A stretch of DNA of 62,910 nucleotides, counting the filler. It is 5 parts of 5 records of this genome, joined end to end, with 100 filler letters (N's around TTAATTAATTAA, not from the genome) between each part and the next. Parts side by side here need not be neighbours in the genome. Positions count along the whole stretch, not along the records: positions 55,763 to 62,910 come from DRR723986_22375; 4 more parts are not named here. The stretch is one strand, 5' to 3'. Position numbers and translations under genes: made by a program. This document shows positions 1 through 62,910 of the stretch, one piece after another; the first letter of the stretch is position 1; every line of letters begins with the position of its first letter. The notes beneath the pieces were generated by a model. It made no database searches. It saw nothing but the letters and a program-made list of their open reading frames with translations, and had not been told where the DNA came from.

Positions 1-241
1 ATCCCGCAAGGCTCACCCATCCGGATGATATCCTCCGGAAATCATCATTAGAAACAAATAAATAGTAGACTCCATTAAAATCGTGGTAGTACCTAAAATG
101 AATTTTGAATAAAGTCAAAGGCTGAAATTTCTTTTGGATGCTATATAAATCTACTTTCTGAATTTTTCCATTTTCACTCTATTTTCTAGGCTTTTTTGTT
201 TCTTTACACCCGAATTATTTTGCATTCAGCCTAATAGACCT

Positions 242-1558
242 ATGAGACAGCAACTCCTAAGATCCGGAGCGGAAGAATTGACCTATGAGATTCGTGGTAT
301 AGTGAAGAAAGCGCGTCAGGTCGAGGCCTTGGGCTATTCTATGACATGGGAAAACATCGGCGATCCTATCCAAAAGAGCAATCATGTGCCTGATTGGATG
401 AAAGAGATTATCGCTGATTTATTGAAAGAGGATAAAACTTACGGCTACGCGGACTCCAAAGGAGTGCTGGAAACCCGGAGATTTCTTGCTAATCTGAATA
501 ATGAAAGGGGAGGTACCCAAATCACAGCAGAGGATATTTTATTCTTCAACGGCTTGGGTGATGCTATCGCAAAACTGTATCAGTTTTTGATCCCTACGGC
601 AAGAATTATCGGTCCATCACCGGCATACAGTACCCATAGTTCTGCTGAAGCTGCTCATGCCAATGCTGCACCAATTACCTATAAACTTGATCCCGATAAT
701 CAATGGCTTCCAGATATGGAAGACCTGTATCTAAAGGTCCGTTATAATCCATCAATCGTTGGAATCTTGATAATCAATCCTGATAATCCAACAGGTATGG
801 TGTATCCAAGGGAGGTTTTGGAGGCTTTTGTGAAAATAGCTGAGGAGTTTAATCTGCTACTTATCACGGATGAGATCTACCAAAATATCACCTACAACGG
901 AATTATGGCTGTTCCACTGGCTGAAGTAATTGGAGATAGACCTGCGATTTCACTGAAAGGGATTTCAAAGGAATTTCCTTGGCCAGGATCACGCTGTGGC
1001 TGGATGGAATTTTATAACCGGGAATCTTCCAAAGAATTCTCCAAGCTCTGCCAGACACTTGAAAATGCCAAGATGATCGAGGTCTGCTCTACTATCTTGC
1101 CTCAGCTAGCTATCCCAAAAATCATGAAGCATCCAGCTTACTTCAAGTACAGGGAAGAAGCAAATGCTCAAATAGGCAAGCGAAGCGAGTGGATGAGTGA
1201 AATCTTGGGGGATATTCCTGGAATCAAATTTAATCCTACTCAAGGAGCTTTTTATAATACCATTGTATTTGAGGAGGGAGTATTGAAAGAAGATCAGTTT
1301 CTTCCGATTGAAGATCAGAAATTACAATCATTGCTGGATTCCTGGCTGGAAGAGAAAAACATGCCTTTGGATAAGCGCTTTGTTTATAATTTATTGGCTG
1401 CCGAGCAGATTTGTGTGGTTCCTATTTCTTCTTTTTGCTCAGATTTGAGAGGGTTCCGAGTGACGCTTTTGGAGGAGAATGAGGAAGTGTTTAAGAATAC
1501 GTTTAGGAGACTGGGGAAGGCGATTAGGAGGTATTTGAAGTCGGAAGTGGAAGTTTAG
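242..1558 (+). CDS. PLP-dependent aminotransferase class I/II (AlaA/AlaT-like)
   Basis: 438 aa; motifs NIGDP, INPDNPTG, DEIY and SKEFPWPGSRCGW (PLP lysine region). Confidence 0.9.
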   Translation: MRQQLLRSGAEELTYEIRGIVKKARQVEALGYSMTWENIGDPIQKSNHVPDWMKEIIADLLKEDKTYGYADSKGVLETRRFLANLNNERGGTQITAEDILFFNGLGDAIAKLYQFLIPTARIIGPSPAYSTHSSAEAAHANAAPITYKLDPDNQWLPDMEDLYLKVRYNPSIVGILIINPDNPTGMVYPREVLEAFVKIAEEFNLLLITDEIYQNITYNGIMAVPLAEVIGDRPAISLKGISKEFPWPGSRCGWMEFYNRESSKEFSKLCQTLENAKMIEVCSTILPQLAIPKIMKHPAYFKYREEANAQIGKRSEWMSEILGDIPGIKFNPTQGAFYNTIVFEEGVLKEDQFLPIEDQKLQSLLDSWLEEKNMPLDKRFVYNLLAAEQICVVPISSFCSDLRGFRVTLLEENEEVFKNTFRRLGKAIRRYLKSEVEV

Positions 1559-1562
1559 TAGG

Positions 1563-1633
1563 CAGTTGCAGTGATCAGTCGCAGTGATCAGTCCCACTTT
1601 GCAGTTACAGTGGTCAGTCTCAGTTTTCAGTCA
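1563..1633 (+). repeat. Degenerate 13-bp tandem array (consensus CAGTCGCAGTGAT, ~5.5 units), left flank of the four-helix-bundle gene
   Basis: cagttgcagtgat|cagtcgcagtgat|cagtcccactttg|cagttacagtggt|cagtctcagtttt|cagtca read directly. Confidence 0.85.
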
Positions 1634-1689
1634 TAGAGATCAACCTTAGATGGCATCTTAGGTTTCAGTTGTACTGGCAGACTGAGGGA

Positions 1690-2061
1690 TTATTTCGAGG
1701 AGACACCGAATTTGGAAGGATTCAACATCATATAGTTTATCAGTTTCCCAACTTCTGTTGCTTTTTGGGTGAGTTCTATATGAGTTTCATCGCTTATATA
1801 TTCGCATGCATGAGAGAAGTCTAGCCAAACATTGGTCTCGCTATTTTCCATGTCAGCATCGCTGAGCTTAGATTTAAAATGAGCTGGGTATTGCCTTTTT
1901 CTATATGATTCAGCTATGCATGCACACACAGATCTACTTGATCTTCTAATTTGATCCGTTAGAGAATATCTTTCTTCCTTTGGGAAGTTTTTGGAAATGT
2001 GGAAAATACACATTGCTAAATCAAATCCTTTTTTGAATGCCAAAAGGTCTTTGTAGTCCAT
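1690..2061 (-). CDS. Four helix bundle protein (23S rRNA IVS-encoded protein/Avd-like family)
   Basis: 123 aa; YKDLLAFKK, FPKEERYSLTDQIRRSSRSVCACIAE, SETNVWLDF family signature. Confidence 0.9.
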   Translation of the reverse strand: MDYKDLLAFKKGFDLAMCIFHISKNFPKEERYSLTDQIRRSSRSVCACIAESYRKRQYPAHFKSKLSDADMENSETNVWLDFSHACEYISDETHIELTQKATEVGKLINYMMLNPSKFGVSSK

Positions 2062-2137
2062 GAGGTTTAATTTTTTAGCATGAAAATTTTGTTTTATTAA
2101 CCATTTCGTTACCTAAATACCCTCGTAATACCTGGGC

Positions 2138-2173
2138 ACTGATCCCTGCGACTGAATACTGCGACTGAACACT
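2138..2173 (-). repeat. 13-bp tandem array (~2.8 units) in inverted orientation to 1563-1633
   Basis: actgatccctgcg|actgaatactgcg|actgaacact; reverse complement unit cgcagtattcagt matches the left array. Confidence 0.85.
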
Positions 2174-3113
2174 AATTATCATGTTCTCTTGTCTTGATTT
2201 TAGAGTCCTGAACAATAACTTCTTCCTCCACCGATTCCTTTGAAAAGGCCGATAAATCAGGTTGCCCGGAATTGACCCAGGCAGTAAACCAAAAGTCTGC
2301 GATCATCTTGATGGATTTTTTCATCTGTCTCTCGATCTGGCTGTCCAAAGCAAGGGCGTAAGCTTCTGTGAATTCTCTGGAGTAAACGCGAACGGTTAAG
2401 TTGTTCCGTTCTTCGTAGCTGTATTTTTGATCAGGTGAAAAGCTTTTTGTCAATTCTTTTTCTATTGCCAATACGCTGTCAACTTGTGCATGTGCAGCTG
2501 CTACAGCATCCCAAAGTGCCAATTGCGGTTTGTCAATATACTCCGCCTTCCCAACCCAAAGCGGATAGTCTTTTGCCTGAAGCTCAGGAATGCGACTTTC
2601 CCAGAACCCATGGATTCCTACTTGATCCGTAAGCTGTCCATTGTAATTCACTGTGGTGTGAAGCGGCACATTCAGATCGCCTATGTAATGCCCCAAGTCA
2701 GCAGAAAGACGAAGAATAGCAGCCGAGTTCTTGGTTTCGAACGCTTTTGTAAGGTTTAGAAAAGTGAAATAGGCCGACCAAGGTCCAATTCCATTCAGTC
2801 TCAAGCTGTCTTCAGTAAATTTTTCTACCGCTTCGTTCCAGTATTTTGGTAGAATTTGCAAAGCAGAATCTCCATAATAATCCAAATCTATGTAGTGTTT
2901 TTCCGCTTCTCCTTCCACTGCATATCGTCTGCGGTCTGGGTTCACGGCGTTCTCGGTAATGTATTGTATATGAGGTTTGTAAAAGCCGATCATTTCCTCA
3001 GGAAGAGAAAAGACAGCAAGTCTATTTATTAAAGAATGCGCATAAAATCCCCAAGTGGCGAAGGTAGCTGAGATCAAAGTCACAGAAAAAATGAGAGCTT
3101 GAAAAAATTTCAT
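2172..3113 (-). CDS. Secreted zinc-dependent phospholipase C / S1-P1 nuclease family protein
   Basis: Signal peptide, then WGFYAH; EAEKHYIDLD; HYIGDLNVPLHTT; IHGFWES zinc ligands. Confidence 0.85.
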   Translation of the reverse strand: MKFFQALIFSVTLISATFATWGFYAHSLINRLAVFSLPEEMIGFYKPHIQYITENAVNPDRRRYAVEGEAEKHYIDLDYYGDSALQILPKYWNEAVEKFTEDSLRLNGIGPWSAYFTFLNLTKAFETKNSAAILRLSADLGHYIGDLNVPLHTTVNYNGQLTDQVGIHGFWESRIPELQAKDYPLWVGKAEYIDKPQLALWDAVAAAHAQVDSVLAIEKELTKSFSPDQKYSYEERNNLTVRVYSREFTEAYALALDSQIERQMKKSIKMIADFWFTAWVNSGQPDLSAFSKESVEEEVIVQDSKIKTREHDN

Positions 3114-3242
3114 ACCTAAAAATAATCAAAATCTTTGGCAGATAAATGAATGTATAATCGGTATATTTGCCCCGTAAACGATGGTTTTGCCAAATTATTG
3201 GATTTGAAAAGGACTGCTTTGATAGGGAATGTTTAAAATTCC

Positions 3243-3274
3243 TTTGGCAGATTTAATAAATTACAATAACTTTG
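3243..3274 (+). promoter_or_regulatory. Bacteroidota housekeeping promoter (-33 TTTG / -7 TAnnTTTG) for rpsT
   Basis: TTTG at 3243-3246, TAACTTTG at 3267-3274, 20-nt spacer; a second -7-like TATATTTG at 3162-3169. Confidence 0.7.
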
Positions 3275-3325
3275 CACTCCGATTCGGAATAGGGACACGT
3301 AAAGAAATTCAATTATAATTAAGAT

Positions 3326-3580
3326 ATGGCAAATCACAAATCAGCTCTGAAGAGAATTCGTGCTAACGAAGCTAAGCGTTTGAGAAACAGATATCAGGCT
3401 AAAACAACTAGAACTTTCATCAAAAGATTGAAAGCAACTACCGATAAAGTAGAAGCTTCTGAACTTTACAAGAAAGTATCTTCTATGTTGGACAAGTTGG
3501 CTAAGAAGAATGTGATTCACAAGAACAACGCAAGTAACAAAAAATCAAGATTGGCCAAGTTCGTTTCTGCTCTAGGTTAA
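3326..3580 (+). CDS. rpsT: 30S ribosomal protein S20
   Basis: MANHKSALKRIR...IHKNNASNKKSRL. Confidence 0.98.
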   Translation: MANHKSALKRIRANEAKRLRNRYQAKTTRTFIKRLKATTDKVEASELYKKVSSMLDKLAKKNVIHKNNASNKKSRLAKFVSALG

Positions 3581-3602
3581 TTCTACAAGATTTTATTTCT
3601 CT

Positions 3603-3629
3603 AAAACCCTGCTTGTCAGGGTTTTTTTT
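3603..3629 (+). terminator. Rho-independent terminator of rpsT
   Basis: aaaaccctg-cttgt-cagggtttt followed by T run. Confidence 0.85.
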
Positions 3630-3676
3630 GTGCCCTGAAGTAATTAAATTCATAGCTCACTTTTTAATGGATTGCT

Positions 3677-4372
3677 ATGGATTCTTACTCCTCTATCAAA
3701 ATTTCCCAGCTTGCAGAAGAAGATCGTCCAAGAGAGAAGCTGCTTCTCAAGGGTAGGTCTGCGCTTACCGATGCCGAACTTATTGCAATCTTGATTGGAT
3801 CAGGTACTCCTTCTGTGAGTGCAGTGGATCTTTCTAAGCACATTCTTGGCAATGTCAATTATGACCTACGTGCTTTGGCAAAACTCTCAATCCAGGATCT
3901 TAAGAAATTCAAGGGAATAGGGGAGGCAAAAGCCATCTCAATCATTGCTGCTATGGAATTGGCTCGTAGGAGGAAGGATTCAGAACCTGTGGTAAAGCCT
4001 AAGATTACCTGCTCGCAGGATATTTATGATCTGATGCGCCCAGAGTTACTCGATGAGCAGGTTGAGTATTTTTATTTGATTCTATTGAATAGAGGTAATC
4101 AGGTGATGAAAAAGTACCTAGTGTCCCAAGGTGGTACTGCAGGGACCGTAGTTGATCCTAAAATCGTTTTTAAAATAGCTTTGGAGCACCTGGCTCAGTC
4201 AATAATATTAGTTCATAATCATCCTAGTGGTAATTTAAGCCCCTCTGAACAAGACAAGCGGCTGACTCAACGATTGGTCAAAGTAGGCAGAGAATTAGAT
4301 TTGCCTGTACTTGACCATGTGATTTTTACAGATAGTGGCTACTTTAGCTTCGCCGATGATGGCATTCTCTAA
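3677..4372 (+). CDS. radC: RadC family (JAB/MPN domain) protein
   Basis: RPREKLL, KGIGEAKA, HNHPSG, VLDHVI motifs. Confidence 0.95.
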   Translation: MDSYSSIKISQLAEEDRPREKLLLKGRSALTDAELIAILIGSGTPSVSAVDLSKHILGNVNYDLRALAKLSIQDLKKFKGIGEAKAISIIAAMELARRRKDSEPVVKPKITCSQDIYDLMRPELLDEQVEYFYLILLNRGNQVMKKYLVSQGGTAGTVVDPKIVFKIALEHLAQSIILVHNHPSGNLSPSEQDKRLTQRLVKVGRELDLPVLDHVIFTDSGYFSFADDGIL

Positions 4373-4478
4373 TTCCTTTGGAAATAGCCTGCTTCAATCA
4401 GATTGTTCTGAAAAGCTTAGCTCGCTATTATTTGGAAATTATTATTGCATATGGCTTTAAAAAGTCAATTATAAACAG

Positions 4479-5096
4479 ATGAAAAACAATACAATTATAC
4501 TTCTGATTATCTCAGTGGTGGTTTTTGCTGCAGTTGTTTACACTTTGACGAGTGCTGAATCTCCTGAAGATTACATAGAAAAGATAGAGGCTGAGCGGGA
4601 AAGACAATTCAAGTTTATCCGTTTCAACTTCGAATCACCTCTTACTGATGAGCAGAAGGCTTCTTTTACCAAATTGAATTTTTACCCAATCGACCCAACC
4701 TACAAGGTGAAGGCAAGGATGGTGCCCATAGAAGACAGGAAGGTAAGAGAAGTTCCGCTTACGGATGGGACCAAAGAGAAATACATAGAGCACTCTTGGG
4801 CTGAATTTGAAATCAATGGCAAGGCTGAGAAGCTCTTGCTGCTCCAAGCGATTAATGAACCGGATAAGCGAAATTTCTTTTTGGCATTTGCAGATGAAAC
4901 CAGTGCAGTGGATACCTATGGAGGGGGACGTTATATCAACGCCCGTCAGGATGGGAAGAATAGCATCACCATAGATTTCAATCTGGCATACAATCCATAT
5001 TGTGCCTATAATCCCGATTATGCTTGCCCGCTGCCACCTAAAGAAAATTTACTGGACATCCCAATTCCAGTTGGGGAGAAAAATTACGAGAAATAG
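4479..5096 (+). CDS. DUF1684 domain protein
   Basis: TYGGGRY and DFNLAYNPYCAYNPDYACPLPP signature. Confidence 0.9.
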   Translation: MKNNTIILLIISVVVFAAVVYTLTSAESPEDYIEKIEAERERQFKFIRFNFESPLTDEQKASFTKLNFYPIDPTYKVKARMVPIEDRKVREVPLTDGTKEKYIEHSWAEFEINGKAEKLLLLQAINEPDKRNFFLAFADETSAVDTYGGGRYINARQDGKNSITIDFNLAYNPYCAYNPDYACPLPPKENLLDIPIPVGEKNYEK

Positions 5097-5214
5097 CCTT
5101 TTTGCCTAGCTCAAATCTCTTAAATTTGTACGCATTATTGAATAAAATGGGGTTTTCGAACCCCTTTTGTTTATCACGCAGGTCAATTCTGATTTGCTTT
5201 ATTTAGTACTACGA

Positions 5215-7626
5215 ATGAAAATCTCGATAAATCGATTAAAAAAATATATCCCTCATACCGAATCTGCAGAGGAAATCGGCGCCTTGCTGACGCAGTCTGG
5301 TTTGGAAGTGGAGGGAATAGAAGAATTTGTTTCAGTCAAAGGAGGTCTTGAAGGCATTGTGATTGGAGAGGTGTTGACCTGCGAAAAGCATCCCAATGCT
5401 GATAAATTAAGCATTACCACTGTAGACATTGGAACTGGAATTTCACCTATAGTTTGTGGAGCACCAAATGTGGCTAAAGGGCAGAAGGTGTTGGTTGCAA
5501 CGGTTGGAGCTACACTTTTTCCATCGGAAGGAGATTCATTCCAGATCAAAAAAGCAAAGATCAGAGGCGAGGTTTCTGAAGGTATGATCTGCGCTGAAGA
5601 TGAGTTAGGACTTGGTTCCAGCCATGCCGGGATTATGGTGTTGGACACGGATTTACCTAATGGTACTCCGGCTTCGGAATTCATTGAAGTTGGTCAGGAT
5701 CAGGTGTTGGAAATCGGTTTAACGCCAAACCGTGCAGATGCAGCTTCCCATTTAGGAGTTGCGCGAGATTTGAAAGCACTCTTGGGAAAGGATTTAGTGA
5801 TCGATGCTGCGCCTGAATTGAACCTAGAGGCTTCTGGTCCTGTGATTGAGGTGGAAGTTGAAAACACGACTGATTGCCCACGTTACGCCGGAGTGGTGGT
5901 TACCGATTTGAAAGTTGGGCCTTCTCCCGCTTGGCTTCAGAATTTCCTGAAGGCATTGGATTTGGAGCCAATCAATAATGTGGTGGATATCACCAATTTC
6001 ATTTTGCATGATTTGGGTCAGCCTCTTCACGCATTTGATGCAGAGAAAATTTCCGAAGGAAAAATCATCGTTGGCAAGCTTCCAAAGGACACAGAATTTG
6101 TGACTTTAGACGAAAAGAAGCGTAAGCTTTCCGGGGAGGAATTGATGATTAAAGATCCAAAAGGTGGACTGTGCATCGCTGGAGTTTTTGGTGGAGAAGA
6201 TTCTGGGGTTTCTGATAGCACTACTTCCATTTTCCTGGAATCGGCTTATTTTTCTCCCGATATCGTCAGAAAAGGATCCCAGTTTCATGGCTTGAAGACA
6301 GACGCTTCTTTCCGCTTCGAAAGAGGAACTGATCCTAATATGCCAGTTTATGCGCTGAAAATGGCGGTTAAACTGTTGCAGGTAATTGCTGGTGGAAAAG
6401 TGAGCTCTGAGCTGATTGATATCTATCCAGAGCCGATCGAGGATTTCGTGATCGACGTGAATTACGGTCATATCAATCGTCTGATTGGAAAGAAAATTGA
6501 ACCTGCTCAGGTGAAATCGATCTTAGAAAGCCTGGAGATCAACGTGGAAAATGAAACGGCAGAGGGCTTTACTGCCACTGCCAAGCCATATAGAGTGGAT
6601 GTAACTCGGGAAGCCGATATCATCGAAGAGATTTTAAGAATCTACGGTTTCCACAATGTGGAGCTTTCCGAAAACCTAAGAACGGATTACCTCGCAGAAC
6701 ATCCTGTGAAGGATCTGAATAAATTACAGTATCGTCTGACCGAGATTTTAACTGGTCAGGGCTACTACGAGATGATTACCAATAGCTTGACCAAGTCGAC
6801 TTATGCTGAGAAGTCGGGCTTCCTTGATCCAAAAGACAATGTTGTTATTTACAACAAGCTTAGCGAGGATCTGGATGTGATGCGTCAAAGTTTGCTTTAC
6901 TCCGGGCTGGAGGTTTTAGCCAGAAATATAAACCGTCGTCAGACCGATTTGAAATACTTTGAGTTTGGAACCGTTTATCATAAGGCTGAGGAAGGATATT
7001 CAGAAAGCAGGAGACTTTCTCTTTTCCTAACGGGAAAAAAGACTGCCGAAAGCTGGTTGGAGCCAACCAAAGCATTTGCTTTCGCAGACATTTATTCTAC
7101 GGTTGAAGCTATTTTGGAAAAGCTGAATGTACAGGCAGGCGATCTTTCTATGATTGAAACTGCGCCTTATGCCTATGGTTTGAAAATCATGCTTGGTCAG
7201 AAGGAATTGGCGACAATTGGCTTACTGGACGATAAGATTTTGAAGCAGGCAGAGGTGAGACAGGAAGTGTGGTTTGCTGATTTGAACTGGGATCTACTTT
7301 GCAAAAAAGCTACAGGCTTAAAGAAGTTTGAGGAGATCTCAAAATTCCCTGAAGTACGCAGAGATCTCTCTTTGGTGATAGACAAAACAGTGAGCTATGA
7401 TCAGGTCAAAACGGTAGCCACAAAGTTTGGTGGAAAATTATTGAAAAGAATTGGAGTTTTTGATGTGTACCAAGGTGATAAAATTGATGCAGGCAAAAAG
7501 GCATATGCATTAAGTTTTCACTTACAGGATCAGGAAAATACGTTAACTGATAAGGTAATTGACAAAACTATGAGTAAATTGATTCAAGCCTTTGAAAAAG
7601 AGGTTGGTGCTTTGATAAGAACATAG
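5215..7626 (+). CDS. pheT: Phenylalanine--tRNA ligase beta subunit (start re-called at ATG 5215)
   Basis: MKIS..., HPNADKL, IVCGAPNV, LTPNRAD, RFERG, VRRDLS, FDVYQG. Confidence 0.97.
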   Translation: MKISINRLKKYIPHTESAEEIGALLTQSGLEVEGIEEFVSVKGGLEGIVIGEVLTCEKHPNADKLSITTVDIGTGISPIVCGAPNVAKGQKVLVATVGATLFPSEGDSFQIKKAKIRGEVSEGMICAEDELGLGSSHAGIMVLDTDLPNGTPASEFIEVGQDQVLEIGLTPNRADAASHLGVARDLKALLGKDLVIDAAPELNLEASGPVIEVEVENTTDCPRYAGVVVTDLKVGPSPAWLQNFLKALDLEPINNVVDITNFILHDLGQPLHAFDAEKISEGKIIVGKLPKDTEFVTLDEKKRKLSGEELMIKDPKGGLCIAGVFGGEDSGVSDSTTSIFLESAYFSPDIVRKGSQFHGLKTDASFRFERGTDPNMPVYALKMAVKLLQVIAGGKVSSELIDIYPEPIEDFVIDVNYGHINRLIGKKIEPAQVKSILESLEINVENETAEGFTATAKPYRVDVTREADIIEEILRIYGFHNVELSENLRTDYLAEHPVKDLNKLQYRLTEILTGQGYYEMITNSLTKSTYAEKSGFLDPKDNVVIYNKLSEDLDVMRQSLLYSGLEVLARNINRRQTDLKYFEFGTVYHKAEEGYSESRRLSLFLTGKKTAESWLEPTKAFAFADIYSTVEAILEKLNVQAGDLSMIETAPYAYGLKIMLGQKELATIGLLDDKILKQAEVRQEVWFADLNWDLLCKKATGLKKFEEISKFPEVRRDLSLVIDKTVSYDQVKTVATKFGGKLLKRIGVFDVYQGDKIDAGKKAYALSFHLQDQENTLTDKVIDKTMSKLIQAFEKEVGALIRT

Positions 7627-7628
7627 AA

Positions 7629-7913
7629 ATGATTCAAGAGGAACTGCAAAAATTAGAGAAACTAGCGCTACAGGCGAGTACTAAATTGCTTGAGATCAGT
7701 GAGGAGAATCAGCAATTGAAACAAAAATTATCAGAAGTAAGTACGGCTTTGGATAAAAAAGAGCAGGAAATCGAACATTTTAAAAATAAAATTAAAATTA
7801 GTAACATTGTAGACAACCAACCGGTGAATCCGGAACAGTCAACTGAAATGAGTGAACTAATCAATAATTATATACAAGAAATCGATCATTTAATCACCTA
7901 CTTATCTGAGTGA
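7629..7913 (+). CDS. Small coiled-coil protein (ZapB-like position between pheT and zapA)
   Basis: Heptad-rich 94 aa; INNYIQEIDHLI C-terminus; conserved position. Confidence 0.7.
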   Translation: MIQEELQKLEKLALQASTKLLEISEENQQLKQKLSEVSTALDKKEQEIEHFKNKIKISNIVDNQPVNPEQSTEMSELINNYIQEIDHLITYLSE

Positions 7914-7914
7914 T

Positions 7915-8199
7915 ATGGAGACACTTGCCATCAGATTAAAAATAGGGGATAGAGAATATCCTATGCGCGTGAAGATCGAGGACGAGTCCAAAATCCGGCA
8001 TGCTGGCAAGCTGATTAATGAAAAATTAAGAAAGTATAAAGAGGAGTACGGACTGGACGATAACCAGGATTTGCTGGCGATGGTAGCCTTCGATTGCATG
8101 GTGGAATCGTTAGAAACCAACCAAGTGAACACGGAAGATTCAGAGCATATTAAATCCAGTATTTCTCATATTAATGCCTTGTTAGCTAAGGCGTTGTAA
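7915..8199 (+). CDS. zapA: Cell division protein ZapA
   Basis: IGDREYPM, DNQDLLAMVA; pheT-zapA-rny synteny. Confidence 0.9.
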   Translation: METLAIRLKIGDREYPMRVKIEDESKIRHAGKLINEKLRKYKEEYGLDDNQDLLAMVAFDCMVESLETNQVNTEDSEHIKSSISHINALLAKAL

Positions 8200-8266
8200 T
8201 TATTTATAACACAAAAATCAGGAGATTTTTCAGATTCCCCAAGGTCTAATTATATCCAAAATACCT

Positions 8267-9832
8267 ATGGGAGACATACTATATATTGTCCTCGCAGCCC
8301 TTGTTGGGACTGGTGCAGGAGCCGCTATTGCTGGCGCATTGATAAAAAATAAAAACGCAAAATTAGAAGAAGAGACTCGGGAACGCGTGAAATCCATGCT
8401 CAGAGAAGCTGAGATCAACGCTGAGTCTATCAAGAAAGACAGAATTCTAGAAGCAAAAGAAAAGTACCTCAAGCTGAAATCTGAGTTTGATGAGGAGATG
8501 AATAATAAGAAGAATATTATCATCACCAACGAGAATAAAGTTAAGCAAAGAGAGCAGCAAGTTTCCAAGGAGTTGGAGCAGGTGAAGCGAAAAGAAGCAG
8601 AATTGGATAGTAAATCTGAGAACTTAAATGCTCAATTACATTCTTTAAAAATCAAAAAAGAGGAACTCGATCGAGTAACGAATCAGCGTATCGCAGACCT
8701 TGAAAAAGTTGCTAATCTTACCCGTGAAGAAGCTCGTGATCAATTGGTGACTATGCTTACCGAGGAAGCTAATTCCAGAGCCTCTTCCCAGATCAAAGAC
8801 ATTCTTGACGAGGCAAAACTTACAGCTACCAAGCAGGCGAAGAAGATCGTTTTGGATACCATACAGCGTACAGCAACTGAGCATGCTGTGGAAAACTGCG
8901 TGTCTGTATTCAACATCGAAAGTGATGATATCAAAGGTAAAATCATTGGTAGAGAAGGAAGAAACATCCGTGCGCTGGAAGCAGCTACAGGTGTGGAGAT
9001 TGTTGTTGATGATACGCCAGAAGCAATTATTATTTCCGGTTTTGATCCGGTAAGAAGAGAGGTAGCTAGACTTTCACTTCATAGATTGGTGCAGGATGGA
9101 CGTATTCACCCAGCGAGAATCGAAGAAGTTGTTGCTAAAACTGAAAAGAATATAGAAGAGGAAATCGTCGAGATTGGCGAAAGAACTTGTATAGATCTTG
9201 GCATTCACGGTTTGCATCCTGAGTTGATCAGAATGGTAGGACGTATGAGATACAGATCTTCCTACGGTCAAAACCTATTGCAGCACTCAAGAGAAGTGGC
9301 TAAGCTTTGTGCTACCATGGCTGCTGAAATGGGCTTGAATGCCAAGATGGCGAAGCGCGCAGGTTTACTTCACGATATTGGAAAAGTATGGCATGAGGAG
9401 CAGGAACTTCCACACGCAGTATTGGGTATGGAGCTTGCCAAGCGATACAAAGAGCATCCTGAGATTTGCAATGCAATCGGAGCTCACCACGATGAAATTG
9501 AGATGACTTCCATGATCTCGCCGATTGTACAGGCTTCTGATGCGATATCAGGCGCGAGACCAGGCGCAAGACGCGAAGTGATGGATAGTTACATCAAGCG
9601 TCTGAAAGACCTTGAGGAACTTGCTTTGAGCTTTGACGGGGTGAATAAATGCTTTGCTATGCAGGCAGGTCGTGAACTACGGGTTTTGGTAGATGCAGAT
9701 AATGTAGATGATTCTACAGCAGGTAAGCTTTCTTTTGATATTTCTCAGAAAATAGAAAAGGAAATGCAATACCCAGGACAGATCAAGATTACAGTAATCA
9801 GAGAAATGAGATCTGTCAATTACGCTAGATAA
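8267..9832 (+). CDS. rny: Ribonuclease Y
   Basis: N-terminal TM and coiled coil; KH ([12 protein letters not shown]); HD (LLHDIGK); QAGRELRV. Confidence 0.97.
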
Positions 9833-9912
9833 AGGAGCAGGAAGACAGAAGACGGAAGACGGGAGTAGCGAACATCGGCTTGGTGCTGTGTTTCTGTTTG
9901 AATATTTAATTT

Positions 9913-9947
9913 AAATGGCAGTTGCTGAAAAGTGGCTGCCATTTTTT
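9913..9947 (+). terminator. Rho-independent terminator after rny
   Basis: aaatggcagttgct-gaaa-agtggctgccattt plus T run. Confidence 0.8.
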
Positions 9948-9953
9948 GTCACC

Positions 9954-10125
9954 TCGGCCAGTGTCTCACAGGCCGAAACTTTTCAGTCTAAATGACATGT
10001 GATTGCATTGCAGATAGGAAGGCTTCACTGAATAATTATAGTTTAGGTCTGTGGGATACAGACCACTGCGCAAGGAAAACCTTGGTCTATGCCTGCCTTG
10101 CAAGTAAGCATGTCTCGCAGACCGA
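9954..10125. repeat. Cluster of three degenerate REP-like palindromes (consensus TCGGTCTGTGTCTCACAGACCGA)
   Basis: 9954-9976 tcggccagtgtctcacaggccga; 10046-10064 ggtctgtgggatacagacc (inverted); 10082-10125 copy interrupted by a 19-nt insert. Confidence 0.65.
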
Positions 10126-10232
10126 TTTAAATTTGGTATAAACCAGTGGCAGATCACCTTAGATAACGTAGATTTTAATCCTTATTTTGAGGTTAGTTAC
10201 TAATTTAGTGCTACCCTTTTTATTTTAAGCGT

Positions 10233-10994
10233 ATGATGCCTTTGTATAGGATGAACAGTCTTGCAAGTTTGATAGAGGAACTTCGAATATTGTTCAGTAA
10301 GGTTCGATTGACAGAGTTTGAAATTCAGGTTCTGGAACAAAAGTTTCCATATTACGCCAGGCTTTCAGAAAAACACAAAAAGGAATTCAGGGAAAAGCTT
10401 CAAGTGATTCTTACTACCAAATCGTTTATAGGTAGGTCAGAAATACGGGTTGTTACTCCAGAAATGAAAATCCTAATCGGAGCAACCATTGTGATGGTGA
10501 CTTTTGGCTGGCATGACCTTCGTCTACGTCATTTCGATAAAATACTGATCTATCCAGATACCTATTACAGCACTATTTCCAAGAACTATCATCGTGGAGA
10601 GGTAAACCCAAGACATGGAATAATTGCAATGTCCTGGAACTGTTTTCTAAATGGAATGGAAAACGAGAAGGATGGAGTTAATCTCGGTATTCATGAAGTT
10701 GCACATGCCCTCAAACTGGAAAATCAGATATACTATAACGATGAATGCGAGTTTTTCAACCCTGAAGTGTACGACGCATTTCAGGAGATAGCTTCAGTAG
10801 AAATAAGGAAAATTAAATCAGGAGAGCTAACTGTTTTTAGGATAAATGCCGGCATTGACGATGATGAATTTTTTGCTGTGGCATTAGAGACTTTCTTCGA
10901 AAAACCTCACGAATTTTTTGATTATCATCCCGAGTTATATGGGTACTTGGTGAGATTGATGCGCCAAGATCCTAGGGTTTGGGTTAAGAAATGA
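10233..10994 (+). CDS. Zinc-dependent peptidase, MtfA/M90 family
   Basis: ILIYPDTY, DGVNLGIHEVAHAL (HExxH), EFFAVALETFFEKP. Confidence 0.85.
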   Translation: MMPLYRMNSLASLIEELRILFSKVRLTEFEIQVLEQKFPYYARLSEKHKKEFREKLQVILTTKSFIGRSEIRVVTPEMKILIGATIVMVTFGWHDLRLRHFDKILIYPDTYYSTISKNYHRGEVNPRHGIIAMSWNCFLNGMENEKDGVNLGIHEVAHALKLENQIYYNDECEFFNPEVYDAFQEIASVEIRKIKSGELTVFRINAGIDDDEFFAVALETFFEKPHEFFDYHPELYGYLVRLMRQDPRVWVKK

Positions 10995-12387
10995 GTAATT
11001 GGTCAACAGCTTTGGTTACAGATTCTACTAAGCCTTCGTAACTTCTTAGATCCTCTCCCCAATAATCTCTCTCACTCAAAAGCTTTTCCACTACTTCTTT
11101 TGTGCTACCAAGCGACCAAGCCGAATTGAATTCAGCCATTAACGTTGGATTGTCATTGACTGGAATTTCTACTCCATTGTAATTTCCTTTATAAAAGACC
11201 AGAAGTGCAGCGAAGGAAAGGGTTAGTTTTTCTGGCCATGCTTTTTTCAATTCATAATAAGCAAGTAAAGAAGGAAGTACCCGGACTTTGAATTTGGAAA
11301 TACTGTTCAACGCGATGGACTTCAATTCATGCACGATAAATGGATTCGCAAATCGCTCTAACACGTCATTTGCAAACTGTTCCAATTCATCCTGAGGCAT
11401 ATTAAGCGTAGGAATGATTTCTTCGAAAATTGCTTTCCTTAAAAACTCACCAATTTCAGGATTTTCCACTGCTTCTCTTACTGTTCTTAAGCCTTTGAGA
11501 TAAGCATAAGGAACCATGGAAGTATGTCCGCCATTTAGAATCCTGACTTTCTGAGTGCGGAAAGGAGCGAGGTTATTCACGAATTTCACATTCAGTCCAG
11601 CTTTGTCCAGCGGGAATTCTTCCTTCACTACATCGGCTCCTTCTATTGCCCAGAAATGATACGGTTCCACCATCACAGCCATGTCATCTTTGTAACCGAT
11701 TTTCTCTTGAATTTCTTCTATTGAACCCTTCGGGAAGCCTGGGACAATTCTATCTACCAGCGTATTGCAGAATATATTTTTCCAATCAATCCACTCCGAA
11801 AACTCTGCAGGCAACTTCCAGAAAGAAATGTACTTCTGAATACACTCTTTTAGTGCTTCTCCATTTCCTTCGATCAATTCGCATGGGAGGAAAATTAGGC
11901 CTTTTGAAGCATCCCCATCGAAAGTTTTGAAGCGATGGTAAAGCAATGCTGTAAGTTTACCGGGGAAAGTTTTGGAAATGCTATCTGCTGAGTGATCAGT
12001 TTGATCAAAGACGATTCCGGCTTCTGTAGTATTAGAAACTATAAAACGTAAATCTGGATTTTCACCTAGCTCTAGGTATTCCTGGTAGTTTTCAAACACA
12101 TTGGTGATTCCGGCCACACTTTTGACAAGTGTAGATTCCTGAACTAGCTCCCCTTTTTTTAACCCCTGTTCGATCACATGAAAAAGGCAGTCTTGGTCCT
12201 TCATTGGATTACTACCCGACTTACTGTGCACTTGGACGATGTGTATGTCACCGTTAAAAGCACCAGCTTGGTTTGATTTTTCAATCATCCAATCCGTAAA
12301 TCCTCTAAGGAAATTTCCATTTCCAAATTGAAGGATTTTAACTGGACGTGGGGATGAAGCTATAGAAGATTTTGAGAGAGATTGCAT
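10984..12387 (-). CDS. uxaB: Tagaturonate reductase (altronate oxidoreductase)
   Basis: ILQFGNGNFLRGF, SNTTEAGI, PCELIEGNG, VDRIVPG, KVRILNGGHT. Confidence 0.93.
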   Translation of the reverse strand: MQSLSKSSIASSPRPVKILQFGNGNFLRGFTDWMIEKSNQAGAFNGDIHIVQVHSKSGSNPMKDQDCLFHVIEQGLKKGELVQESTLVKSVAGITNVFENYQEYLELGENPDLRFIVSNTTEAGIVFDQTDHSADSISKTFPGKLTALLYHRFKTFDGDASKGLIFLPCELIEGNGEALKECIQKYISFWKLPAEFSEWIDWKNIFCNTLVDRIVPGFPKGSIEEIQEKIGYKDDMAVMVEPYHFWAIEGADVVKEEFPLDKAGLNVKFVNNLAPFRTQKVRILNGGHTSMVPYAYLKGLRTVREAVENPEIGEFLRKAIFEEIIPTLNMPQDELEQFANDVLERFANPFIVHELKSIALNSISKFKVRVLPSLLAYYELKKAWPEKLTLSFAALLVFYKGNYNGVEIPVNDNPTLMAEFNSAWSLGSTKEVVEKLLSERDYWGEDLRSYEGLVESVTKAVDQLLIS

Positions 12388-12411
12388 GAAAAGTATGATT
12401 TCGGAGAGCTG

Positions 12412-13446
12412 TTATTTCTTCTGTGTATTGAGAGACGAGTTTCGAATGATGAGCTCAGGTTTGAGGATGGTTCTTTTAGAAAGCGTATTGCTTTGATCCT
12501 TTTGATTGAGGATTTCAAAGAAAGTTTCTGCAGTGATATTTCCCATGGGAATACTTTTTTGATTTACCGTAGTAAGCGTAGGTTCGGTAAACGAAGTGAA
12601 TGGCTCATCACCAAAGCCGACTAATTTCACATCTTGAGGAAGTTTATAGCCATTTTCCTTTAGTACTTGCATTGCACCCATGATCGAATAATCTGAAGAT
12701 GAGAATACCGCATCAAAAATAATTTTGCTGTCAATTATTTCCTGCATGCATCGTCTGCCATCTTCAAGTTGAAGCTTGCTAAAGATTATCAATTCTGGAT
12801 CTACGGGAATTCCATGCTTCAATAAAGCGTCCTCGTAGCCTCTTTTTCGTTCCTTATAGATGTTGATGTTTTGGGAGTTGGAGAAATGCACAATACGCTT
12901 ACATCCTTCTTGGATCAGGTGCTCGGTAGCTTGGAAGGCACCGAAATAATCGTCAATCACCACTTGGCTCACATCCAGTTCATTGGTCACTCTATCGAAT
13001 AGTACCAGAGGAATGCCCTTTTTTATAACTTTCTTAAAATGGTCAACATTTTCTGTGGTCTTACCGATTGAAGCAATTACTCCATCCACCTGCACATTCA
13101 GCAAAGCTTCAATTGTTTGCATCTCTTTTTCATAGTCATCATAGGACTGCGAAATCACTACCTTATAATTAAGGGAATTGGCAATTTCTTCTATGCCTCT
13201 AATAACGGAGGAGAAAAAGTTCCTATTTGCAGTAGGGACTACTACGCCAATGAGTTTACTCCTGCCACTTCTCAGAGCAGAAGCAATATTATTAGGCTGA
13301 TAGTTTAACTCTTTTGCAGCTTTTTGGACTCTTTTCTTGGTAGCATCTGAAATTCTAGGGTTATTGTTCAATGCTCTAGAGACAGTAGAAGCAGTTACCT
13401 GTAGCTTTTCAGCAATATCATGAATGGTGGTTTTCCCGTTTCTCAT
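12412..13446 (-). CDS. LacI-family transcriptional regulator (hexuronate/KDG locus)
   Basis: TIHDIAEKLQVTASTVSRALN HTH, YQPN, sugar-binding domain. Confidence 0.93.
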   Translation of the reverse strand: MRNGKTTIHDIAEKLQVTASTVSRALNNNPRISDATKKRVQKAAKELNYQPNNIASALRSGRSKLIGVVVPTANRNFFSSVIRGIEEIANSLNYKVVISQSYDDYEKEMQTIEALLNVQVDGVIASIGKTTENVDHFKKVIKKGIPLVLFDRVTNELDVSQVVIDDYFGAFQATEHLIQEGCKRIVHFSNSQNINIYKERKRGYEDALLKHGIPVDPELIIFSKLQLEDGRRCMQEIIDSKIIFDAVFSSSDYSIMGAMQVLKENGYKLPQDVKLVGFGDEPFTSFTEPTLTTVNQKSIPMGNITAETFFEILNQKDQSNTLSKRTILKPELIIRNSSLNTQKK

Positions 13447-13491
13447 TTTCTAGGTTAGTGGTGAAACAAGTGGATGGAAATTCTAAGATAA

Positions 13492-14277
13492 CTATTCACC
13501 GGCTGGTTTGCCTATTGTAGCGAGGATTCCGCCGTCTACATAGATGATTTGCCCATTTACGAAATCACTGGCTTTGCTGGCTAAGAAAACTACAGTGCCT
13601 CCAAGGTCATCTGGATCTCCCCAGCGACCCGCTGGTGTACGATTGACTATGAATTCATTGAAAGGATGTCCATCCACCCGTATTGGAGCTGTTTGCTCAG
13701 TGGCAAAATAGCCAGGTCCAATTCCGTTAACCTGAATGTTGTATTTAGCCCATTCTGTAGCCAGGTTTCGGGTGAGCATTTTCAAACCGCCCTTTGCAGC
13801 GGCATATGCACTGACGGTATTGCGTCCAAGTTCGCTCATCATTGAGCAAATATTGATGATTTTTCCCTGGCCATTTTTCACCATGGTCTTCGCTACTCGC
13901 TGGGAAACGATAAAAGGTGATACCAGATCTATATCCACTACTTTTCGAAAGTCTTCAGGATCCATTTCTAAAGCGGGTACCCGTTGGATCATTCCAGCAT
14001 TATTGACCAAAATGTCTATTTCTCCGACTTCTGCCTCGATTTTTGAAATGGCGGCATCTACTGCTTTTGCATCGCTTACATCAAATAAATAGGGATGCGC
14101 CAAAATCTCCTCCGAAGCATATGCTTCGATAGCAGCTTCCATTTTTGCGGGGGTATGTCCGTTTATGACTAAAGTTGCTCCTTGATGAGCCAGGGCTTTT
14201 GCCATGGCCATGCCAAGGCCGTGAGTTGCACCTGTGACCAGCGCAATCTTACCTTTAAGTTCAAAGTTCGGTTTCAT
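13492..14277 (-). CDS. kduD: SDR, gluconate 5-dehydrogenase / 2-dehydro-3-deoxy-D-gluconate 5-dehydrogenase (KduD role by context)
   Basis: TGATHGLG, NNAG, YAAAK; directly downstream of kduI. Confidence 0.75.
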   Translation of the reverse strand: MKPNFELKGKIALVTGATHGLGMAMAKALAHQGATLVINGHTPAKMEAAIEAYASEEILAHPYLFDVSDAKAVDAAISKIEAEVGEIDILVNNAGMIQRVPALEMDPEDFRKVVDIDLVSPFIVSQRVAKTMVKNGQGKIINICSMMSELGRNTVSAYAAAKGGLKMLTRNLATEWAKYNIQVNGIGPGYFATEQTAPIRVDGHPFNEFIVNRTPAGRWGDPDDLGGTVVFLASKASDFVNGQIIYVDGGILATIGKPAGE

Positions 14278-14288
14278 GTAGTTTGGAT

Positions 14289-15128
14289 TTATCTTAATTC
14301 TGAAGGTTTCACCATGTCCATGTCACCATAGTCCATGTTTTCACCTGCCATACCCCAGATAAAGGTGTAGTTTGAGGTTCCGGCACCACTATGAATAGAC
14401 CAAACTGGCGAGATGACAGCCTGATGATTTTTCATCCAGATATGTCTTGTCTCTTCTGGAGCACCCATGTAATGAGATACCACATTTTCTTCTTTCAGGT
14501 CAAAGTAGAAATACGCTTCCATCCTTCTGTCATGCACGTGCGCAGGCATAGTATTCCATACTGAGCCAGGTTTCAATTCGGTCATGCCCATCTGCAATTG
14601 ACAGGTGTCCACTACAGAATTTACCAAAAGCTTATAGATCGTTCTGTGATTGGAGTTTTCCAAAGAGCCTAGTGTGACCACTTCCGCATCTTCCTGAGTT
14701 ATTTTTCTAGTTGGGTAGGCGCAATGTGCCGGAGCGGAATTAAAATAGAGTAAGGTCTCGCCTTCAGAAGCAGGATGGAAGGTCACCTGAGCAATCCCCT
14801 TACCTATATAAAGTGCTTCCTTGTGTCCAAGGTTAATGGATTCGCCATCGACATCAATAATGCATCCTGCACCTACATTGATAATACCGATTTCTCTTCT
14901 TTCCAGAAAATAGGGAGCCTTCAGTTGGTCTACAGATTCCAGTTGAAGTGGTTTGTCCACCGGGTGGATGCCTCCTACAATCAACCTGTCCTCCATCGTG
15001 TAGATTCCAGTAATTTGATTGGGGATGAAAATATTCTCGATCAGAAATTTGTCGCGAATTTCTTGGGTGGGGTATTTTTTGAAGTCCTCAGGGTGTGAGG
15101 AATACCGTGTTTCAATAGTAGTACTCAT
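14289..15128 (-). CDS. kduI: 5-dehydro-4-deoxy-D-glucuronate isomerase
   Basis: FLERREIGIINVG, WNTMPAHVHDRRMEAY, SPVWSIHSG, FIWGMAGEN. Confidence 0.96.
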   Translation of the reverse strand: MSTTIETRYSSHPEDFKKYPTQEIRDKFLIENIFIPNQITGIYTMEDRLIVGGIHPVDKPLQLESVDQLKAPYFLERREIGIINVGAGCIIDVDGESINLGHKEALYIGKGIAQVTFHPASEGETLLYFNSAPAHCAYPTRKITQEDAEVVTLGSLENSNHRTIYKLLVNSVVDTCQLQMGMTELKPGSVWNTMPAHVHDRRMEAYFYFDLKEENVVSHYMGAPEETRHIWMKNHQAVISPVWSIHSGAGTSNYTFIWGMAGENMDYGDMDMVKPSELR

Positions 15129-15135
15129 AAAGGTC

Positions 15136-15157
15136 TATGTGTAATCGTTTGCGCAAT
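15136..15157. promoter_or_regulatory. LacI-type operator upstream of kduI
   Basis: tatgtgtaatcgtttgcgcaat; 17/22 match to the perfect palindrome at 25600. Confidence 0.7.
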
Positions 15158-15311
15158 ATAAGGTTATTTTTCAAAATCAAATATGAGTTTTGTCATTCGT
15201 TTCTGGAGGTAAGACAAACTAGTATTCTGTACTACTCTAAAAATAGGCTGAATTAATTCATAATTAAATAATATTACATACATAAAATTTTTTATTATTT
15301 TTTTTATTTTT

Positions 15312-15333
15312 AATATGCAATCGATTGCTCAAA
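15312..15333. promoter_or_regulatory. LacI-type operator upstream of the DUF4861-GH105 operon
   Basis: aatatgcaatcgattgctcaaa; perfect core GCAATCGATTGC; 17/22 match. Confidence 0.75.
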
Positions 15334-15393
15334 TTGTCGGAAATTTGGCATGAGTAGTTTAGTAGATGTGAAACAGTTTATTTCTCTAACATA

Positions 15394-16701
15394 TTGAAAT
15401 TAAGTGTGATAATGATGATTCTTTACAAAAAAATTAAACTGCTTAAGCAAATGATTTCAGCAGTAACGTGTGGCGTTTTCTTTTTTGTTGCATTGAGTTG
15501 TACGCAAAAAGGGGCAGTGGGAGAAACAAGTGAAATAGATGATGTGATCCAATTGTCAATAGAAAATCCCATAGGTCTTATCAGATCAAATGAAAAAATC
15601 TTGATCTCAGATCAGGTATTGAAAGATGGATTTGATGATTCTAAACACTTGAATTATCGCGTTTTTTTAGGGCAAAAAGAAATACCTTCTCAGCTTAACA
15701 AAAAAGGAAAAGATAAGGGGTTGTTTTTCGTCTTGCCTGAAATCGGTGCAAAACAAGTGTTAGCTATCGAAATCAAAGCATCAAGAGAAGCTACTGCTCC
15801 AACTTATCCAAAACTAACCCAGGCGGAGCTTTCTCATAAGTTTGGTGGAGAATTTAGTGATCGAGAGTACTTTGGAGGCCATTTTGAAAATGTAGATTCC
15901 TTGCATGTTCCAGCTGAGCATACGGATCATTCCTGGTTTATTCGCTACGAAGGCCCGGGTTGGGAGTCCGATTTAGTTGGGTACCGGTTTTACCTAGATT
16001 GGAGAAATGGGATAGATGTTTTTGGTAAAAAAGTAAAAACACCGGTTTTGCAGGATGTAGGTCAGGATGGTTTCGATTCGTATCACGAACCGTCAGATTG
16101 GGGTATGGATGTACTCAAAGTTGGAAAAACTCTTGGGTTGGGAAGTATTGCAACCTTCGAAGAGGGAAAAGCCCGGAGGGTAGATGTGACGGATAGCTTG
16201 TATGCTGAAATCACCAATAATGGACCAGTTTACTCATCCATATTTACCCGCTATTCTGGGTGGGATCTACCTACCGGCAAAACAGATATACTATCCAATA
16301 TCTCAATTCATTCAGGTACAAGACTGTCAAGAATAGATCTTGAGTCCACAAGTTCAATTGAGAATTTTGCCACTGGCTTGATTAAGGATGCGAAAGCCGT
16401 GGTGCTAAAAAGCGATTCAAGTCTATCCTATAGCTATTTAGCTACTTATGGCCCACAAAGTTTAGCTGAAGATAATTTGGGAATCGCAGTGATCTATCCG
16501 ACTTCCCAGTTGACACAGGAAACAGAAGATGAGTTATCACATATTTTGGTTTTTGATTCCAGCAGCAAAAAGTTGAGTTATTACTTTTTGGCAGCATGGG
16601 AGCAAGAGCCAGGTGGGATCACTTCTCAGAAGAATTTTAAAAATTATTTGGATGAGGAAATTTCCAAGCTTTCTAATCCACTCAAAATATCAGTAAAGTA
16701 A
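15394..16701 (+). CDS. DUF4861 family lipoprotein (true start uncertain, possibly ATG 15412-15451)
   Basis: Lipobox-like ALSC; RYEGPGWESD, YRFYLDWRNGIDVFGK, WGMDVLKVG signature. Confidence 0.8.
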   Translation: MKLSVIMMILYKKIKLLKQMISAVTCGVFFFVALSCTQKGAVGETSEIDDVIQLSIENPIGLIRSNEKILISDQVLKDGFDDSKHLNYRVFLGQKEIPSQLNKKGKDKGLFFVLPEIGAKQVLAIEIKASREATAPTYPKLTQAELSHKFGGEFSDREYFGGHFENVDSLHVPAEHTDHSWFIRYEGPGWESDLVGYRFYLDWRNGIDVFGKKVKTPVLQDVGQDGFDSYHEPSDWGMDVLKVGKTLGLGSIATFEEGKARRVDVTDSLYAEITNNGPVYSSIFTRYSGWDLPTGKTDILSNISIHSGTRLSRIDLESTSSIENFATGLIKDAKAVVLKSDSSLSYSYLATYGPQSLAEDNLGIAVIYPTSQLTQETEDELSHILVFDSSSKKLSYYFLAAWEQEPGGITSQKNFKNYLDEEISKLSNPLKISVK

Positions 16702-16743
16702 ACTCTACCTTTTAAATAGTAACAAGTAAACCCTAAATAAGCA

Positions 16744-17961
16744 ATGCTAAAATTACTCAAAAACTCTTCTTTTGTGCTGTTGTCAGGAGCACTTTTGCTA
16801 GGCTGCTCGGCAGAAAAATCCGTGGAAAATATTGAGGTGGAAAGTGTTCCGAAGAAAGATTATTCCGTCTGGATGGCTGACTCCGAAATAGCTAGAAATC
16901 CGGAAGGTTGGACTATTGATTTCAATCAGAAACCTAAATGGGAATACACCCACGGGTTGATCATGTCTTCCATGCAGGCCGTTTGGAAGCAGAAAGGCGA
17001 ACAAAGATTCTACGATTACACGAAGAAGTTTGCGGACTTTATGGTGGACAGTGCGGGAAATATTCTTACTTATAAAAAGTCTGATTTCAATATTGATCGT
17101 GTAAATGGTGGGAAGTTTTTGATTAATCTGTACGATGAGTCGGGTGAACAAAAATATAAGCTGGCGGTGGATGAGTTGCGTGACCAAATGCGAACTCATC
17201 CTCGAAACAAAGAGAATGGTTTTTGGCACAAAAAAATCTATCCGCACCAAATGTGGCTAGATGGCCTCTACATGGGTTCTCCGTTTTTGGCGCAGTATGC
17301 AACTGCCTTTGATGAGCCAGCACTTTTTGATGATGTGGCAAATCAGATTTTGCTGATGGATAAATATGGATACAGCGAGGAAACGGGCTTGTATCACCAT
17401 GCTTGGGACGAAAGTAAAGAACAGAAATGGGCAGACCCGGAAACTGGACTTTCCACAAATTACTGGGGAAGAAGTATAGGCTGGTTTGCAATGGCACTGG
17501 TGGATGTTCTGGACTTTCTGCCAGAGGATCATCTAAAAAGGAATGACATAATCGCGATTGCCCAGAAGCTGGCTAAAGGAATACAGCGCTATCAAACCCC
17601 AGAGGGTGTTTGGTATCAGGTGGTAGATCAAGGAACCCGTGAGGGTAATTATCTGGAATCTTCAGCATCTGGGATGTTTACTTACTTTCTGCTTAAAGGA
17701 GCGGAAAAAGGATATTTGGACCAGGATGATTTTACAGCAGGCAAGAAAGCGTATGAAGGAATGCTGGCTGAGTTTATAAGAGAAGACGCTGACGGCGGGA
17801 TCAGTTTGACCAACGTATGTGGCGTTGCTGGCTTGGGTGGAAATCCTTACCGCGACGGATCTTATGAATATTATGTAGGGGAAGAAATCCGGGTGAATGA
17901 TCCCAAAGGAGTTGGTCCATTTATCTTGGCCTCCTTACAATACGAGAGCCTGGCGAAATAA
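16744..17961 (+). CDS. GH105 unsaturated rhamnogalacturonyl/glucuronyl hydrolase (lipoprotein)
   Basis: LLLGC lipobox; GFWHKKIYPHQMWLDGLYM, WGRSIGW, GNYLESSAS. Confidence 0.93.
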   Translation: MLKLLKNSSFVLLSGALLLGCSAEKSVENIEVESVPKKDYSVWMADSEIARNPEGWTIDFNQKPKWEYTHGLIMSSMQAVWKQKGEQRFYDYTKKFADFMVDSAGNILTYKKSDFNIDRVNGGKFLINLYDESGEQKYKLAVDELRDQMRTHPRNKENGFWHKKIYPHQMWLDGLYMGSPFLAQYATAFDEPALFDDVANQILLMDKYGYSEETGLYHHAWDESKEQKWADPETGLSTNYWGRSIGWFAMALVDVLDFLPEDHLKRNDIIAIAQKLAKGIQRYQTPEGVWYQVVDQGTREGNYLESSASGMFTYFLLKGAEKGYLDQDDFTAGKKAYEGMLAEFIREDADGGISLTNVCGVAGLGGNPYRDGSYEYYVGEEIRVNDPKGVGPFILASLQYESLAK

Positions 17962-18938
17962 TGATAAAAAAACCTATTGTCTATTTGTTTATGATTTTCC
18001 TGAGCGGACTTGTTTCTGCTCAGGAATTTGACTTTGTCGTTGCAAAAGACGGTTCAGGAGATTTTTATACTATTCAAGAAGCCTTTCAAGCAGTGCCTGA
18101 TTTTAGGAAAAATGAGACCAAAATCCTTCTGAAGCCGGGTACTTATAAAGAGAAGTTGGTGCTTTCAGCTTCCAAAACAAATGTGTCTCTAATTGGGGGA
18201 AATGCTGAAACAACTTTAGTGACGCATGATGACTTTGCTCAGAAGAAAAACAAGTTTGGTGAGGAAATGGGAACGACCGGGTCTTCTAGTTTCTTTGTCT
18301 TTGGAGATGGTTTTTATGCTAAAAATATCACGTTTGAAAATTCCTCAGGGCCTGTAGGGCAGGCAGTCGCTGTTCGTGTGGATGGAGATCAGGTTATATT
18401 TGAAAAATGTAGATTCCTCGGGTTTCAGGATACGCTTTATCCACATGGCGACAGAAGCCGACAGTATTATAAAGATTGCTACATAGAAGGAACGGTGGAT
18501 TTTATTTTCGGGTGGTCTACGGCCGTTTTCGAGAATTGTGAGATTTTTTCCAAAGCCCCAAGTGGTTATGTCACGGCAGCTTCCACAGACGAGGATACAG
18601 AATTCGGGTTTGTGTTTATCAATTGTAAACTAACTGGAGATGCTCCGAAAAACTCGGTGTATCTAGGGAGACCGTGGCGGGACTATGCGCAGACGGTTTT
18701 TATCAACACGGAAATGGGAGCTCATATCAAGCCCGAAGGATGGCATAACTGGGGCAAGCCAAATGCAGAGGAAACTTCCTATTACGCAGAATTTGGATCG
18801 ACAGGTCTTGGAGCAACTACTTCCCAGCGAGTGCCTTGGTCACATCAATTGACTGAGGAAAAAGCTGCAAAATACACAGTGGAATCAGTGTTGGCAGGTG
18901 AGGATAATTGGAATCCTACTAAAAAAATTAAGAATTAA
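17961..18938 (+). CDS. Pectin methylesterase (CE8)
   Basis: VAKDGSGDF, GQAVAVR, QDTLY, IEGTVDFIFG, YLGRPW. Confidence 0.95.
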   Translation: MIKKPIVYLFMIFLSGLVSAQEFDFVVAKDGSGDFYTIQEAFQAVPDFRKNETKILLKPGTYKEKLVLSASKTNVSLIGGNAETTLVTHDDFAQKKNKFGEEMGTTGSSSFFVFGDGFYAKNITFENSSGPVGQAVAVRVDGDQVIFEKCRFLGFQDTLYPHGDRSRQYYKDCYIEGTVDFIFGWSTAVFENCEIFSKAPSGYVTAASTDEDTEFGFVFINCKLTGDAPKNSVYLGRPWRDYAQTVFINTEMGAHIKPEGWHNWGKPNAEETSYYAEFGSTGLGATTSQRVPWSHQLTEEKAAKYTVESVLAGEDNWNPTKKIKN

Positions 18939-18967
18939 ATTCAAAGAAACTATAACCAACCCAAAAT

Positions 18968-20641
18968 ATGAAATTTGCAATATTCAGGACATTACTACTA
19001 TTAACTTTGAGTTTAGGGTTTTCTTCTGCCTTTGCGCAGCAAACTCTAGAAACCATCTATGACGGGGTGGAATTCGATATGCCTAAAGTAAAGGAAGCGA
19101 GCTTTCCGGATTTCGAAAAAAGCATTACAGAATATGGTGCTAAGGGAGATGGTTTGACCAAAATTTCCGAGGCTTTCAAATCTGCAATCGAAGCTGTAAA
19201 TAAAGCGGGTGGAGGAAAAGTGCTGGTGCCCCGTGGTGTTTGGTACACTGGACCTATCACGCTCTTGAGCAATGTGAATCTTCATCTGGAAGATGGAGCA
19301 CTAATCATTTTCAGTAGAGACAAAGATGATTACCCATTAATAGAGACAAGTTTTGAAGGGCTGAATACTGTTCGTTGCCTTTCTCCGATTAATGCTTTTC
19401 AAGTAGAGAATATCGCTATCACAGGGAATGGAACCATCGATGGAAGTGGTGAAATCTGGAGGGCAGTGAAGAAAGGGAAAATGACAGAAGCTCAATGGAA
19501 AGATTTGGTCAAAAGTGGAGGGATTGTAGAAGGATCGAATTGGTTTCCTTCTCAATCTTATTTGGATGGGTATAATGCGAGTTCTAGTTTCAATGTGCCG
19601 GATATTACCGATCGGGCCGAATTGCAGAAGATGAAGGATTTCCTTCGTCCGGTGATGGTAAGCATTCGTGAGAGCAAGGTGGTTTTATTGGATGGTCCTA
19701 CGTTTCAAAACTCCCCAGCTTGGAATATCCATCCATTGATGAGCGAAGATGTGATTATAAGAAATTTGAATGTGAGAAACCCCTGGTTTTCTCAGAATGG
19801 AGACGGCTTAGACCTAGAGTCTTGCAAAAATTCCTTGATCTATAATAACACATTTGATGTGGGAGACGATGCGATTTGCATCAAGTCTGGAAAGGACAAA
19901 GACGGTAGAGATCGAGCCATTCCTACGGAAAATGTGATCATTAAGAACAATATTGTGTATCACGGTCATGGAGGCGTAACGGTGGGAAGTGAAATGTCCA
20001 GCGGCGTCAGGAATATCCATGTTTCCAATTGCACATTTATAGGGACGGATATTGGTCTTCGCTTCAAAAGCACGCGTGGCCGTGGAGGTGTGGTGGAAAA
20101 TATCTGGATTTCGAACATTGATATGATCGGAATTCCAACTGAGGCGATTGGTTTTAATATGTTCTACACAGGAAATAGTCCTGTGATAGAAGAAGATCAA
20201 CGTGCAGAGGACGAGGCGAGACAGGAAAATCTAGAGCCGGTAACAGAACAAACGCCTGTATTTCGAAATATTAGCATGAAAAATATTACGGTGACAGATT
20301 CGGAAGTAGCTGCCTTTTTTATGGGTTTGCCAGAAATGAAATTGGAAAACGTTCGCTTGGAAAATGCTGTTTTGCAAGCGAAAAAAGGAATCACTGCAAT
20401 AGATGCAGCAGGTTTGGAACTGATCAATGTAAAAGTATTTGGAACTGATGAAGTGCCACTTACGATCTACAACAGTCAAGGAGTAAAAGTGAGCGGTTTC
20501 ACATTTGAGGATAATGGAAAAGCTGCTGTCCGTGTACTTGGAACCTCTACTAATGTTGAATTTGATCAAGCAGATTTCAAGAGCGGTGATCAGATTACCA
20601 AAGGAAATGGTGTGTCAGAAAGTGCGATAAAACTGAAATAA
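18968..20641 (+). CDS. GH28 polygalacturonase-family hydrolase
   Basis: NSPAWNIHP, NGDGLD, GDDAICIKSG, GHGGVTVGSE, GLRFKS. Confidence 0.93.
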   Translation: MKFAIFRTLLLLTLSLGFSSAFAQQTLETIYDGVEFDMPKVKEASFPDFEKSITEYGAKGDGLTKISEAFKSAIEAVNKAGGGKVLVPRGVWYTGPITLLSNVNLHLEDGALIIFSRDKDDYPLIETSFEGLNTVRCLSPINAFQVENIAITGNGTIDGSGEIWRAVKKGKMTEAQWKDLVKSGGIVEGSNWFPSQSYLDGYNASSSFNVPDITDRAELQKMKDFLRPVMVSIRESKVVLLDGPTFQNSPAWNIHPLMSEDVIIRNLNVRNPWFSQNGDGLDLESCKNSLIYNNTFDVGDDAICIKSGKDKDGRDRAIPTENVIIKNNIVYHGHGGVTVGSEMSSGVRNIHVSNCTFIGTDIGLRFKSTRGRGGVVENIWISNIDMIGIPTEAIGFNMFYTGNSPVIEEDQRAEDEARQENLEPVTEQTPVFRNISMKNITVTDSEVAAFFMGLPEMKLENVRLENAVLQAKKGITAIDAAGLELINVKVFGTDEVPLTIYNSQGVKVSGFTFEDNGKAAVRVLGTSTNVEFDQADFKSGDQITKGNGVSESAIKLK

Positions 20642-20642
20642 G

Positions 20643-21401
20643 ATGAAGACAATCGTAATTCTATTTTCAACTTTTTCCTTGTTTTATTCAGCGATTTTCG
20701 GAAACCTTAATAAGGAGGAAGAAATCACTTTTTTCATGGTGGGTGATTCAACGATGGCAGATAAACCTTATGCAGGGAGCAATCCGGAAAAAGGTTGGGG
20801 GCAGGTTTTTCCACTGTATTTCAAAGAAGGAATTCGCTTCGAAAATCATGCGGTGAATGGGAGAAGTACCAAAAGCTTTCGAGAGGAAGGACGCTGGGAT
20901 GTGGTGATGGATCGTATCAAGCCTGGAGATTATGTGATTGTAGAGTTTGGGCACAATGATCAGAAAATCAATTCTGCAGATCGCTATGCATTTGCAGATT
21001 CTACCTACCGCGATAATCTTATTAGATATGTCAATGAGATTCGCGAAAAAGGTGGTACTGCAGTTTTGGCAACGCCGATATCCAGAAGAAGTTTTGATGA
21101 GAATGGTGTGTTAACTGATACGCATGGCCGGTATTCCGAAGTCGTACGTGAAGTGGCAGCTGAGATGGAAGTGCCCCTGTTCGATCTTCATGCAAAAACG
21201 ATTACTTTAATAGAGCAGTTTGGAGTAGAAAAATCCAAGGAATTGTTTCTTCATTACCGTTCAGGCGATTATTCTCAATTTCCCGAAGGAAGAGCTGATA
21301 ATACCCATCTTTCCCCGACTGGAGCTTTTAAAGTGAGTGATTTGGCTGTGGAAGAATTGAGAAGGGAATTGCCTGAGTTGGCTAAGTTTCTGAAAGACTG
21401 A
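20643..21401 (+). CDS. CE12 rhamnogalacturonan/pectin acetylesterase (SGNH)
   Basis: GDSTM, GWGQ, NGRSTKSF, FGHND, DNTH. Confidence 0.92.
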   Translation: MKTIVILFSTFSLFYSAIFGNLNKEEEITFFMVGDSTMADKPYAGSNPEKGWGQVFPLYFKEGIRFENHAVNGRSTKSFREEGRWDVVMDRIKPGDYVIVEFGHNDQKINSADRYAFADSTYRDNLIRYVNEIREKGGTAVLATPISRRSFDENGVLTDTHGRYSEVVREVAAEMEVPLFDLHAKTITLIEQFGVEKSKELFLHYRSGDYSQFPEGRADNTHLSPTGAFKVSDLAVEELRRELPELAKFLKD

Positions 21402-21415
21402 TAAACTAAAAATAT

Positions 21416-21799
21416 ATGAAATTTGAACATTTTGCTCTCAACGTGAGCGATGCATCATCAGCTGCAAGATGGTACGAGGAGCATCTCGGATTACGAATAG
21501 TTAAGAAAATGGAAGAATCGCCTTTCATGACTTTTCTAGCAGATGACAGTGGGACGGTGATGATAGAGATTTATTCCAATCCAAAAGGCGAAACGCTGGA
21601 ATTCGAAAAACTACATCCGTTGGCGGTACATTTAGCTTTGGTGTCAGAAAACCCGACAGCAGATAAAAAGAGGTTGATAGCAGCAGGGGCTACTGAATTT
21701 TCAGATGATATTTTACCGGATAAATCCCATCTTGTGATGCTAAGAGACCCTTGGGGTGTTTGTTTGCAGCTTTGTAAGCGAACCACTCCAATGATTTAG
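21416..21799 (+). CDS. VOC/glyoxalase family protein
   Basis: FEHFALNV, WYEEHLG, HLAL, LRDPWG. Confidence 0.85.
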   Translation: MKFEHFALNVSDASSAARWYEEHLGLRIVKKMEESPFMTFLADDSGTVMIEIYSNPKGETLEFEKLHPLAVHLALVSENPTADKKRLIAAGATEFSDDILPDKSHLVMLRDPWGVCLQLCKRTTPMI

Positions 21800-21889
21800 C
21801 CAATGAGGTCAACTAAATTTTGCAAAGCAGGAAATAATTGAGCGTAGGTTTTATCTTAGAGGGTATCACTAATAGAATTAGCTTATTCC

Positions 21890-22900
21890 ATGATAGATCT
21901 TTTACTCCCTTTCGAGCAAATCAGCAAAACGCTTGAGCAAATACTACTTAAATATGGCTTTACAGAAGAGCGGGCGCAGCGATGTGCCTTTCTTTTTGCC
22001 AAGGCTGATCTGGATGGAGTGCGCTCTCATGGCGTAAATCGCTTTTTGCTTTTCCTTGATTTTATCAAAAAAGGATTAGTTAATCCTGATAAAGAGCCTG
22101 CTGTTTTGAGTCAACTTGGCATGTTTGAGCGCTGGGACGGACAGAAAGGTGTGGGGAATCTCAATGCTGATTTTGCGATGAATCGTGCAATTCAGCTTTC
22201 CAAAGAATTTGGAATTAGTTGTGTCACCTTGCAAAATACCAATCACTGGATGCGTGGCGGGAATTTCGGCTGGCAAGCAGTGGAAGCTGGATGCATTGGA
22301 ATTTGCTTTACGAATACAATTCCTAACATGCCAGCCTGGGGAGGAAGTGAACCAAAAATCGGAAATAATCCACTCGTGATCGCAATCCCCCGGGAAAATG
22401 GCCCAGTAGTCTTGGATATGGCTTTTACTCAGTTTGCTTATGGAAAATTGAGTATAGCCAGAGCCAAAGGAGAGCAAATGCCCTATGAGGCAGGTTTTGA
22501 CTTGGAAGGAAATCTCACCAAAGATCCAGGTACAGTAATTGATAATCATCTGGGCTTACCGATTGGTCTGTGGAAAGGATCAGGTCTAAGTATGGTGCTG
22601 GATTTATTGGCTGCTGTACTTTCTGGTGGGAATGCATCTTTTGAAGTGGGGAAATCTGGACATGAAAGTGCGGTTTCTCAGGTTTTCCTTTGCTTTGATC
22701 CCGCCAAACTTGAACTTAAGGACTGGATAGAAACCAAGTCAGATGCACTGATCGAAGACTTGAAAAACTCTTCGACTTTTGATAATAAGTCGGTAAGGTA
22801 TCCAGGAGAAAATACTTTAGAAACCCGGAATAGAAACCTCAAAAAAGGAGTCCCAATTTCTGAAAGACTTTGGGAGGAACTTCAAAATGAATTGAAATAA
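21890..22900 (+). CDS. yiaK: 3-dehydro-L-gulonate 2-dehydrogenase (2,3-diketo-L-gulonate reductase), Ldh_2 family
   Basis: DGVRSHGVNRF, NTNHWMRGG, MPAWG, GNNPLV, WKGSGLS, RYPG. Confidence 0.85.
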   Translation: MIDLLLPFEQISKTLEQILLKYGFTEERAQRCAFLFAKADLDGVRSHGVNRFLLFLDFIKKGLVNPDKEPAVLSQLGMFERWDGQKGVGNLNADFAMNRAIQLSKEFGISCVTLQNTNHWMRGGNFGWQAVEAGCIGICFTNTIPNMPAWGGSEPKIGNNPLVIAIPRENGPVVLDMAFTQFAYGKLSIARAKGEQMPYEAGFDLEGNLTKDPGTVIDNHLGLPIGLWKGSGLSMVLDLLAAVLSGGNASFEVGKSGHESAVSQVFLCFDPAKLELKDWIETKSDALIEDLKNSSTFDNKSVRYPGENTLETRNRNLKKGVPISERLWEELQNELK

Positions 22901-23940
22901 TGCGAAAATTTAAAATAGGAATAGTTGGAACTGGTGCGATCACTGGAAAGCATGCAGATGCTATCAATGAAATCGATAATGCTGAATTAGTAGCGCTTTG
23001 CAGCAGTTCACCTGAGCGGGCAAAAGCTGCACAGGACAAATTCGGTATTGACACATATGCTGATGTTTCTGCTTTTTTAACCCATCCCGAGCTTGATATT
23101 GTATGCATTTGCACAGCGAGTGGTCACCACATGGAAGCTGGTTTATTGGCAGCAAAAGCTGGTAAACATTTGTTGATTGAAAAACCAATTGAGATTAATT
23201 TGACTAGAGCAGATCGGTTGATCTCTGCTTGTGAAGAAAATGGAGTGAAGCTTGGAGTCATTTTTCAAAATCGCTTTTCTGCAGATTATCTTAAGCTAAA
23301 AGCAGCGGTTCAAGAAGGGAGATTTGGGAAACTTCTGATGGGAAATGCACATGTGAATTGGTATAGAGTGCCTGAGTATTACAGTAGCAGCCCATGGAAA
23401 GGAACACTAGAAGGAGATGGAGGTGGCGCTTTTATGAATCAGGGAATTCACACATTTGATTTGTTGCTTGATATCATGGGCGATGTGAAGTCAGTTTTTG
23501 CAAAAGTAAAAACCTCGCTGCACCCTATAGAAGGAGAAGATCTGGGGGCTGCTTTGGTGACTTTTGAAAATAAAGCTTTGGGAAATATTACGGCTTCAAC
23601 GGCTTTGTATCCAGGCTTACCTGAACGTTTGGAGATTTTTGGAAAGTGTGGGTCAGCTGTGTTGGAAGCGGGGAAGTTGATTCAATGGAGCATTCAAGGC
23701 GAAGAGCCAGAGCCAATTGTTACTGATACGAATGCTGGTTCTGGGGCTGCAGATCCGATGGCAATTGGACATGCGCTTCATAAAGCTCAGTGGAAGCATT
23801 ACCTAAATGCTTTAGAAAATGATGAGCCAGTATTAGTAGAAGGAAATATGGCTCGGAAATCAGTTGAGCTGATCCGAGCCATATATAAGTCTTCAGAACT
23901 TGAAAGAAAAGTTGAGCTCCCTTTTCTTGATCATGCTTAG
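22900..23940 (+). CDS. Gfo/Idh/MocA family oxidoreductase
   Basis: GIVGTGAI, HLLIEKP, GGGAFMNQGIHTFD. Confidence 0.9.
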   Translation: MRKFKIGIVGTGAITGKHADAINEIDNAELVALCSSSPERAKAAQDKFGIDTYADVSAFLTHPELDIVCICTASGHHMEAGLLAAKAGKHLLIEKPIEINLTRADRLISACEENGVKLGVIFQNRFSADYLKLKAAVQEGRFGKLLMGNAHVNWYRVPEYYSSSPWKGTLEGDGGGAFMNQGIHTFDLLLDIMGDVKSVFAKVKTSLHPIEGEDLGAALVTFENKALGNITASTALYPGLPERLEIFGKCGSAVLEAGKLIQWSIQGEEPEPIVTDTNAGSGAADPMAIGHALHKAQWKHYLNALENDEPVLVEGNMARKSVELIRAIYKSSELERKVELPFLDHA

Positions 23941-25583
23941 AGAGAAACTCCTCTTTTCCAAGGGATAAAGTCGTCTTGGCCAAGAATCATTGCTTTTGAT
24001 TTCTCTTCGCCACTTGCTACTTTGATGACTTTCTCCAGGATTTCCTCGCCCATTTGCTGGATGTTTTTCTCTCCTGAGATTACAAAACCTGTGTTGATAT
24101 CTATGATATCCGGCATGCGTTCAGCGAGTTTGTGATTGGAGGAAACTTTGATCACAGGCGTGACAGGATTGCCAGTAGGTGTACCTAGGCCTGTTGTGAA
24201 TAAAATCATATTTGCGCCAGCACCGGCCATTGCAGTGGTGCTTTCTACGTCATTTCCAGGGGTACAGAGCAAATTTAATCCTGGAGTCTTTACGTATTCG
24301 CCATAATCGAGTACATCTGTTACTGGAGAAGTTCCTCCTTTTTTGGCAGCTCCGGAAGATTTCATTGCATCTGTGATCAGTCCATCTTTGATATTCCCTG
24401 GGCTTGGGTTCATATCGAATCCTGAACCAGAAGCTTCAGCTGCTGCTGCGTAAAGTCGCATTAGGGTTGAAAAACGCTCAGCTTTTTCATCAGAGACGCA
24501 TCTATTGATGAGCTCTTGCTCTACACCGCAAAGCTCAGGAAATTCAGAAAGTATGGCTATTCCGCCGAGCGCTACAATCAAATCAGCAGCATAGCCTACA
24601 GCAGGGTTTGCTGAGATTCCAGAGAATCCATCAGATCCACCACATTCCAGACCGACCACTAGTTTGCTCAAAGGAGCAGGCTGACGGGTTTGTGTGTTAG
24701 CGCTAGCCATTCCAATAAATGTTTCTTTGATCGCTCGGGTAAGCATTTGCTGCTCGGTCCCCTCTACTTGTTGCTCCAGAATGATCAAAGGCTTTTTGAA
24801 ATCCGGGTTGATGAGGCGAAGCTTTTCTTCCATAAAAGAAGACTGTGCGTTTTGACAGCCTAAACTTAAGATGGTAGCTCCGGCTACGTTGGGATTGTTG
24901 ATATAGCCAGCGATAAGGGCGCACAGTGCCTGAGAATCTGTTCTTGTGCCACCGCAGCCTACTTGGTGATTTAGGAATTTGATTCCATCAATATTTTCAA
25001 ATAGTCTTTCTTCGGCTTTTTCTGTAAAGGTCTCAACAGAAACTGAGTCAAATGAATCTTTTTGACCTGACTTATACAGGCTAGCCATCTCCCTCACCAT
25101 TTTTTTGAAAGGATTTGGCTTGCCGAAACCAAGTTCTTCTAGAAAAGCGTCTTTGATGATATCCACATTTCTATTTTCGCAGAAAACCATAGGGATCACC
25201 AGCCAATAATTGCCAGTTCCCACTTGTCCGTCAGGGCGATGGAAACCCTTGAAAGTTTTATCTTTGAACTTGGTAATATCAGGAGCATCCCATTGGTACT
25301 CGCCAGATTTTTCCCCAAAATCCTCTGCTTCGTGGGTGACATTCTGCGTGCTAAGGACAGCGCCAGAGGGTATAGTAGATAGAGTTTTTCCAACTATTCC
25401 GCCATACATAAAGACTTGATCACCTTTGCCTAATTCGTTGATTGCGAACTTATGCTTTGCTGGGATGAAGTCTTTGATTTTGATATTCAGGCCATTATGT
25501 TCTATTTGCTCACCTGCTGTAAGATCCTGCAAAGCTACCAAAACATTGTCCTTAGGATGAATTAATAATGTCTTATGGTTCAT
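23937..25583 (-). CDS. uxaA: Altronate dehydratase
   Basis: SAF N-terminus (IHPKDNVLVAL), LECGGSDGFSGISANP, NPSPGN, FTTGLGTP. Confidence 0.93.
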   Translation of the reverse strand: MNHKTLLIHPKDNVLVALQDLTAGEQIEHNGLNIKIKDFIPAKHKFAINELGKGDQVFMYGGIVGKTLSTIPSGAVLSTQNVTHEAEDFGEKSGEYQWDAPDITKFKDKTFKGFHRPDGQVGTGNYWLVIPMVFCENRNVDIIKDAFLEELGFGKPNPFKKMVREMASLYKSGQKDSFDSVSVETFTEKAEERLFENIDGIKFLNHQVGCGGTRTDSQALCALIAGYINNPNVAGATILSLGCQNAQSSFMEEKLRLINPDFKKPLIILEQQVEGTEQQMLTRAIKETFIGMASANTQTRQPAPLSKLVVGLECGGSDGFSGISANPAVGYAADLIVALGGIAILSEFPELCGVEQELINRCVSDEKAERFSTLMRLYAAAAEASGSGFDMNPSPGNIKDGLITDAMKSSGAAKKGGTSPVTDVLDYGEYVKTPGLNLLCTPGNDVESTTAMAGAGANMILFTTGLGTPTGNPVTPVIKVSSNHKLAERMPDIIDINTGFVISGEKNIQQMGEEILEKVIKVASGEEKSKAMILGQDDFIPWKRGVSL

Positions 25584-25599
25584 TAGAATTAATTATTAT

Positions 25600-25621
25600 A
25601 TTGCGCAATCGATTGCGCAAT
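25600..25621. promoter_or_regulatory. Perfect 22-bp LacI-type operator upstream of uxaA (at contig end)
   Basis: attgcgcaatcgattgcgcaat is a perfect palindrome with a central CG, 16 nt upstream of the uxaA start. Confidence 0.8.
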
Positions 25622-25721
25622 NNNNNNNNNNNNNNNNNNNNNNNNNNNNNNNNNNNNNNNNNNNNTTAATTAATTAANNNNNNNNNNNNNNNNNNNNNNN
25701 NNNNNNNNNNNNNNNNNNNNN
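25622..25721. other. Artificial contig linker
   Basis: N44-ttaattaattaa-N44; stops in all six frames; composition and taxon change across it. Confidence 0.98.
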
Positions 25722-26717
25722 ACCAATGCGGTGCACGTAATCTTCCGGCACATTCGGCAGGTCGACATTCACAACGTAGGGCAAGTGACTAATGTCCAAA
25801 CCGCGCGCGGCGATATCGGTGGCCACCAGCGCTTGAATCTTACCGCTTTTAAACTCTGCCAGCGCTTTGGTGCGGGCATTCTGGCTCTTGTTGCCGTGAA
25901 TCGGTGCCGAGGGAATGCCGCGTTCGTCGAGAAAACGGCTGAGTTTATTGGCGCCGTGTTTAGTGCGTGAAAACACCAGTACCTGATGCCAGCCATTCTC
26001 TTCGATTAATTTTGCCAGCAGTGCCGGTTTGCGTTTTTTATCGACCGGGCATATCCATTGTTCAACGCGTTCGGCGGTGCTGTTTGGCGGCGTTACCGAC
26101 ACTTCGACCGGATTGTTAACAATGCCCTTGGCAAGCTTGCGAATATCATCAGAGAAAGTCGCAGAAAACATCAAGTTCTGTCGCTTGGCGGGCAGCAGTG
26201 CCAGAATTTTGCGAATGTCGTGAATAAAGCCCATGTCCAACATGCGGTCGGCTTCATCCAGCACCAGTACTTCCAGTTCGTCAAAGCGAACAGCATTTTG
26301 TTGGTACAAGTCGAGCAGGCGGCCAGGGGTCGCCACCAAAATATCAACGCCTTTGCGCAGCTTCATCATCTGCGGGTTGATTTTTACGCCGCCGAAAACC
26401 ACCGTTGAACGCAGCGGCAGGTTCTTACCGTACTTGTGAACATTGTCGCCGATCTGGGCGGCGAGTTCGCGAGTCGGCGTTAGAATCAATGTGCGCGCCT
26501 GGTTGGAGGACGCACGCTTTCCTTTCGAGAGTATTTCCAAAATCGGCAGGGTAAAACCAGCGGTTTTGCCGGTGCCGGTTTGCGCGGCAGCCATGACATC
26601 GCGGCCGTCGAGTACGGCGGGAATCGCTTTCGCTTGAATAGGTGAAGGTGTGCTGTAACCGCTATCGGCAACGGCTTCTAGAATCGGGGCCGACAGGCCC
26701 AGGGAAGTAAACTGCAT
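25722..26717 (-). CDS. rhlE: DEAD-box RNA helicase RhlE (3'-truncated; start re-called at 26717)
   Basis: [42 protein letters not shown]. Confidence 0.9.
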
Positions 26718-26942
26718 AGATCGTCTCAATGTGGAAGGCGCAAGGGCGAGTGGCCGATGCCAATCGCGCGGGCTTCCTGTATTCAAAACCGCCGATTTTG
26801 GCGGCGGGCTAGCTTACGCGATAACGCGGGGCAGCACCAGATAAACGGCTAAAATTTAAACAGTGCAGGCGGGGTGCGCTGGAAATCGACAAGCCCCGCG
26901 AATGCGGGGCTAGGGCGTGTCATGGCCAAAAGCCACTTTCGC

Positions 26943-28970
26943 TTAGAAGCTGTAGCTAACAGACAAACGTATATCTCGCCCAGCCTCCCAGGGGCCGGCA
27001 ACCAGCTCATAGCCGGGTATCGCTGTATAATCACCAACACTGGAGTGATCGCGATAGTGTTTATCAAGCAGATTGATAACGGCAACGTTAAGGCTTAGCG
27101 CCTGAGTTGCTTGCCATTCAGCGAAAATATCAACTGTTGTGTAAGAGTCTTTGCTGAGCTGATACAGCTCGGGCACCCAGCCTTCATTAACGTCTTGATA
27201 AAGCGTATCCATCTTTAATTCTTCCACGTGGACGATATTTATACCGGTTTTTAGATCCGGTCTAGGTGTGTAGTCCACCCCGAAATTCCACGTATCGCCG
27301 CGTGAATTCCCCAAATGCCTGAATTCATAGGCACTGAGTTTTATCGAGCTAAAGTCTTGGGTGTAGTAACCCGCTTTTGGGTCGAACTCAGAGTCAACAT
27401 CGGAATATCCAGCGAAAATGTTGAAGTTGCCCCAGCGGTAGGCCATATCCAATTCGAATCCGCTGGTTTCTACGGTGCCCGCGTTGTCGTAGAGGTTGCC
27501 TGAGTAAAGCTGGTTAAAGATAACGTCTTCAATTTTGGATTCGAAAATCGCTAATTTCACGTTGAGGTTTTCATCCGAATACTCTGCGGAGGCTTCAATA
27601 TTCGAGACCGTTTCTCCTTTCAGGTCATTGTCAACGGCGACGCCCACACTCGGTTTTTCTATCGTAAAGCCGTCGCCAACTTCTTTGCCGCGGTACGCTT
27701 CGGCGTAACCTACGCCCAGCACCCAGTGCTCGGTAAGCTCGTAGGATAGGCCCGCATTTAGGCTGATATCTGAATCATCAAACTTACTTGGCTCTCCTGC
27801 ATCACCGGGTAAAACCTTCTGCTCAAATTCGTAGTCGTCGTAACGAACGCCATAGCTAAGCAATAGCTGGTTTGTTAACTGAGAGTGGGCTTGGGCATAG
27901 ATTCCAAGTACGTTGCCTTCTTCTCTAGCATTGAGTGGATCGCCGCTGTCAACTTGGTCATCCCGATAGTCCACACCATAAACAAGCCGGTGATCACCCA
28001 GTTGGCTGGTATTTCTAACATCAAAACCCGTGCTGCTAATCTCCGTAAACCAATCAAAGCGCCCTCCGGAAAATGATGAGGAGGTGTCGTACAGTGTGGC
28101 TTCTACGCTAAGCAGGTTACCTTGGTGCAGGGCGTAGTTTGCAACGTAAGTCTCTCGCTCTGCTTCGCTTGCATAGAGTGTCTCGCCAGGCTGAACATGC
28201 CAGTTGGGGCGGGCGCTAAAGTCGGCTTCTTCGTTACGGTTTTCATAACTCAGTGACAGCGACTGATTATCGCTGATACGTCCATTAATCTTGAGGAAGC
28301 CCAGGTTCTGGTCAGAGGCGGTTCCCAGAACTTCGTCGCCGTTTCCGTCTTCAAAGTTCTCGCGGTTGGTGTCGTTGTAATAGGCCAGAAATCCCCAGTT
28401 TTCAGCCAAGCGGCCGTATAGTGAAATGCTGTATTGATCGCCGTCGTTGGTAAAGTGGCTGGCTTTTACCTTACCCCCGAAGGCGTCACCCGGAGCGAGT
28501 AAATCATCAACATTTTTAGTTTTAAATCGAATCGCACCCCCGATGCTACCGGCGCCCGAAGTTGCTTCTCCAGCACCTGCCTGCACTTCCACTTGTTTTA
28601 ATAGATCCGGGTCGATGGTGACGCGGCCAATATGGTGAAACAAGGTGGATGTTTGTGGTGCGCCGTCAACCGTAACGTTGACGAAATTGTCTTCTAGGCC
28701 GCGGATATAAATCTTTTGCGCTATCCCTAAAGAGCCGCCTACGCTCACAGAGGGTGTGTGTCGAAAAACATCAACTAAGTGTTGCGCTTGATAGGACTGA
28801 ATCTGGTCAGCGGTAATTAATGCATTGGTTGCCTGGCCTACAACCGCCAAGGTTTCGATTGTGGTTTCTTGTTGCGTTTCTGGTTCCTCTTCGGCGAAGG
28901 CTGCAGTAGATAGCCCGCTCGCCGCCACAATCAGTGTCGTCAGTGCTTTTGTTCTCTTGGGGATGTACAT
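26943..28970 (-). CDS. TonB-dependent receptor, FrpB/FetA/VctA-like (start re-called at 28970)
   Basis: Signal peptide; TonB-box-like ETLAVVG; plug GGSLGIAQKIYIRG, LFHHIGR; NLLDKHY; terminal YSF. Confidence 0.9.
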   Translation of the reverse strand: MYIPKRTKALTTLIVAASGLSTAAFAEEEPETQQETTIETLAVVGQATNALITADQIQSYQAQHLVDVFRHTPSVSVGGSLGIAQKIYIRGLEDNFVNVTVDGAPQTSTLFHHIGRVTIDPDLLKQVEVQAGAGEATSGAGSIGGAIRFKTKNVDDLLAPGDAFGGKVKASHFTNDGDQYSISLYGRLAENWGFLAYYNDTNRENFEDGNGDEVLGTASDQNLGFLKINGRISDNQSLSLSYENRNEEADFSARPNWHVQPGETLYASEAERETYVANYALHQGNLLSVEATLYDTSSSFSGGRFDWFTEISSTGFDVRNTSQLGDHRLVYGVDYRDDQVDSGDPLNAREEGNVLGIYAQAHSQLTNQLLLSYGVRYDDYEFEQKVLPGDAGEPSKFDDSDISLNAGLSYELTEHWVLGVGYAEAYRGKEVGDGFTIEKPSVGVAVDNDLKGETVSNIEASAEYSDENLNVKLAIFESKIEDVIFNQLYSGNLYDNAGTVETSGFELDMAYRWGNFNIFAGYSDVDSEFDPKAGYYTQDFSSIKLSAYEFRHLGNSRGDTWNFGVDYTPRPDLKTGINIVHVEELKMDTLYQDVNEGWVPELYQLSKDSYTTVDIFAEWQATQALSLNVAVINLLDKHYRDHSSVGDYTAIPGYELVAGPWEAGRDIRLSVSYSF

Positions 28971-28994
28971 CTTGACTGGTCCTGCTCTTAAGAT

Positions 28995-29037
28995 ATTGAT
29001 GCAAATGGTAATGTGAACTATACTCATTTGCATCAAT
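28995..29037. promoter_or_regulatory. 13-bp perfect inverted repeat enclosing a Fur-box-like AT-rich array
   Basis: attgatgcaaatg-N17-catttgcatcaat in the divergent promoter of iron-uptake-type genes. Confidence 0.65.
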
Positions 29038-29141
29038 GCCGCAAGACAGGCTTCGCGTTAGATTGTTCTGCCCGTCGCGATAGGAGGGGCCTTTTGGGCT
29101 TGCTCTTTTCAGATTTATCTAAGTCTAAGTAATAAATTCAG

Positions 29142-29423
29142 GTGGTTAGCCAGGTGAGACGATCTCCTACTTCCCTTATGTCGCGAACGGCAGCGGGCCT
29201 ATTTGGCGGCTTTATTGTTGCGAATGCCGTGGGAGCGGCTCTGGCGAAGATTGCTCCAATGCCTCAAGCCGATGCGGCTGTGATGGCAATGATGCTTGGC
29301 TTCCTTATATATGCATTGGCGGCCCTTTGGGCGTTTTCCGCAACATCTGCCGGGGCGGCGTGGCTAGGGTTGTCTGGAGCGGCGTTTGTGTCGCTCTCCA
29401 TGTGGGGGCTGCTGAGTTTCTGA
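29142..29423 (+). CDS. DUF3649-like 3-TM membrane protein
   Basis: SRTAAGLFGG, MLGFLIYALAALWAF; stop overlaps the PepSY ATG. Confidence 0.75.
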   Translation: MVSQVRRSPTSLMSRTAAGLFGGFIVANAVGAALAKIAPMPQADAAVMAMMLGFLIYALAALWAFSATSAGAAWLGLSGAAFVSLSMWGLLSF

Positions 29424-31030
29424 TGAACTTTCGCCACTCAATGACCTGGTTGCATACGTGGACCGGGCTAGCCCTAAGCTGGCTGCTGTATTTCATGTTT
29501 ATTACTGGTTCAGCCGGGTATTTCGATGAGGAAATTACCCGCTGGATGCAGCCGGAAATCCCTGTTCAGCAATCCGAGTTTGATGCGGATACATTGATCC
29601 CGACAGCACAGCGGCAATTGCAGGAGTTGGCGCCAAGCGCAGATGAGTGGTTTATAGAGCTTCCTCAGGGGCGGCATCCCTATTTTAAATTGTGGTGGCA
29701 TAACCCCAGGGTAGAGGCTGAGGAAAAAACCACTGCAAATCACCCTCCCGGGTGGCATGAACTGACCCTCGACCCAAACACTGGGGCGCCTATACAGGCC
29801 AGGGAAACCGCCGGCGGCGAGTTTTTATATCGCCTGCATTACTCCCTGCACTACATGCCCAAAGAGCTTGCCTATTGGCTTACCAGTATGGCGGCAATGT
29901 TTATGCTTGTCGCACTCATCACCGGCGTGGTTATTCATCGCAGAATCTTTGTAGATTTATTCACTTTTCGTCGCGCTAAACGCCATGCCTCCTGGCTGGA
30001 TATGCACAACTTGCTGGCGGTTCTCCCTCTACCTTTCCATTTAATGATTACCTACAGCGGCCTCATTTTACTGATGTTCACCACTATGATCGCTATTCCA
30101 GTATCGAGTTACGGGCCCAATCCGGAAACACTTAAAGCTGTATACGATACGGTATTTTCAGAGCCTGAATACCAGGAAGCTAGCGGGACAGATGCGGCGA
30201 CGGTTTCGCTACTGGGTGTATATCAAGAAGAGATAGCCGCGAATGAAGGTATCGCTATCGCCCATATTGGCGTTGAGCACCCTGGTGATGTAAACGCCGT
30301 TATCGAGATTTCGAGCATCGCGGAGCGAGGGCTCGAAGGCAGGAACGAGAGTTTGTATCGGGGCCTGGATGGTTCGCCCTTTGACGCACCTGAAAATCAC
30401 AACAAGCAATCCGCTGTTGTAGCGTTTTATAAGGCGATGGAGAAATTGCACGAAGGCTTGTTTGCTTCCAGTTTCTTGCGCTGGATGTATTTTCTATCCG
30501 GGTTAATGGGGGCGGGAATGATAGCAACTGGCGCCATTTTCTGGGCGGTAAAGCGGCGTTATAGCCATAGCAAAGCGGGCCTAAATCCTCGGGGACTTGA
30601 ACTGGTAGAGGGCCTGAATATCGGGACTGTGGTGGGGTTGCCGATCGCTATTGCCGCTTACTTTTGGGCCAATAGGTTGATACCTGTCTCTCTTGAAACA
30701 AGGGGTAATTGGGAGGGGCATTGCCTGTTTTTAGTCTGGCTTGCCATGCTGATACATCCGTTTGTCAGGCGAGGAAAAATCACCACAAGAGAAGCTTGGC
30801 TTGAACAACTTAACCTGGCTGCAGCTATTTATATGCTGATCCCCGTCGTTAATATTGCCACGTCAGACCACCATGTATTGGTCGCGCTGAAACATGGAGA
30901 TTGGATTTTAGTGGGGTTTGATTTAGCTATGGTCGGTATTGCTCTCGGGTTTGCTTCTGCTTCGATGATAATGAGCAGAAAGCACCGTGAAGCGATAACG
31001 TTAACGGCGGGAAGTAGGGCGGGGGTATGA
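29423..31030 (+). CDS. PepSY-associated TM helix protein (FoxB/PiuB-like, putative ferrisiderophore reductase); start re-called at 29423
   Basis: WLHTWTGL, FLYRLHYSLH, WLDMHN, LPFHLMITYSG, LHEG conserved His helices. Confidence 0.88.
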   Translation: MNFRHSMTWLHTWTGLALSWLLYFMFITGSAGYFDEEITRWMQPEIPVQQSEFDADTLIPTAQRQLQELAPSADEWFIELPQGRHPYFKLWWHNPRVEAEEKTTANHPPGWHELTLDPNTGAPIQARETAGGEFLYRLHYSLHYMPKELAYWLTSMAAMFMLVALITGVVIHRRIFVDLFTFRRAKRHASWLDMHNLLAVLPLPFHLMITYSGLILLMFTTMIAIPVSSYGPNPETLKAVYDTVFSEPEYQEASGTDAATVSLLGVYQEEIAANEGIAIAHIGVEHPGDVNAVIEISSIAERGLEGRNESLYRGLDGSPFDAPENHNKQSAVVAFYKAMEKLHEGLFASSFLRWMYFLSGLMGAGMIATGAIFWAVKRRYSHSKAGLNPRGLELVEGLNIGTVVGLPIAIAAYFWANRLIPVSLETRGNWEGHCLFLVWLAMLIHPFVRRGKITTREAWLEQLNLAAAIYMLIPVVNIATSDHHVLVALKHGDWILVGFDLAMVGIALGFASASMIMSRKHREAITLTAGSRAGV

Positions 31031-31362
31031 CTTTCCTTGCCAGTTTATTCTGCCTGCTTGGAGTGATCGTTTTAAGCCTTTCGAAAAAACGGCTGCGTAA
31101 AGATGGTTTACCACGGTATAAGGCGCTCACCTTGGCTGAGGTGCGCAGCCTCATCGTTATTGGTCTAAGCCTGCTGTTAACGTCGCTGGTAATTTTCATA
31201 CGGACTAAAGGGCTTGGCTTGGGGCTGACGTATGCTTTTGGCTGGTTCGCAATGTCAGGTCTGTCACTTACCGTTTTGCTGAGTTATGTGCCACGTGTGT
31301 GCCTTTGGCTTCTTAGTGGGACGCTGCTTTTATTGCCCGTGAGCATTGTTTTTGTCACCTGA
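31027..31362 (+). CDS. DUF3325-like small membrane protein
   Basis: Hydrophobic 111 aa; ATGA overlap with the PepSY gene; usual third gene of this triad. Confidence 0.7.
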   Translation: MTFLASLFCLLGVIVLSLSKKRLRKDGLPRYKALTLAEVRSLIVIGLSLLLTSLVIFIRTKGLGLGLTYAFGWFAMSGLSLTVLLSYVPRVCLWLLSGTLLLLPVSIVFVT

Positions 31363-31624
31363 TTGGGCGTCACTGGTTTTCCCTATCGCTAAGCGGTTGT
31401 ATATGCGCTATGCAGGTAACGCCGAATAATACGGTCGAGGGGATTACCGTCGCGCATGACACCCCCCCGATCTTTCTATTTGTTTAAGCTGAAGCAGTTG
31501 CGCTGGATGCGTGCTTGCTTTGACCGGCTAAATACCTGTCGCTGGCGTGGGCCGATCTCGCAGACTCCCCGGCTGAGAGGGCGCTTATATGTCAATAGCC
31601 GGTTTTAGCGGGTATAATTTGGCC

Positions 31625-31724
31625 ACTCATCTAGGGTGTGGAAGATACCACAGTCGCGAATGGTTCCATGCTCTCTCGCCAAGGCGAGTCGTAAAGGGTT
31701 TAAGCCGAGCTTGAACCCTTTTTT
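31625..31724 (+). ncRNA. Candidate ~100-nt sRNA or prfC leader (unassigned)
   Basis: TATAAT at 31613-31618; hairpins gtgg-aagata-ccac and ctcgcc-aa-ggcgag; terminator at the end. Confidence 0.3.
31693..31724 (+). terminator. Rho-independent terminator-like hairpin upstream of prfC
   Basis: aaagggtttaagc-cga-gcttgaacccttt plus T run. Confidence 0.7.
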
Positions 31725-31785
31725 GATGGGGCGGTAACCGTCCGCCCCGCCCCAGACTTCTGTATAAAAATTTCGGACCGAGCCC

Positions 31786-32706
31786 ATGTCAGAGCAGTCG
31801 CTAGATCAGCAAATCGCCAAGCGTCGCACCTTTGCGATTATTTCCCACCCCGATGCCGGTAAAACCACCATCACTGAGAAGTTGATTCTGCTCGGCCAAC
31901 TGATCCAGGTCGCCGGTACGGTTAAAGGTAAAAAGAACGACAAATCGGCCACCTCTGACTGGATGAGCTTGGAAAAGGAGCGCGGCATTTCGGTAACTTC
32001 ATCAGTGATGCAGTTCCCTTATCGGGACCGCATCGTCAATCTGCTGGACACCCCGGGGCACGAGGATTTCTCAGAGGATACCTACCGCACGCTGACCGCG
32101 GTGGATTCCGCGCTGATGGTGATCGATGGTGCCAAGGGTGTCGAGGACCGCACCATTAAGTTGATGAACGTGTGCCGCCTGCGAGACACGCCCATCCTCA
32201 GCTTTGTTAACAAGATGGACCGCGATATTCGCGACCCAATAGAGCTGCTCGATGAAATCGAAAGCGTGCTGGGGATCGAGGCTGCGCCGATCAACTGGCC
32301 CATCGGCATGGGAAGTGAGTTCAAGGGGGTATACAACCTCTACACCGATACCATCCATGTTTTTCAGCCTGGCAAGGGCAGTGTTATTGCTGAAGATATT
32401 CGTATTGACGGGCTCGAGAGCGACGCCGCGCGAGAACTGTTGGGCGATGAGTATGAGGATTACCTCGACGAAATCGAGCTGGTGCGCGGCGCCAGCCACG
32501 AGTTTGACCACGACGCCTATCTGGCGGGTAAGTTGACGCCGGTGTATTTCGGTACCGCGCTGTCGAATTTTGGTGTGCGGGAAATGCTGGACGGCTTTGT
32601 GGAGTGGGCGCCTGAGCCTTTGAATCGCAAGACCGACCAGCGCGAAGTAGATGCCGGTGAAAAGGACTTTAGTGGCTTTGTTTTTAAAATTCAGGCCAAT
32701 ATGGAC
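31786..32706 (+). CDS. prfC: Peptide chain release factor 3 (3'-truncated)
   Basis: [44 protein letters not shown]. Confidence 0.97.
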
Positions 32707-32806
32707 NNNNNNNNNNNNNNNNNNNNNNNNNNNNNNNNNNNNNNNNNNNNTTAATTAATTAANNNNNNNNNNNNNNNNNNNNNNNNNNNNNNNNNNNNNN
32801 NNNNNN
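32707..32806. other. Artificial contig linker
   Basis: N44-ttaattaattaa-N44. Confidence 0.98.
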
Positions 32807-32930
32807 CAAGCCCCTGCAAAAACGGGGGGATTACACCGTCCAAGACGCAGCAAAAGTCGGCTTTCCGCCCTTAGTGGGCGTTCGCCAGTGGCTCTCTTTC
32901 GGGTTGTCCTGGTACCTCACCCTTTCGTCT

Positions 32931-33156
32931 TTACCGTCCCAGCTGCCTCCTGCGCCTTCCAAGTAAGGCAAGCCGCTCGTGCGCCGACATGGCCTCGAAC
33001 TCCGCGCGGATGCACATCTCGGCGTCTTCACGGTGCCACAGCAGGATTGTGATCCCGTACCACCGGGCGCGGTGCAGCGGGTAGTGCTCGTGCATCTCGA
33101 ACTCGATCTCCCCGGTGACATCGCCGAGGCTTTCCCAGAGACCCTCTCGCCGCCAT
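32931..33156 (-). pseudogene. Probable frameshifted small hypothetical gene
   Basis: Open frame 32931-33161 with GC3-biased codons (GLWESLGDVTGEIEFEMHEHYPLHRARWYGITILLWH...); the SD-preceded ATG at 33156 is out of frame. Confidence 0.35.
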
Positions 33157-33289
33157 ATCGATCAATTCCCTCCCTGCGCGCCGAGATAGTCCTGATGCGC
33201 CCACCTCGACATGCGTTTCTGCATGACCGGTCCTCGACCGATCTCCTGCTCATCGAGCAGCAGGAGAGCGGCCGAGGGCCTCTACACGT

Positions 33290-34528
33290 CAGCAAATCGA
33301 CAAGTACCGCGTCGTGCTTCGCATGCGCGGCATGTTTCCGAAGGATTTGGCCGGATACGAATCCCACCGCCTGCGGAAGGGCGGTGATATCGGCCACGTC
33401 GACAAAGCCCGTAGCCATCTCAACCAAACCTTCATCGGCAACGAGACCTGGGCCGCCGAAGCGATGGAGAAGATCGAGGAAATCCGCCTCGAGAACTTCC
33501 TCGACGAGGTCACGGCGCTGCGCAATCGGAAGCGCAAAAAGGATGCCGAGCGGCGTCTGGCGGAGGGTCCGAAAGACCCGTGGCGGGCGACACGCCACGG
33601 CCCGCTGCGCGAGATCATCCTGACGGCGAATCGCGCAAGGAGTTCAAGGGCGACATCATCCATGCGCGTCGACCGCGACGAGATGGCGTTCCATGTTCAC
33701 GCCGTGCTGCTGCCGGTCGAGCGGGTCGAGATGACCCGCACGGACAAGAAGACCGGCGAGAAGAAGGTCATCGCGGTGCGGCACATGTTGCAGCCCTCGA
33801 AGCACGATCTGGTGAAGGACTAGGAGAAGGCGCAAGACGGTGCGGGGGCGGCGTTCAGCGTGGTGAACCTGCAGCGCGGCGAACGGCGTGCCGCCGCGAT
33901 CCGTCAGGCGCGTGCGGCAGGCCAGCCGCTTCCGAAGCGCCGCTATCATGCCCGCACGTCGGAGTGGCGTGCCGAGCAGGAACTGAAGCTGGAAGCGCGT
34001 CATGCCGACCTGAACGGACGCGAAGAAGCGCTCGATCGGCGGGATGGCTGGCTGGAGGCCCGGGATGCCGAGCTGACCGCGCGCGAAGCCGAAATCGATA
34101 CCATCGATGCCGCGATCGAAGGCGTGGAGAGCGGCACCCTGACGCTCGACGACAGCGGCGATGTGCCCCGCCTGACATCCGCGGCTCCTGCCGGGAAAAC
34201 GACGCCTGAAACGACACGGCTGATGCAGCGTCTGGGGGCTTCCCCGAAGGCGCGGCAACGCGCCACGTCGCTTGTCGGCCGCCTCTTCGGCGCCCTGAAG
34301 CGCCGTGCCCGGGCGGAGGCGGAACAAGCTCTGAGCCGCGACATCGCCGAGATCGGCAAGGCGCGAGACCTACTGCAGGGCATCGTATCGCGCTTGTCCG
34401 GGGACGTCGCCACCTCTGGAAAGACCGCGCTGAGGGGCCTCACGCGCAGCCTGATGGACCTCCGTCGCCATGCCACCTCAGGCCACACTTCGGGCGCCGC
34501 CGAAGCAAATGCTCCGGACCGCAAGTAA
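33290..34528 (+). pseudogene. Decayed MOB_V / Pre plasmid recombination-mobilisation relaxase
   Basis: YESHRLR, SHLN, LREIILTAN, VDRDEMAFHVHAV (HxDExxxHxH-like), LQRGE, coiled-coil tail; apparent deletion/frameshifts near 33635-33665; in-frame TAG at 33821-33823. Confidence 0.75.
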
Positions 34529-34613
34529 ATTCTTTCCGCCCGAAATCGGTCGTTTCCATTTCCTCTTCGTGACCGCCGTCACGCACACCCTCACGCTCAC
34601 AAAGGAGAACCCA

Positions 34614-34912
34614 ATGAGCAAGAAGACCGACCGCCTGCTCGAGGCCCTTCGGGCCTCGGCCCGTCAGGATGGCGAGAAGGACGCCGAGACCGCGCCAAGA
34701 TCCGCGCGGCGATGGTGAAAGCGCTGGAAAAGCTGATGGGCCAGATGCCCGAGGCGCGTGTCGCAGAGCTGTTCGCCGACATCGAAGACGCGGCCCCGGC
34801 GAGCGCGGCAAAGCTTATTCGCCGTCACGATCTCCGCCCCGAAGCTACCGACGGAATGCTCGCCGAGCGCCTCAATGCCAAGTCGCTGCTGCAGACGTCC
34901 ACAGTGGAGTAA
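34614..34912 (+). pseudogene. Frameshifted small hypothetical gene downstream of the relaxase
   Basis: Strong SD (aaaggag) and ATG 34614 (MSKKTDRLLEAL...); adding one C near 34690 joins it to AKIRAAMVKALEKL... ending at 34912. Confidence 0.6.
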
Positions 34913-35254
34913 TCCTGGGCCGTCTGCCTCAGCCATACCGCGAAGTTCACCCGGCGCCTTGAAACGGGCGCCGGGCAAAGCTACTCGCAGGTACCCCGAC
35001 ATTATGAAATCATGGTCTCGACCCCTCATAACGATGCTTCGAAGGCCTTGTGTCGCGGCGTTCTCGACCAGTACTCTCTTTGTTGCGATGCAGGCGCAAT
35101 TAACAGCGCAAACAACGGCGAAGCAGCGCCCCCTCCCCCCTTCGATCAACCGCCGCCCGCAGCGGTTTCGCGCCCCCGCCCCTTTTCCCTGCCGACAGGC
35201 CTGCTATGGCAGATCGCGGGCCCGCTCCGGGACCGCCGACACCGAGCCAGAGAC

Positions 35255-36190
35255 ATGACCGCAGCCATCCTCCTTGCCCTTGCGCCCATCGTCCTGATCA
35301 TCGCGCTCGGCCATCTGCTGAGGCGTCGCGGGTTCCTTGCCGAAGCCTTCTGGCCTCAGGCGGAGCGGTTGAGCTACTACATCCTGCTGCCCTGCCTCTT
35401 CTTCAACAGCCTCGCGACGGCGGATCTGGGCAGCATCCCGGTCGGGCGGCTGGCCGGGACGCTGATCCTTGCAACGGTGACGGTGGCGGGCCTCGTGCTG
35501 CTGCTGCGTCCGGCGCTGAGGGTCGACGGCCCGGCCTTCACCTCGGTCTTTCAGGCCAGCATCCGCTTCAACAACTACGTCGGCGTGACACTGGTCACGG
35601 GGCTCTTCGGGCCGACCGGGCTGGCGCTGGCGGCGCTCGCCAACGCGTCCTTGGTGCCCACGGTCAACATCCTCAGCGTGCTGGTCTTCTCGCGCTTCGC
35701 CACGGCCCGGCTGGGGCCGCGGCAGGTGGCGGTGCAGCTGGCCAGCAACCCGCTGCTGCTGTCGTCGCTGGCGGGGATCTGCTTTCAGCTTCTGGATCTG
35801 CCCATTCCCCCGGGGGTGGAACCGGCGCTGCGCACGCTGGGTGCCGCCTCGCTGCCGCTTGGCCTTCTGTGCGTGGGCGCGGCGCTGGACTTCGGCGCGG
35901 CGGGGACATGGATCCGGCCGATCGTGGCCTCGTCGCTGGTCAAGTTCGCGGTCCTCCCGGCAGTCACGCTGGCAGTGGCGCTGCTGCTGGGGCTGGAGGG
36001 GCGGGCCCTGACCACGGTCCTGCTGTTTCAGGCACTGCCCACGGCCTCTTCTGCCTATATCCTTGCGCGGCAGCTGGGCGGGGACGCGCCCCTCATGGCG
36101 GGGATCACCGCGGCGCAGACGGTCCTCGCGCTGATCGCCTTGCCGCTGGCGATGGCACTCATGGCGCTGCTGGTGGGCGTGGGTCTTTAG
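35255..36190 (+). CDS. AEC family transporter (start re-called at 35255)
   Basis: FWPQAERLSYYILLPCLFF, FTSVFQASIRFNNYVG, LPTASSAYILARQLGGD. Confidence 0.9.
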   Translation: MTAAILLALAPIVLIIALGHLLRRRGFLAEAFWPQAERLSYYILLPCLFFNSLATADLGSIPVGRLAGTLILATVTVAGLVLLLRPALRVDGPAFTSVFQASIRFNNYVGVTLVTGLFGPTGLALAALANASLVPTVNILSVLVFSRFATARLGPRQVAVQLASNPLLLSSLAGICFQLLDLPIPPGVEPALRTLGAASLPLGLLCVGAALDFGAAGTWIRPIVASSLVKFAVLPAVTLAVALLLGLEGRALTTVLLFQALPTASSAYILARQLGGDAPLMAGITAAQTVLALIALPLAMALMALLVGVGL

Positions 36191-36325
36191 CGTTCCGCGC
36201 GCAGGCCGACTTGGGACAACCCTCGGCCTGCGCGGGCGCGAGCGGGAGGAGCCTTGCTTCGGCCGATGCTCCCCCCGCGCGCGGGCCTCGGACGGGACCC
36301 CGAGGGCCTTCACGGGCAGGATGCC

Positions 36326-37657
36326 CTACTTCGGCTCCTCCGTCCGCCCGGGCCAGCGCGGGTGCAGGTCGTCGATCACGAAGGCATGGCAATGAAGCGG
36401 CCCATCGCCGAGGTGCGGATGGTCGGCGGGCAAATCGCCGTGGCTGTGGGTCAGCCTCACCGGGTCCGCGGCGGGCCAGAGCCTCAGCGCCAGCAGGCCC
36501 CCGGTCCCCGCCAGTCCGGCCAGCACCAGAAGCGCGGGCACCGCGCCGAAGGCCGTCATCAGCCAGCCCGCCAGCGGATAGCAGAGCAGCCAGCAGGCAT
36601 GGCTGAGCGCGAAGTGCGCCGCGAAGAGCGCCGGTCGGTCCTCGGACCGGGACGAGCGCCGCAAGAGCCGCCCCGAAGGCGTCTGCACCGTCGCATAGCC
36701 CAGCCCCACCACCAGCCAAGCCGTCAGAAGCGCAGGCCAGCCCCAGCCCCCTACAAGGATCGCCAGCGCCAGCCCGAGGAGCCCGGCGACCATGACCCCC
36801 GCCCCCGTCAGCATCACCGGGCGGTCGGCCAGCCGGTCCAGCAGCCGCGGCAGCACCATGGCCGCCGCCATGGACCCCGCCCCGAAGGCGAAGAGCGTCC
36901 AGGCCAGCGCGCTGTCCGGCAGTCCCAGCTCCTCGCGCACCAGCACCACGGTGTTGACCAGAACCATGGCGCCCCCGGCGGAGACCGCAAGGCTGAGCGC
37001 CAGAAGCCCGCGCAGCCGGGGCGTCCCGAGGTAGATGCGGATGCCCCGCGTGCTGCGCCGAAAGACGCCGCGCGGCGCGGCGGGCCGGGGCTTCGGCAGC
37101 GCGACCGACAGCACCAGCGCCGCCGATCCGGCAAACCCAAGCGCCGTGCCCAGAAAGAGCACGTCGAATCCCACAACCATCAGAAGCAGCCCCGCCAGCA
37201 TCGGCGATGCAATGTTCTCCAGATCATAGGCCAGACGCGACAGGGACAGGGCCCGCGTGTAGCGCGCCTCGTCCGGCAGCACCTCGGGGATCGTGGCCTG
37301 AAACATCGGCGTGAACCCCGCCGAGGCCACCTGAAGCGCGAAGATCAGCCCGTAGACCTGCCAGACCTCGGTGACGAAGGGCAGGCACAGCGCCACCCCG
37401 GCCCGGACCAGATCCAGCGCCACCAGCACCGGGCGACGGTCCAGCCGCTCGGCCAGGGCGGCGGCGACGGGGGCGATGCAGACATAGGCCACCATCTTGA
37501 TGGCGAAGGCCGTGCCCAGCACCATGGCCGCCCCCTCGCCCGCAAGCTCCCATGCCAGCAGCCCCAGCGCGACGGTGGCAAGCCCGGTGCCCAGAAGGGC
37601 CACGACCTGCGCGGCGAAGAGGGTGCGGTAGCTGCGGTCCCTCAGGATGCCGAACAT
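36326..37657 (-). CDS. MFS transporter, NreB-like, with His-rich C-terminal tail
   Basis: LFAAQVVALLGTGL, FQATIPEVLPDE, FAAHFALSHACWL, HSHGDLPADHPHL...HCHAFVIDDLHPRWP. Confidence 0.85.
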   Translation of the reverse strand: MFGILRDRSYRTLFAAQVVALLGTGLATVALGLLAWELAGEGAAMVLGTAFAIKMVAYVCIAPVAAALAERLDRRPVLVALDLVRAGVALCLPFVTEVWQVYGLIFALQVASAGFTPMFQATIPEVLPDEARYTRALSLSRLAYDLENIASPMLAGLLLMVVGFDVLFLGTALGFAGSAALVLSVALPKPRPAAPRGVFRRSTRGIRIYLGTPRLRGLLALSLAVSAGGAMVLVNTVVLVREELGLPDSALAWTLFAFGAGSMAAAMVLPRLLDRLADRPVMLTGAGVMVAGLLGLALAILVGGWGWPALLTAWLVVGLGYATVQTPSGRLLRRSSRSEDRPALFAAHFALSHACWLLCYPLAGWLMTAFGAVPALLVLAGLAGTGGLLALRLWPAADPVRLTHSHGDLPADHPHLGDGPLHCHAFVIDDLHPRWPGRTEEPK

Positions 37658-37678
37658 CGCCCCCTCCTGCGCCCTGCG

Positions 37679-38977
37679 TCAGGCCGCGGTCACGCGCCAG
37701 ATCGCGTCGCCCACATCGTCGGCCACCAGAAGCGACCTGCCGTCCGGCCCGAGGGTCACACCCACCGGGCGCCCATAGGCCAGCTTTTCGTCATCCGACA
37801 GGAAGCCCGTCAGGATATCGCGCGCCGGACCCGAGGGCTTGCCGCCCTCGAAGGGCACGAAGATCACCCGATACCCGCTGAGGGTGGAGCGGTTCCACGA
37901 CCCGTGCTGGCCGATCACCATGCCGGGGCCGAAGCCCGGCAGCACGCCCTCCGGCAGCCAGCACAGACCCAGCGAGGCGGTGTGTCCGCCAAGCGCATAG
38001 TCGGGCTGGATCGCGCTGGCGACCTTGGCGGCATCCTGCGGCACGCGGTCGTCCACCACCTTGCCCCAGTAGCAATAGGGCCAGCCGTAGAAGCCGCCGT
38101 CCTGCACCGAGGTCAGGTAGTCCGGCGGCGTCTCGTCTCCCAGCCCGTCGCGCTCGTTGACCACGGTCCAGAGCGCGCCGGTCTCCGGCTCCCACGCCAT
38201 GCCGACGGCGTTGCGCAACCCGCCCGCAAAGATCCGCGCCGCGCCGGTGGCCACGTCGACCTCCCAGATCGCGGCCCGGCCTTCTTCGGCCTCCATGCCG
38301 GCGTCGCCGATGTTCGACAGAGAGCCCACGCCCACGTAGATCTTGGACTGGTCGGGCGAGACCAGCAGGCTGCGCGTCCAGTGGCCGTGCGGCTTGAAGT
38401 CGACGATCTGCTCGCCCGGCCCGGCCAGAGGCTGCCCGGGCACGTAGTCGAAGACCTTCAGCCCGTCGGTGTTGCCAAGGTAGAAGCGGTCGCCCACCAG
38501 CGCCATGCCGAAGGGCTGCCGCTGGTTCTCGACGAAGATCTCGCGGTGCTCGGCCACGCCGTCGCCATCCGCGTCGCGCCAGAGCGTCACGCGGTTGGCG
38601 CTGTCGCCGATGGCCTTGATGCGCCGCATGGTGGCCTGCGCCGCGTGGTCCATCAGGCGCTTGGGCTCGGGCGGCTGCTCCTTCGATTCGGCGACGAGGA
38701 CGTCCCCGTTCGGCAGGACCTCGATCCAGCGCGGATGATCCAGCCCCTCGGCGAAGGCATTGACCTTCAGCCCCGGCGCGCAGATCGGCAGGCGGCCATC
38801 CTTGAAGCCCTCGGCGGCGGGCATCTTCAGCGTCATGATGCCCTGTGCCTTGGCATCGGGAATTTGCGGCGTCGTGCCGAAGGCCTGCGTCTTCGGCGCG
38901 GCGGCCCGGCGCGAGGCTGCGACGATCCCGCCCACAAGGGCGGTCGCTCTGGCGATCAGGTCCATGGTCTCTCCCAT
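37679..38977 (-). CDS. Sorbosone dehydrogenase-like / PQQ-dependent sugar dehydrogenase (GSDH propeller)
   Basis: GLDHPRW, HWTR, VGVGSLSN, GLRNAVG, VNERDGLGD, GQHGSWNR, GRPVG. Confidence 0.88.
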   Translation of the reverse strand: MGETMDLIARATALVGGIVAASRRAAAPKTQAFGTTPQIPDAKAQGIMTLKMPAAEGFKDGRLPICAPGLKVNAFAEGLDHPRWIEVLPNGDVLVAESKEQPPEPKRLMDHAAQATMRRIKAIGDSANRVTLWRDADGDGVAEHREIFVENQRQPFGMALVGDRFYLGNTDGLKVFDYVPGQPLAGPGEQIVDFKPHGHWTRSLLVSPDQSKIYVGVGSLSNIGDAGMEAEEGRAAIWEVDVATGAARIFAGGLRNAVGMAWEPETGALWTVVNERDGLGDETPPDYLTSVQDGGFYGWPYCYWGKVVDDRVPQDAAKVASAIQPDYALGGHTASLGLCWLPEGVLPGFGPGMVIGQHGSWNRSTLSGYRVIFVPFEGGKPSGPARDILTGFLSDDEKLAYGRPVGVTLGPDGRSLLVADDVGDAIWRVTAA

Positions 38978-39247
38978 ATCGTGTTTGCGCTACCCTATCG
39001 CAGGACGACGGGTCGCGACAGGGGCCTCGGGGGCGCGCGCGGTCGCCCGGGGCCCCCGCCTTCGGCGCTGACGCCCGATAAACCTGCCGCGAGGTGATGC
39101 AGCGGGCATTGCGCGGCCCCGGTCTTGCTGCCATCGTCTGGCGGAACAGGCCGCGCCGAGGGGCGCCGCCGCACGATGGCCCGCGCGCGTGTCGATGCGC
39201 CGCGCATTCCGCGCGACCCGGGACCGTCGCCCTGAAACGGAACGATC

Positions 39248-40390
39248 ATGCGCGTGCTCAAGCAACTCATCCTCTGCATCGCGGTGCTGGCCGGAACCGG
39301 GTATCTCTGGCTGACCTATGTCCCCGGCGCGGCCGCCTTTCTGGACCGGGCGGGCATCACCGACCTTCTGGGCATTCAGGTGGCCGCCGCAGAGGCCTCG
39401 GAAAGCCGCGGCGGCTTTGGCCCGCGCGGACCGGCACAGGTGATCGTGGCCGAGGTCGCGGAGGCGGTGGCCAACGACCGTGTCGATGCCATCGGCGACC
39501 TGCGCGCCATGCGCGGCGCCGCCCTGCGCACCGAAGTCAGCGGCGAGGTGGTCGAGGTCGCGCTGGAAACCGGCGGCTTCGTCGAGGCGGGCGCGGTGAT
39601 CCTGCGGCTGGACGACGAGGCGGAGCGCATTGCGCTGGAACGCGCGCGGCTGATGCTGGAAGACGCGCAGGGCGACGTGGACCGGCTTGGCCAGTTGCAG
39701 GGCACCGGCGCGGTGACAGAGGTCCGCCTGCGCGAAGCGAAACTGGCGCTGCGCACGGCGGAACTGGCGCTGACCGAGGCGGAGTTCCGGCTGTCGCAGC
39801 GCACGGTGCGGGCGCCCTTCGCGGGCTGGCTTGGCCTGCTGGATGCCTCAGTCGGTGAAAGGCTCTCGCCCTCCGACACCATCGCCACGCTGACCGACCG
39901 CTCCGAGGTGCTGATCGACTTCCGCCTGCCCGAACGCGTTGTGCCGCTGATCGAGCCCGGCATGGTCATGGAGGCGCGCTTTCTCGGCCAGACCGCAGGC
40001 GCGCCCCTGACCGGCGAGATCCACGCCGTCGACAACGTGGTCGATGCCGACAGCCGCACCCTGCGGGTTCAGGGCAGGCTGCCCAACGCGGACGACCGGC
40101 TTCGGGCGGGCATGTCCTTCGCCGTCACCCTGCGCTTTCCCGGAGAGACGCTGGCCGCCGTGGACCCGCTGTCGGTGCAATGGGCGAGCGAGGGCTCCTT
40201 CGTCTGGGCGGTGCGCGACGGCAAGGCCGAACGCGTGGCCGTGACCATCCGGCAGCGCGACGCCGACCGGGTGCTGGTCGAGGGCGCGCTGGCGCCCGGC
40301 GATCTGGTGGTGACCGAGGGCGTGCAGTCGCTGCGCCCCGGGGCCGAGGTGGCCGTCGCGGGGCCCGCGGCCCCCGGCGCCGCGGACTGA
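39248..40390 (+). CDS. RND efflux periplasmic adaptor (MFP)
   Basis: EVSGEVV, VRAPFAG, DFRLPE, DADSRTL, LRAGM, VVTEG. Confidence 0.92.
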   Translation: MRVLKQLILCIAVLAGTGYLWLTYVPGAAAFLDRAGITDLLGIQVAAAEASESRGGFGPRGPAQVIVAEVAEAVANDRVDAIGDLRAMRGAALRTEVSGEVVEVALETGGFVEAGAVILRLDDEAERIALERARLMLEDAQGDVDRLGQLQGTGAVTEVRLREAKLALRTAELALTEAEFRLSQRTVRAPFAGWLGLLDASVGERLSPSDTIATLTDRSEVLIDFRLPERVVPLIEPGMVMEARFLGQTAGAPLTGEIHAVDNVVDADSRTLRVQGRLPNADDRLRAGMSFAVTLRFPGETLAAVDPLSVQWASEGSFVWAVRDGKAERVAVTIRQRDADRVLVEGALAPGDLVVTEGVQSLRPGAEVAVAGPAAPGAAD

Positions 40391-40400
40391 GGGGTGCCGC

Positions 40401-43400
40401 ATGTCCGACCGCTCGCAGACCGCCCTCGCCTCCGGCACCGCGCTCTTCGTGAAACGCCCGATCCTCGCCTTCGTGCTCTCGGCGCTGATCGTCCTCGCCG
40501 GGCTCGCAGGCCTTGCAGGCGTCGAGATCCGCGAATTGCCCAACGTCGACCGCCCGGTCGTGACCATCACCACGCAATACCCCGGCGCCTCGCCGGAAAG
40601 CGTCGACCAAGAGGTGACGGGCCGCATCGAAGGCGCGGCGGGACGGGTGTCCGGCGTGCGCTCCATCTCGTCCAACTCGCGCTTCGGCCGGTCCCGGGTG
40701 ACGCTGGAATTCGAGGAAAGCGTCGACCTCGACGTGGCCGCCACCGATGCCCGCGATGCCGTCGCCCGCATCGCCTCGCAACTGCCCGACGACGCCGAAC
40801 AGCCCGAGATCGTCAAGGCCGACGCCAATGCCCAGCCGGTGATCCGCGTCGCCGTGACCTCTGCCGGGCGCTCGCCGCAGGAACTGACGCAGATCGTCGA
40901 GGACCGGGTCGAGGATCGCCTGCTCTCGGTGGCCGGCGTGGCGGACCTTCAGATCTACGGCGACCGCCTGCCGATCTTCCGCATCGACATCGACCAGTCG
41001 AAACTGGCAGCGCGCGGGCTGACGCTGGCGGACATGCGCGCCGCCCTGTCGGACGTGGCCTTCGACGCGCCGGCGGGCGACCTGACCGGCAACAGCCAGA
41101 GCATCGCCGTGCGCACCACCGCCACGGTCGCCACGACGCGCGGCTTCGAAGACCTCGAAATCGCGCCGGACGTCTTCGTGCGGGATGTGGCCAGCGTGAC
41201 GCTGGGCCCCGCCCCCAACGAAACCGTGCTGCGCGCCAACGGCCAGACCGGGCTTGGCCTCGGCATCATCCGGCAGGCCACCTCGAACACGCTGGAGATT
41301 TCCGCCGCGGTGCGCGCCGTGGTCGCGGACCTAGACCGCACCCTGCCCGAGGACGTGAGCATCTTCGTGACCTCGGACGACGCCATCTTCATCCGCGGCT
41401 CCATCGAGGAGGTGCTGAAGACGCTGGCCATGGCCACCGCCATCGTGGTCGCGGTGATCTTCCTCTTCCTGCGCGACGCCCGCGCCACGCTGATCCCGGC
41501 GCTGACGCTGCCGGTGGCGCTGATCGGCACGGTGGCGGCGATCTACCTCGCGGGCTTCTCCGTCAACATCCTGACGCTGCTGGCGCTGGTGCTGGCCACC
41601 GGCATGGTGGTGGACGACGCCATCGTGGTGCTGGAGAACATCGTCCGCCGCCGGGCCGAGGGCATGGGACCGCGCGCCGCCGCCGTCCTGGGCACCCGGC
41701 AGGTCTTTTTCGCCGTGGTCACGACGACGGCCACGCTGGCCGCCGTCTTCGTTCCGCTGTCCTTCCTGCCGGGACAGGCGGGCGGCCTGTTCCGCGAGTT
41801 CGGCTTTACCCTCGCCATCGCGGTCATGCTGTCCTCGCTGGTGGCGCTGACGCTCTGCCCGGTGCTGGCCAGCCGCCTGCTGACCCGCGCGCCCGAGGCG
41901 GACCCGCGCGGCCCGCTGGTCTGGCTGGGCAACCGGCTGTTTCGGCTGTACCGCTGGACGCTGGGCCTTGCCCTGTCCGTACCCTTCGTCGTGCTGCTGG
42001 TGGCGGTGCTCTTTTCCGCCACGGCGGTCTTCGTCGGCGGCGGCATCCGGCAGGAACTCACCCCGCGCGAGGACCGCGCCGTGGCGCTGCTGTCCGTCAC
42101 CGCGCCGCAGGGCGTATCGCTGCAATACACCACCGCCAAGATGAACGAGATCGAAGCCCTCATCGAGCCCCTGCGCGCGGCCGGAGAGGTCACGAACGTC
42201 TTCTCGATCACCGGCTTCGGGGCGGACAACCGGGGCTTCATGGTCTTCTCGCTCGCCCCTTGGGAAGACCGTGCCCGCAGTCAGGACGCCATCGTCGGCG
42301 AGATCAACGGCAAGCTGCGCAGCGTCATCGGCGTGCGCGCCTTTGCGATCCAGCCGAACTCTCTGGGCATCCGGGGCGCCGGACGCGGCCTGTCCTTCGC
42401 GATCACCGGCGACAATTACGCGCAGCTTGCCGAGGTCTCCGAGGCGCTGGTCGCGCGGATGCAGGAAAACCCCGCCATGGGCTCCGTGCAGCTGGAATAC
42501 GAGACCACGCAACCGCAGCTCTTCATAGAGATCGACAGAGAGCGCGCCTCGGACCTCGGCATCGACATCTCGGGTCTGGGCGAGGCGCTGCGCGCGGTGC
42601 TGGACGGGCGCACCGTGGGCTCTGTCTTCATCGACGACCGCAGCTTCGACATCCAGATGCTGTCGACCGCGAACCCGGTGAACGACCCCGGAGACCTTGC
42701 CAACATCTTCGTGCAGACCTCGGAGGGGCAGACGGTGCCCATGTCGACCTTCGTGACGCTGGAGGAACGGGCCATCGCGCCGGAACTGGACCGCGAGGGG
42801 CAGAACCGCTCTGTCGAGATCTCGGCCGGGCTGACGCCCGAGCTGGCGCTGGGGGATGCCATGGCCGAGGTCGAGCGGCTGGCGCAAGAGGTTCTGGCCG
42901 AGGAAAACCGCATCGTGCCGCTGGCCGAGGCGGCGACGCTGGACCAGACCTCTGCCGGGCTGGTGCTGGTCTTCGGCTTCGCCATCGCGGTGGTCTTCCT
43001 TGTGCTGTCGGCGCAATTCGAAAGCTTCATCTCGGCGATCGTGGTCATGGCCACGGTGCCCATCGGGCTGGCCTGCGCCGCCTTCGCCATGGTCTTCACC
43101 GGGCTGTCGCTGAACGTCTACAGCCAGATTGGGCTGGTCATGCTGATCGGAATCATGGCCAAGAACGGCATCCTGATCGTCGAATTCGCGGACCAGCTTC
43201 GGGACGAGGGCGCGACGGTGCGCGACGCGATTCTCGACGCCTCGACCATCCGCCTGCGGCCGGTGATGATGACCATGACCTCGACGGTGCTGGGAGGCGT
43301 GCCGCTGATCCTCTCCGCCGGCGCCGGTGCGGAAGCGCGCGAGGCCCTGGGCTGGATCATCGTCGGCGGGCTCGGCCTCGCCACCCTCTCGACGCTTTAC

Positions 43401-43499
43401 TTGACGCCGGTCGCCTACCTGCTGCTGGCGGGCTTCTCCAAGCCGCGCGTGCAGGCGATGCAGAGACTGGAAACGGAACTGGATCAGGCGCTTGCCTGA
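40401..43499 (+). CDS. RND efflux permease, AcrB/AcrD/AcrF family
   Basis: 1032 aa; YPGASPE, GMVVDDAIVVLEN, GIMAKNGILIVEFA, RLRPVMMT; no TolC-type gene in the contig. Confidence 0.95.
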   Translation: MSDRSQTALASGTALFVKRPILAFVLSALIVLAGLAGLAGVEIRELPNVDRPVVTITTQYPGASPESVDQEVTGRIEGAAGRVSGVRSISSNSRFGRSRVTLEFEESVDLDVAATDARDAVARIASQLPDDAEQPEIVKADANAQPVIRVAVTSAGRSPQELTQIVEDRVEDRLLSVAGVADLQIYGDRLPIFRIDIDQSKLAARGLTLADMRAALSDVAFDAPAGDLTGNSQSIAVRTTATVATTRGFEDLEIAPDVFVRDVASVTLGPAPNETVLRANGQTGLGLGIIRQATSNTLEISAAVRAVVADLDRTLPEDVSIFVTSDDAIFIRGSIEEVLKTLAMATAIVVAVIFLFLRDARATLIPALTLPVALIGTVAAIYLAGFSVNILTLLALVLATGMVVDDAIVVLENIVRRRAEGMGPRAAAVLGTRQVFFAVVTTTATLAAVFVPLSFLPGQAGGLFREFGFTLAIAVMLSSLVALTLCPVLASRLLTRAPEADPRGPLVWLGNRLFRLYRWTLGLALSVPFVVLLVAVLFSATAVFVGGGIRQELTPREDRAVALLSVTAPQGVSLQYTTAKMNEIEALIEPLRAAGEVTNVFSITGFGADNRGFMVFSLAPWEDRARSQDAIVGEINGKLRSVIGVRAFAIQPNSLGIRGAGRGLSFAITGDNYAQLAEVSEALVARMQENPAMGSVQLEYETTQPQLFIEIDRERASDLGIDISGLGEALRAVLDGRTVGSVFIDDRSFDIQMLSTANPVNDPGDLANIFVQTSEGQTVPMSTFVTLEERAIAPELDREGQNRSVEISAGLTPELALGDAMAEVERLAQEVLAEENRIVPLAEAATLDQTSAGLVLVFGFAIAVVFLVLSAQFESFISAIVVMATVPIGLACAAFAMVFTGLSLNVYSQIGLVMLIGIMAKNGILIVEFADQLRDEGATVRDAILDASTIRLRPVMMTMTSTVLGGVPLILSAGAGAEAREALGWIIVGGLGLATLSTLYLTPVAYLLLAGFSKPRVQAMQRLETELDQALA

Positions 43500-43657
43500 C
43501 ACCCGGTGACCCGGTCCGCATCGGTGTCGGGGCTTCGTGTCCCTCTGCGCCGGCGGACCGCCGGACTGGATCCCGCGCGACGGGGTGCTGCGGCCCTGCC
43601 CGCCCCGACGCAAACCGAGGGCCGTCGAACGGCGGTCACGGATGCCGAGGAAGGGGA

Positions 43658-43686
43658 TGGTGGGTGATGAGAGACTCGAACTCCCG
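43658..43686 (-). tRNA. 3' 29 nt of a tRNA, most like alphaproteobacterial tRNA-Val(TAC); cut by contig end
   Basis: Minus strand cgggaGTTCGAGTctctcatcacccACCA: T-arm, acceptor strand and CCA; anticodon not visible. Confidence 0.75.
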
Positions 43687-43786
43687 NNNNNNNNNNNNNN
43701 NNNNNNNNNNNNNNNNNNNNNNNNNNNNNNTTAATTAATTAANNNNNNNNNNNNNNNNNNNNNNNNNNNNNNNNNNNNNNNNNNNN
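43687..43786. other. Artificial contig linker
   Basis: N44-ttaattaattaa-N44. Confidence 0.98.
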
Positions 43787-43836
43787 CTAACAAGAAGCTC
43801 AAAAAGCAAGCCGGAATGCCAAAGACGGCGCTGCAA
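43787..43836. repeat. Dispersed intergenic repeat, copy 1
   Basis: tcaaaaagcaagccggaatg-N5-gacggcgctgcaa (43799-43836); 35/38 identical to 48852-48889. Confidence 0.85.
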
Positions 43837-43965
43837 CCTGCATTCACTGAACCGCAGACCATGACACTAAAGACAATAAACCACAACGGCACTGAATTAA
43901 CATTCAAATGTCAAATCAGCGCCGTTAATGTGGCTCTAATAGTACAGCATCTACACTCGCAAGTT

Positions 43966-44994
43966 TTAGCGGGCGACGACAATCGAACCAGTCACTACTT
44001 CACCATTCACACGAATGTGGAATGAGTACATTCCGTTTATCAGGCTGACAGCAGGAATATTAACAGTCTGCCCGCCTTTCGGCTGGGGCCCATTAAACAA
44101 AGTCGCAACCTGACGGCCCAAAGCGTCAAACAGGACAACTTCAACCTGCGCAGCAACCCCCAAGCTATATCGAATAGCAGACTCACTCACCAGTGGATTG
44201 GGAACAACACGGAGGTTTTGCAGGATGCCAAATTGCGCATCCAGCGGAGTTAACACTTCAGAAGAGCCTTTGCTGACCACGCCTTCACAGAAGGGAATAC
44301 AACCATATGTTAAACAAGGCCAGCCGCCTGAAAGCAAGGGCGTTCCACAGTCATCCGGTGCCGGAAAAAAGGTTTCTGTCGATACCGTTTCACCCGTAAC
44401 TGGATCCATACAGATAGTTATTTCTTGCAGACAGCACAAGCCGTCAGAACACTTGGACATTTCAACTGTCCAGGGGCCACCAACGTCAAAACATACTTCA
44501 AACTCTGCACAGGAACTCCAAACGCCACTGTACTGCCTCTGACCGTTGGGACATTCAAAGCGCGGTTTTACTTCATCCAGCAAATCGTTATAGAAATCAA
44601 CAAATTCATCCTTAACCAGCTGACTTAACAAGTCACGGTAGGCCTGTTTAATTCCGTCTTCATTAATCTGACCTTCGATAGTGCCAAATAGATCGTCTTC
44701 CATCGCCTGGCAGTCGGGATGGCTACTTGATATTGCGCCAAAACCGGTGACTCTGATTTCTGAAACTCCACCGTTGCAGGCGCGCACCTGATAACTGACA
44801 GTTAATGGGCAGTCGGGGTAATCCGGCAAAACCAGCGTTGCCGTTTTATACGTCCAGGCCTCGGGATTACAGTTTAAGGGGTCACAGGCAGAAGCGGGCA
44901 CAGTACCAAGCACAAGGGTTAGAACAAGGGTTAGAACAAGCGCAAAGCTACACACCAGGCCTATTGCCCGGTTTGAGATAGTTTTGTAATTCAT
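43966..44994 (-). CDS. Secreted 16-Cys domain protein with T9SS type A sorting domain (paralog A)
   Basis: Signal peptide; CDPLNCNPEAW; C-terminal VVPNP...LFDALGRQV...GMYSFHI. Confidence 0.85.
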   Translation of the reverse strand: MNYKTISNRAIGLVCSFALVLTLVLTLVLGTVPASACDPLNCNPEAWTYKTATLVLPDYPDCPLTVSYQVRACNGGVSEIRVTGFGAISSSHPDCQAMEDDLFGTIEGQINEDGIKQAYRDLLSQLVKDEFVDFYNDLLDEVKPRFECPNGQRQYSGVWSSCAEFEVCFDVGGPWTVEMSKCSDGLCCLQEITICMDPVTGETVSTETFFPAPDDCGTPLLSGGWPCLTYGCIPFCEGVVSKGSSEVLTPLDAQFGILQNLRVVPNPLVSESAIRYSLGVAAQVEVVLFDALGRQVATLFNGPQPKGGQTVNIPAVSLINGMYSFHIRVNGEVVTGSIVVAR

Positions 44995-45349
44995 GCGATA
45001 ATTTCCTGATCAATACGTTTTTTTTGGACACAAAAGTGCCGCCTGCGTACTTATGGGCAGCAGCAGAATAGTTTATTTACAGCACTTCTTTTATTTAACT
45101 ATACATTGGGGATGTGCAAGTGTTAAACCTCAATAAGAAGAACATCCCGCGGTGGCAGATTTGTTAATTATGTAAATCCTTTTTTTATAGATAAGGCATG
45201 CATCAGTTTGGTTGACCAACGCAAAGTTGAGAATAGGTTTATTTGCCAGGTGATCGGACAGAATGGCCTGATCACCTGGAATTTCAGCGGGCTGCGTGTG
45301 TTAAATGCAAAAACAATAACGACGATTTCAGCTTAAACAATTATCATTA

Positions 45350-46885
45350 TTAGTCGGCAGTTCGAATAAACTTACCTTGAATATTGTGCGATCCGGCTTT
45401 TAGCAGATATTGATACACGCCGGCGGCAAGCCGCATAGTTGGTAGTTCAACAGTCTGCACACCTTCGGCGAGTATTCCGAGGTTCGAGACAGACACTTTT
45501 TTGCCGTTCAGATCGAGGATTTCCAGAATTGTTTTGGCATGTTTTTTGAGCTTAAACATTAATTGTGCGTTTTGATTGCCAACCGGATGCGGCACAACAT
45601 TGCTTGACTCAGACGCAAAAACATCGTCAATAACAGAAGTGGTGCGGTATATGTCGGCTTCACTCAATAACATTTCATCATTGTTTGTTAAACCGCCCAG
45701 TGCAAACGTTCCATTGGGAAGTTCGAGAACTGCCAGGAGTACATCACCTGCGCCAGGGCTTCCAAAGGTGTCCTGCCACAGCAAGCGGCCATCGCTGCCG
45801 ATATGAATAATAAGTGCCTGTGTGCTGGTTTCTTCTAAAACGCGACCAGAGCTTCCATAAAATCCAGCTGATCCAACCAAAACAATTGTTGATTTGCTGG
45901 TTTCAATTATGGAGTGAATATTTTGAAGTTCATCTACAGCGAAGTAACGTTCCCAAAGAATGTCACCATCGGCACTGAGGCGCAACAGCGCGGCGTAGAG
46001 CGTATCCTTATTTTCACGATACACGTTGGCGGCTAATAAAAGGTCGCCGTTTTTGGCTTGGAATAGCGCGCGCGTCCAGCAGTCTATCCCTAGCTCAAAC
46101 CTTCGATCCCAGACCATATTGCCGGCTAGATCAATTTTTGTTAGTGTTACCGAATTGCGCTGACCAGTTTTGTTAATTTGCCCGGCAACCACGATGGCAT
46201 CATCTTTTTGTATTTCGGAATACAAGAGCAGTAGACTGGAATCAGCGGCCATTGTACCAACTTCCGAATTTTGCAGGAAGTTTGCGGTTTCGTCGAGTGT
46301 GCGCACACCAATATTGGCGGGGCGGGAGTTGATTTCGGGGCTGACAACCCGATAGCCGCGGCCCTCTTCATACTGCATTATATTGGAGCGTTCCATCCAG
46401 TTGCCAAACTGCGTGTCAAAGTTGCTACTGATGATGTCGCCCTCAGCATTGATGTCAACGATGAAGGGCGCATATGGTGAGAAGAGGTTGTCAATGACGC
46501 GGCGCTGAGCATCTACTCGATAGACTCCGGGCGCGTGCTCGCGCATCACGCCATGCAGGATCTGCATTTCTTCGCCGCCCAATTCAATCTGCCAGCGAAT
46601 TTCACCCGTGACAGCTGAAATTTTAGATAGGTATATTTTTGAGTTTTCGCTGTTGCTCGAACTGCTAACCAGCAGGTCACCATCGCTGGCAATCTCTAAG
46701 TGGCGAGCGGCTCTGACATCTTCCTCAGTGTCGTAACTCTTTTTCCAGATTATATCAATGTCTTGGGCATTGAGATTCGGCAAACAAGAAAACATTAAAA
46801 ATACGGTGATCCAAGCAGTACAAAACTTAGACATTCCTGCCGATCCTCTCCGGGTGGCAGTGGAAAGTGCGCGGCTTGAGAACAT
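45350..46885 (-). CDS. Secreted beta-propeller-like repeat protein with T9SS sorting domain (start re-called at 46885)
   Basis: GGAG SD before ATG 46885; signal ending NLNAQ; repeats GEIRWQ/GNMVWD/GDILWE/GRLLWQ; VVPHP...LDLNGK...GVYQY...KF. Confidence 0.8.
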   Translation of the reverse strand: MFSSRALSTATRRGSAGMSKFCTAWITVFLMFSCLPNLNAQDIDIIWKKSYDTEEDVRAARHLEIASDGDLLVSSSSNSENSKIYLSKISAVTGEIRWQIELGGEEMQILHGVMREHAPGVYRVDAQRRVIDNLFSPYAPFIVDINAEGDIISSNFDTQFGNWMERSNIMQYEEGRGYRVVSPEINSRPANIGVRTLDETANFLQNSEVGTMAADSSLLLLYSEIQKDDAIVVAGQINKTGQRNSVTLTKIDLAGNMVWDRRFELGIDCWTRALFQAKNGDLLLAANVYRENKDTLYAALLRLSADGDILWERYFAVDELQNIHSIIETSKSTIVLVGSAGFYGSSGRVLEETSTQALIIHIGSDGRLLWQDTFGSPGAGDVLLAVLELPNGTFALGGLTNNDEMLLSEADIYRTTSVIDDVFASESSNVVPHPVGNQNAQLMFKLKKHAKTILEILDLNGKKVSVSNLGILAEGVQTVELPTMRLAAGVYQYLLKAGSHNIQGKFIRTAD

Positions 46886-47139
46886 GTCCCCACTCCATTT
46901 TTTGGTGATACTTAAGGCTATGTTACTCGCTGGGCCGACCAATAAATCAGTATGCATATGGCTTTTGCACTGACAGGTTTCAATCTTTAATTGAAACAAC
47001 TTATGAAATTGGGGCAGCTTAGCAAAGGCAATTTGCGGGGCCTTAAAAAAGGATTCAGGTGTGTTTCGGAATATTCGAGAACTTATCGAGCGCATATAAG
47101 ACCGAGAAACGGCACTAATTGAGAGTTTATGATTCGTCA

Positions 47140-48177
47140 TCATTTTACCACCCTCATGTTTGTTGTGAGCACGTTTGATTCAGTTTCAAGCTGCAGAAGG
47201 TAAACTCCCGTGGCAAATAGACTGGAGTTGGGTACCGTTATCTCGTGATTTCCAACATTATTTGGCAGATGGAATTGGACAAACAATTCGCGTCCGAAGA
47301 CATCAAATATTCGAAATGTGACGGGTAATGTGATATCTCTAACAATACTGTATTGAACTCGAATCTCGTCAAACTTTGCCACTGGGTTGGGTGAAACGGA
47401 TTGGATGACGAGTGCATCACTTTGCGGGGTACTATTCATTAATGGCGCACTACTGCGCTGAACTTCGATATCAGTTCCTGCGCAGAATGGCAGGCATCCG
47501 AACTGCATACAGCCGTTGACGAAAGTTAGCGCTGGGCTACCACATGATGGCTCTGTAGAATAGTATGTGGTTGACTGGCGTGGTGCGCCGATATTTGAGT
47601 CCCAACAGAATTGCATTGCCATTTGACAGCAGAAAAGGTTGCCGCAGTCTACAACTTCCAGCGACCATGGGCCTTCACCACTCCAACAGACTGAATAGGC
47701 GACACACTCTGTGAAGTAAGCATTATACTGTCGCAAACCTGATCCAGTGGCACAGTCGAAGATCGTTTTCTCATGTGTTTCTAAATCGTCATAAAACTCT
47801 GTAAAGAGGTCCGAAGCCAATTCTCTGGTCATGCTGCGTAGCACAGCATCCATCGATTCAAATTCCGGAGAGCCATTCGCGGCGATAATGAAATTGAAGA
47901 AGTCCAGGCAATTGCTGCCGGAGTTCGGTAGAAAACTGAATCCGGTTACTTTGAGTTCTGTTGCAGAAGCATTGTCGCATTTGCGTTCATCATAATGCAT
48001 AGTGATGGGGCATGTCGGAAAGGCCAAAAGCGTAATTTGTCGGTCTCTTGAAGTCCATGGCTCCGGATTGCAATTCAGTGGATCGCAGTTAGCATGGGCG
48101 GCGAGAGGGCTCAGTAGCAGTAGCATACCTAGAGAGCAGATTAGCCTACTCCGTCCGTTTTCAATAATGGTATTCAA
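47140..48177 (-). CDS. Secreted 16-Cys domain protein with T9SS type A sorting domain (paralog B; TTG start)
   Basis: GGAG SD; signal ending AHA; CDPLNCNPEPW; C-terminal VSPNP...IFDVFGRE...GVYLLQL. Confidence 0.85.
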   Translation of the reverse strand: MNTIIENGRSRLICSLGMLLLLSPLAAHANCDPLNCNPEPWTSRDRQITLLAFPTCPITMHYDERKCDNASATELKVTGFSFLPNSGSNCLDFFNFIIAANGSPEFESMDAVLRSMTRELASDLFTEFYDDLETHEKTIFDCATGSGLRQYNAYFTECVAYSVCWSGEGPWSLEVVDCGNLFCCQMAMQFCWDSNIGAPRQSTTYYSTEPSCGSPALTFVNGCMQFGCLPFCAGTDIEVQRSSAPLMNSTPQSDALVIQSVSPNPVAKFDEIRVQYSIVRDITLPVTFRIFDVFGRELFVQFHLPNNVGNHEITVPNSSLFATGVYLLQLETESNVLTTNMRVVK

Positions 48178-48833
48178 TTTTTATACTCCGGTAGTCTTCT
48201 GGTAAGTCGCTAGTCCAGTTTGTTATGGGTTTGTGTCTATTTTGTAGTTTTTTTTGTTAAGTGTTAACTATTTAAGTTGTTAATCTATTGTAATTGCGAC
48301 TTATTAATTGACGGGAATAAGAAGTGCCAGGGCAGGCGCATCTACAGGCAACTAATTGGAGCCTGATTCCACTTTTGACGCATCAACTTTTTATCGCAGC
48401 AGTGATTTTTGCCAGCCCGGTTCTACCAGTTAACTATAATTATTACTGGTACCCACCGGCCTCCGATTGGTGTTTTGATCCTGCTGTTTCAGGCAGTGCC
48501 GCTTCTTTGCAAGTTGGCTGTTCCTGGCTTAGGGCGCGGGCATTTCTGCCATACTTTGGGTGTAAATTAATGCTTTGATAATAAAGTGCAAATAAAAAAC
48601 GCCTGATAAATTACATGGTCACCCTCCCCTTGGCTTGGCACGGCAGGCTGACGGCCTCCTCCTGAACGCAGTTGGCATCTGAGGCTTGGTGCAAAACCGG
48701 CACCTGAAATACTGTAGCAAAAGTGACATGGCTACTAGTCTTTGCTCTGATTGTGGCTATATTCACACTGAGATACTGTTTTGCTAGTGGCTTTGGACTC
48801 AGAGACTGACTATACTGCTTCCGGCTTGTGTCT

Positions 48834-48896
48834 CAACAACAAACAAAACCTTCAAAAAGCAAGCCGGAATGATAATGACGGCGCTGCAATTCCGGC
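48834..48896. repeat. Dispersed intergenic repeat, copy 2; terminator-like on the minus strand
   Basis: caacaacaaacaaaaccttcaaaaagcaagccggaatgataatgacggcgctgcaattccggc; stem gccggaat/attccggc. Confidence 0.85.
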
Positions 48897-48958
48897 AAGA
48901 ACACAAACGGCCAGGAGCACAAAAGCACTCCCGGCCGCATAATCGGACAGCAAAATAC

Positions 48959-48997
48959 GTCTGCGTGTTAAGTCTGCGTGTTAAGTCTGCGTGTTAA
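48959..48997. repeat. Perfect 13-bp tandem repeat x3
   Basis: (gtctgcgtgttaa)3. Confidence 0.95.
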
Positions 48998-49025
48998 ACT
49001 AACGGCACACTTAACGCACAAAGCT

Positions 49026-52000
49026 TTAACGAACAGTCACGTACGATGTGGAGCTCGTGTTTTGATCTCGCACAACCTTAACAAGGTACACGCCGGGCGT
49101 ACGACCACGAAGATCCAGTGGAACATCCAGAGCTCCGGATACATTCCGGCGTTCGATTGTTAACACCTCACGTCCTAAGATATCCATGACAACAACCTGC
49201 AGCCGGTCGGCATCTGCATTGGCAATCGAGACATTAAACTGTCCATTGTTCGGATTGGGATAGAGTTTCATGTCCCATTGTGCATGGATAACCGGCTCAT
49301 TCGCATTGTGATCATTCTCACCATCACGCAAGAATGACTGTGTTAAACAAACCGGCAAGGAACTGTTAATAGTGCTATTATTACCCAGTTGACCGAACTC
49401 ATTGTTACCCCAGGTACAAACCTGTCCGTCAAGCCGATAGACCAGGCTAAAGGTATATCCGGCGGCAACTCGTTGAACGTTAGCAACATTCGCGTTCTCA
49501 ATTGGCTGCGGAGAGTCAATTAAACTACCGTTTCCGAGTTGTCCAAACTCGTTAGAGCCCCAGACCCAGAGTTCTCCATCATGCATTAGTGCCAAACCGT
49601 GCTCTCTACCGCGCGAGATTTGAGCGGCGCCGGCTAGAACAGGAAGTAGAACAGGAGTAGTACGATCGATCATTAATCCATCACCGACCTGGCCGGAGGA
49701 ATTGTCCCCCCAGCCCCAAACGTTTCCGTTCGACGCAATCGCCGCTCCTCCGGAGCCACCACCTTCGATAAAGACGATGTTCGCCAGGTTGGGCATTAAC
49801 TCTGGAGTACTGACAAATAAAGCGGTCGACCCAGTGCCGAGCAATTGATCTTCGTTGTCTCCCCAGGCCCAAACCGTACCGTCCGCTCTAAGTGCATAAG
49901 CGGTGTTCACGCCGGCCGTAATCTGGATAACGTTGTCGATCCCTGCAAGAAGAACAGGCGCATAGCGCCCCGTCGTCGTGCCATCTCCAACGGCTCCATA
50001 CAAGTTTAAGCCCCAGGACCAGATAGTGCCATCGGCTGCCAACGCATAACAATTTGACTGCCCGGCTGCAATCTGTACGATCTCAGGTAGACCAGGTACT
50101 TCAAATGGAATCGCGACGCGAAAACTTATCTTATTGATTCCTATCTGTCCCCATAAATTGTGCCCCCAGGTAAACACCCGTCCATCATGGGTCAGGGCCA
50201 TCGTATGCTGACCTCCAGCATCAATTGCTGCGAACTCGGGGAGATTCAGGACTTCACCTGGAACAATTCGGTCAATGCCCGTTCCATCGCCAAGCTGGGA
50301 AGAGCCATTATCCCCCCAACTCCAGATGTTTCCAGAAGATGGTTTAACAACGAGGCTGTACCTCTGGCCTGCGGCAAGCAGCATGTCTGCCGGAGGTTTA
50401 ATAAAGAACGTAGCGTCTGATACATCCAGCATGGAATGATTCGCGTCGTTAAGGACTCGAACCAGAGCATCGGACGTGGGTGTCATGGGGATTTCCCAAA
50501 GGAAACTTCCGGTGTTGTCGACCTGATCATCAATCAGAATCCAGTTGTTGCCGCCGTCTGTAGAATACTCTAATCGAGCATGGGTAAATTGGGGGCCACA
50601 AACGTTCCAGGTAATTTCCCAGTTTGTTCCAATGGTTAAGTTTTCGCCGCCATCGGGAGAACTGATTTCAAGAACCTGTGTGCCCGCCGGTACGATTCGG
50701 TCGGTTTGAGTGTCGGAATTCTCTGAGACAATGCCGCTTGCAATCGCACGAACGGCATACGTGTAATCAACGCAGGCTACGGCACTGATATCAGAGTATG
50801 AAGTTGTGTTAGCAATGACATCGATCGTTGAAAGGTTGTTAGCATTGGCGCCTCGCAGAATCGAGTAGCCCGTAACCGTACCACCAGCCGGCGGTGACCA
50901 GGTGAGGTCCATCTCAATATTGTTGGGATCGGGAGTTAACTGCAAGGCAGTTGGTCTTCCAAGCCCTACAATTTCAAATAGGTTACTTGTGCCAATGATT
51001 TGAGAAGGGTTATCGCTGTCACGCACTCTTACAAGCGCTTCAACACTTGGAGTATTAGGTACCTGCCAGGTGTATAAACCAGAGTTAAACACATCCTGAA
51101 CGATAATCTCCCAATTAGCACCGTCGTCATCCGAATACAAAATATCAACACGGTTAACAGCATCGTCACCCGTACCGGTGCTGGTCCAGGTTATGTCACT
51201 CATGCCTCCAACCTGCCATTGGCTGGCTCCCGTTGGCGCCGTGATAGTTATGTTCGCATTTTGTGCCTCGATTGTGAAGTCAGCATCACTAAAATCATTT
51301 ACAATTTCTTCTGCTGCGCTTCGCACGCGAATGCGCGCAGTCGAGATTGGATTGTCGGGGACTTCCCAGATAAAGGAACCGGTATTTGGAATTTCGCCGG
51401 AAATTGGTGTCCAGGCTACCCCACTGTTAACAGAAAAATCAACTATAAGGTTTTCGTTTTGAAAACAACCGGCATCCCAGGTGACTTCCGTTAAACGTCC
51501 AATTTTCCAACTCTCGCCGCCATTTGGAGAAGTCACTTCCAAAGGTGCGCGATCGGCCTGCAGAACAATACGCGGACGAAACCTGCTCGTTGTTCCCGTT
51601 TGGGCTGCACAGGCACCCGTCCCCGCTTCTGCGTGCCGCAAGGACCAGAAGTCGTTTGCATTGGGGCTTTGTTCTTTTTCAGTGTGATTGTGAGCTGTCA
51701 ACGCAGCCTGTGTGGTCCAACAAATGTCAATGAGAAGATTTTGATTTCCGTCCCAGTTAAACAATTGTGAAAAACTGTGCACATTCCAACCATTTTGTGG
51801 AGTAAAGTCAGCAGGACCAAAGACTGTTGTGAGAAGGTTCTCCTCAAAATTTTGCGTCATGTTTGTTGCATTGGTCTGTCTGATTCTAATCTGATAGTTG
51901 TTGAGGGTTGTGTTGTGCGCTGCAAATGCATCAAAAGCCAGAGAACTGATGTCATTGTCGGCAGTGAAACCCTGTGCAGTCAGATCATTGGCAAAAATTA

Positions 52001-55000
52001 AAAACTGCAAGCGCTCGCTACGACTAAAGCGTTTACCGTAGGGCTCACCGCCCGCCTCGTCGGTAGAACCATTCAATTGCGGCGGATTTGGCAAGTGCAC
52101 CGCAGGAATGGCTTTCTGCTCCGTCTGTGCGCCGAAGTTGCTTAAAATCGTCTGTCCATTTTCTGTGTTAAAGAAGGACCTCAGTTGATAGCGATAGTCG
52201 CTGCACAGTGCAACATTGTCGTCGTCAAAGGTATCGATATTCTCATCATTAATAGTTTGCAGAAAACTAAACGTACCACCATTAACGCTGCGGTAGATTT
52301 CATATCCCGTGAGATCATCTGACGTGGAGGGGGTCCAGTTCAGTCGAATTCGAGGAGCACTTGCATTTACCCGCTGCTGTGAAGTGAGCGCAGTAGGCGG
52401 CTGGATTAGCTGAGTTGAAAAGTACTCGCTGATGCTGGATGCATCCTGCCCATTTGAAATCCGAATTCGCATGGAGTTATCGGATGGTATATTCGGTACT
52501 TGCCACAACTGGTTAACCTCAAGCATACCAATATTGGGAACTTCACGAATAAGTTCCCAGGTCTCCCCATCATTGGACCATTCAAGCTGAACATCATCTG
52601 TTTCGACGCCATCTAATTGCACCCATTCTATTTGAGTTTCTGATCCGACTTGCAGAATATCATTGCCACGCGGAGTGGTGATCTGAAAGTCATTTTCAAG
52701 AGCCGTCACTCGAAACACGCGTTCAAGGCTATTATTCTCAGGCGTCATGTCGTTCGTGCCAAGCAGAGTAGCTTTAGCAAAATACTGATCCTGGCTATGC
52801 ATAAATGCCTCGGGGAAGAACACTGATGCCAGTTGCCCAGGATTTAATTGAGGAAGAATCCGAATTTCCTTGTACACTTCCCTTTCACCAGATAAGCCTA
52901 AGGGAGCGACTCGTTTGATTTCAAGCAAAACTGGAACTAAAAAGTGTGTTGTGTTACCGTTGTTTTGAATCTGGACACGTGGGATGGCCGGTGACTCTAC
53001 CGCTTGTCCACTAGGGTCAACGATGTCAAATACTTCAAGATCATGCGGTAAAAGAATAGTGAATGCCTGATCGCTTAAGTCAGGGGCAGCCGCATTGTCA
53101 CGCAGGCTGACGCGAACTCGGCCTTGCGCCGTTGCGACTGCTGGCACTTCCCAATCGTGGTTTATCACTTCTGATTGCGGAACGAGGCGCTCGCTGACGG
53201 GCTCCCAGTTATCACCATCATCACTGGAAAACTCAATCAAAACCCGACTGCCCTCTGGGGCTGCTACACTAATTGTTTCAATGGAGCCGGCATAAAACTG
53301 CCCTCCATTAGGGCCATTGAGTGTAACAATGTCAGTTGGAGCATCATCCGTGACAGTAAAGTGATGAATGACCTGGTCGTTAAAATTCAAATCATCCTGT
53401 CCCTCCGCTATTCTGATCATCATTTGATACTCAAGTGCTATCTCAGGAATAGTTGCTGTCGGCGGCGCAGCGAAGGTCACAGTTTCTGTTGTGTTACTGT
53501 TAAGGGTCGTAATTGTTTGCGTATCGTCCCACACGTTGTCATCAAATTCGCCGCCAAATGGAATGATAGCACACTGGACTTGCAAGCCAAGTATTTGCTC
53601 AGCACCAATATTCCGAATGCTGGCTTGTGGTGCAAAAGGAGCAAATGTTCCAGGCGTACCGTTATCGCCATTATACAAGGTTGCTCCAGCCTGTGGAAGC
53701 AGAATGGCCTCAACTGATGCGTCACGGGATGTTACTGTTCCATTGGGATCGGGATAAACACAGGCTGCATTTTCAGCATGTGCGCGCATACGGTCCTTTG
53801 CGCGTGCGTGAAAACGTAATTCTTGCGGGTTGCAGCCACTCATGATTGTGCCGGTTGGGTGTGGCTGCGGGTTGTTTAGACAATTGTCAATCCGGGGCCA
53901 GTAGGCATTTGTATGAGGTGAATCAAAATTGTGGCCCAATTCATGTGCTAAGTTACGGACATCTCTATGGTCATCCACAAATGCGGCTCCCGTTACATTA
54001 GTGCTGGCTAGCGGAGTCGGCCCCTCTTCACAGAGATCTCCGATGTCCGTTGCGATACCTCCACAACCAAGACCGTTTAACCAAACTACGCAACTGCGCT
54101 GCACATGGCCCATTGTTTGCTCCCAGTTAGTGGACACAATTGGCAACATATTTCTTCGGTATCTACAAGCCGGCCCCTCGGTTGGCCACCGGTCTATGCC
54201 AGGCTCATCATTATCTGGAAAAATCGCACGGTACGGAACAGTATTTACCTCAGGTTCTTCTACCCAAACGCGCAAATAACAGAGCTTAAGATTTGTGCGT
54301 ATATCACGACGATAAATTGCGGATGCTCCACCCAAAAGGAACAAGGCGCGGTTTGCGGTACGCTGTATACTCGGTGGAATGTTGTTCTCTTGATCTCCGC
54401 TATTTTCAAAGAGGTACCAATTGCATTCCATCGCAATTCGTGCTTCGAGCATCGGCCAGTTCAGTAACCTATCAGTATTGCCTTTTCCAGAGAACTGTCT
54501 GACGGGATCGCCGAGAGGTAATTCCTGCTCTTCACCTTCTTCGTCATGCCCGTGACCACTATGATCGTGACCGCAGCTAGATACTTCGGTGGGAACATAG
54601 CCATCCTCATCCTCACGTTGGATTATCACAGAAAGTGGGTTCTCCCCATCCGCGCTTCTGACTGAGTTGACATGAAAACTCTCCGGTGTTGTTGAACCCG
54701 GAGGCCTGAATTCAATGATGCCTTCACAGCTTGTTGAATTTAGCATCAAGTATACAAAGGAGTTAGAAGCTCCTGCGATCTCTCCACTAAGAAATACTGG
54801 GGTTTCAACGTGAAATCTAAACTCTCCGTCCTCTCCAGCTCCTAGCATCTGAACATCATGCGTGAGGACATCGAATCGCTCAAGAGTGAGTTCACTCGAA
54901 CCCAGAATCGGCAAATCCAATGTCAAACTAAAAGGCTGTCCCACGGGCATCGCACGCAGGTCTGAAAGCTTGTCAACATCGACCCGGAATGCTGTGGCAT

Positions 55001-55130
55001 ACTCGGGGTAGTCACTCTGAATGTCGGCCGGCAGATTTGTGGGCATCAATGCATCTGTCTGTGCAGCGGCCCTGTGAGGCAGTACCCCGCACATTATTAT
55101 CAGTGCCAAAAGTAATAGTTGCTTGTGCAT
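49026..55130 (-). CDS. ~2030-aa multidomain M12B/reprolysin-like metalloprotease with Ig-like repeats, FN3, RCC1 repeats and T9SS sorting domain (start re-called at 55130)
   Basis: AAGGAG SD; signal peptide; HELGHNFDSPH (53913-53945) and TIMS Met-turn; five SPxGG...W...YSxDGGxxW repeats; WG.N..GQLG repeats; LYPNP...DILGR...GVYLVK. Confidence 0.88.
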   Translation of the reverse strand: MHKQLLLLALIIMCGVLPHRAAAQTDALMPTNLPADIQSDYPEYATAFRVDVDKLSDLRAMPVGQPFSLTLDLPILGSSELTLERFDVLTHDVQMLGAGEDGEFRFHVETPVFLSGEIAGASNSFVYLMLNSTSCEGIIEFRPPGSTTPESFHVNSVRSADGENPLSVIIQREDEDGYVPTEVSSCGHDHSGHGHDEEGEEQELPLGDPVRQFSGKGNTDRLLNWPMLEARIAMECNWYLFENSGDQENNIPPSIQRTANRALFLLGGASAIYRRDIRTNLKLCYLRVWVEEPEVNTVPYRAIFPDNDEPGIDRWPTEGPACRYRRNMLPIVSTNWEQTMGHVQRSCVVWLNGLGCGGIATDIGDLCEEGPTPLASTNVTGAAFVDDHRDVRNLAHELGHNFDSPHTNAYWPRIDNCLNNPQPHPTGTIMSGCNPQELRFHARAKDRMRAHAENAACVYPDPNGTVTSRDASVEAILLPQAGATLYNGDNGTPGTFAPFAPQASIRNIGAEQILGLQVQCAIIPFGGEFDDNVWDDTQTITTLNSNTTETVTFAAPPTATIPEIALEYQMMIRIAEGQDDLNFNDQVIHHFTVTDDAPTDIVTLNGPNGGQFYAGSIETISVAAPEGSRVLIEFSSDDGDNWEPVSERLVPQSEVINHDWEVPAVATAQGRVRVSLRDNAAAPDLSDQAFTILLPHDLEVFDIVDPSGQAVESPAIPRVQIQNNGNTTHFLVPVLLEIKRVAPLGLSGEREVYKEIRILPQLNPGQLASVFFPEAFMHSQDQYFAKATLLGTNDMTPENNSLERVFRVTALENDFQITTPRGNDILQVGSETQIEWVQLDGVETDDVQLEWSNDGETWELIREVPNIGMLEVNQLWQVPNIPSDNSMRIRISNGQDASSISEYFSTQLIQPPTALTSQQRVNASAPRIRLNWTPSTSDDLTGYEIYRSVNGGTFSFLQTINDENIDTFDDDNVALCSDYRYQLRSFFNTENGQTILSNFGAQTEQKAIPAVHLPNPPQLNGSTDEAGGEPYGKRFSRSERLQFLIFANDLTAQGFTADNDISSLAFDAFAAHNTTLNNYQIRIRQTNATNMTQNFEENLLTTVFGPADFTPQNGWNVHSFSQLFNWDGNQNLLIDICWTTQAALTAHNHTEKEQSPNANDFWSLRHAEAGTGACAAQTGTTSRFRPRIVLQADRAPLEVTSPNGGESWKIGRLTEVTWDAGCFQNENLIVDFSVNSGVAWTPISGEIPNTGSFIWEVPDNPISTARIRVRSAAEEIVNDFSDADFTIEAQNANITITAPTGASQWQVGGMSDITWTSTGTGDDAVNRVDILYSDDDGANWEIIVQDVFNSGLYTWQVPNTPSVEALVRVRDSDNPSQIIGTSNLFEIVGLGRPTALQLTPDPNNIEMDLTWSPPAGGTVTGYSILRGANANNLSTIDVIANTTSYSDISAVACVDYTYAVRAIASGIVSENSDTQTDRIVPAGTQVLEISSPDGGENLTIGTNWEITWNVCGPQFTHARLEYSTDGGNNWILIDDQVDNTGSFLWEIPMTPTSDALVRVLNDANHSMLDVSDATFFIKPPADMLLAAGQRYSLVVKPSSGNIWSWGDNGSSQLGDGTGIDRIVPGEVLNLPEFAAIDAGGQHTMALTHDGRVFTWGHNLWGQIGINKISFRVAIPFEVPGLPEIVQIAAGQSNCYALAADGTIWSWGLNLYGAVGDGTTTGRYAPVLLAGIDNVIQITAGVNTAYALRADGTVWAWGDNEDQLLGTGSTALFVSTPELMPNLANIVFIEGGGSGGAAIASNGNVWGWGDNSSGQVGDGLMIDRTTPVLLPVLAGAAQISRGREHGLALMHDGELWVWGSNEFGQLGNGSLIDSPQPIENANVANVQRVAAGYTFSLVYRLDGQVCTWGNNEFGQLGNNSTINSSLPVCLTQSFLRDGENDHNANEPVIHAQWDMKLYPNPNNGQFNVSIANADADRLQVVVMDILGREVLTIERRNVSGALDVPLDLRGRTPGVYLVKVVRDQNTSSTSYVTVR

Positions 55131-55632
55131 CTGAACGAGACTCCTTGTCAATTTCTACGACAATGCCCAGTGCTTCCAGGTAGTGGATCTAAGCAGTGTC
55201 TCAGGTAATACTGTGAACATTTGCATCAAGCTAGGACATACTCTGCAGCCATAAAAGGTATAAATTTGCGACCCTGTAGGCCCTTCCCCCATACGTGTGG
55301 AATTCGTAATGCTGCATTTTATTCTTTAATACTTGAAGCCGTTTTATAGAGATAATCACAATGTAATCTGGCCTGGAACTTGAGCGCTTCGCCCCACGCT
55401 CTGCGTTTGTGGCTTGCTTTATCTGCTTGTTTTGCGCTGAGTGCCAAGGCAAGAGCAGCTGAGTCTGCCACCATCTAAACTTCATCAAACCAAAGTGCCA
55501 GGCTGCATGCCGGAAGGTGATAATTCTGCGCAATTTCAAAGCAAATATTCCAGCCCGGTGAATGGCGGCACAGACATTAACATTTGCATTTCACAGACTT
55601 GACACAATCTTTGTGCTTTGGGACTTCAATCC

Positions 55633-55662
55633 CAATAACAAACAAAACCCTCAAAAAGCAAG
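55633..55662. repeat. Dispersed intergenic repeat, copy 3 (cut by contig end)
   Basis: caataacaaacaaaaccctcaaaaagcaag; 28/30 identical to 48834-48863. Confidence 0.85.
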
Positions 55663-55762
55663 NNNNNNNNNNNNNNNNNNNNNNNNNNNNNNNNNNNNNN
55701 NNNNNNTTAATTAATTAANNNNNNNNNNNNNNNNNNNNNNNNNNNNNNNNNNNNNNNNNNNN
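55663..55762. other. Artificial contig linker
   Basis: N44-ttaattaattaa-N44. Confidence 0.98.
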
Positions 55763-55763
55763 T

Positions 55764-55832
55764 ATCGTCGAGGCCGATGGCGAGGTGATCTATCAGGTCA
55801 AGGACATGAAAGTGGCGCTCAGCGAAAGCTGA
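55764..55832 (+). CDS. fabA: 3' end of 3-hydroxydecanoyl-ACP dehydratase/isomerase (5'-truncated; absent from ORF track)
   Basis: IVEADGEVIYQVKDMKVALSES* resembles the alphaproteobacterial FabA C-terminus; fabB lies downstream. Confidence 0.8.
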   Translation: MVEADGEVIYQVKDMKVALSES

Positions 55833-55875
55833 TCTGAAACAGCGCCTTTCCCCTTCCAAAGGTAACGACAAGACC

Positions 55876-56322
55876 ATGACTGACAACAAGCGCGTCGTCC
55901 TTTCCAGCGATCATGCGGCCATTGCGCTGCGTCAGGCGGTGGCGGATCATGTCGCCGCCGCAGGGTGGGAGGTGGTCGATATCGGCCCCACAACACCTGA
56001 AAGCACACATTACCCGCTGCATGGCAAGGCAGCCGCCGACCGCGTGGCCTCTGGCGATTGTGCGCTTGGCATCATCCTGTGCGGCACCGGCCAGGGCATC
56101 ATGATGGCTGCCAACAAGCTGCCGGGCATCCGTTGTGGTGTCTGTTCCGACACGTTCTCCGCCGCCATGATCCGCCAGCACAATGACGCCAACATGTTGT
56201 CCATCGGGGCCCGCGTCGTGGGTGAAGGGCTGGCGCTGGCTATCGTCGACGCCTTCCTGAACGCGGAGTTCGAAGGCGGCCGCCATGCCACCCGCGTGGA
56301 CATGATCGAGCCCAAGGGCTGA
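55876..56322 (+). CDS. rpiB: Ribose 5-phosphate isomerase B (RpiB/LacAB family)
   Basis: SDHAA, ILCGTGQG, ANKLPGIR, HNDAN, FEGGRHATRV. Confidence 0.92.
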   Translation: MTDNKRVVLSSDHAAIALRQAVADHVAAAGWEVVDIGPTTPESTHYPLHGKAAADRVASGDCALGIILCGTGQGIMMAANKLPGIRCGVCSDTFSAAMIRQHNDANMLSIGARVVGEGLALAIVDAFLNAEFEGGRHATRVDMIEPKG

Positions 56323-56346
56323 GAGTCACGTCATCCTCCAGAAAAC

Positions 56347-56374
56347 AAAAAGAGGCCTGCTGGCCTCTTTTTTT
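56347..56374 (+). terminator. Rho-independent terminator after rpiB
   Basis: aaaaagaggcc-tgct-ggcctcttttttt. Confidence 0.88.
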
Positions 56375-56460
56375 GTTTGGCGGTGACTTTCGGTCCATAG
56401 CCGCCATTCATCACACGTGAGATCTCAAAGCACATTTCACTGAACCTGCCATTCGCTGCC

Positions 56461-56626
56461 CAACCGGGAACGGGGCGGTGGTTAGTGGGAATGCGCGCGT
56501 TCGCGGTACGGCCCGAAAGAATGAACCGCTTGAACAACGCCCATTCCTCGTTCGAAATCAGGTATCCATCACAGTTACCAGCTTGCATCATGCGCAACCG
56601 CGAGTGTGCATCCCCTTTACCAGCAT
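56461..56626 (-). mobile_element. IS5-family remnant (transposase N-terminal fragment plus degenerate left end)
   Basis: LISNEEWALFKRFILSGRTANARIPTNHR resembles the IS5-family N-terminus (SDEEW...GRKPxNHR); truncated. Confidence 0.7.
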
Positions 56627-57303
56627 TGGTTCGCCAAACTCCCGATCATTTGTTCCGAACCACTACAAGGAGATCAGCTCTGTGATTGGTTTGTACTCCT
56701 GCGTGGCTGCCTGCAAGACGCGCACATTGATTGGGTGCAGGCTTAATCCGGTATCTTGATCCCGCACTGTGCCACTCAGTTGCTTCACAGCCCGCAGTTT
56801 AACCTTGTGCGTTGAAACTTTCGACGGTGCCGCGTTGATGTTGTGATGCGTTGCGATGCCAAGAAAATGCACGAGGAGTTCCAGAACGGCCTCATCTCTG
56901 TCAAATGCCAATACTTCCATTCTGCCTCCGGGGTTAATACGTCCCACCGATTCGTTCTTGTATCGCCCAGAATTGGGGCTGCATTTTGTCGGACTGGTGA
57001 ACTTCTTCCGCCGATGATGCCGTTTCGGTGACGTTTTTTTTGTGGCCCTCGCGACACTGAAACGTCGACACCGGGCGATCCTTAACATTCATTCCCGGTT
57101 GATAGGCTAAACCCCCGCTATGCCATAAGAAACGCGTCACTGTACTAGACTTGGATAGGTCACTGTTACAACGTCATATATATCGTGGCTGCATCTAGGC
57201 TTCTTGTCGTGGACATCTTTGACTCGCGTAACTCATTTTGTTGATCAGATAGGTTATTCATTGGGTTGCCGGTTCGGAAACATTGCAGGCAATTCGACGG
57301 CAC

Positions 57304-57354
57304 TGTGGATAAAAAACATTGCGATAAGGGTTTCACGGGTTAACATGTTTTAAA
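57304..57354. promoter_or_regulatory. Perfect DnaA box plus near-consensus CtrA box upstream of the methyltransferase
   Basis: TGTGGATAA at 57304-57312; minus strand TTTA-N7-TTAAC at 57339-57354 (8/9 match). Confidence 0.35.
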
Positions 57355-57406
57355 AAAGTACTCGTGCAGTCAGTCACTCTTATCTGCAATACGGAGTCCA
57401 TCTCCC

Positions 57407-58177
57407 ATGCCGTCACTCGGTCATCTTGAGGCGTCAGCGCCCTTGAATCTTGTATTGTCCAAATCGGCTAAAGCGCCGGTTCGGGCCGATTGGAGCGCCT
57501 ATGCGACAGCCTATGATCTGTTGTCCGAGCATAACCCGGCATACCAGGCGCTACTACGAGAATTCGAGGGCTTTCTTGAAACGATAGAAACTCCGGGCCT
57601 GATCTACGACATCGGCGGCGGTACCGGGAACTATACAGAGATTGCGGCCCGCATCTGCCCCGAGAGTGAAATCATGCTGGTCGAACCAGATGTCGGCATG
57701 CTTGGCGTTGCGCAGGCGAAATTGTCGGGTCACGACAATGTCGAATACGATTCACGCGCGCTTGAAGACTTCGATGCGTCGGGCACTGCGGATCTCGTCA
57801 TTTGCGTCCATGCGCTTTACGCGATGCCTGATCAGAGGCAGCGGTTGAAAGATCTGCGCCGCTTGCTCCGTCCCGGCGGTCGGCTCTACCTCGTTGATCT
57901 CGGTCGCAACATGAACGTGGCCGACTGGCGCCGCTACCTATTCGCTCACTTGAAACAAGAACATGGGCTGTTTGGCGCATTGCGGATCTTCTGGCAGGGG
58001 CGGGAGATCGCCAAGCAGAACGCGACCATTCTCGAAGCACAGAAGAAGGGCGCGTACTGGACCCATACCGAGGCTGAAATCGCATCGGCTGCGACCGAAG
58101 CAGGCTTCGACATCATCAGGCAAGACTCGGTTTATCGCGGTTACAGCGATTTGCTTGTGTGTCGCGCGACGTCTTGA
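57407..58177 (+). CDS. Class I SAM-dependent methyltransferase
   Basis: GGAG SD; YDIGGGTGN motif I, VEPDVGML, ADLVICVHALY, LLRPGGRL. Confidence 0.92.
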   Translation: MPSLGHLEASAPLNLVLSKSAKAPVRADWSAYATAYDLLSEHNPAYQALLREFEGFLETIETPGLIYDIGGGTGNYTEIAARICPESEIMLVEPDVGMLGVAQAKLSGHDNVEYDSRALEDFDASGTADLVICVHALYAMPDQRQRLKDLRRLLRPGGRLYLVDLGRNMNVADWRRYLFAHLKQEHGLFGALRIFWQGREIAKQNATILEAQKKGAYWTHTEAEIASAATEAGFDIIRQDSVYRGYSDLLVCRATS

Positions 58178-58202
58178 TCGAGTTTAGGCGGAAGGAACGA
58201 AA

Positions 58203-58892
58203 ATGAACGAGCAAGTCATCGAAGCACTCAAGCTCTATCGCTACAAGGTTCTGACCGACAGCAAGGACCTCGAAGAACTCTATCGCCTCCGCTACAAGTG
58301 CTACCGCGCCGAGCGGTCGATCGCCTCGAACGAGCGCGAGACCATGACCGATGCGTTCGACGAGACCGCGAATTGCGTCCATGTCGCGGTGACGCTGGAC
58401 AAGCAGATCCTTGCGGCTGTGCGCCTGCATCTGGTGTCCAGGCTCTGCCTGACATCACCAACTGTCGAAGTGTTTCCCGAGATCCTGGAACAGACCGCTC
58501 CCACACAGACGATCCTGGATCCGACCCGCTTTGTTATTGATCCCTCAGCGCGCGCACAACGCGTCCCGCTGCATTTTCTCACCCTGCGTATCCCGTTTCT
58601 TGCGACGATGTTCTACGATATCGACTTGGCTCTGGCCCCGGTTCGGGCGGAACATACCGCGTTCTATCGCCGCTACCTCGGCTATGTACCGATGATGCAG
58701 CCAAGGGATTATCCCGGGCTGAAGAAGCCGATCCACCTGCTGACGGCCAAGGTGAAGGAACAGCGTCATGCAGTTCTGGCCCGGACACCGGTTTTCGGAC
58801 CCGTCGAAGAAATCCCGCACTCCAACATTCTCTTCCCGTCCCTTTCGGATGTGTATGCCGCGTCAAAGGGGGGCCATTCGGAGGCGGCCTGA
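58203..58892 (+). CDS. FeeM-like N-acyl amino acid synthase (GNAT fold, LuxI-related)
   Basis: LYRLRYKCY, DAFDE, AAVRLH, EVFPE, DPTRF, VRAEHTAFYRRYLG. Confidence 0.8.
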   Translation: MNEQVIEALKLYRYKVLTDSKDLEELYRLRYKCYRAERSIASNERETMTDAFDETANCVHVAVTLDKQILAAVRLHLVSRLCLTSPTVEVFPEILEQTAPTQTILDPTRFVIDPSARAQRVPLHFLTLRIPFLATMFYDIDLALAPVRAEHTAFYRRYLGYVPMMQPRDYPGLKKPIHLLTAKVKEQRHAVLARTPVFGPVEEIPHSNILFPSLSDVYAASKGGHSEAA

Positions 58893-59096
58893 CCTGCACA
58901 AGGCGCACGCGCGCACTGACAAAAAAACCGGCCTCCGTCTTGCGCGAGTCGATGCCTCTCCTCGGGCGCTCTATCCGGCGTTCGGACGGCTTGCCTCAAA
59001 TATTGCCAATAAACAGCCGTGTTTCGCCTGAGGAATGCCGGAATTCCCATGTAGGCCGCTACTGCGAAAGACAATGAAGCAGCGGCAGAGGCGGTC

Positions 59097-60506
59097 ATGA
59101 AGGTCCAGAATGCGTATTGGGAGGCGCGGGGCGACTGGTTGAACTCCGTCGGTCGCGAACAGCGCATCAAGGATTACATCACTCTGGCCAACCAGTTGAT
59201 CTGGCAGCGGCAGGGGAGTTTTCTCGCCGCGGCCATGCTCGCGGCCTTCTACTTCAATCCGATCACGACCTTCGCATGCTACATTTGCGTCGCGCTGACA
59301 GAGTTGCTCGACCAGAACCTTGGGCGACATTCCAGGGCTTGGGATGGCAAGGACCCGGTGGTCGGTCGGCAGATCCTCAAGCGCATTGCCCTGAATACGG
59401 TCGTCAGTGCGCTGGCGATCAGCGTCTTTATCACCAACATTGCAATTCAGCAGACATCAGGCGGGCATTTCACGCCGCTTTTCTTCCTGTTCTCGGCATC
59501 GCTTTTCGCAGTGATGTACAACAGTCAAATGGCCGGCATCCTTCTTTTGCGCCTGTCGATCTATGCATTGGCGTTTCTCAGCATCGCTTTGCTGGACGTG
59601 CTGAGGTATTCACCGCCGCTCAGCTCCAATATCTGGCTGGAGTTCTTCACGATCATCTTCGTGCTCTATTTCATCATCGATATTTCGGCAAAATTCTACG
59701 TCCGCTATCAGGAGCGACTCGATCAGATGAAACTGATCAAAGAAGAAAACGAACGCACCAAGGCCGCCTTGGAAGTAAAGCGCCAATTCCTGGCCACGGT
59801 CAGCCACGAACTGCGCACACCTCTGACGTCGATCATGGGCTCGCTCGATCTCGTGAACTACGGTGCGCTCGGCGAGGTGCCCGAGAAACTGAAACCAGCT
59901 ATCCGCATCGCCGCCAAGAACGGGAAGCGACTTGCCAATCTGATCGATGACCTGCTCGATCTGCAAAAAATCGAAGCCGGCGAGATGGAGTTCCACTTCA
60001 AGCCGATCAGCGTGAATGACCTTATGCACGAGGCTGTAGAATCGACGGCTGGATATGCGGACAAGCTCGGTATTCACGTGACGACCGTCCCTTGCCTGCA
60101 TGACTGCCAGATCATGGGGGATCGCAGCCGCCTTATGCAGGTAATGAATAACCTTCTGTCGAACGCTTTGAAGTTCTCCGACGAGGGGGGAACGGTGGAG
60201 GTCTGCGTGCAGATCGTTGGCGCGCGAGTCCGTATCTCGGTCCATGACGAAGGAGTAGGTATTCCGAAAGACGCCAAGGATCGCGTGTTCGGCAAGTTCA
60301 CCCAGGTAGACTCCTCTGATGTGCGCAAGGTTGGTGGCACCGGGCTTGGTCTCAACATCACAAAGCAGATTGTTCAACGCCACAACGCCACAATTGACTA
60401 CGTCAGCGAGCTGGGTGTTGGCTCGACCTTTTTTGTCGAGTTCGATTGCCTGAAAGACGAAAGCGGAGAGAGCGCTGACATTGAGCCTGTGGCAGAAGTG
60501 GCCTGA
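59097..60506 (+). CDS. Membrane sensor histidine kinase (~6 TM, HisKA + HATPase)
   Basis: Hydrophobic N-terminal ~200 aa; SHELRTPLTSI H-box; NLLSNALKF; DEGVGI; GGTGLGL. Confidence 0.95.
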   Translation: MKVQNAYWEARGDWLNSVGREQRIKDYITLANQLIWQRQGSFLAAAMLAAFYFNPITTFACYICVALTELLDQNLGRHSRAWDGKDPVVGRQILKRIALNTVVSALAISVFITNIAIQQTSGGHFTPLFFLFSASLFAVMYNSQMAGILLLRLSIYALAFLSIALLDVLRYSPPLSSNIWLEFFTIIFVLYFIIDISAKFYVRYQERLDQMKLIKEENERTKAALEVKRQFLATVSHELRTPLTSIMGSLDLVNYGALGEVPEKLKPAIRIAAKNGKRLANLIDDLLDLQKIEAGEMEFHFKPISVNDLMHEAVESTAGYADKLGIHVTTVPCLHDCQIMGDRSRLMQVMNNLLSNALKFSDEGGTVEVCVQIVGARVRISVHDEGVGIPKDAKDRVFGKFTQVDSSDVRKVGGTGLGLNITKQIVQRHNATIDYVSELGVGSTFFVEFDCLKDESGESADIEPVAEVA

Positions 60507-61135
60507 GACACGATAGTCGACTGGGTTTGGCGTGCTATGTTTTTAGGTGTGGCTGGATGAAATGGGCGAGCAGGAGATTTATTAGAATAACTACATGGGT
60601 TTCAAAGATCGGCTTATCCCTGTTGGAATTTGCGCTGCCATTATTAATTGAATTTTCTTAATGACATTATCAGGGATTCAAGCAAGGCGACGGTCGATCT
60701 GAAGCCGCGCCAAGGGGTGAGCGATGTGCCAAAATATGGGTTATCGGTTGCATCAAGGGCGTTCATCCATGCGACCGCCTGATCGTACCTGCAATGAATC
60801 CCTTGAGATGCAAGCGACATCGGCAGGTGTTCGACGGGGGCACCCTCCCCTGCATGGGCGCTCTTCTTTTTTCGTTCTGTGAAATAATTCCCGAATATGG
60901 ACTCTTTCGAATCAAGAATTGAGTGATGTAAGAGTGCCAAAATTTTAAGTGAAACAATAACGATATCTGTAGTCATTAGTTACGGATCGCGGTTCGTGGG
61001 GCGGAACCGTGTTTCAATCGTGTCAATTTATTGATTTGTTGTGACATTTGTGCGAATCCAATGAATTGATCTTGATTTTATAATTATCTGCGTTAACCTT
61101 TTGGAAAGTCTCGGGGGAGAAAGTTGAGGAAACCA

Positions 61136-62104
61136 ATGTCGAGCGATATGAGAATACTTGTTGCTGATGACGATAGTGCAATTCTTGAACTTTTGAGCAT
61201 TGCCCTTGAAGTCCTGGGCTTCGACTCGGTCACTCTGGCCCGCAATGGCGCAGAGGCGCTGGACATCGTTCGGTCGTCCAAGACCGAGTTCGATTGCTTC
61301 CTCATTGACATCCAGATGCCCAAGTTGGACGGGATTGAGTTTTGCGCCTCTGTCCGAGCCCTTCCCGAGTACAGATCCACCCCCGTTGTCATGCTGACAG
61401 CGATGTCCGACCGAAAGTACATCGAACGCTCGCTCGCTGCCGGGGCCACCGACTATGTGACGAAGCCGTTCGAAATCATGGATCTCAAGGCCCGCCTCAA
61501 TTCTGCGACCCAGGCCTACAAGCTTGCGCAGGAAGGGCGCGCGATGACCGAGCGGCTTCATGCGTTGGCTGACGATCTGGTTCATCGCAACGGGGTCGAG
61601 CTTGGGGACACGTTCGACATCGAGGACGTACCCGGCTACTTGAACTTCGGGAAGTTCAAGGGATTGGTGAAGGACTTTGGCGAGTGCGGAATGCAACATG
61701 CCGAATTCGTCGTTTTGCAGATCGACGATGTTGCGTCGATCTACAACGCCTGTGGACCCTCCGGATATTTCAATTTCATTTGCGATGTGTCCGACGCCAT
61801 TTCTGAGGTGGTCACGCAAGACGGTTATCTCTTCTCCTATGTCGGGAACGGTGCCTTCGTTGTCTTCGACCCGCGCTCTCGTCAAAGCATCGACAAGTCG
61901 GATATCGGAGCGGACGTCGAAGAATCCGCGGCCGCTCTTGGACTTGTGTTCTCTGACGGGACGCCCATCCCGATCAGGCTCCAGCAAAGTGAGGCCTTTG
62001 GCTTCAAGGATATGTCATTGCACAGCCGAGAGGACCTGACCCGGCTTTCGACGGTCCAATCCGCCAGATCTTTTGGAGATCCGCTTGTTGGGCAGGTGGT
62101 ATAG
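61136..62104 (+). CDS. Response regulator: REC plus degenerate GGDEF-like domain (start re-called at 61136)
   Basis: GAGG SD; LVADDD, DIQMP, MLTA, YVTKPF; LQIDD...IYNACG and SYVGNGAF in place of the GGDEF motifs. Confidence 0.88.
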   Translation: MSSDMRILVADDDSAILELLSIALEVLGFDSVTLARNGAEALDIVRSSKTEFDCFLIDIQMPKLDGIEFCASVRALPEYRSTPVVMLTAMSDRKYIERSLAAGATDYVTKPFEIMDLKARLNSATQAYKLAQEGRAMTERLHALADDLVHRNGVELGDTFDIEDVPGYLNFGKFKGLVKDFGECGMQHAEFVVLQIDDVASIYNACGPSGYFNFICDVSDAISEVVTQDGYLFSYVGNGAFVVFDPRSRQSIDKSDIGADVEESAAALGLVFSDGTPIPIRLQQSEAFGFKDMSLHSREDLTRLSTVQSARSFGDPLVGQVV

Positions 62105-62380
62105 CGGAGAGTGCTACGCACTCCAGGCGTCGTCGAGATATTCTGAACGGGCGTTTTGACTAATCCTTAGCTGCTAGAAGAGCCGAGGGTCGAGCGGCCG
62201 GGCCAGATCTGATGCTTGATCATCACCAACCCACCTGCGCGGCGCGAGATGGGCCCATTTGTCTTGTCGCCGCAGTCAACGGGCACGCCCGTAAAGCTGA
62301 CCTCGCCACGACCGCACCGAAGGTCTGCTACTCGCCCTAACTGCCATGACAATCAATATCGAGGCCTCCACCTCTCCTCC

Positions 62381-62410
62381 TTGCACCTTCCCCCGCCAAT
62401 GCCCTACTAA
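62381..62410 (+). promoter_or_regulatory. Sigma70-type promoter for fabB
   Basis: TTGCAC (62381-62386), 18 nt, TACTAA (62405-62410); SD gggagg follows. Confidence 0.5.
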
Positions 62411-62436
62411 GATGAGAGCAAAACAAGGGAGGCCAC

Positions 62437-62910
62437 ATGCGCCGAGTAGTTGTTACGGGCCTTGGGATCGTCTCGTCGATCGGGAACAATGCCGAAGAGG
62501 TCACGGCCAGCCTGAAAGCGGGCAAATCCGGTATCGAAGCCAGCCCCGAAATGGTCGAGCACGGGTTCCGCAGCCAGATTGCGGGCACGCTGAAGATCGA
62601 CCCGAAAGACCATGTCGACAAGCGCGCCCTGCGCTTCATGGGACCGGGTGCGGCCTATGCCCATATTGCGATGACGCAAGCCATTGCTGATGCCGGGTTG
62701 TCCGACGACCATGTCAGCAACGTGCGCACCGGTCTGGTGGCGGGGTCTGGCGGGCCGTCGACAAGCGCGATGTTGGTGGCCCATCAGACGGTTCTGTCCA
62801 CCGGCGCGACCAAGCGGATCGGGCCTTTCGCAGTGCCCAAATGCATGTCCTCTACGATTTCGGCCAACCTTGCCACGGCCTTCAAGATCAAGGGCATCAA
62901 CTATTCCATC
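62437..62910 (+). CDS. fabB: Beta-ketoacyl-ACP synthase I (3'-truncated; absent from ORF track)
   Basis: MRRVVVTGLGIVSSIGNN...GFRSQIAG...RFMG...GSGGPST...VPKCMSSTISANLATAFKIKGINYSI. Confidence 0.93.
   Translation, partial: MRRVVVTGLGIVSSIGNNAEEVTASLKAGKSGIEASPEMVEHGFRSQIAGTLKIDPKDHVDKRALRFMGPGAAYAHIAMTQAIADAGLSDDHVSNVRTGLVAGSGGPSTSAMLVAHQTVLSTGATKRIGPFAVPKCMSSTISANLATAFKIKGINYSI

Follow-up and report, generated by a model that had tools for sequence, protein, structure and literature searches.

A candidate LuxR-independent acyl-signal module combining a FeeM-type synthase, a methyltransferase and a membrane histidine kinase in roseobacters

Four neighbouring genes on a Nioella-like contig encode a methyltransferase (MT), a FeeM-family N-acyl synthase (NAS), a membrane histidine kinase (HK) and a response regulator (RR), which raises the question of what the two enzymes make and whether the kinase senses it. 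The window, the whole stretch of 62,910 nucleotides that was analysed, consists of five contigs joined via N linkers, and the contig carrying the locus begins at 55763. The sequence-only reading had interpreted the block as a signalling system, an interpretation that comparison with related loci supports. On balance, we moderately favour a LuxR-independent acyl-signal module in which synthesis of an N-acyl amino acid methyl ester (NAME) would be combined with a cognate kinase and a regulator. If true, the locus would supply genes for NAMEs, whose biosynthetic genes were unknown.

The locus and its borders

ORF calling recovered all four genes, all on the plus strand as originally described (Table 1). 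The gaps of 25 nt between MT and NAS and 204 nt between NAS and HK agree with the sequence-only reading, whereas the distance between HK and RR, given there as ~630 nt, measures 617 nt. Its placement of the block between fabA and fabB holds as a position, but only the 3' end of fabA is present, and rpiB and ~1.1 kb of further DNA precede MT. We identify the fabA fragment as such because it shows a 97% DNA match to G003:C14:147634-147702, where an ORF ends that reaches 146 bits with the Pfam FabA model (PF07977). The fabB part has 90-91% DNA matches in genomes G003 and G004, adjoining or near fabA, and the genes flanking the MT-NAS-HK triad vary from genus to genus. As claimed, the locus contig piece contains no LuxR-type gene. 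Autoind_bind matched none of the 59 ORFs that flank 10 related loci, and no adjacent LuxR-type receptor (Autoind_bind plus GerE) was found among 40 ORFs of eight loci.

Table 1. Features of the locus and its surroundings, in window coordinates
Feature	Coordinates	Strand	Basis or remark
fabA, last 22 codons and stop	55764-55832	+	Left border of insertion
rpiB (context, outside module)	55876-56322	+	Pfam LacAB_rpiB 179 bits; NCBIfam RpiB
Terminator-like hairpin, strong, bidirectional	56347-56372		3' of rpiB
Mini-ORF, 85 aa from conserved ATG, divergent from MT	56663-56920	-	No Pfam match
Mini-ORF leader	56921-56995	-	Alignment A3, 22 loci
MT, class I SAM-dependent methyltransferase, 256 aa	57407-58177	+	Pfam
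NAS, FeeM-family N-acyl synthase, 229 aa	58203-58892	+	PF21926
HK, membrane histidine kinase, 469 aa	59097-60506	+	HisKA and HATPase_c
HK sensor domain, undescribed, six-helix	59097-59741	+	Precedes HisKA
RR, 326 aa: receiver, long helix, degenerate GGDEF-like domain	61124-62104	+	Pfam REC
fabB, 5' part	62437-62910	+	NCBIfam KAS I, 4e-66; right border of insertion

Synthase, methyltransferase and their probable product

The comparison of FeeM with LuxI profiles that the sequence-only reading had proposed came out for FeeM. NAS scores 125.3 bits on Pfam FeeM (gathering cut-off 27) versus 21.9 bits on Autoind_synth (PF00765), under the gathering cut-off of 24, and 23.6 bits on the NCBIfam TraI-type model against a cut-off of 250. 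Its AlphaFold model (pLDDT 89.5), compared by Foldseek, lies nearest to FeeM 2G0B (E 8e-10, TM(target) 0.77-0.80), with TM values of 0.61-0.65 for the LuxI-type synthases BjaI, LasI and RpaI. The N-terminal R...F...W motif of LuxI has a role in SAM binding; in alignments to 6WNS and 3P2F its tryptophan column is Ser/Ile in NAS. NAS thus has the Pfam family, the fold and the predicted chemistry, N-acylation of a free amino acid, in common with FeeM, although the two are only ~13-16% identical in the structural alignment and a single-sequence search with NAS does not retrieve FeeM. They also differ in their partners, which are a methyltransferase and a kinase for NAS but the Fee cluster or a PEP-CTERM/exosortase context for FeeM and its kin.

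MT contains a Rossmann-type methyltransferase domain (Pfam Methyltransf_12/11/25/23/31, 44-54 bits). All its NCBIfam matches are sub-threshold (BioC 34 bits, cut-off 185; Tam 31, cut-off 297; Mtf2 22, cut-off 400) and those in PDB and Atlas are generic. MT has no close characterised relative, and O-, N- and C-methylation are therefore indistinguishable at this level; formation of the methyl ester of an N-acyl amino acid is its proposed role. Orthologues of MT (60-97% identity) adjoin NAS at all 25 orthologous loci, and single contigs from RNA libraries of two studies, which may contain DNA, bridge the MT-NAS junction (X15, 57439-58859; X16, 57395-58326; X17, 57808-58637). That the two enzymes together produce methylated N-acyl amino acids is likely.

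The co-occurrence of methyltransferase, FeeM-type synthase and kinase, on which the earlier interpretation had been made to depend, proved robust: the triad is complete at 24 of the 25 orthologous loci, in about ten roseobacter genera, a linkage that for this reason is far beyond chance. It is adjacent at 14/14 named loci (Nioella, Roseovarius, Sulfitobacter, Pseudorhodobacter, Loktanella, Roseicyclus, Celeribacter and others), around all four additional orthologues found when 401 genomes of the family were sampled and at six of seven places in a 101-genome genus sample. Its distribution is nevertheless rare and patchy (5/401 genomes in the family sample, 10/101 in the genus sample), which fits the description of NAMEs as a "singular occurrence" (PMC6296433). 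The same source describes Roseovarius tolerans EL-164 as a NAME producer that secretes methyl esters. Ester-producing strains had been singled out in advance for this comparison: the 90% cluster of P0013 includes ROTO_01950, the NAS orthologue of R. tolerans, NAS of genome G490 is 99% identical to ROTO_01950 and has MT and HK alongside (L043), and a Loktanella genome carries the triad (L007). Sulfitobacter, Celeribacter and Nioella carry it as well, and the literature examined contains no NAME report from these genera. According to a 2024 paper, a candidate NAME synthase gene had yet to be identified (PMC11580390), in line with the initial statement that no established biosynthetic genes were known.

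Kinase and regulator families

HK combines catalytic domains (Pfam HisKA, 67.8 bits; HATPase_c, 98.9 bits) with a sensor region, residues 1-215, that matches no Pfam family and holds about six hydrophobic helices, placing the sensor almost wholly within the membrane. A match to NCBIfam LuxQ is confined to the catalytic core, and the Atlas neighbours of the sensor bear no family name, the hints of MASE-type domains among them staying below 0.9. The sensor domain occurs in 52 of 401 Rhodobacteraceae genomes and in none of 300 other Alphaproteobacteria. Judged by gene neighbourhood, the HK family is otherwise tied to orphan LuxI-type synthases: a LuxI-type gene lies within ~3.2 kb at 18 of 19 places where a kinase homologue is found without a strong FeeM match (13 by Pfam Autoind_synth at 34-59 bits, five by tblastn alone). 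These LuxI-linked kinases are 44-66% identical to HK over their full length, and their LuxI-like neighbours keep the N-terminal motif including the tryptophan.

Of the nine strong FeeM genes that the family sample contains, seven adjoin a kinase homologue, and a methyltransferase is adjacent to or overlaps each of the nine, whereas none of either type was found at the 19 LuxI-linked loci. Five of the nine methyltransferases are class I orthologues, one is a distant class I enzyme (L042) and three are PEMT/ICMT-like (L019-L021), the latter type being unrelated to class I. In a tree of 40 kinases, the 19 linked to FeeM and a class I methyltransferase form one group (SH-aLRT 99), and two linked to FeeM and a PEMT/ICMT-like enzyme form a separate group (support 100). 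Under midpoint rooting both groups are nested among LuxI-linked kinases; FeeM-type synthases may thus have replaced LuxI-type ones twice, with a methyltransferase gained each time, a direction that hinges on the midpoint root. Many genomes without a FeeM gene likewise carry this sensor family, so the ligand class of HK is an extrapolation.

RR has a receiver domain (PF00072, 97 bits) whose residues D15, D16, D62, T92 and K114 are invariant among 26 homologues (alignment A1). Its residues 130-326 match no Pfam family, GGDEF included, and carry GNGAF where GG[D/E]EF is expected; in all 26 aligned homologues G241, G243 and F245 are conserved but the acidic pair is lost. The structure model (pLDDT 80) is matched best in Foldseek by WspR 3BRE (2e-17), followed by DgcR and PleD, so that RR has its three-part architecture and fold in common with REC-GGDEF cyclases of the WspR/PleD type (3BRE, 6ZXM, 1W25). 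Since the motif lacks both acidic residues, cyclase activity is unlikely, and neither Pfam nor fold comparison revealed a DNA-binding domain. The pairing of kinase and regulator stood at the family level, an RR homologue with an alignment of 240 residues or more lying beside the kinase at 16 of 19 LuxI-linked loci, but not as adjacency at most orthologous loci. Within the examined DNA an RR homologue was found at nine of 25 triad loci, plus the window itself, most triad loci showing no full-length RR in that DNA, and an orthologous RR adjoins the triad only in Nioella.

Proposed module, alternatives and an accompanying mini-ORF

We propose that NAS would join a fatty acyl chain, presumably from acyl-ACP, to a free amino acid, and that MT would next methylate the carboxylate. 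This would yield a neutral methyl ester of an N-acyl amino acid, of the same NAME type as the compounds known from Roseovarius and Loktanella. HK, with its six helices, may serve as the cognate membrane receptor of this ester and hand phosphate to RR, the REC/degenerate-GGDEF protein, which probably acts through proteins or nucleotides and not by binding DNA. The LuxI-type partners of the HK family, the confinement of the methyltransferase to FeeM-type synthases and the family-level pairing of kinase and regulator all lend support to this pathway, and we lean slightly towards HK sensing the product of MT and NAS.

Related designs are known. In Ralstonia, the clustered genes of the PhcB-PhcS-PhcR/Q system encode a SAM methyltransferase forming a methyl 3-hydroxy fatty acid ester that is sensed by a membrane histidine kinase. 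The likeness, drawn by description only, extends to methyl ester, membrane kinase and clustering, whereas here a second enzyme would make the N-acyl amino acid that carries the predicted ester. The Vibrio systems LuxM-LuxN, AinS-AinR and CqsA-CqsS pair a synthase of a lipophilic autoinducer with a polytopic membrane kinase receptor and no LuxR. The locus has this logic in common with them but differs in synthase family and sensor domain; moreover, HK is not a hybrid kinase and RR is REC/GGDEF-like, not LuxO-like. Closest are the orphan LuxI synthases (I-delta group) with an upstream histidine kinase that Cude and Buchan (2013) described for roseobacters as topologies H, I and J (PMC3824088), which follow the same logic, a membrane kinase accompanying an acyl-signal synthase that has no LuxR. 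We read their kinases as members of the HK family. In the part of that review devoted to these systems a LuxN-like receptor is offered as a suggestion only, and the related kinases are at most 26% identical to LuxN (PMC3824088). At our locus a FeeM-type synthase and a methyltransferase replace LuxI, a gene set absent from the topologies set out in that part.

Among the alternatives, the most serious, though unlikely, is that MT and NAS make NAME-type effectors (antibiotic, antialgal or surfactant) while HK and RR sense another cue, such as membrane or envelope state or a foreign AHL, and only control production. Linkage data cannot separate a product sensor from an operon controller, and synthase-kinase linkage is equally expected if the kinase merely controls synthase expression. 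The HK sensor is embedded in the membrane as membrane-state sensors are, and the 2024 paper reports 2-17 uM C16:1-NAME, levels exceeding the inhibitory concentrations published before, and argues that the compound is an antibiotic (PMC11580390). Yet LuxI-type signal synthases accompany the HK family at 18/19 further loci, kinases of this family cluster by synthase type on the tree, as receptor-signal pairs would, and RR has no DNA-binding domain for direct control of the operon.

It is improbable that MT and NAS produce a membrane lipid, be it a methylated aminolipid or another kind such as an acyl amino acid with an N-methyl group or a different modification, with HK monitoring membrane composition and no diffusible signal. 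FeeM, OlsB and GlsB are related N-acyltransferases that serve aminolipid synthesis in roseobacters (PMC11631085), and the PEMT-like enzymes adjoining three of nine FeeM genes belong to a Pfam family named after phospholipid N-methylation; no O-acyltransferase (OlsA/PlsC type) was found, however, among the flanking ORFs scanned, and the rarity of the triad, the linkage of the kinase to LuxI-type synthases and the secreted methyl esters of R. tolerans, which match the predicted chemistry (PMC6296433), all speak against a lipid. That NAS is a divergent LuxI making an ordinary or unusual AHL, with MT performing an unrelated task, is most improbable given its profile scores, fold, lost tryptophan and methyltransferase neighbours, even though database labels call its family "acyl-homoserine-lactone synthase" or "autoinducer synthase", a 2015 genome note places ROTO_01950/_01960 among LuxI/LuxR-type genes (PMC4582587) and the NAS-family profile matches LuxI-type structures equally well as FeeM.

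Divergent from MT, the locus carries a mini-ORF that is present at 25 of 26 triad-type loci. Its conservation is limited to the first 33 codons (56822-56920), which correspond to the opening strand-helix-strand unit of a receiver domain, and it extends into a full-length regulator only at L017. Diversity at the three codon positions is 0.31/0.22/0.56. The leader (22 loci) contains a nearly invariant GGAG Shine-Dalgarno sequence and a conserved box ~50-85 nt upstream of the ATG, and in blastn comparisons across genera 56822-56993 is kept at 69-77% identity while the remaining spacer is not conserved.

The four-gene block and its genomic setting

The signalling system proposed in the sequence-only reading was placed in four co-oriented genes, and four plus-strand ORFs indeed occupy 57407-62104, separated by gaps of 25, 204 and 617 nt (Table). 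They encode a methyltransferase, an N-acyl synthase, a membrane histidine kinase and a response regulator. The earlier assignment of the synthase to FeeM rather than LuxI also held up, the FeeM score being strong and that of Autoind_synth remaining below its cut-off. Neither the hydrophobic helices of the kinase nor the region following the receiver domain of the regulator matched any family in Pfam or NCBIfam.

Table. Features of the four-gene block, the divergent mini-ORF and the linkers of the window
Feature	Position	Strand	Description
Methyltransferase	57407-58177	+	class I SAM methyltransferase by Pfam; without NCBIfam equivalog
N-acyl synthase	58203-58892	+	Pfam FeeM 125 bits; Autoind_synth 21.9 bits (below the cut-off of 24)
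Histidine kinase	59097-60506	+	HisKA and HATPase_c; about six N-terminal hydrophobic helices
Response regulator	61124-62104	+	receiver domain by Pfam, followed by about 190 residues
Mini-ORF with leader	56663-56995 (ORF 56663-56920)	-	divergent from the methyltransferase gene; first 33 codons correspond to the start of a receiver domain
Linkers	25622-25721, 32707-32806, 43687-43786, 55663-55762		44 N, 12-base stop-codon spacer, 44 N

The contig starts with the final 22 codons of a gene whose counterpart in Nioella ostreopsis scores 146 bits on Pfam FabA, and continues with rpiB, a strong hairpin, about 1.1 kb of spacer, the four genes in the order of the table and the start of fabB. No Rfam family matched 55763-62910, and a promoter and terminator scan returned signals at or below shuffle level except for the hairpin 3' of rpiB.

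The synthase has its closest relatives in N. ostreopsis (94%) and N. aestuarii (91%). The distance from fabA to fabB is about 0.85 kb in N. ostreopsis, where the four-gene block lies alone on a separate contig of 5,991 bases; in N. aestuarii, about 4.4 kb with a winged-helix/TPR gene separate fabA-rpiB from fabB, and the block is located on another contig. The corresponding interval in the window (compared with loci L053-L056) spans about 6.6 kb and holds rpiB together with the block. Because the fabA-fabB interval varies in Nioella and the genes flanking the methyltransferase, synthase and kinase genes (the triad) differ from genus to genus, the block behaves as an insertable cassette.

G+C content is about 0.55-0.60 in 55763-62910 and about 0.49 in the preceding piece, and the locus is absent from the nearest genome compared, which has 25% of the words of the window. 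The five pieces of the window may derive from different source organisms. The preceding piece encodes an ORF of 2041 aa on the minus strand (49026-55151).

Conservation of the triad and partners of the kinase family

The triad genes lie side by side in all 14 loci of named genomes at 63-97% identity, once in the order synthase-methyltransferase-kinase and once with the kinase truncated by the contig end. When the family was sampled evenly (401 genomes), nine genomes matched the synthase query, five of which carry orthologues, and the four of these that were new (the fifth, L003, is already among the 14) all keep the triad. In the genus of Roseovarius sp. 217 the synthase is present in 10 of 101 genomes, and seven places from six of these genomes yielded six complete triads, the seventh place being a second methyltransferase-synthase copy that terminates with a receiver fragment where the contig stops; synthase-bearing genomes outside this locus count include G469, G476 and G485. 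The co-occurrence of the three genes, which the earlier reading had singled out as a check, thus extends to 24 of 25 orthologous loci, and these counts rule out a chance adjacency.

The sensor domain of the kinase (residues 1-215) matches 52 of the 401 family genomes and none of 300 genomes drawn from elsewhere in the class. We surveyed the 19 best places without a strong FeeM gene, leaving out about 30 lower-scoring places, two of them on very short contigs. Kinases at the 19 places show 44-66% full-length identity to that of the window. A LuxI-type gene lies within about 3.2 kb of the kinase in 18 places (13 recognised by Pfam Autoind_synth at 34-59 bits, five by tblastn only), and a regulator homologue, aligned over at least 240 residues, accompanies it in 16, while no LuxR-type gene was found among the 42 ORFs scanned there. 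A LuxI-like neighbour protein matches TofI, BjaI, RpaI and LasI and retains their N-terminal motif. The accessible text of Cude and Buchan, 2013 (PMC3824088) describes luxI orphans of roseobacters that have a kinase upstream and suggests a LuxN-like role; the present locus would bring such orphan LuxI and kinase loci into one putative receptor family. At one place (L023:1619-2327) the LuxI-like gene is split over two frames and contains a stop, the gene either being a pseudogene or carrying a sequencing error.

Pfam FeeM exceeds 100 bits in nine of the 401 family genomes, not counting intermediate matches in G143 and G394, and a methyltransferase gene adjoins or overlaps every one of these nine genes. 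The methyltransferases comprise five class I orthologues, one distant class I enzyme (L042) and three small PEMT/ICMT/DUF1295-type membrane enzymes (L019, L020 and L021); L020 and L021 share the gene order kinase, membrane methyltransferase, FeeM. Neither class I nor PEMT/ICMT-like methyltransferases occur at any of the 19 LuxI-linked loci. Forty kinases were placed in a midpoint-rooted tree (IQ-TREE quick search, LG+G4). Those linked to FeeM and a class I methyltransferase, 19 in number, form one group (SH-aLRT 99) with the kinase of L023 as sister, and the two linked to FeeM and a PEMT/ICMT-like enzyme group together (SH-aLRT 100) inside the LuxI-linked set. With this rooting, the tree implies that LuxI gave way to FeeM plus a methyltransferase on two independent occasions. 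LuxI alone yields a neutral lactone and a FeeM-type enzyme yields a free acid, so that a methyltransferase would be needed to arrive at a neutral ester resembling an acyl-homoserine lactone (AHL). These data suggest that, as a chemical rule, lactonisation is replaced by methyl esterification.

Further genes were noted at three of these loci. In L042 (5839-11045) the FeeM gene overlaps the distant class I methyltransferase by 11 nt and is followed by genes for a FAD-binding enzyme and a tryptophan-halogenase-like protein; the cluster has no kinase and is probably a different natural-product cluster. In L019 (4322-7175) a PEMT-like enzyme overlaps the FeeM gene (39% identical to the synthase of the window), a 538-aa protein without family follows, and no kinase of the family is present. 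Downstream of the kinase, methyltransferase and FeeM genes, L020 (6519-10695) encodes a PF04445 methyltransferase, a TetR regulator and HlyD and MFS efflux proteins, the latter two being a possible exporter for the product.

Regulator, divergent mini-ORF and RNA-library coverage

The structural model of the synthase (pLDDT 89.5) has FeeM (2G0B) as its nearest structure with LuxI-type structures behind, the family profile is about equally distant in sequence from both, and a single-sequence PDB search missed FeeM. The methyltransferase matched generic methyltransferases in the PDB, and Atlas searches returned unnamed or generic clusters only.

Along its entire length, the model of the regulator (pLDDT 80) matches WspR, WpsR, DgcR and PleD. 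Its signature motif reads GNGAF, with the acidic pair absent in 26 of 26 aligned homologues, and the receiver residues are invariant in the alignment. Because of these fold matches, the missing acidic pair and the invariant receiver, the predicted product is no transcription factor but a REC/pseudo-GGDEF protein that can be phosphorylated. In Roseovarius sp. 217 (L003:9567-14203) and G100 (L017:1779-5310), the genes next to the triad encode an Hpt protein, a single-domain receiver and two to three REC/GGDEF-like regulators, hinting at a multi-step phosphorelay in these two loci.

The mini-ORF is found in 25 of 26 triad-type loci and extends into a full-length regulator in L017 only. Its diversity by codon position is 0.31/0.22/0.56, the third position being the most variable; the ATG is invariant, a conserved Shine-Dalgarno GGAG lies 6-9 nt upstream, and a conserved box is located further upstream. 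The third-position variation, the invariant ATG and the upstream GGAG point to a peptide that would be translated and under selection.

Contigs from RNA libraries of three studies cover the methyltransferase and synthase genes at 95-100% identity; such contigs may include DNA and give neither strand nor transcript ends. Single contigs bridge the junction of the two genes at 57439-58859, 57395-58326 and 57808-58637 (libraries of two studies), and contigs of one run cover the regulator. The kinase and the upstream spacer are without such contigs, gaps that are uninformative in assembled data.

Proposed link to methyl esters of N-acyl amino acids

Since 2013, methyl esters of N-acyl amino acids (NAMEs) have been recognised as AHL look-alikes from roseobacters, abundant marine bacteria associated with algae. 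According to the available part of one report, NAMEs and their glycine, valine and aminobutyrate analogues come from Roseovarius and Loktanella strains only (PMC6296433). The accessible text of a 2024 paper, citing a 2017 thesis, states that no candidate NAME synthase genes had been found (PMC11580390); a later identification was not encountered in the literature searched, from which subscription journals mostly fall out, and the supplements of the 2024 paper contain no hit for FeeM, N-acyl amino acid synthase or autoinducer.

The genome note of 2015 on the NAME producer R. tolerans EL-164 lists ROTO_01950 and ROTO_01960 among LuxI/LuxR-type genes (PMC4582587). ROTO_01950 falls into the 90% cluster of one synthase match and is 99% identical to the synthase of a genus-sample genome (G490, locus L043), where methyltransferase and kinase genes adjoin it. 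A Loktanella genome (L007) likewise carries the triad, so that the search among ester producers proposed earlier found a synthase orthologue in R. tolerans and the triad in this second genus. The locus thereby supplies named, testable NAME synthase candidates in a producer strain, ROTO_01950 and its neighbours. A differentially expressed methyltransferase, PVU19_RS00975 (PMC11580390, supplement file 3), was dropped as the triad enzyme because it adjoins hemH, which is absent near both methyltransferase-synthase copies of G490.

The reading of the block as a signalling system draws its support from comparison, through the linkage of the triad, the connection to NAME producers and the pairing of the kinases with synthases; the product of methyltransferase and synthase, the methylation site and the sensing of the ligand are predictions. 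As the main rival, the kinase might control production instead of sensing the product, which fits an antibiotic role of NAMEs as argued in the accessible text of the 2024 paper (PMC11580390). For the signalling reading we tentatively propose, at somewhat less than even confidence, that the Rhodobacteraceae have a second language of acyl signals, one that does without LuxR and is read by a six-helix receptor kinase specific to the family. Its signal would have been re-invented twice, by exchanging the lactone-making LuxI for a FeeM-type synthase and a recruited methyltransferase, NAMEs would be true autoinducers in which a neutral methyl ester replaces the lactone ring, and output would proceed via the degenerate-GGDEF regulator and the conserved 33-residue receiver-fragment peptide. 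A candidate NAME receptor makes the purpose of NAMEs open to knockout and binding experiments.

Some Roseovarius genomes have two synthase copies (L043/L044 of G490; P0148/P0149; P0024/P0028). In G490, both are paired with a methyltransferase gene and the kinase was seen beside one pair only.
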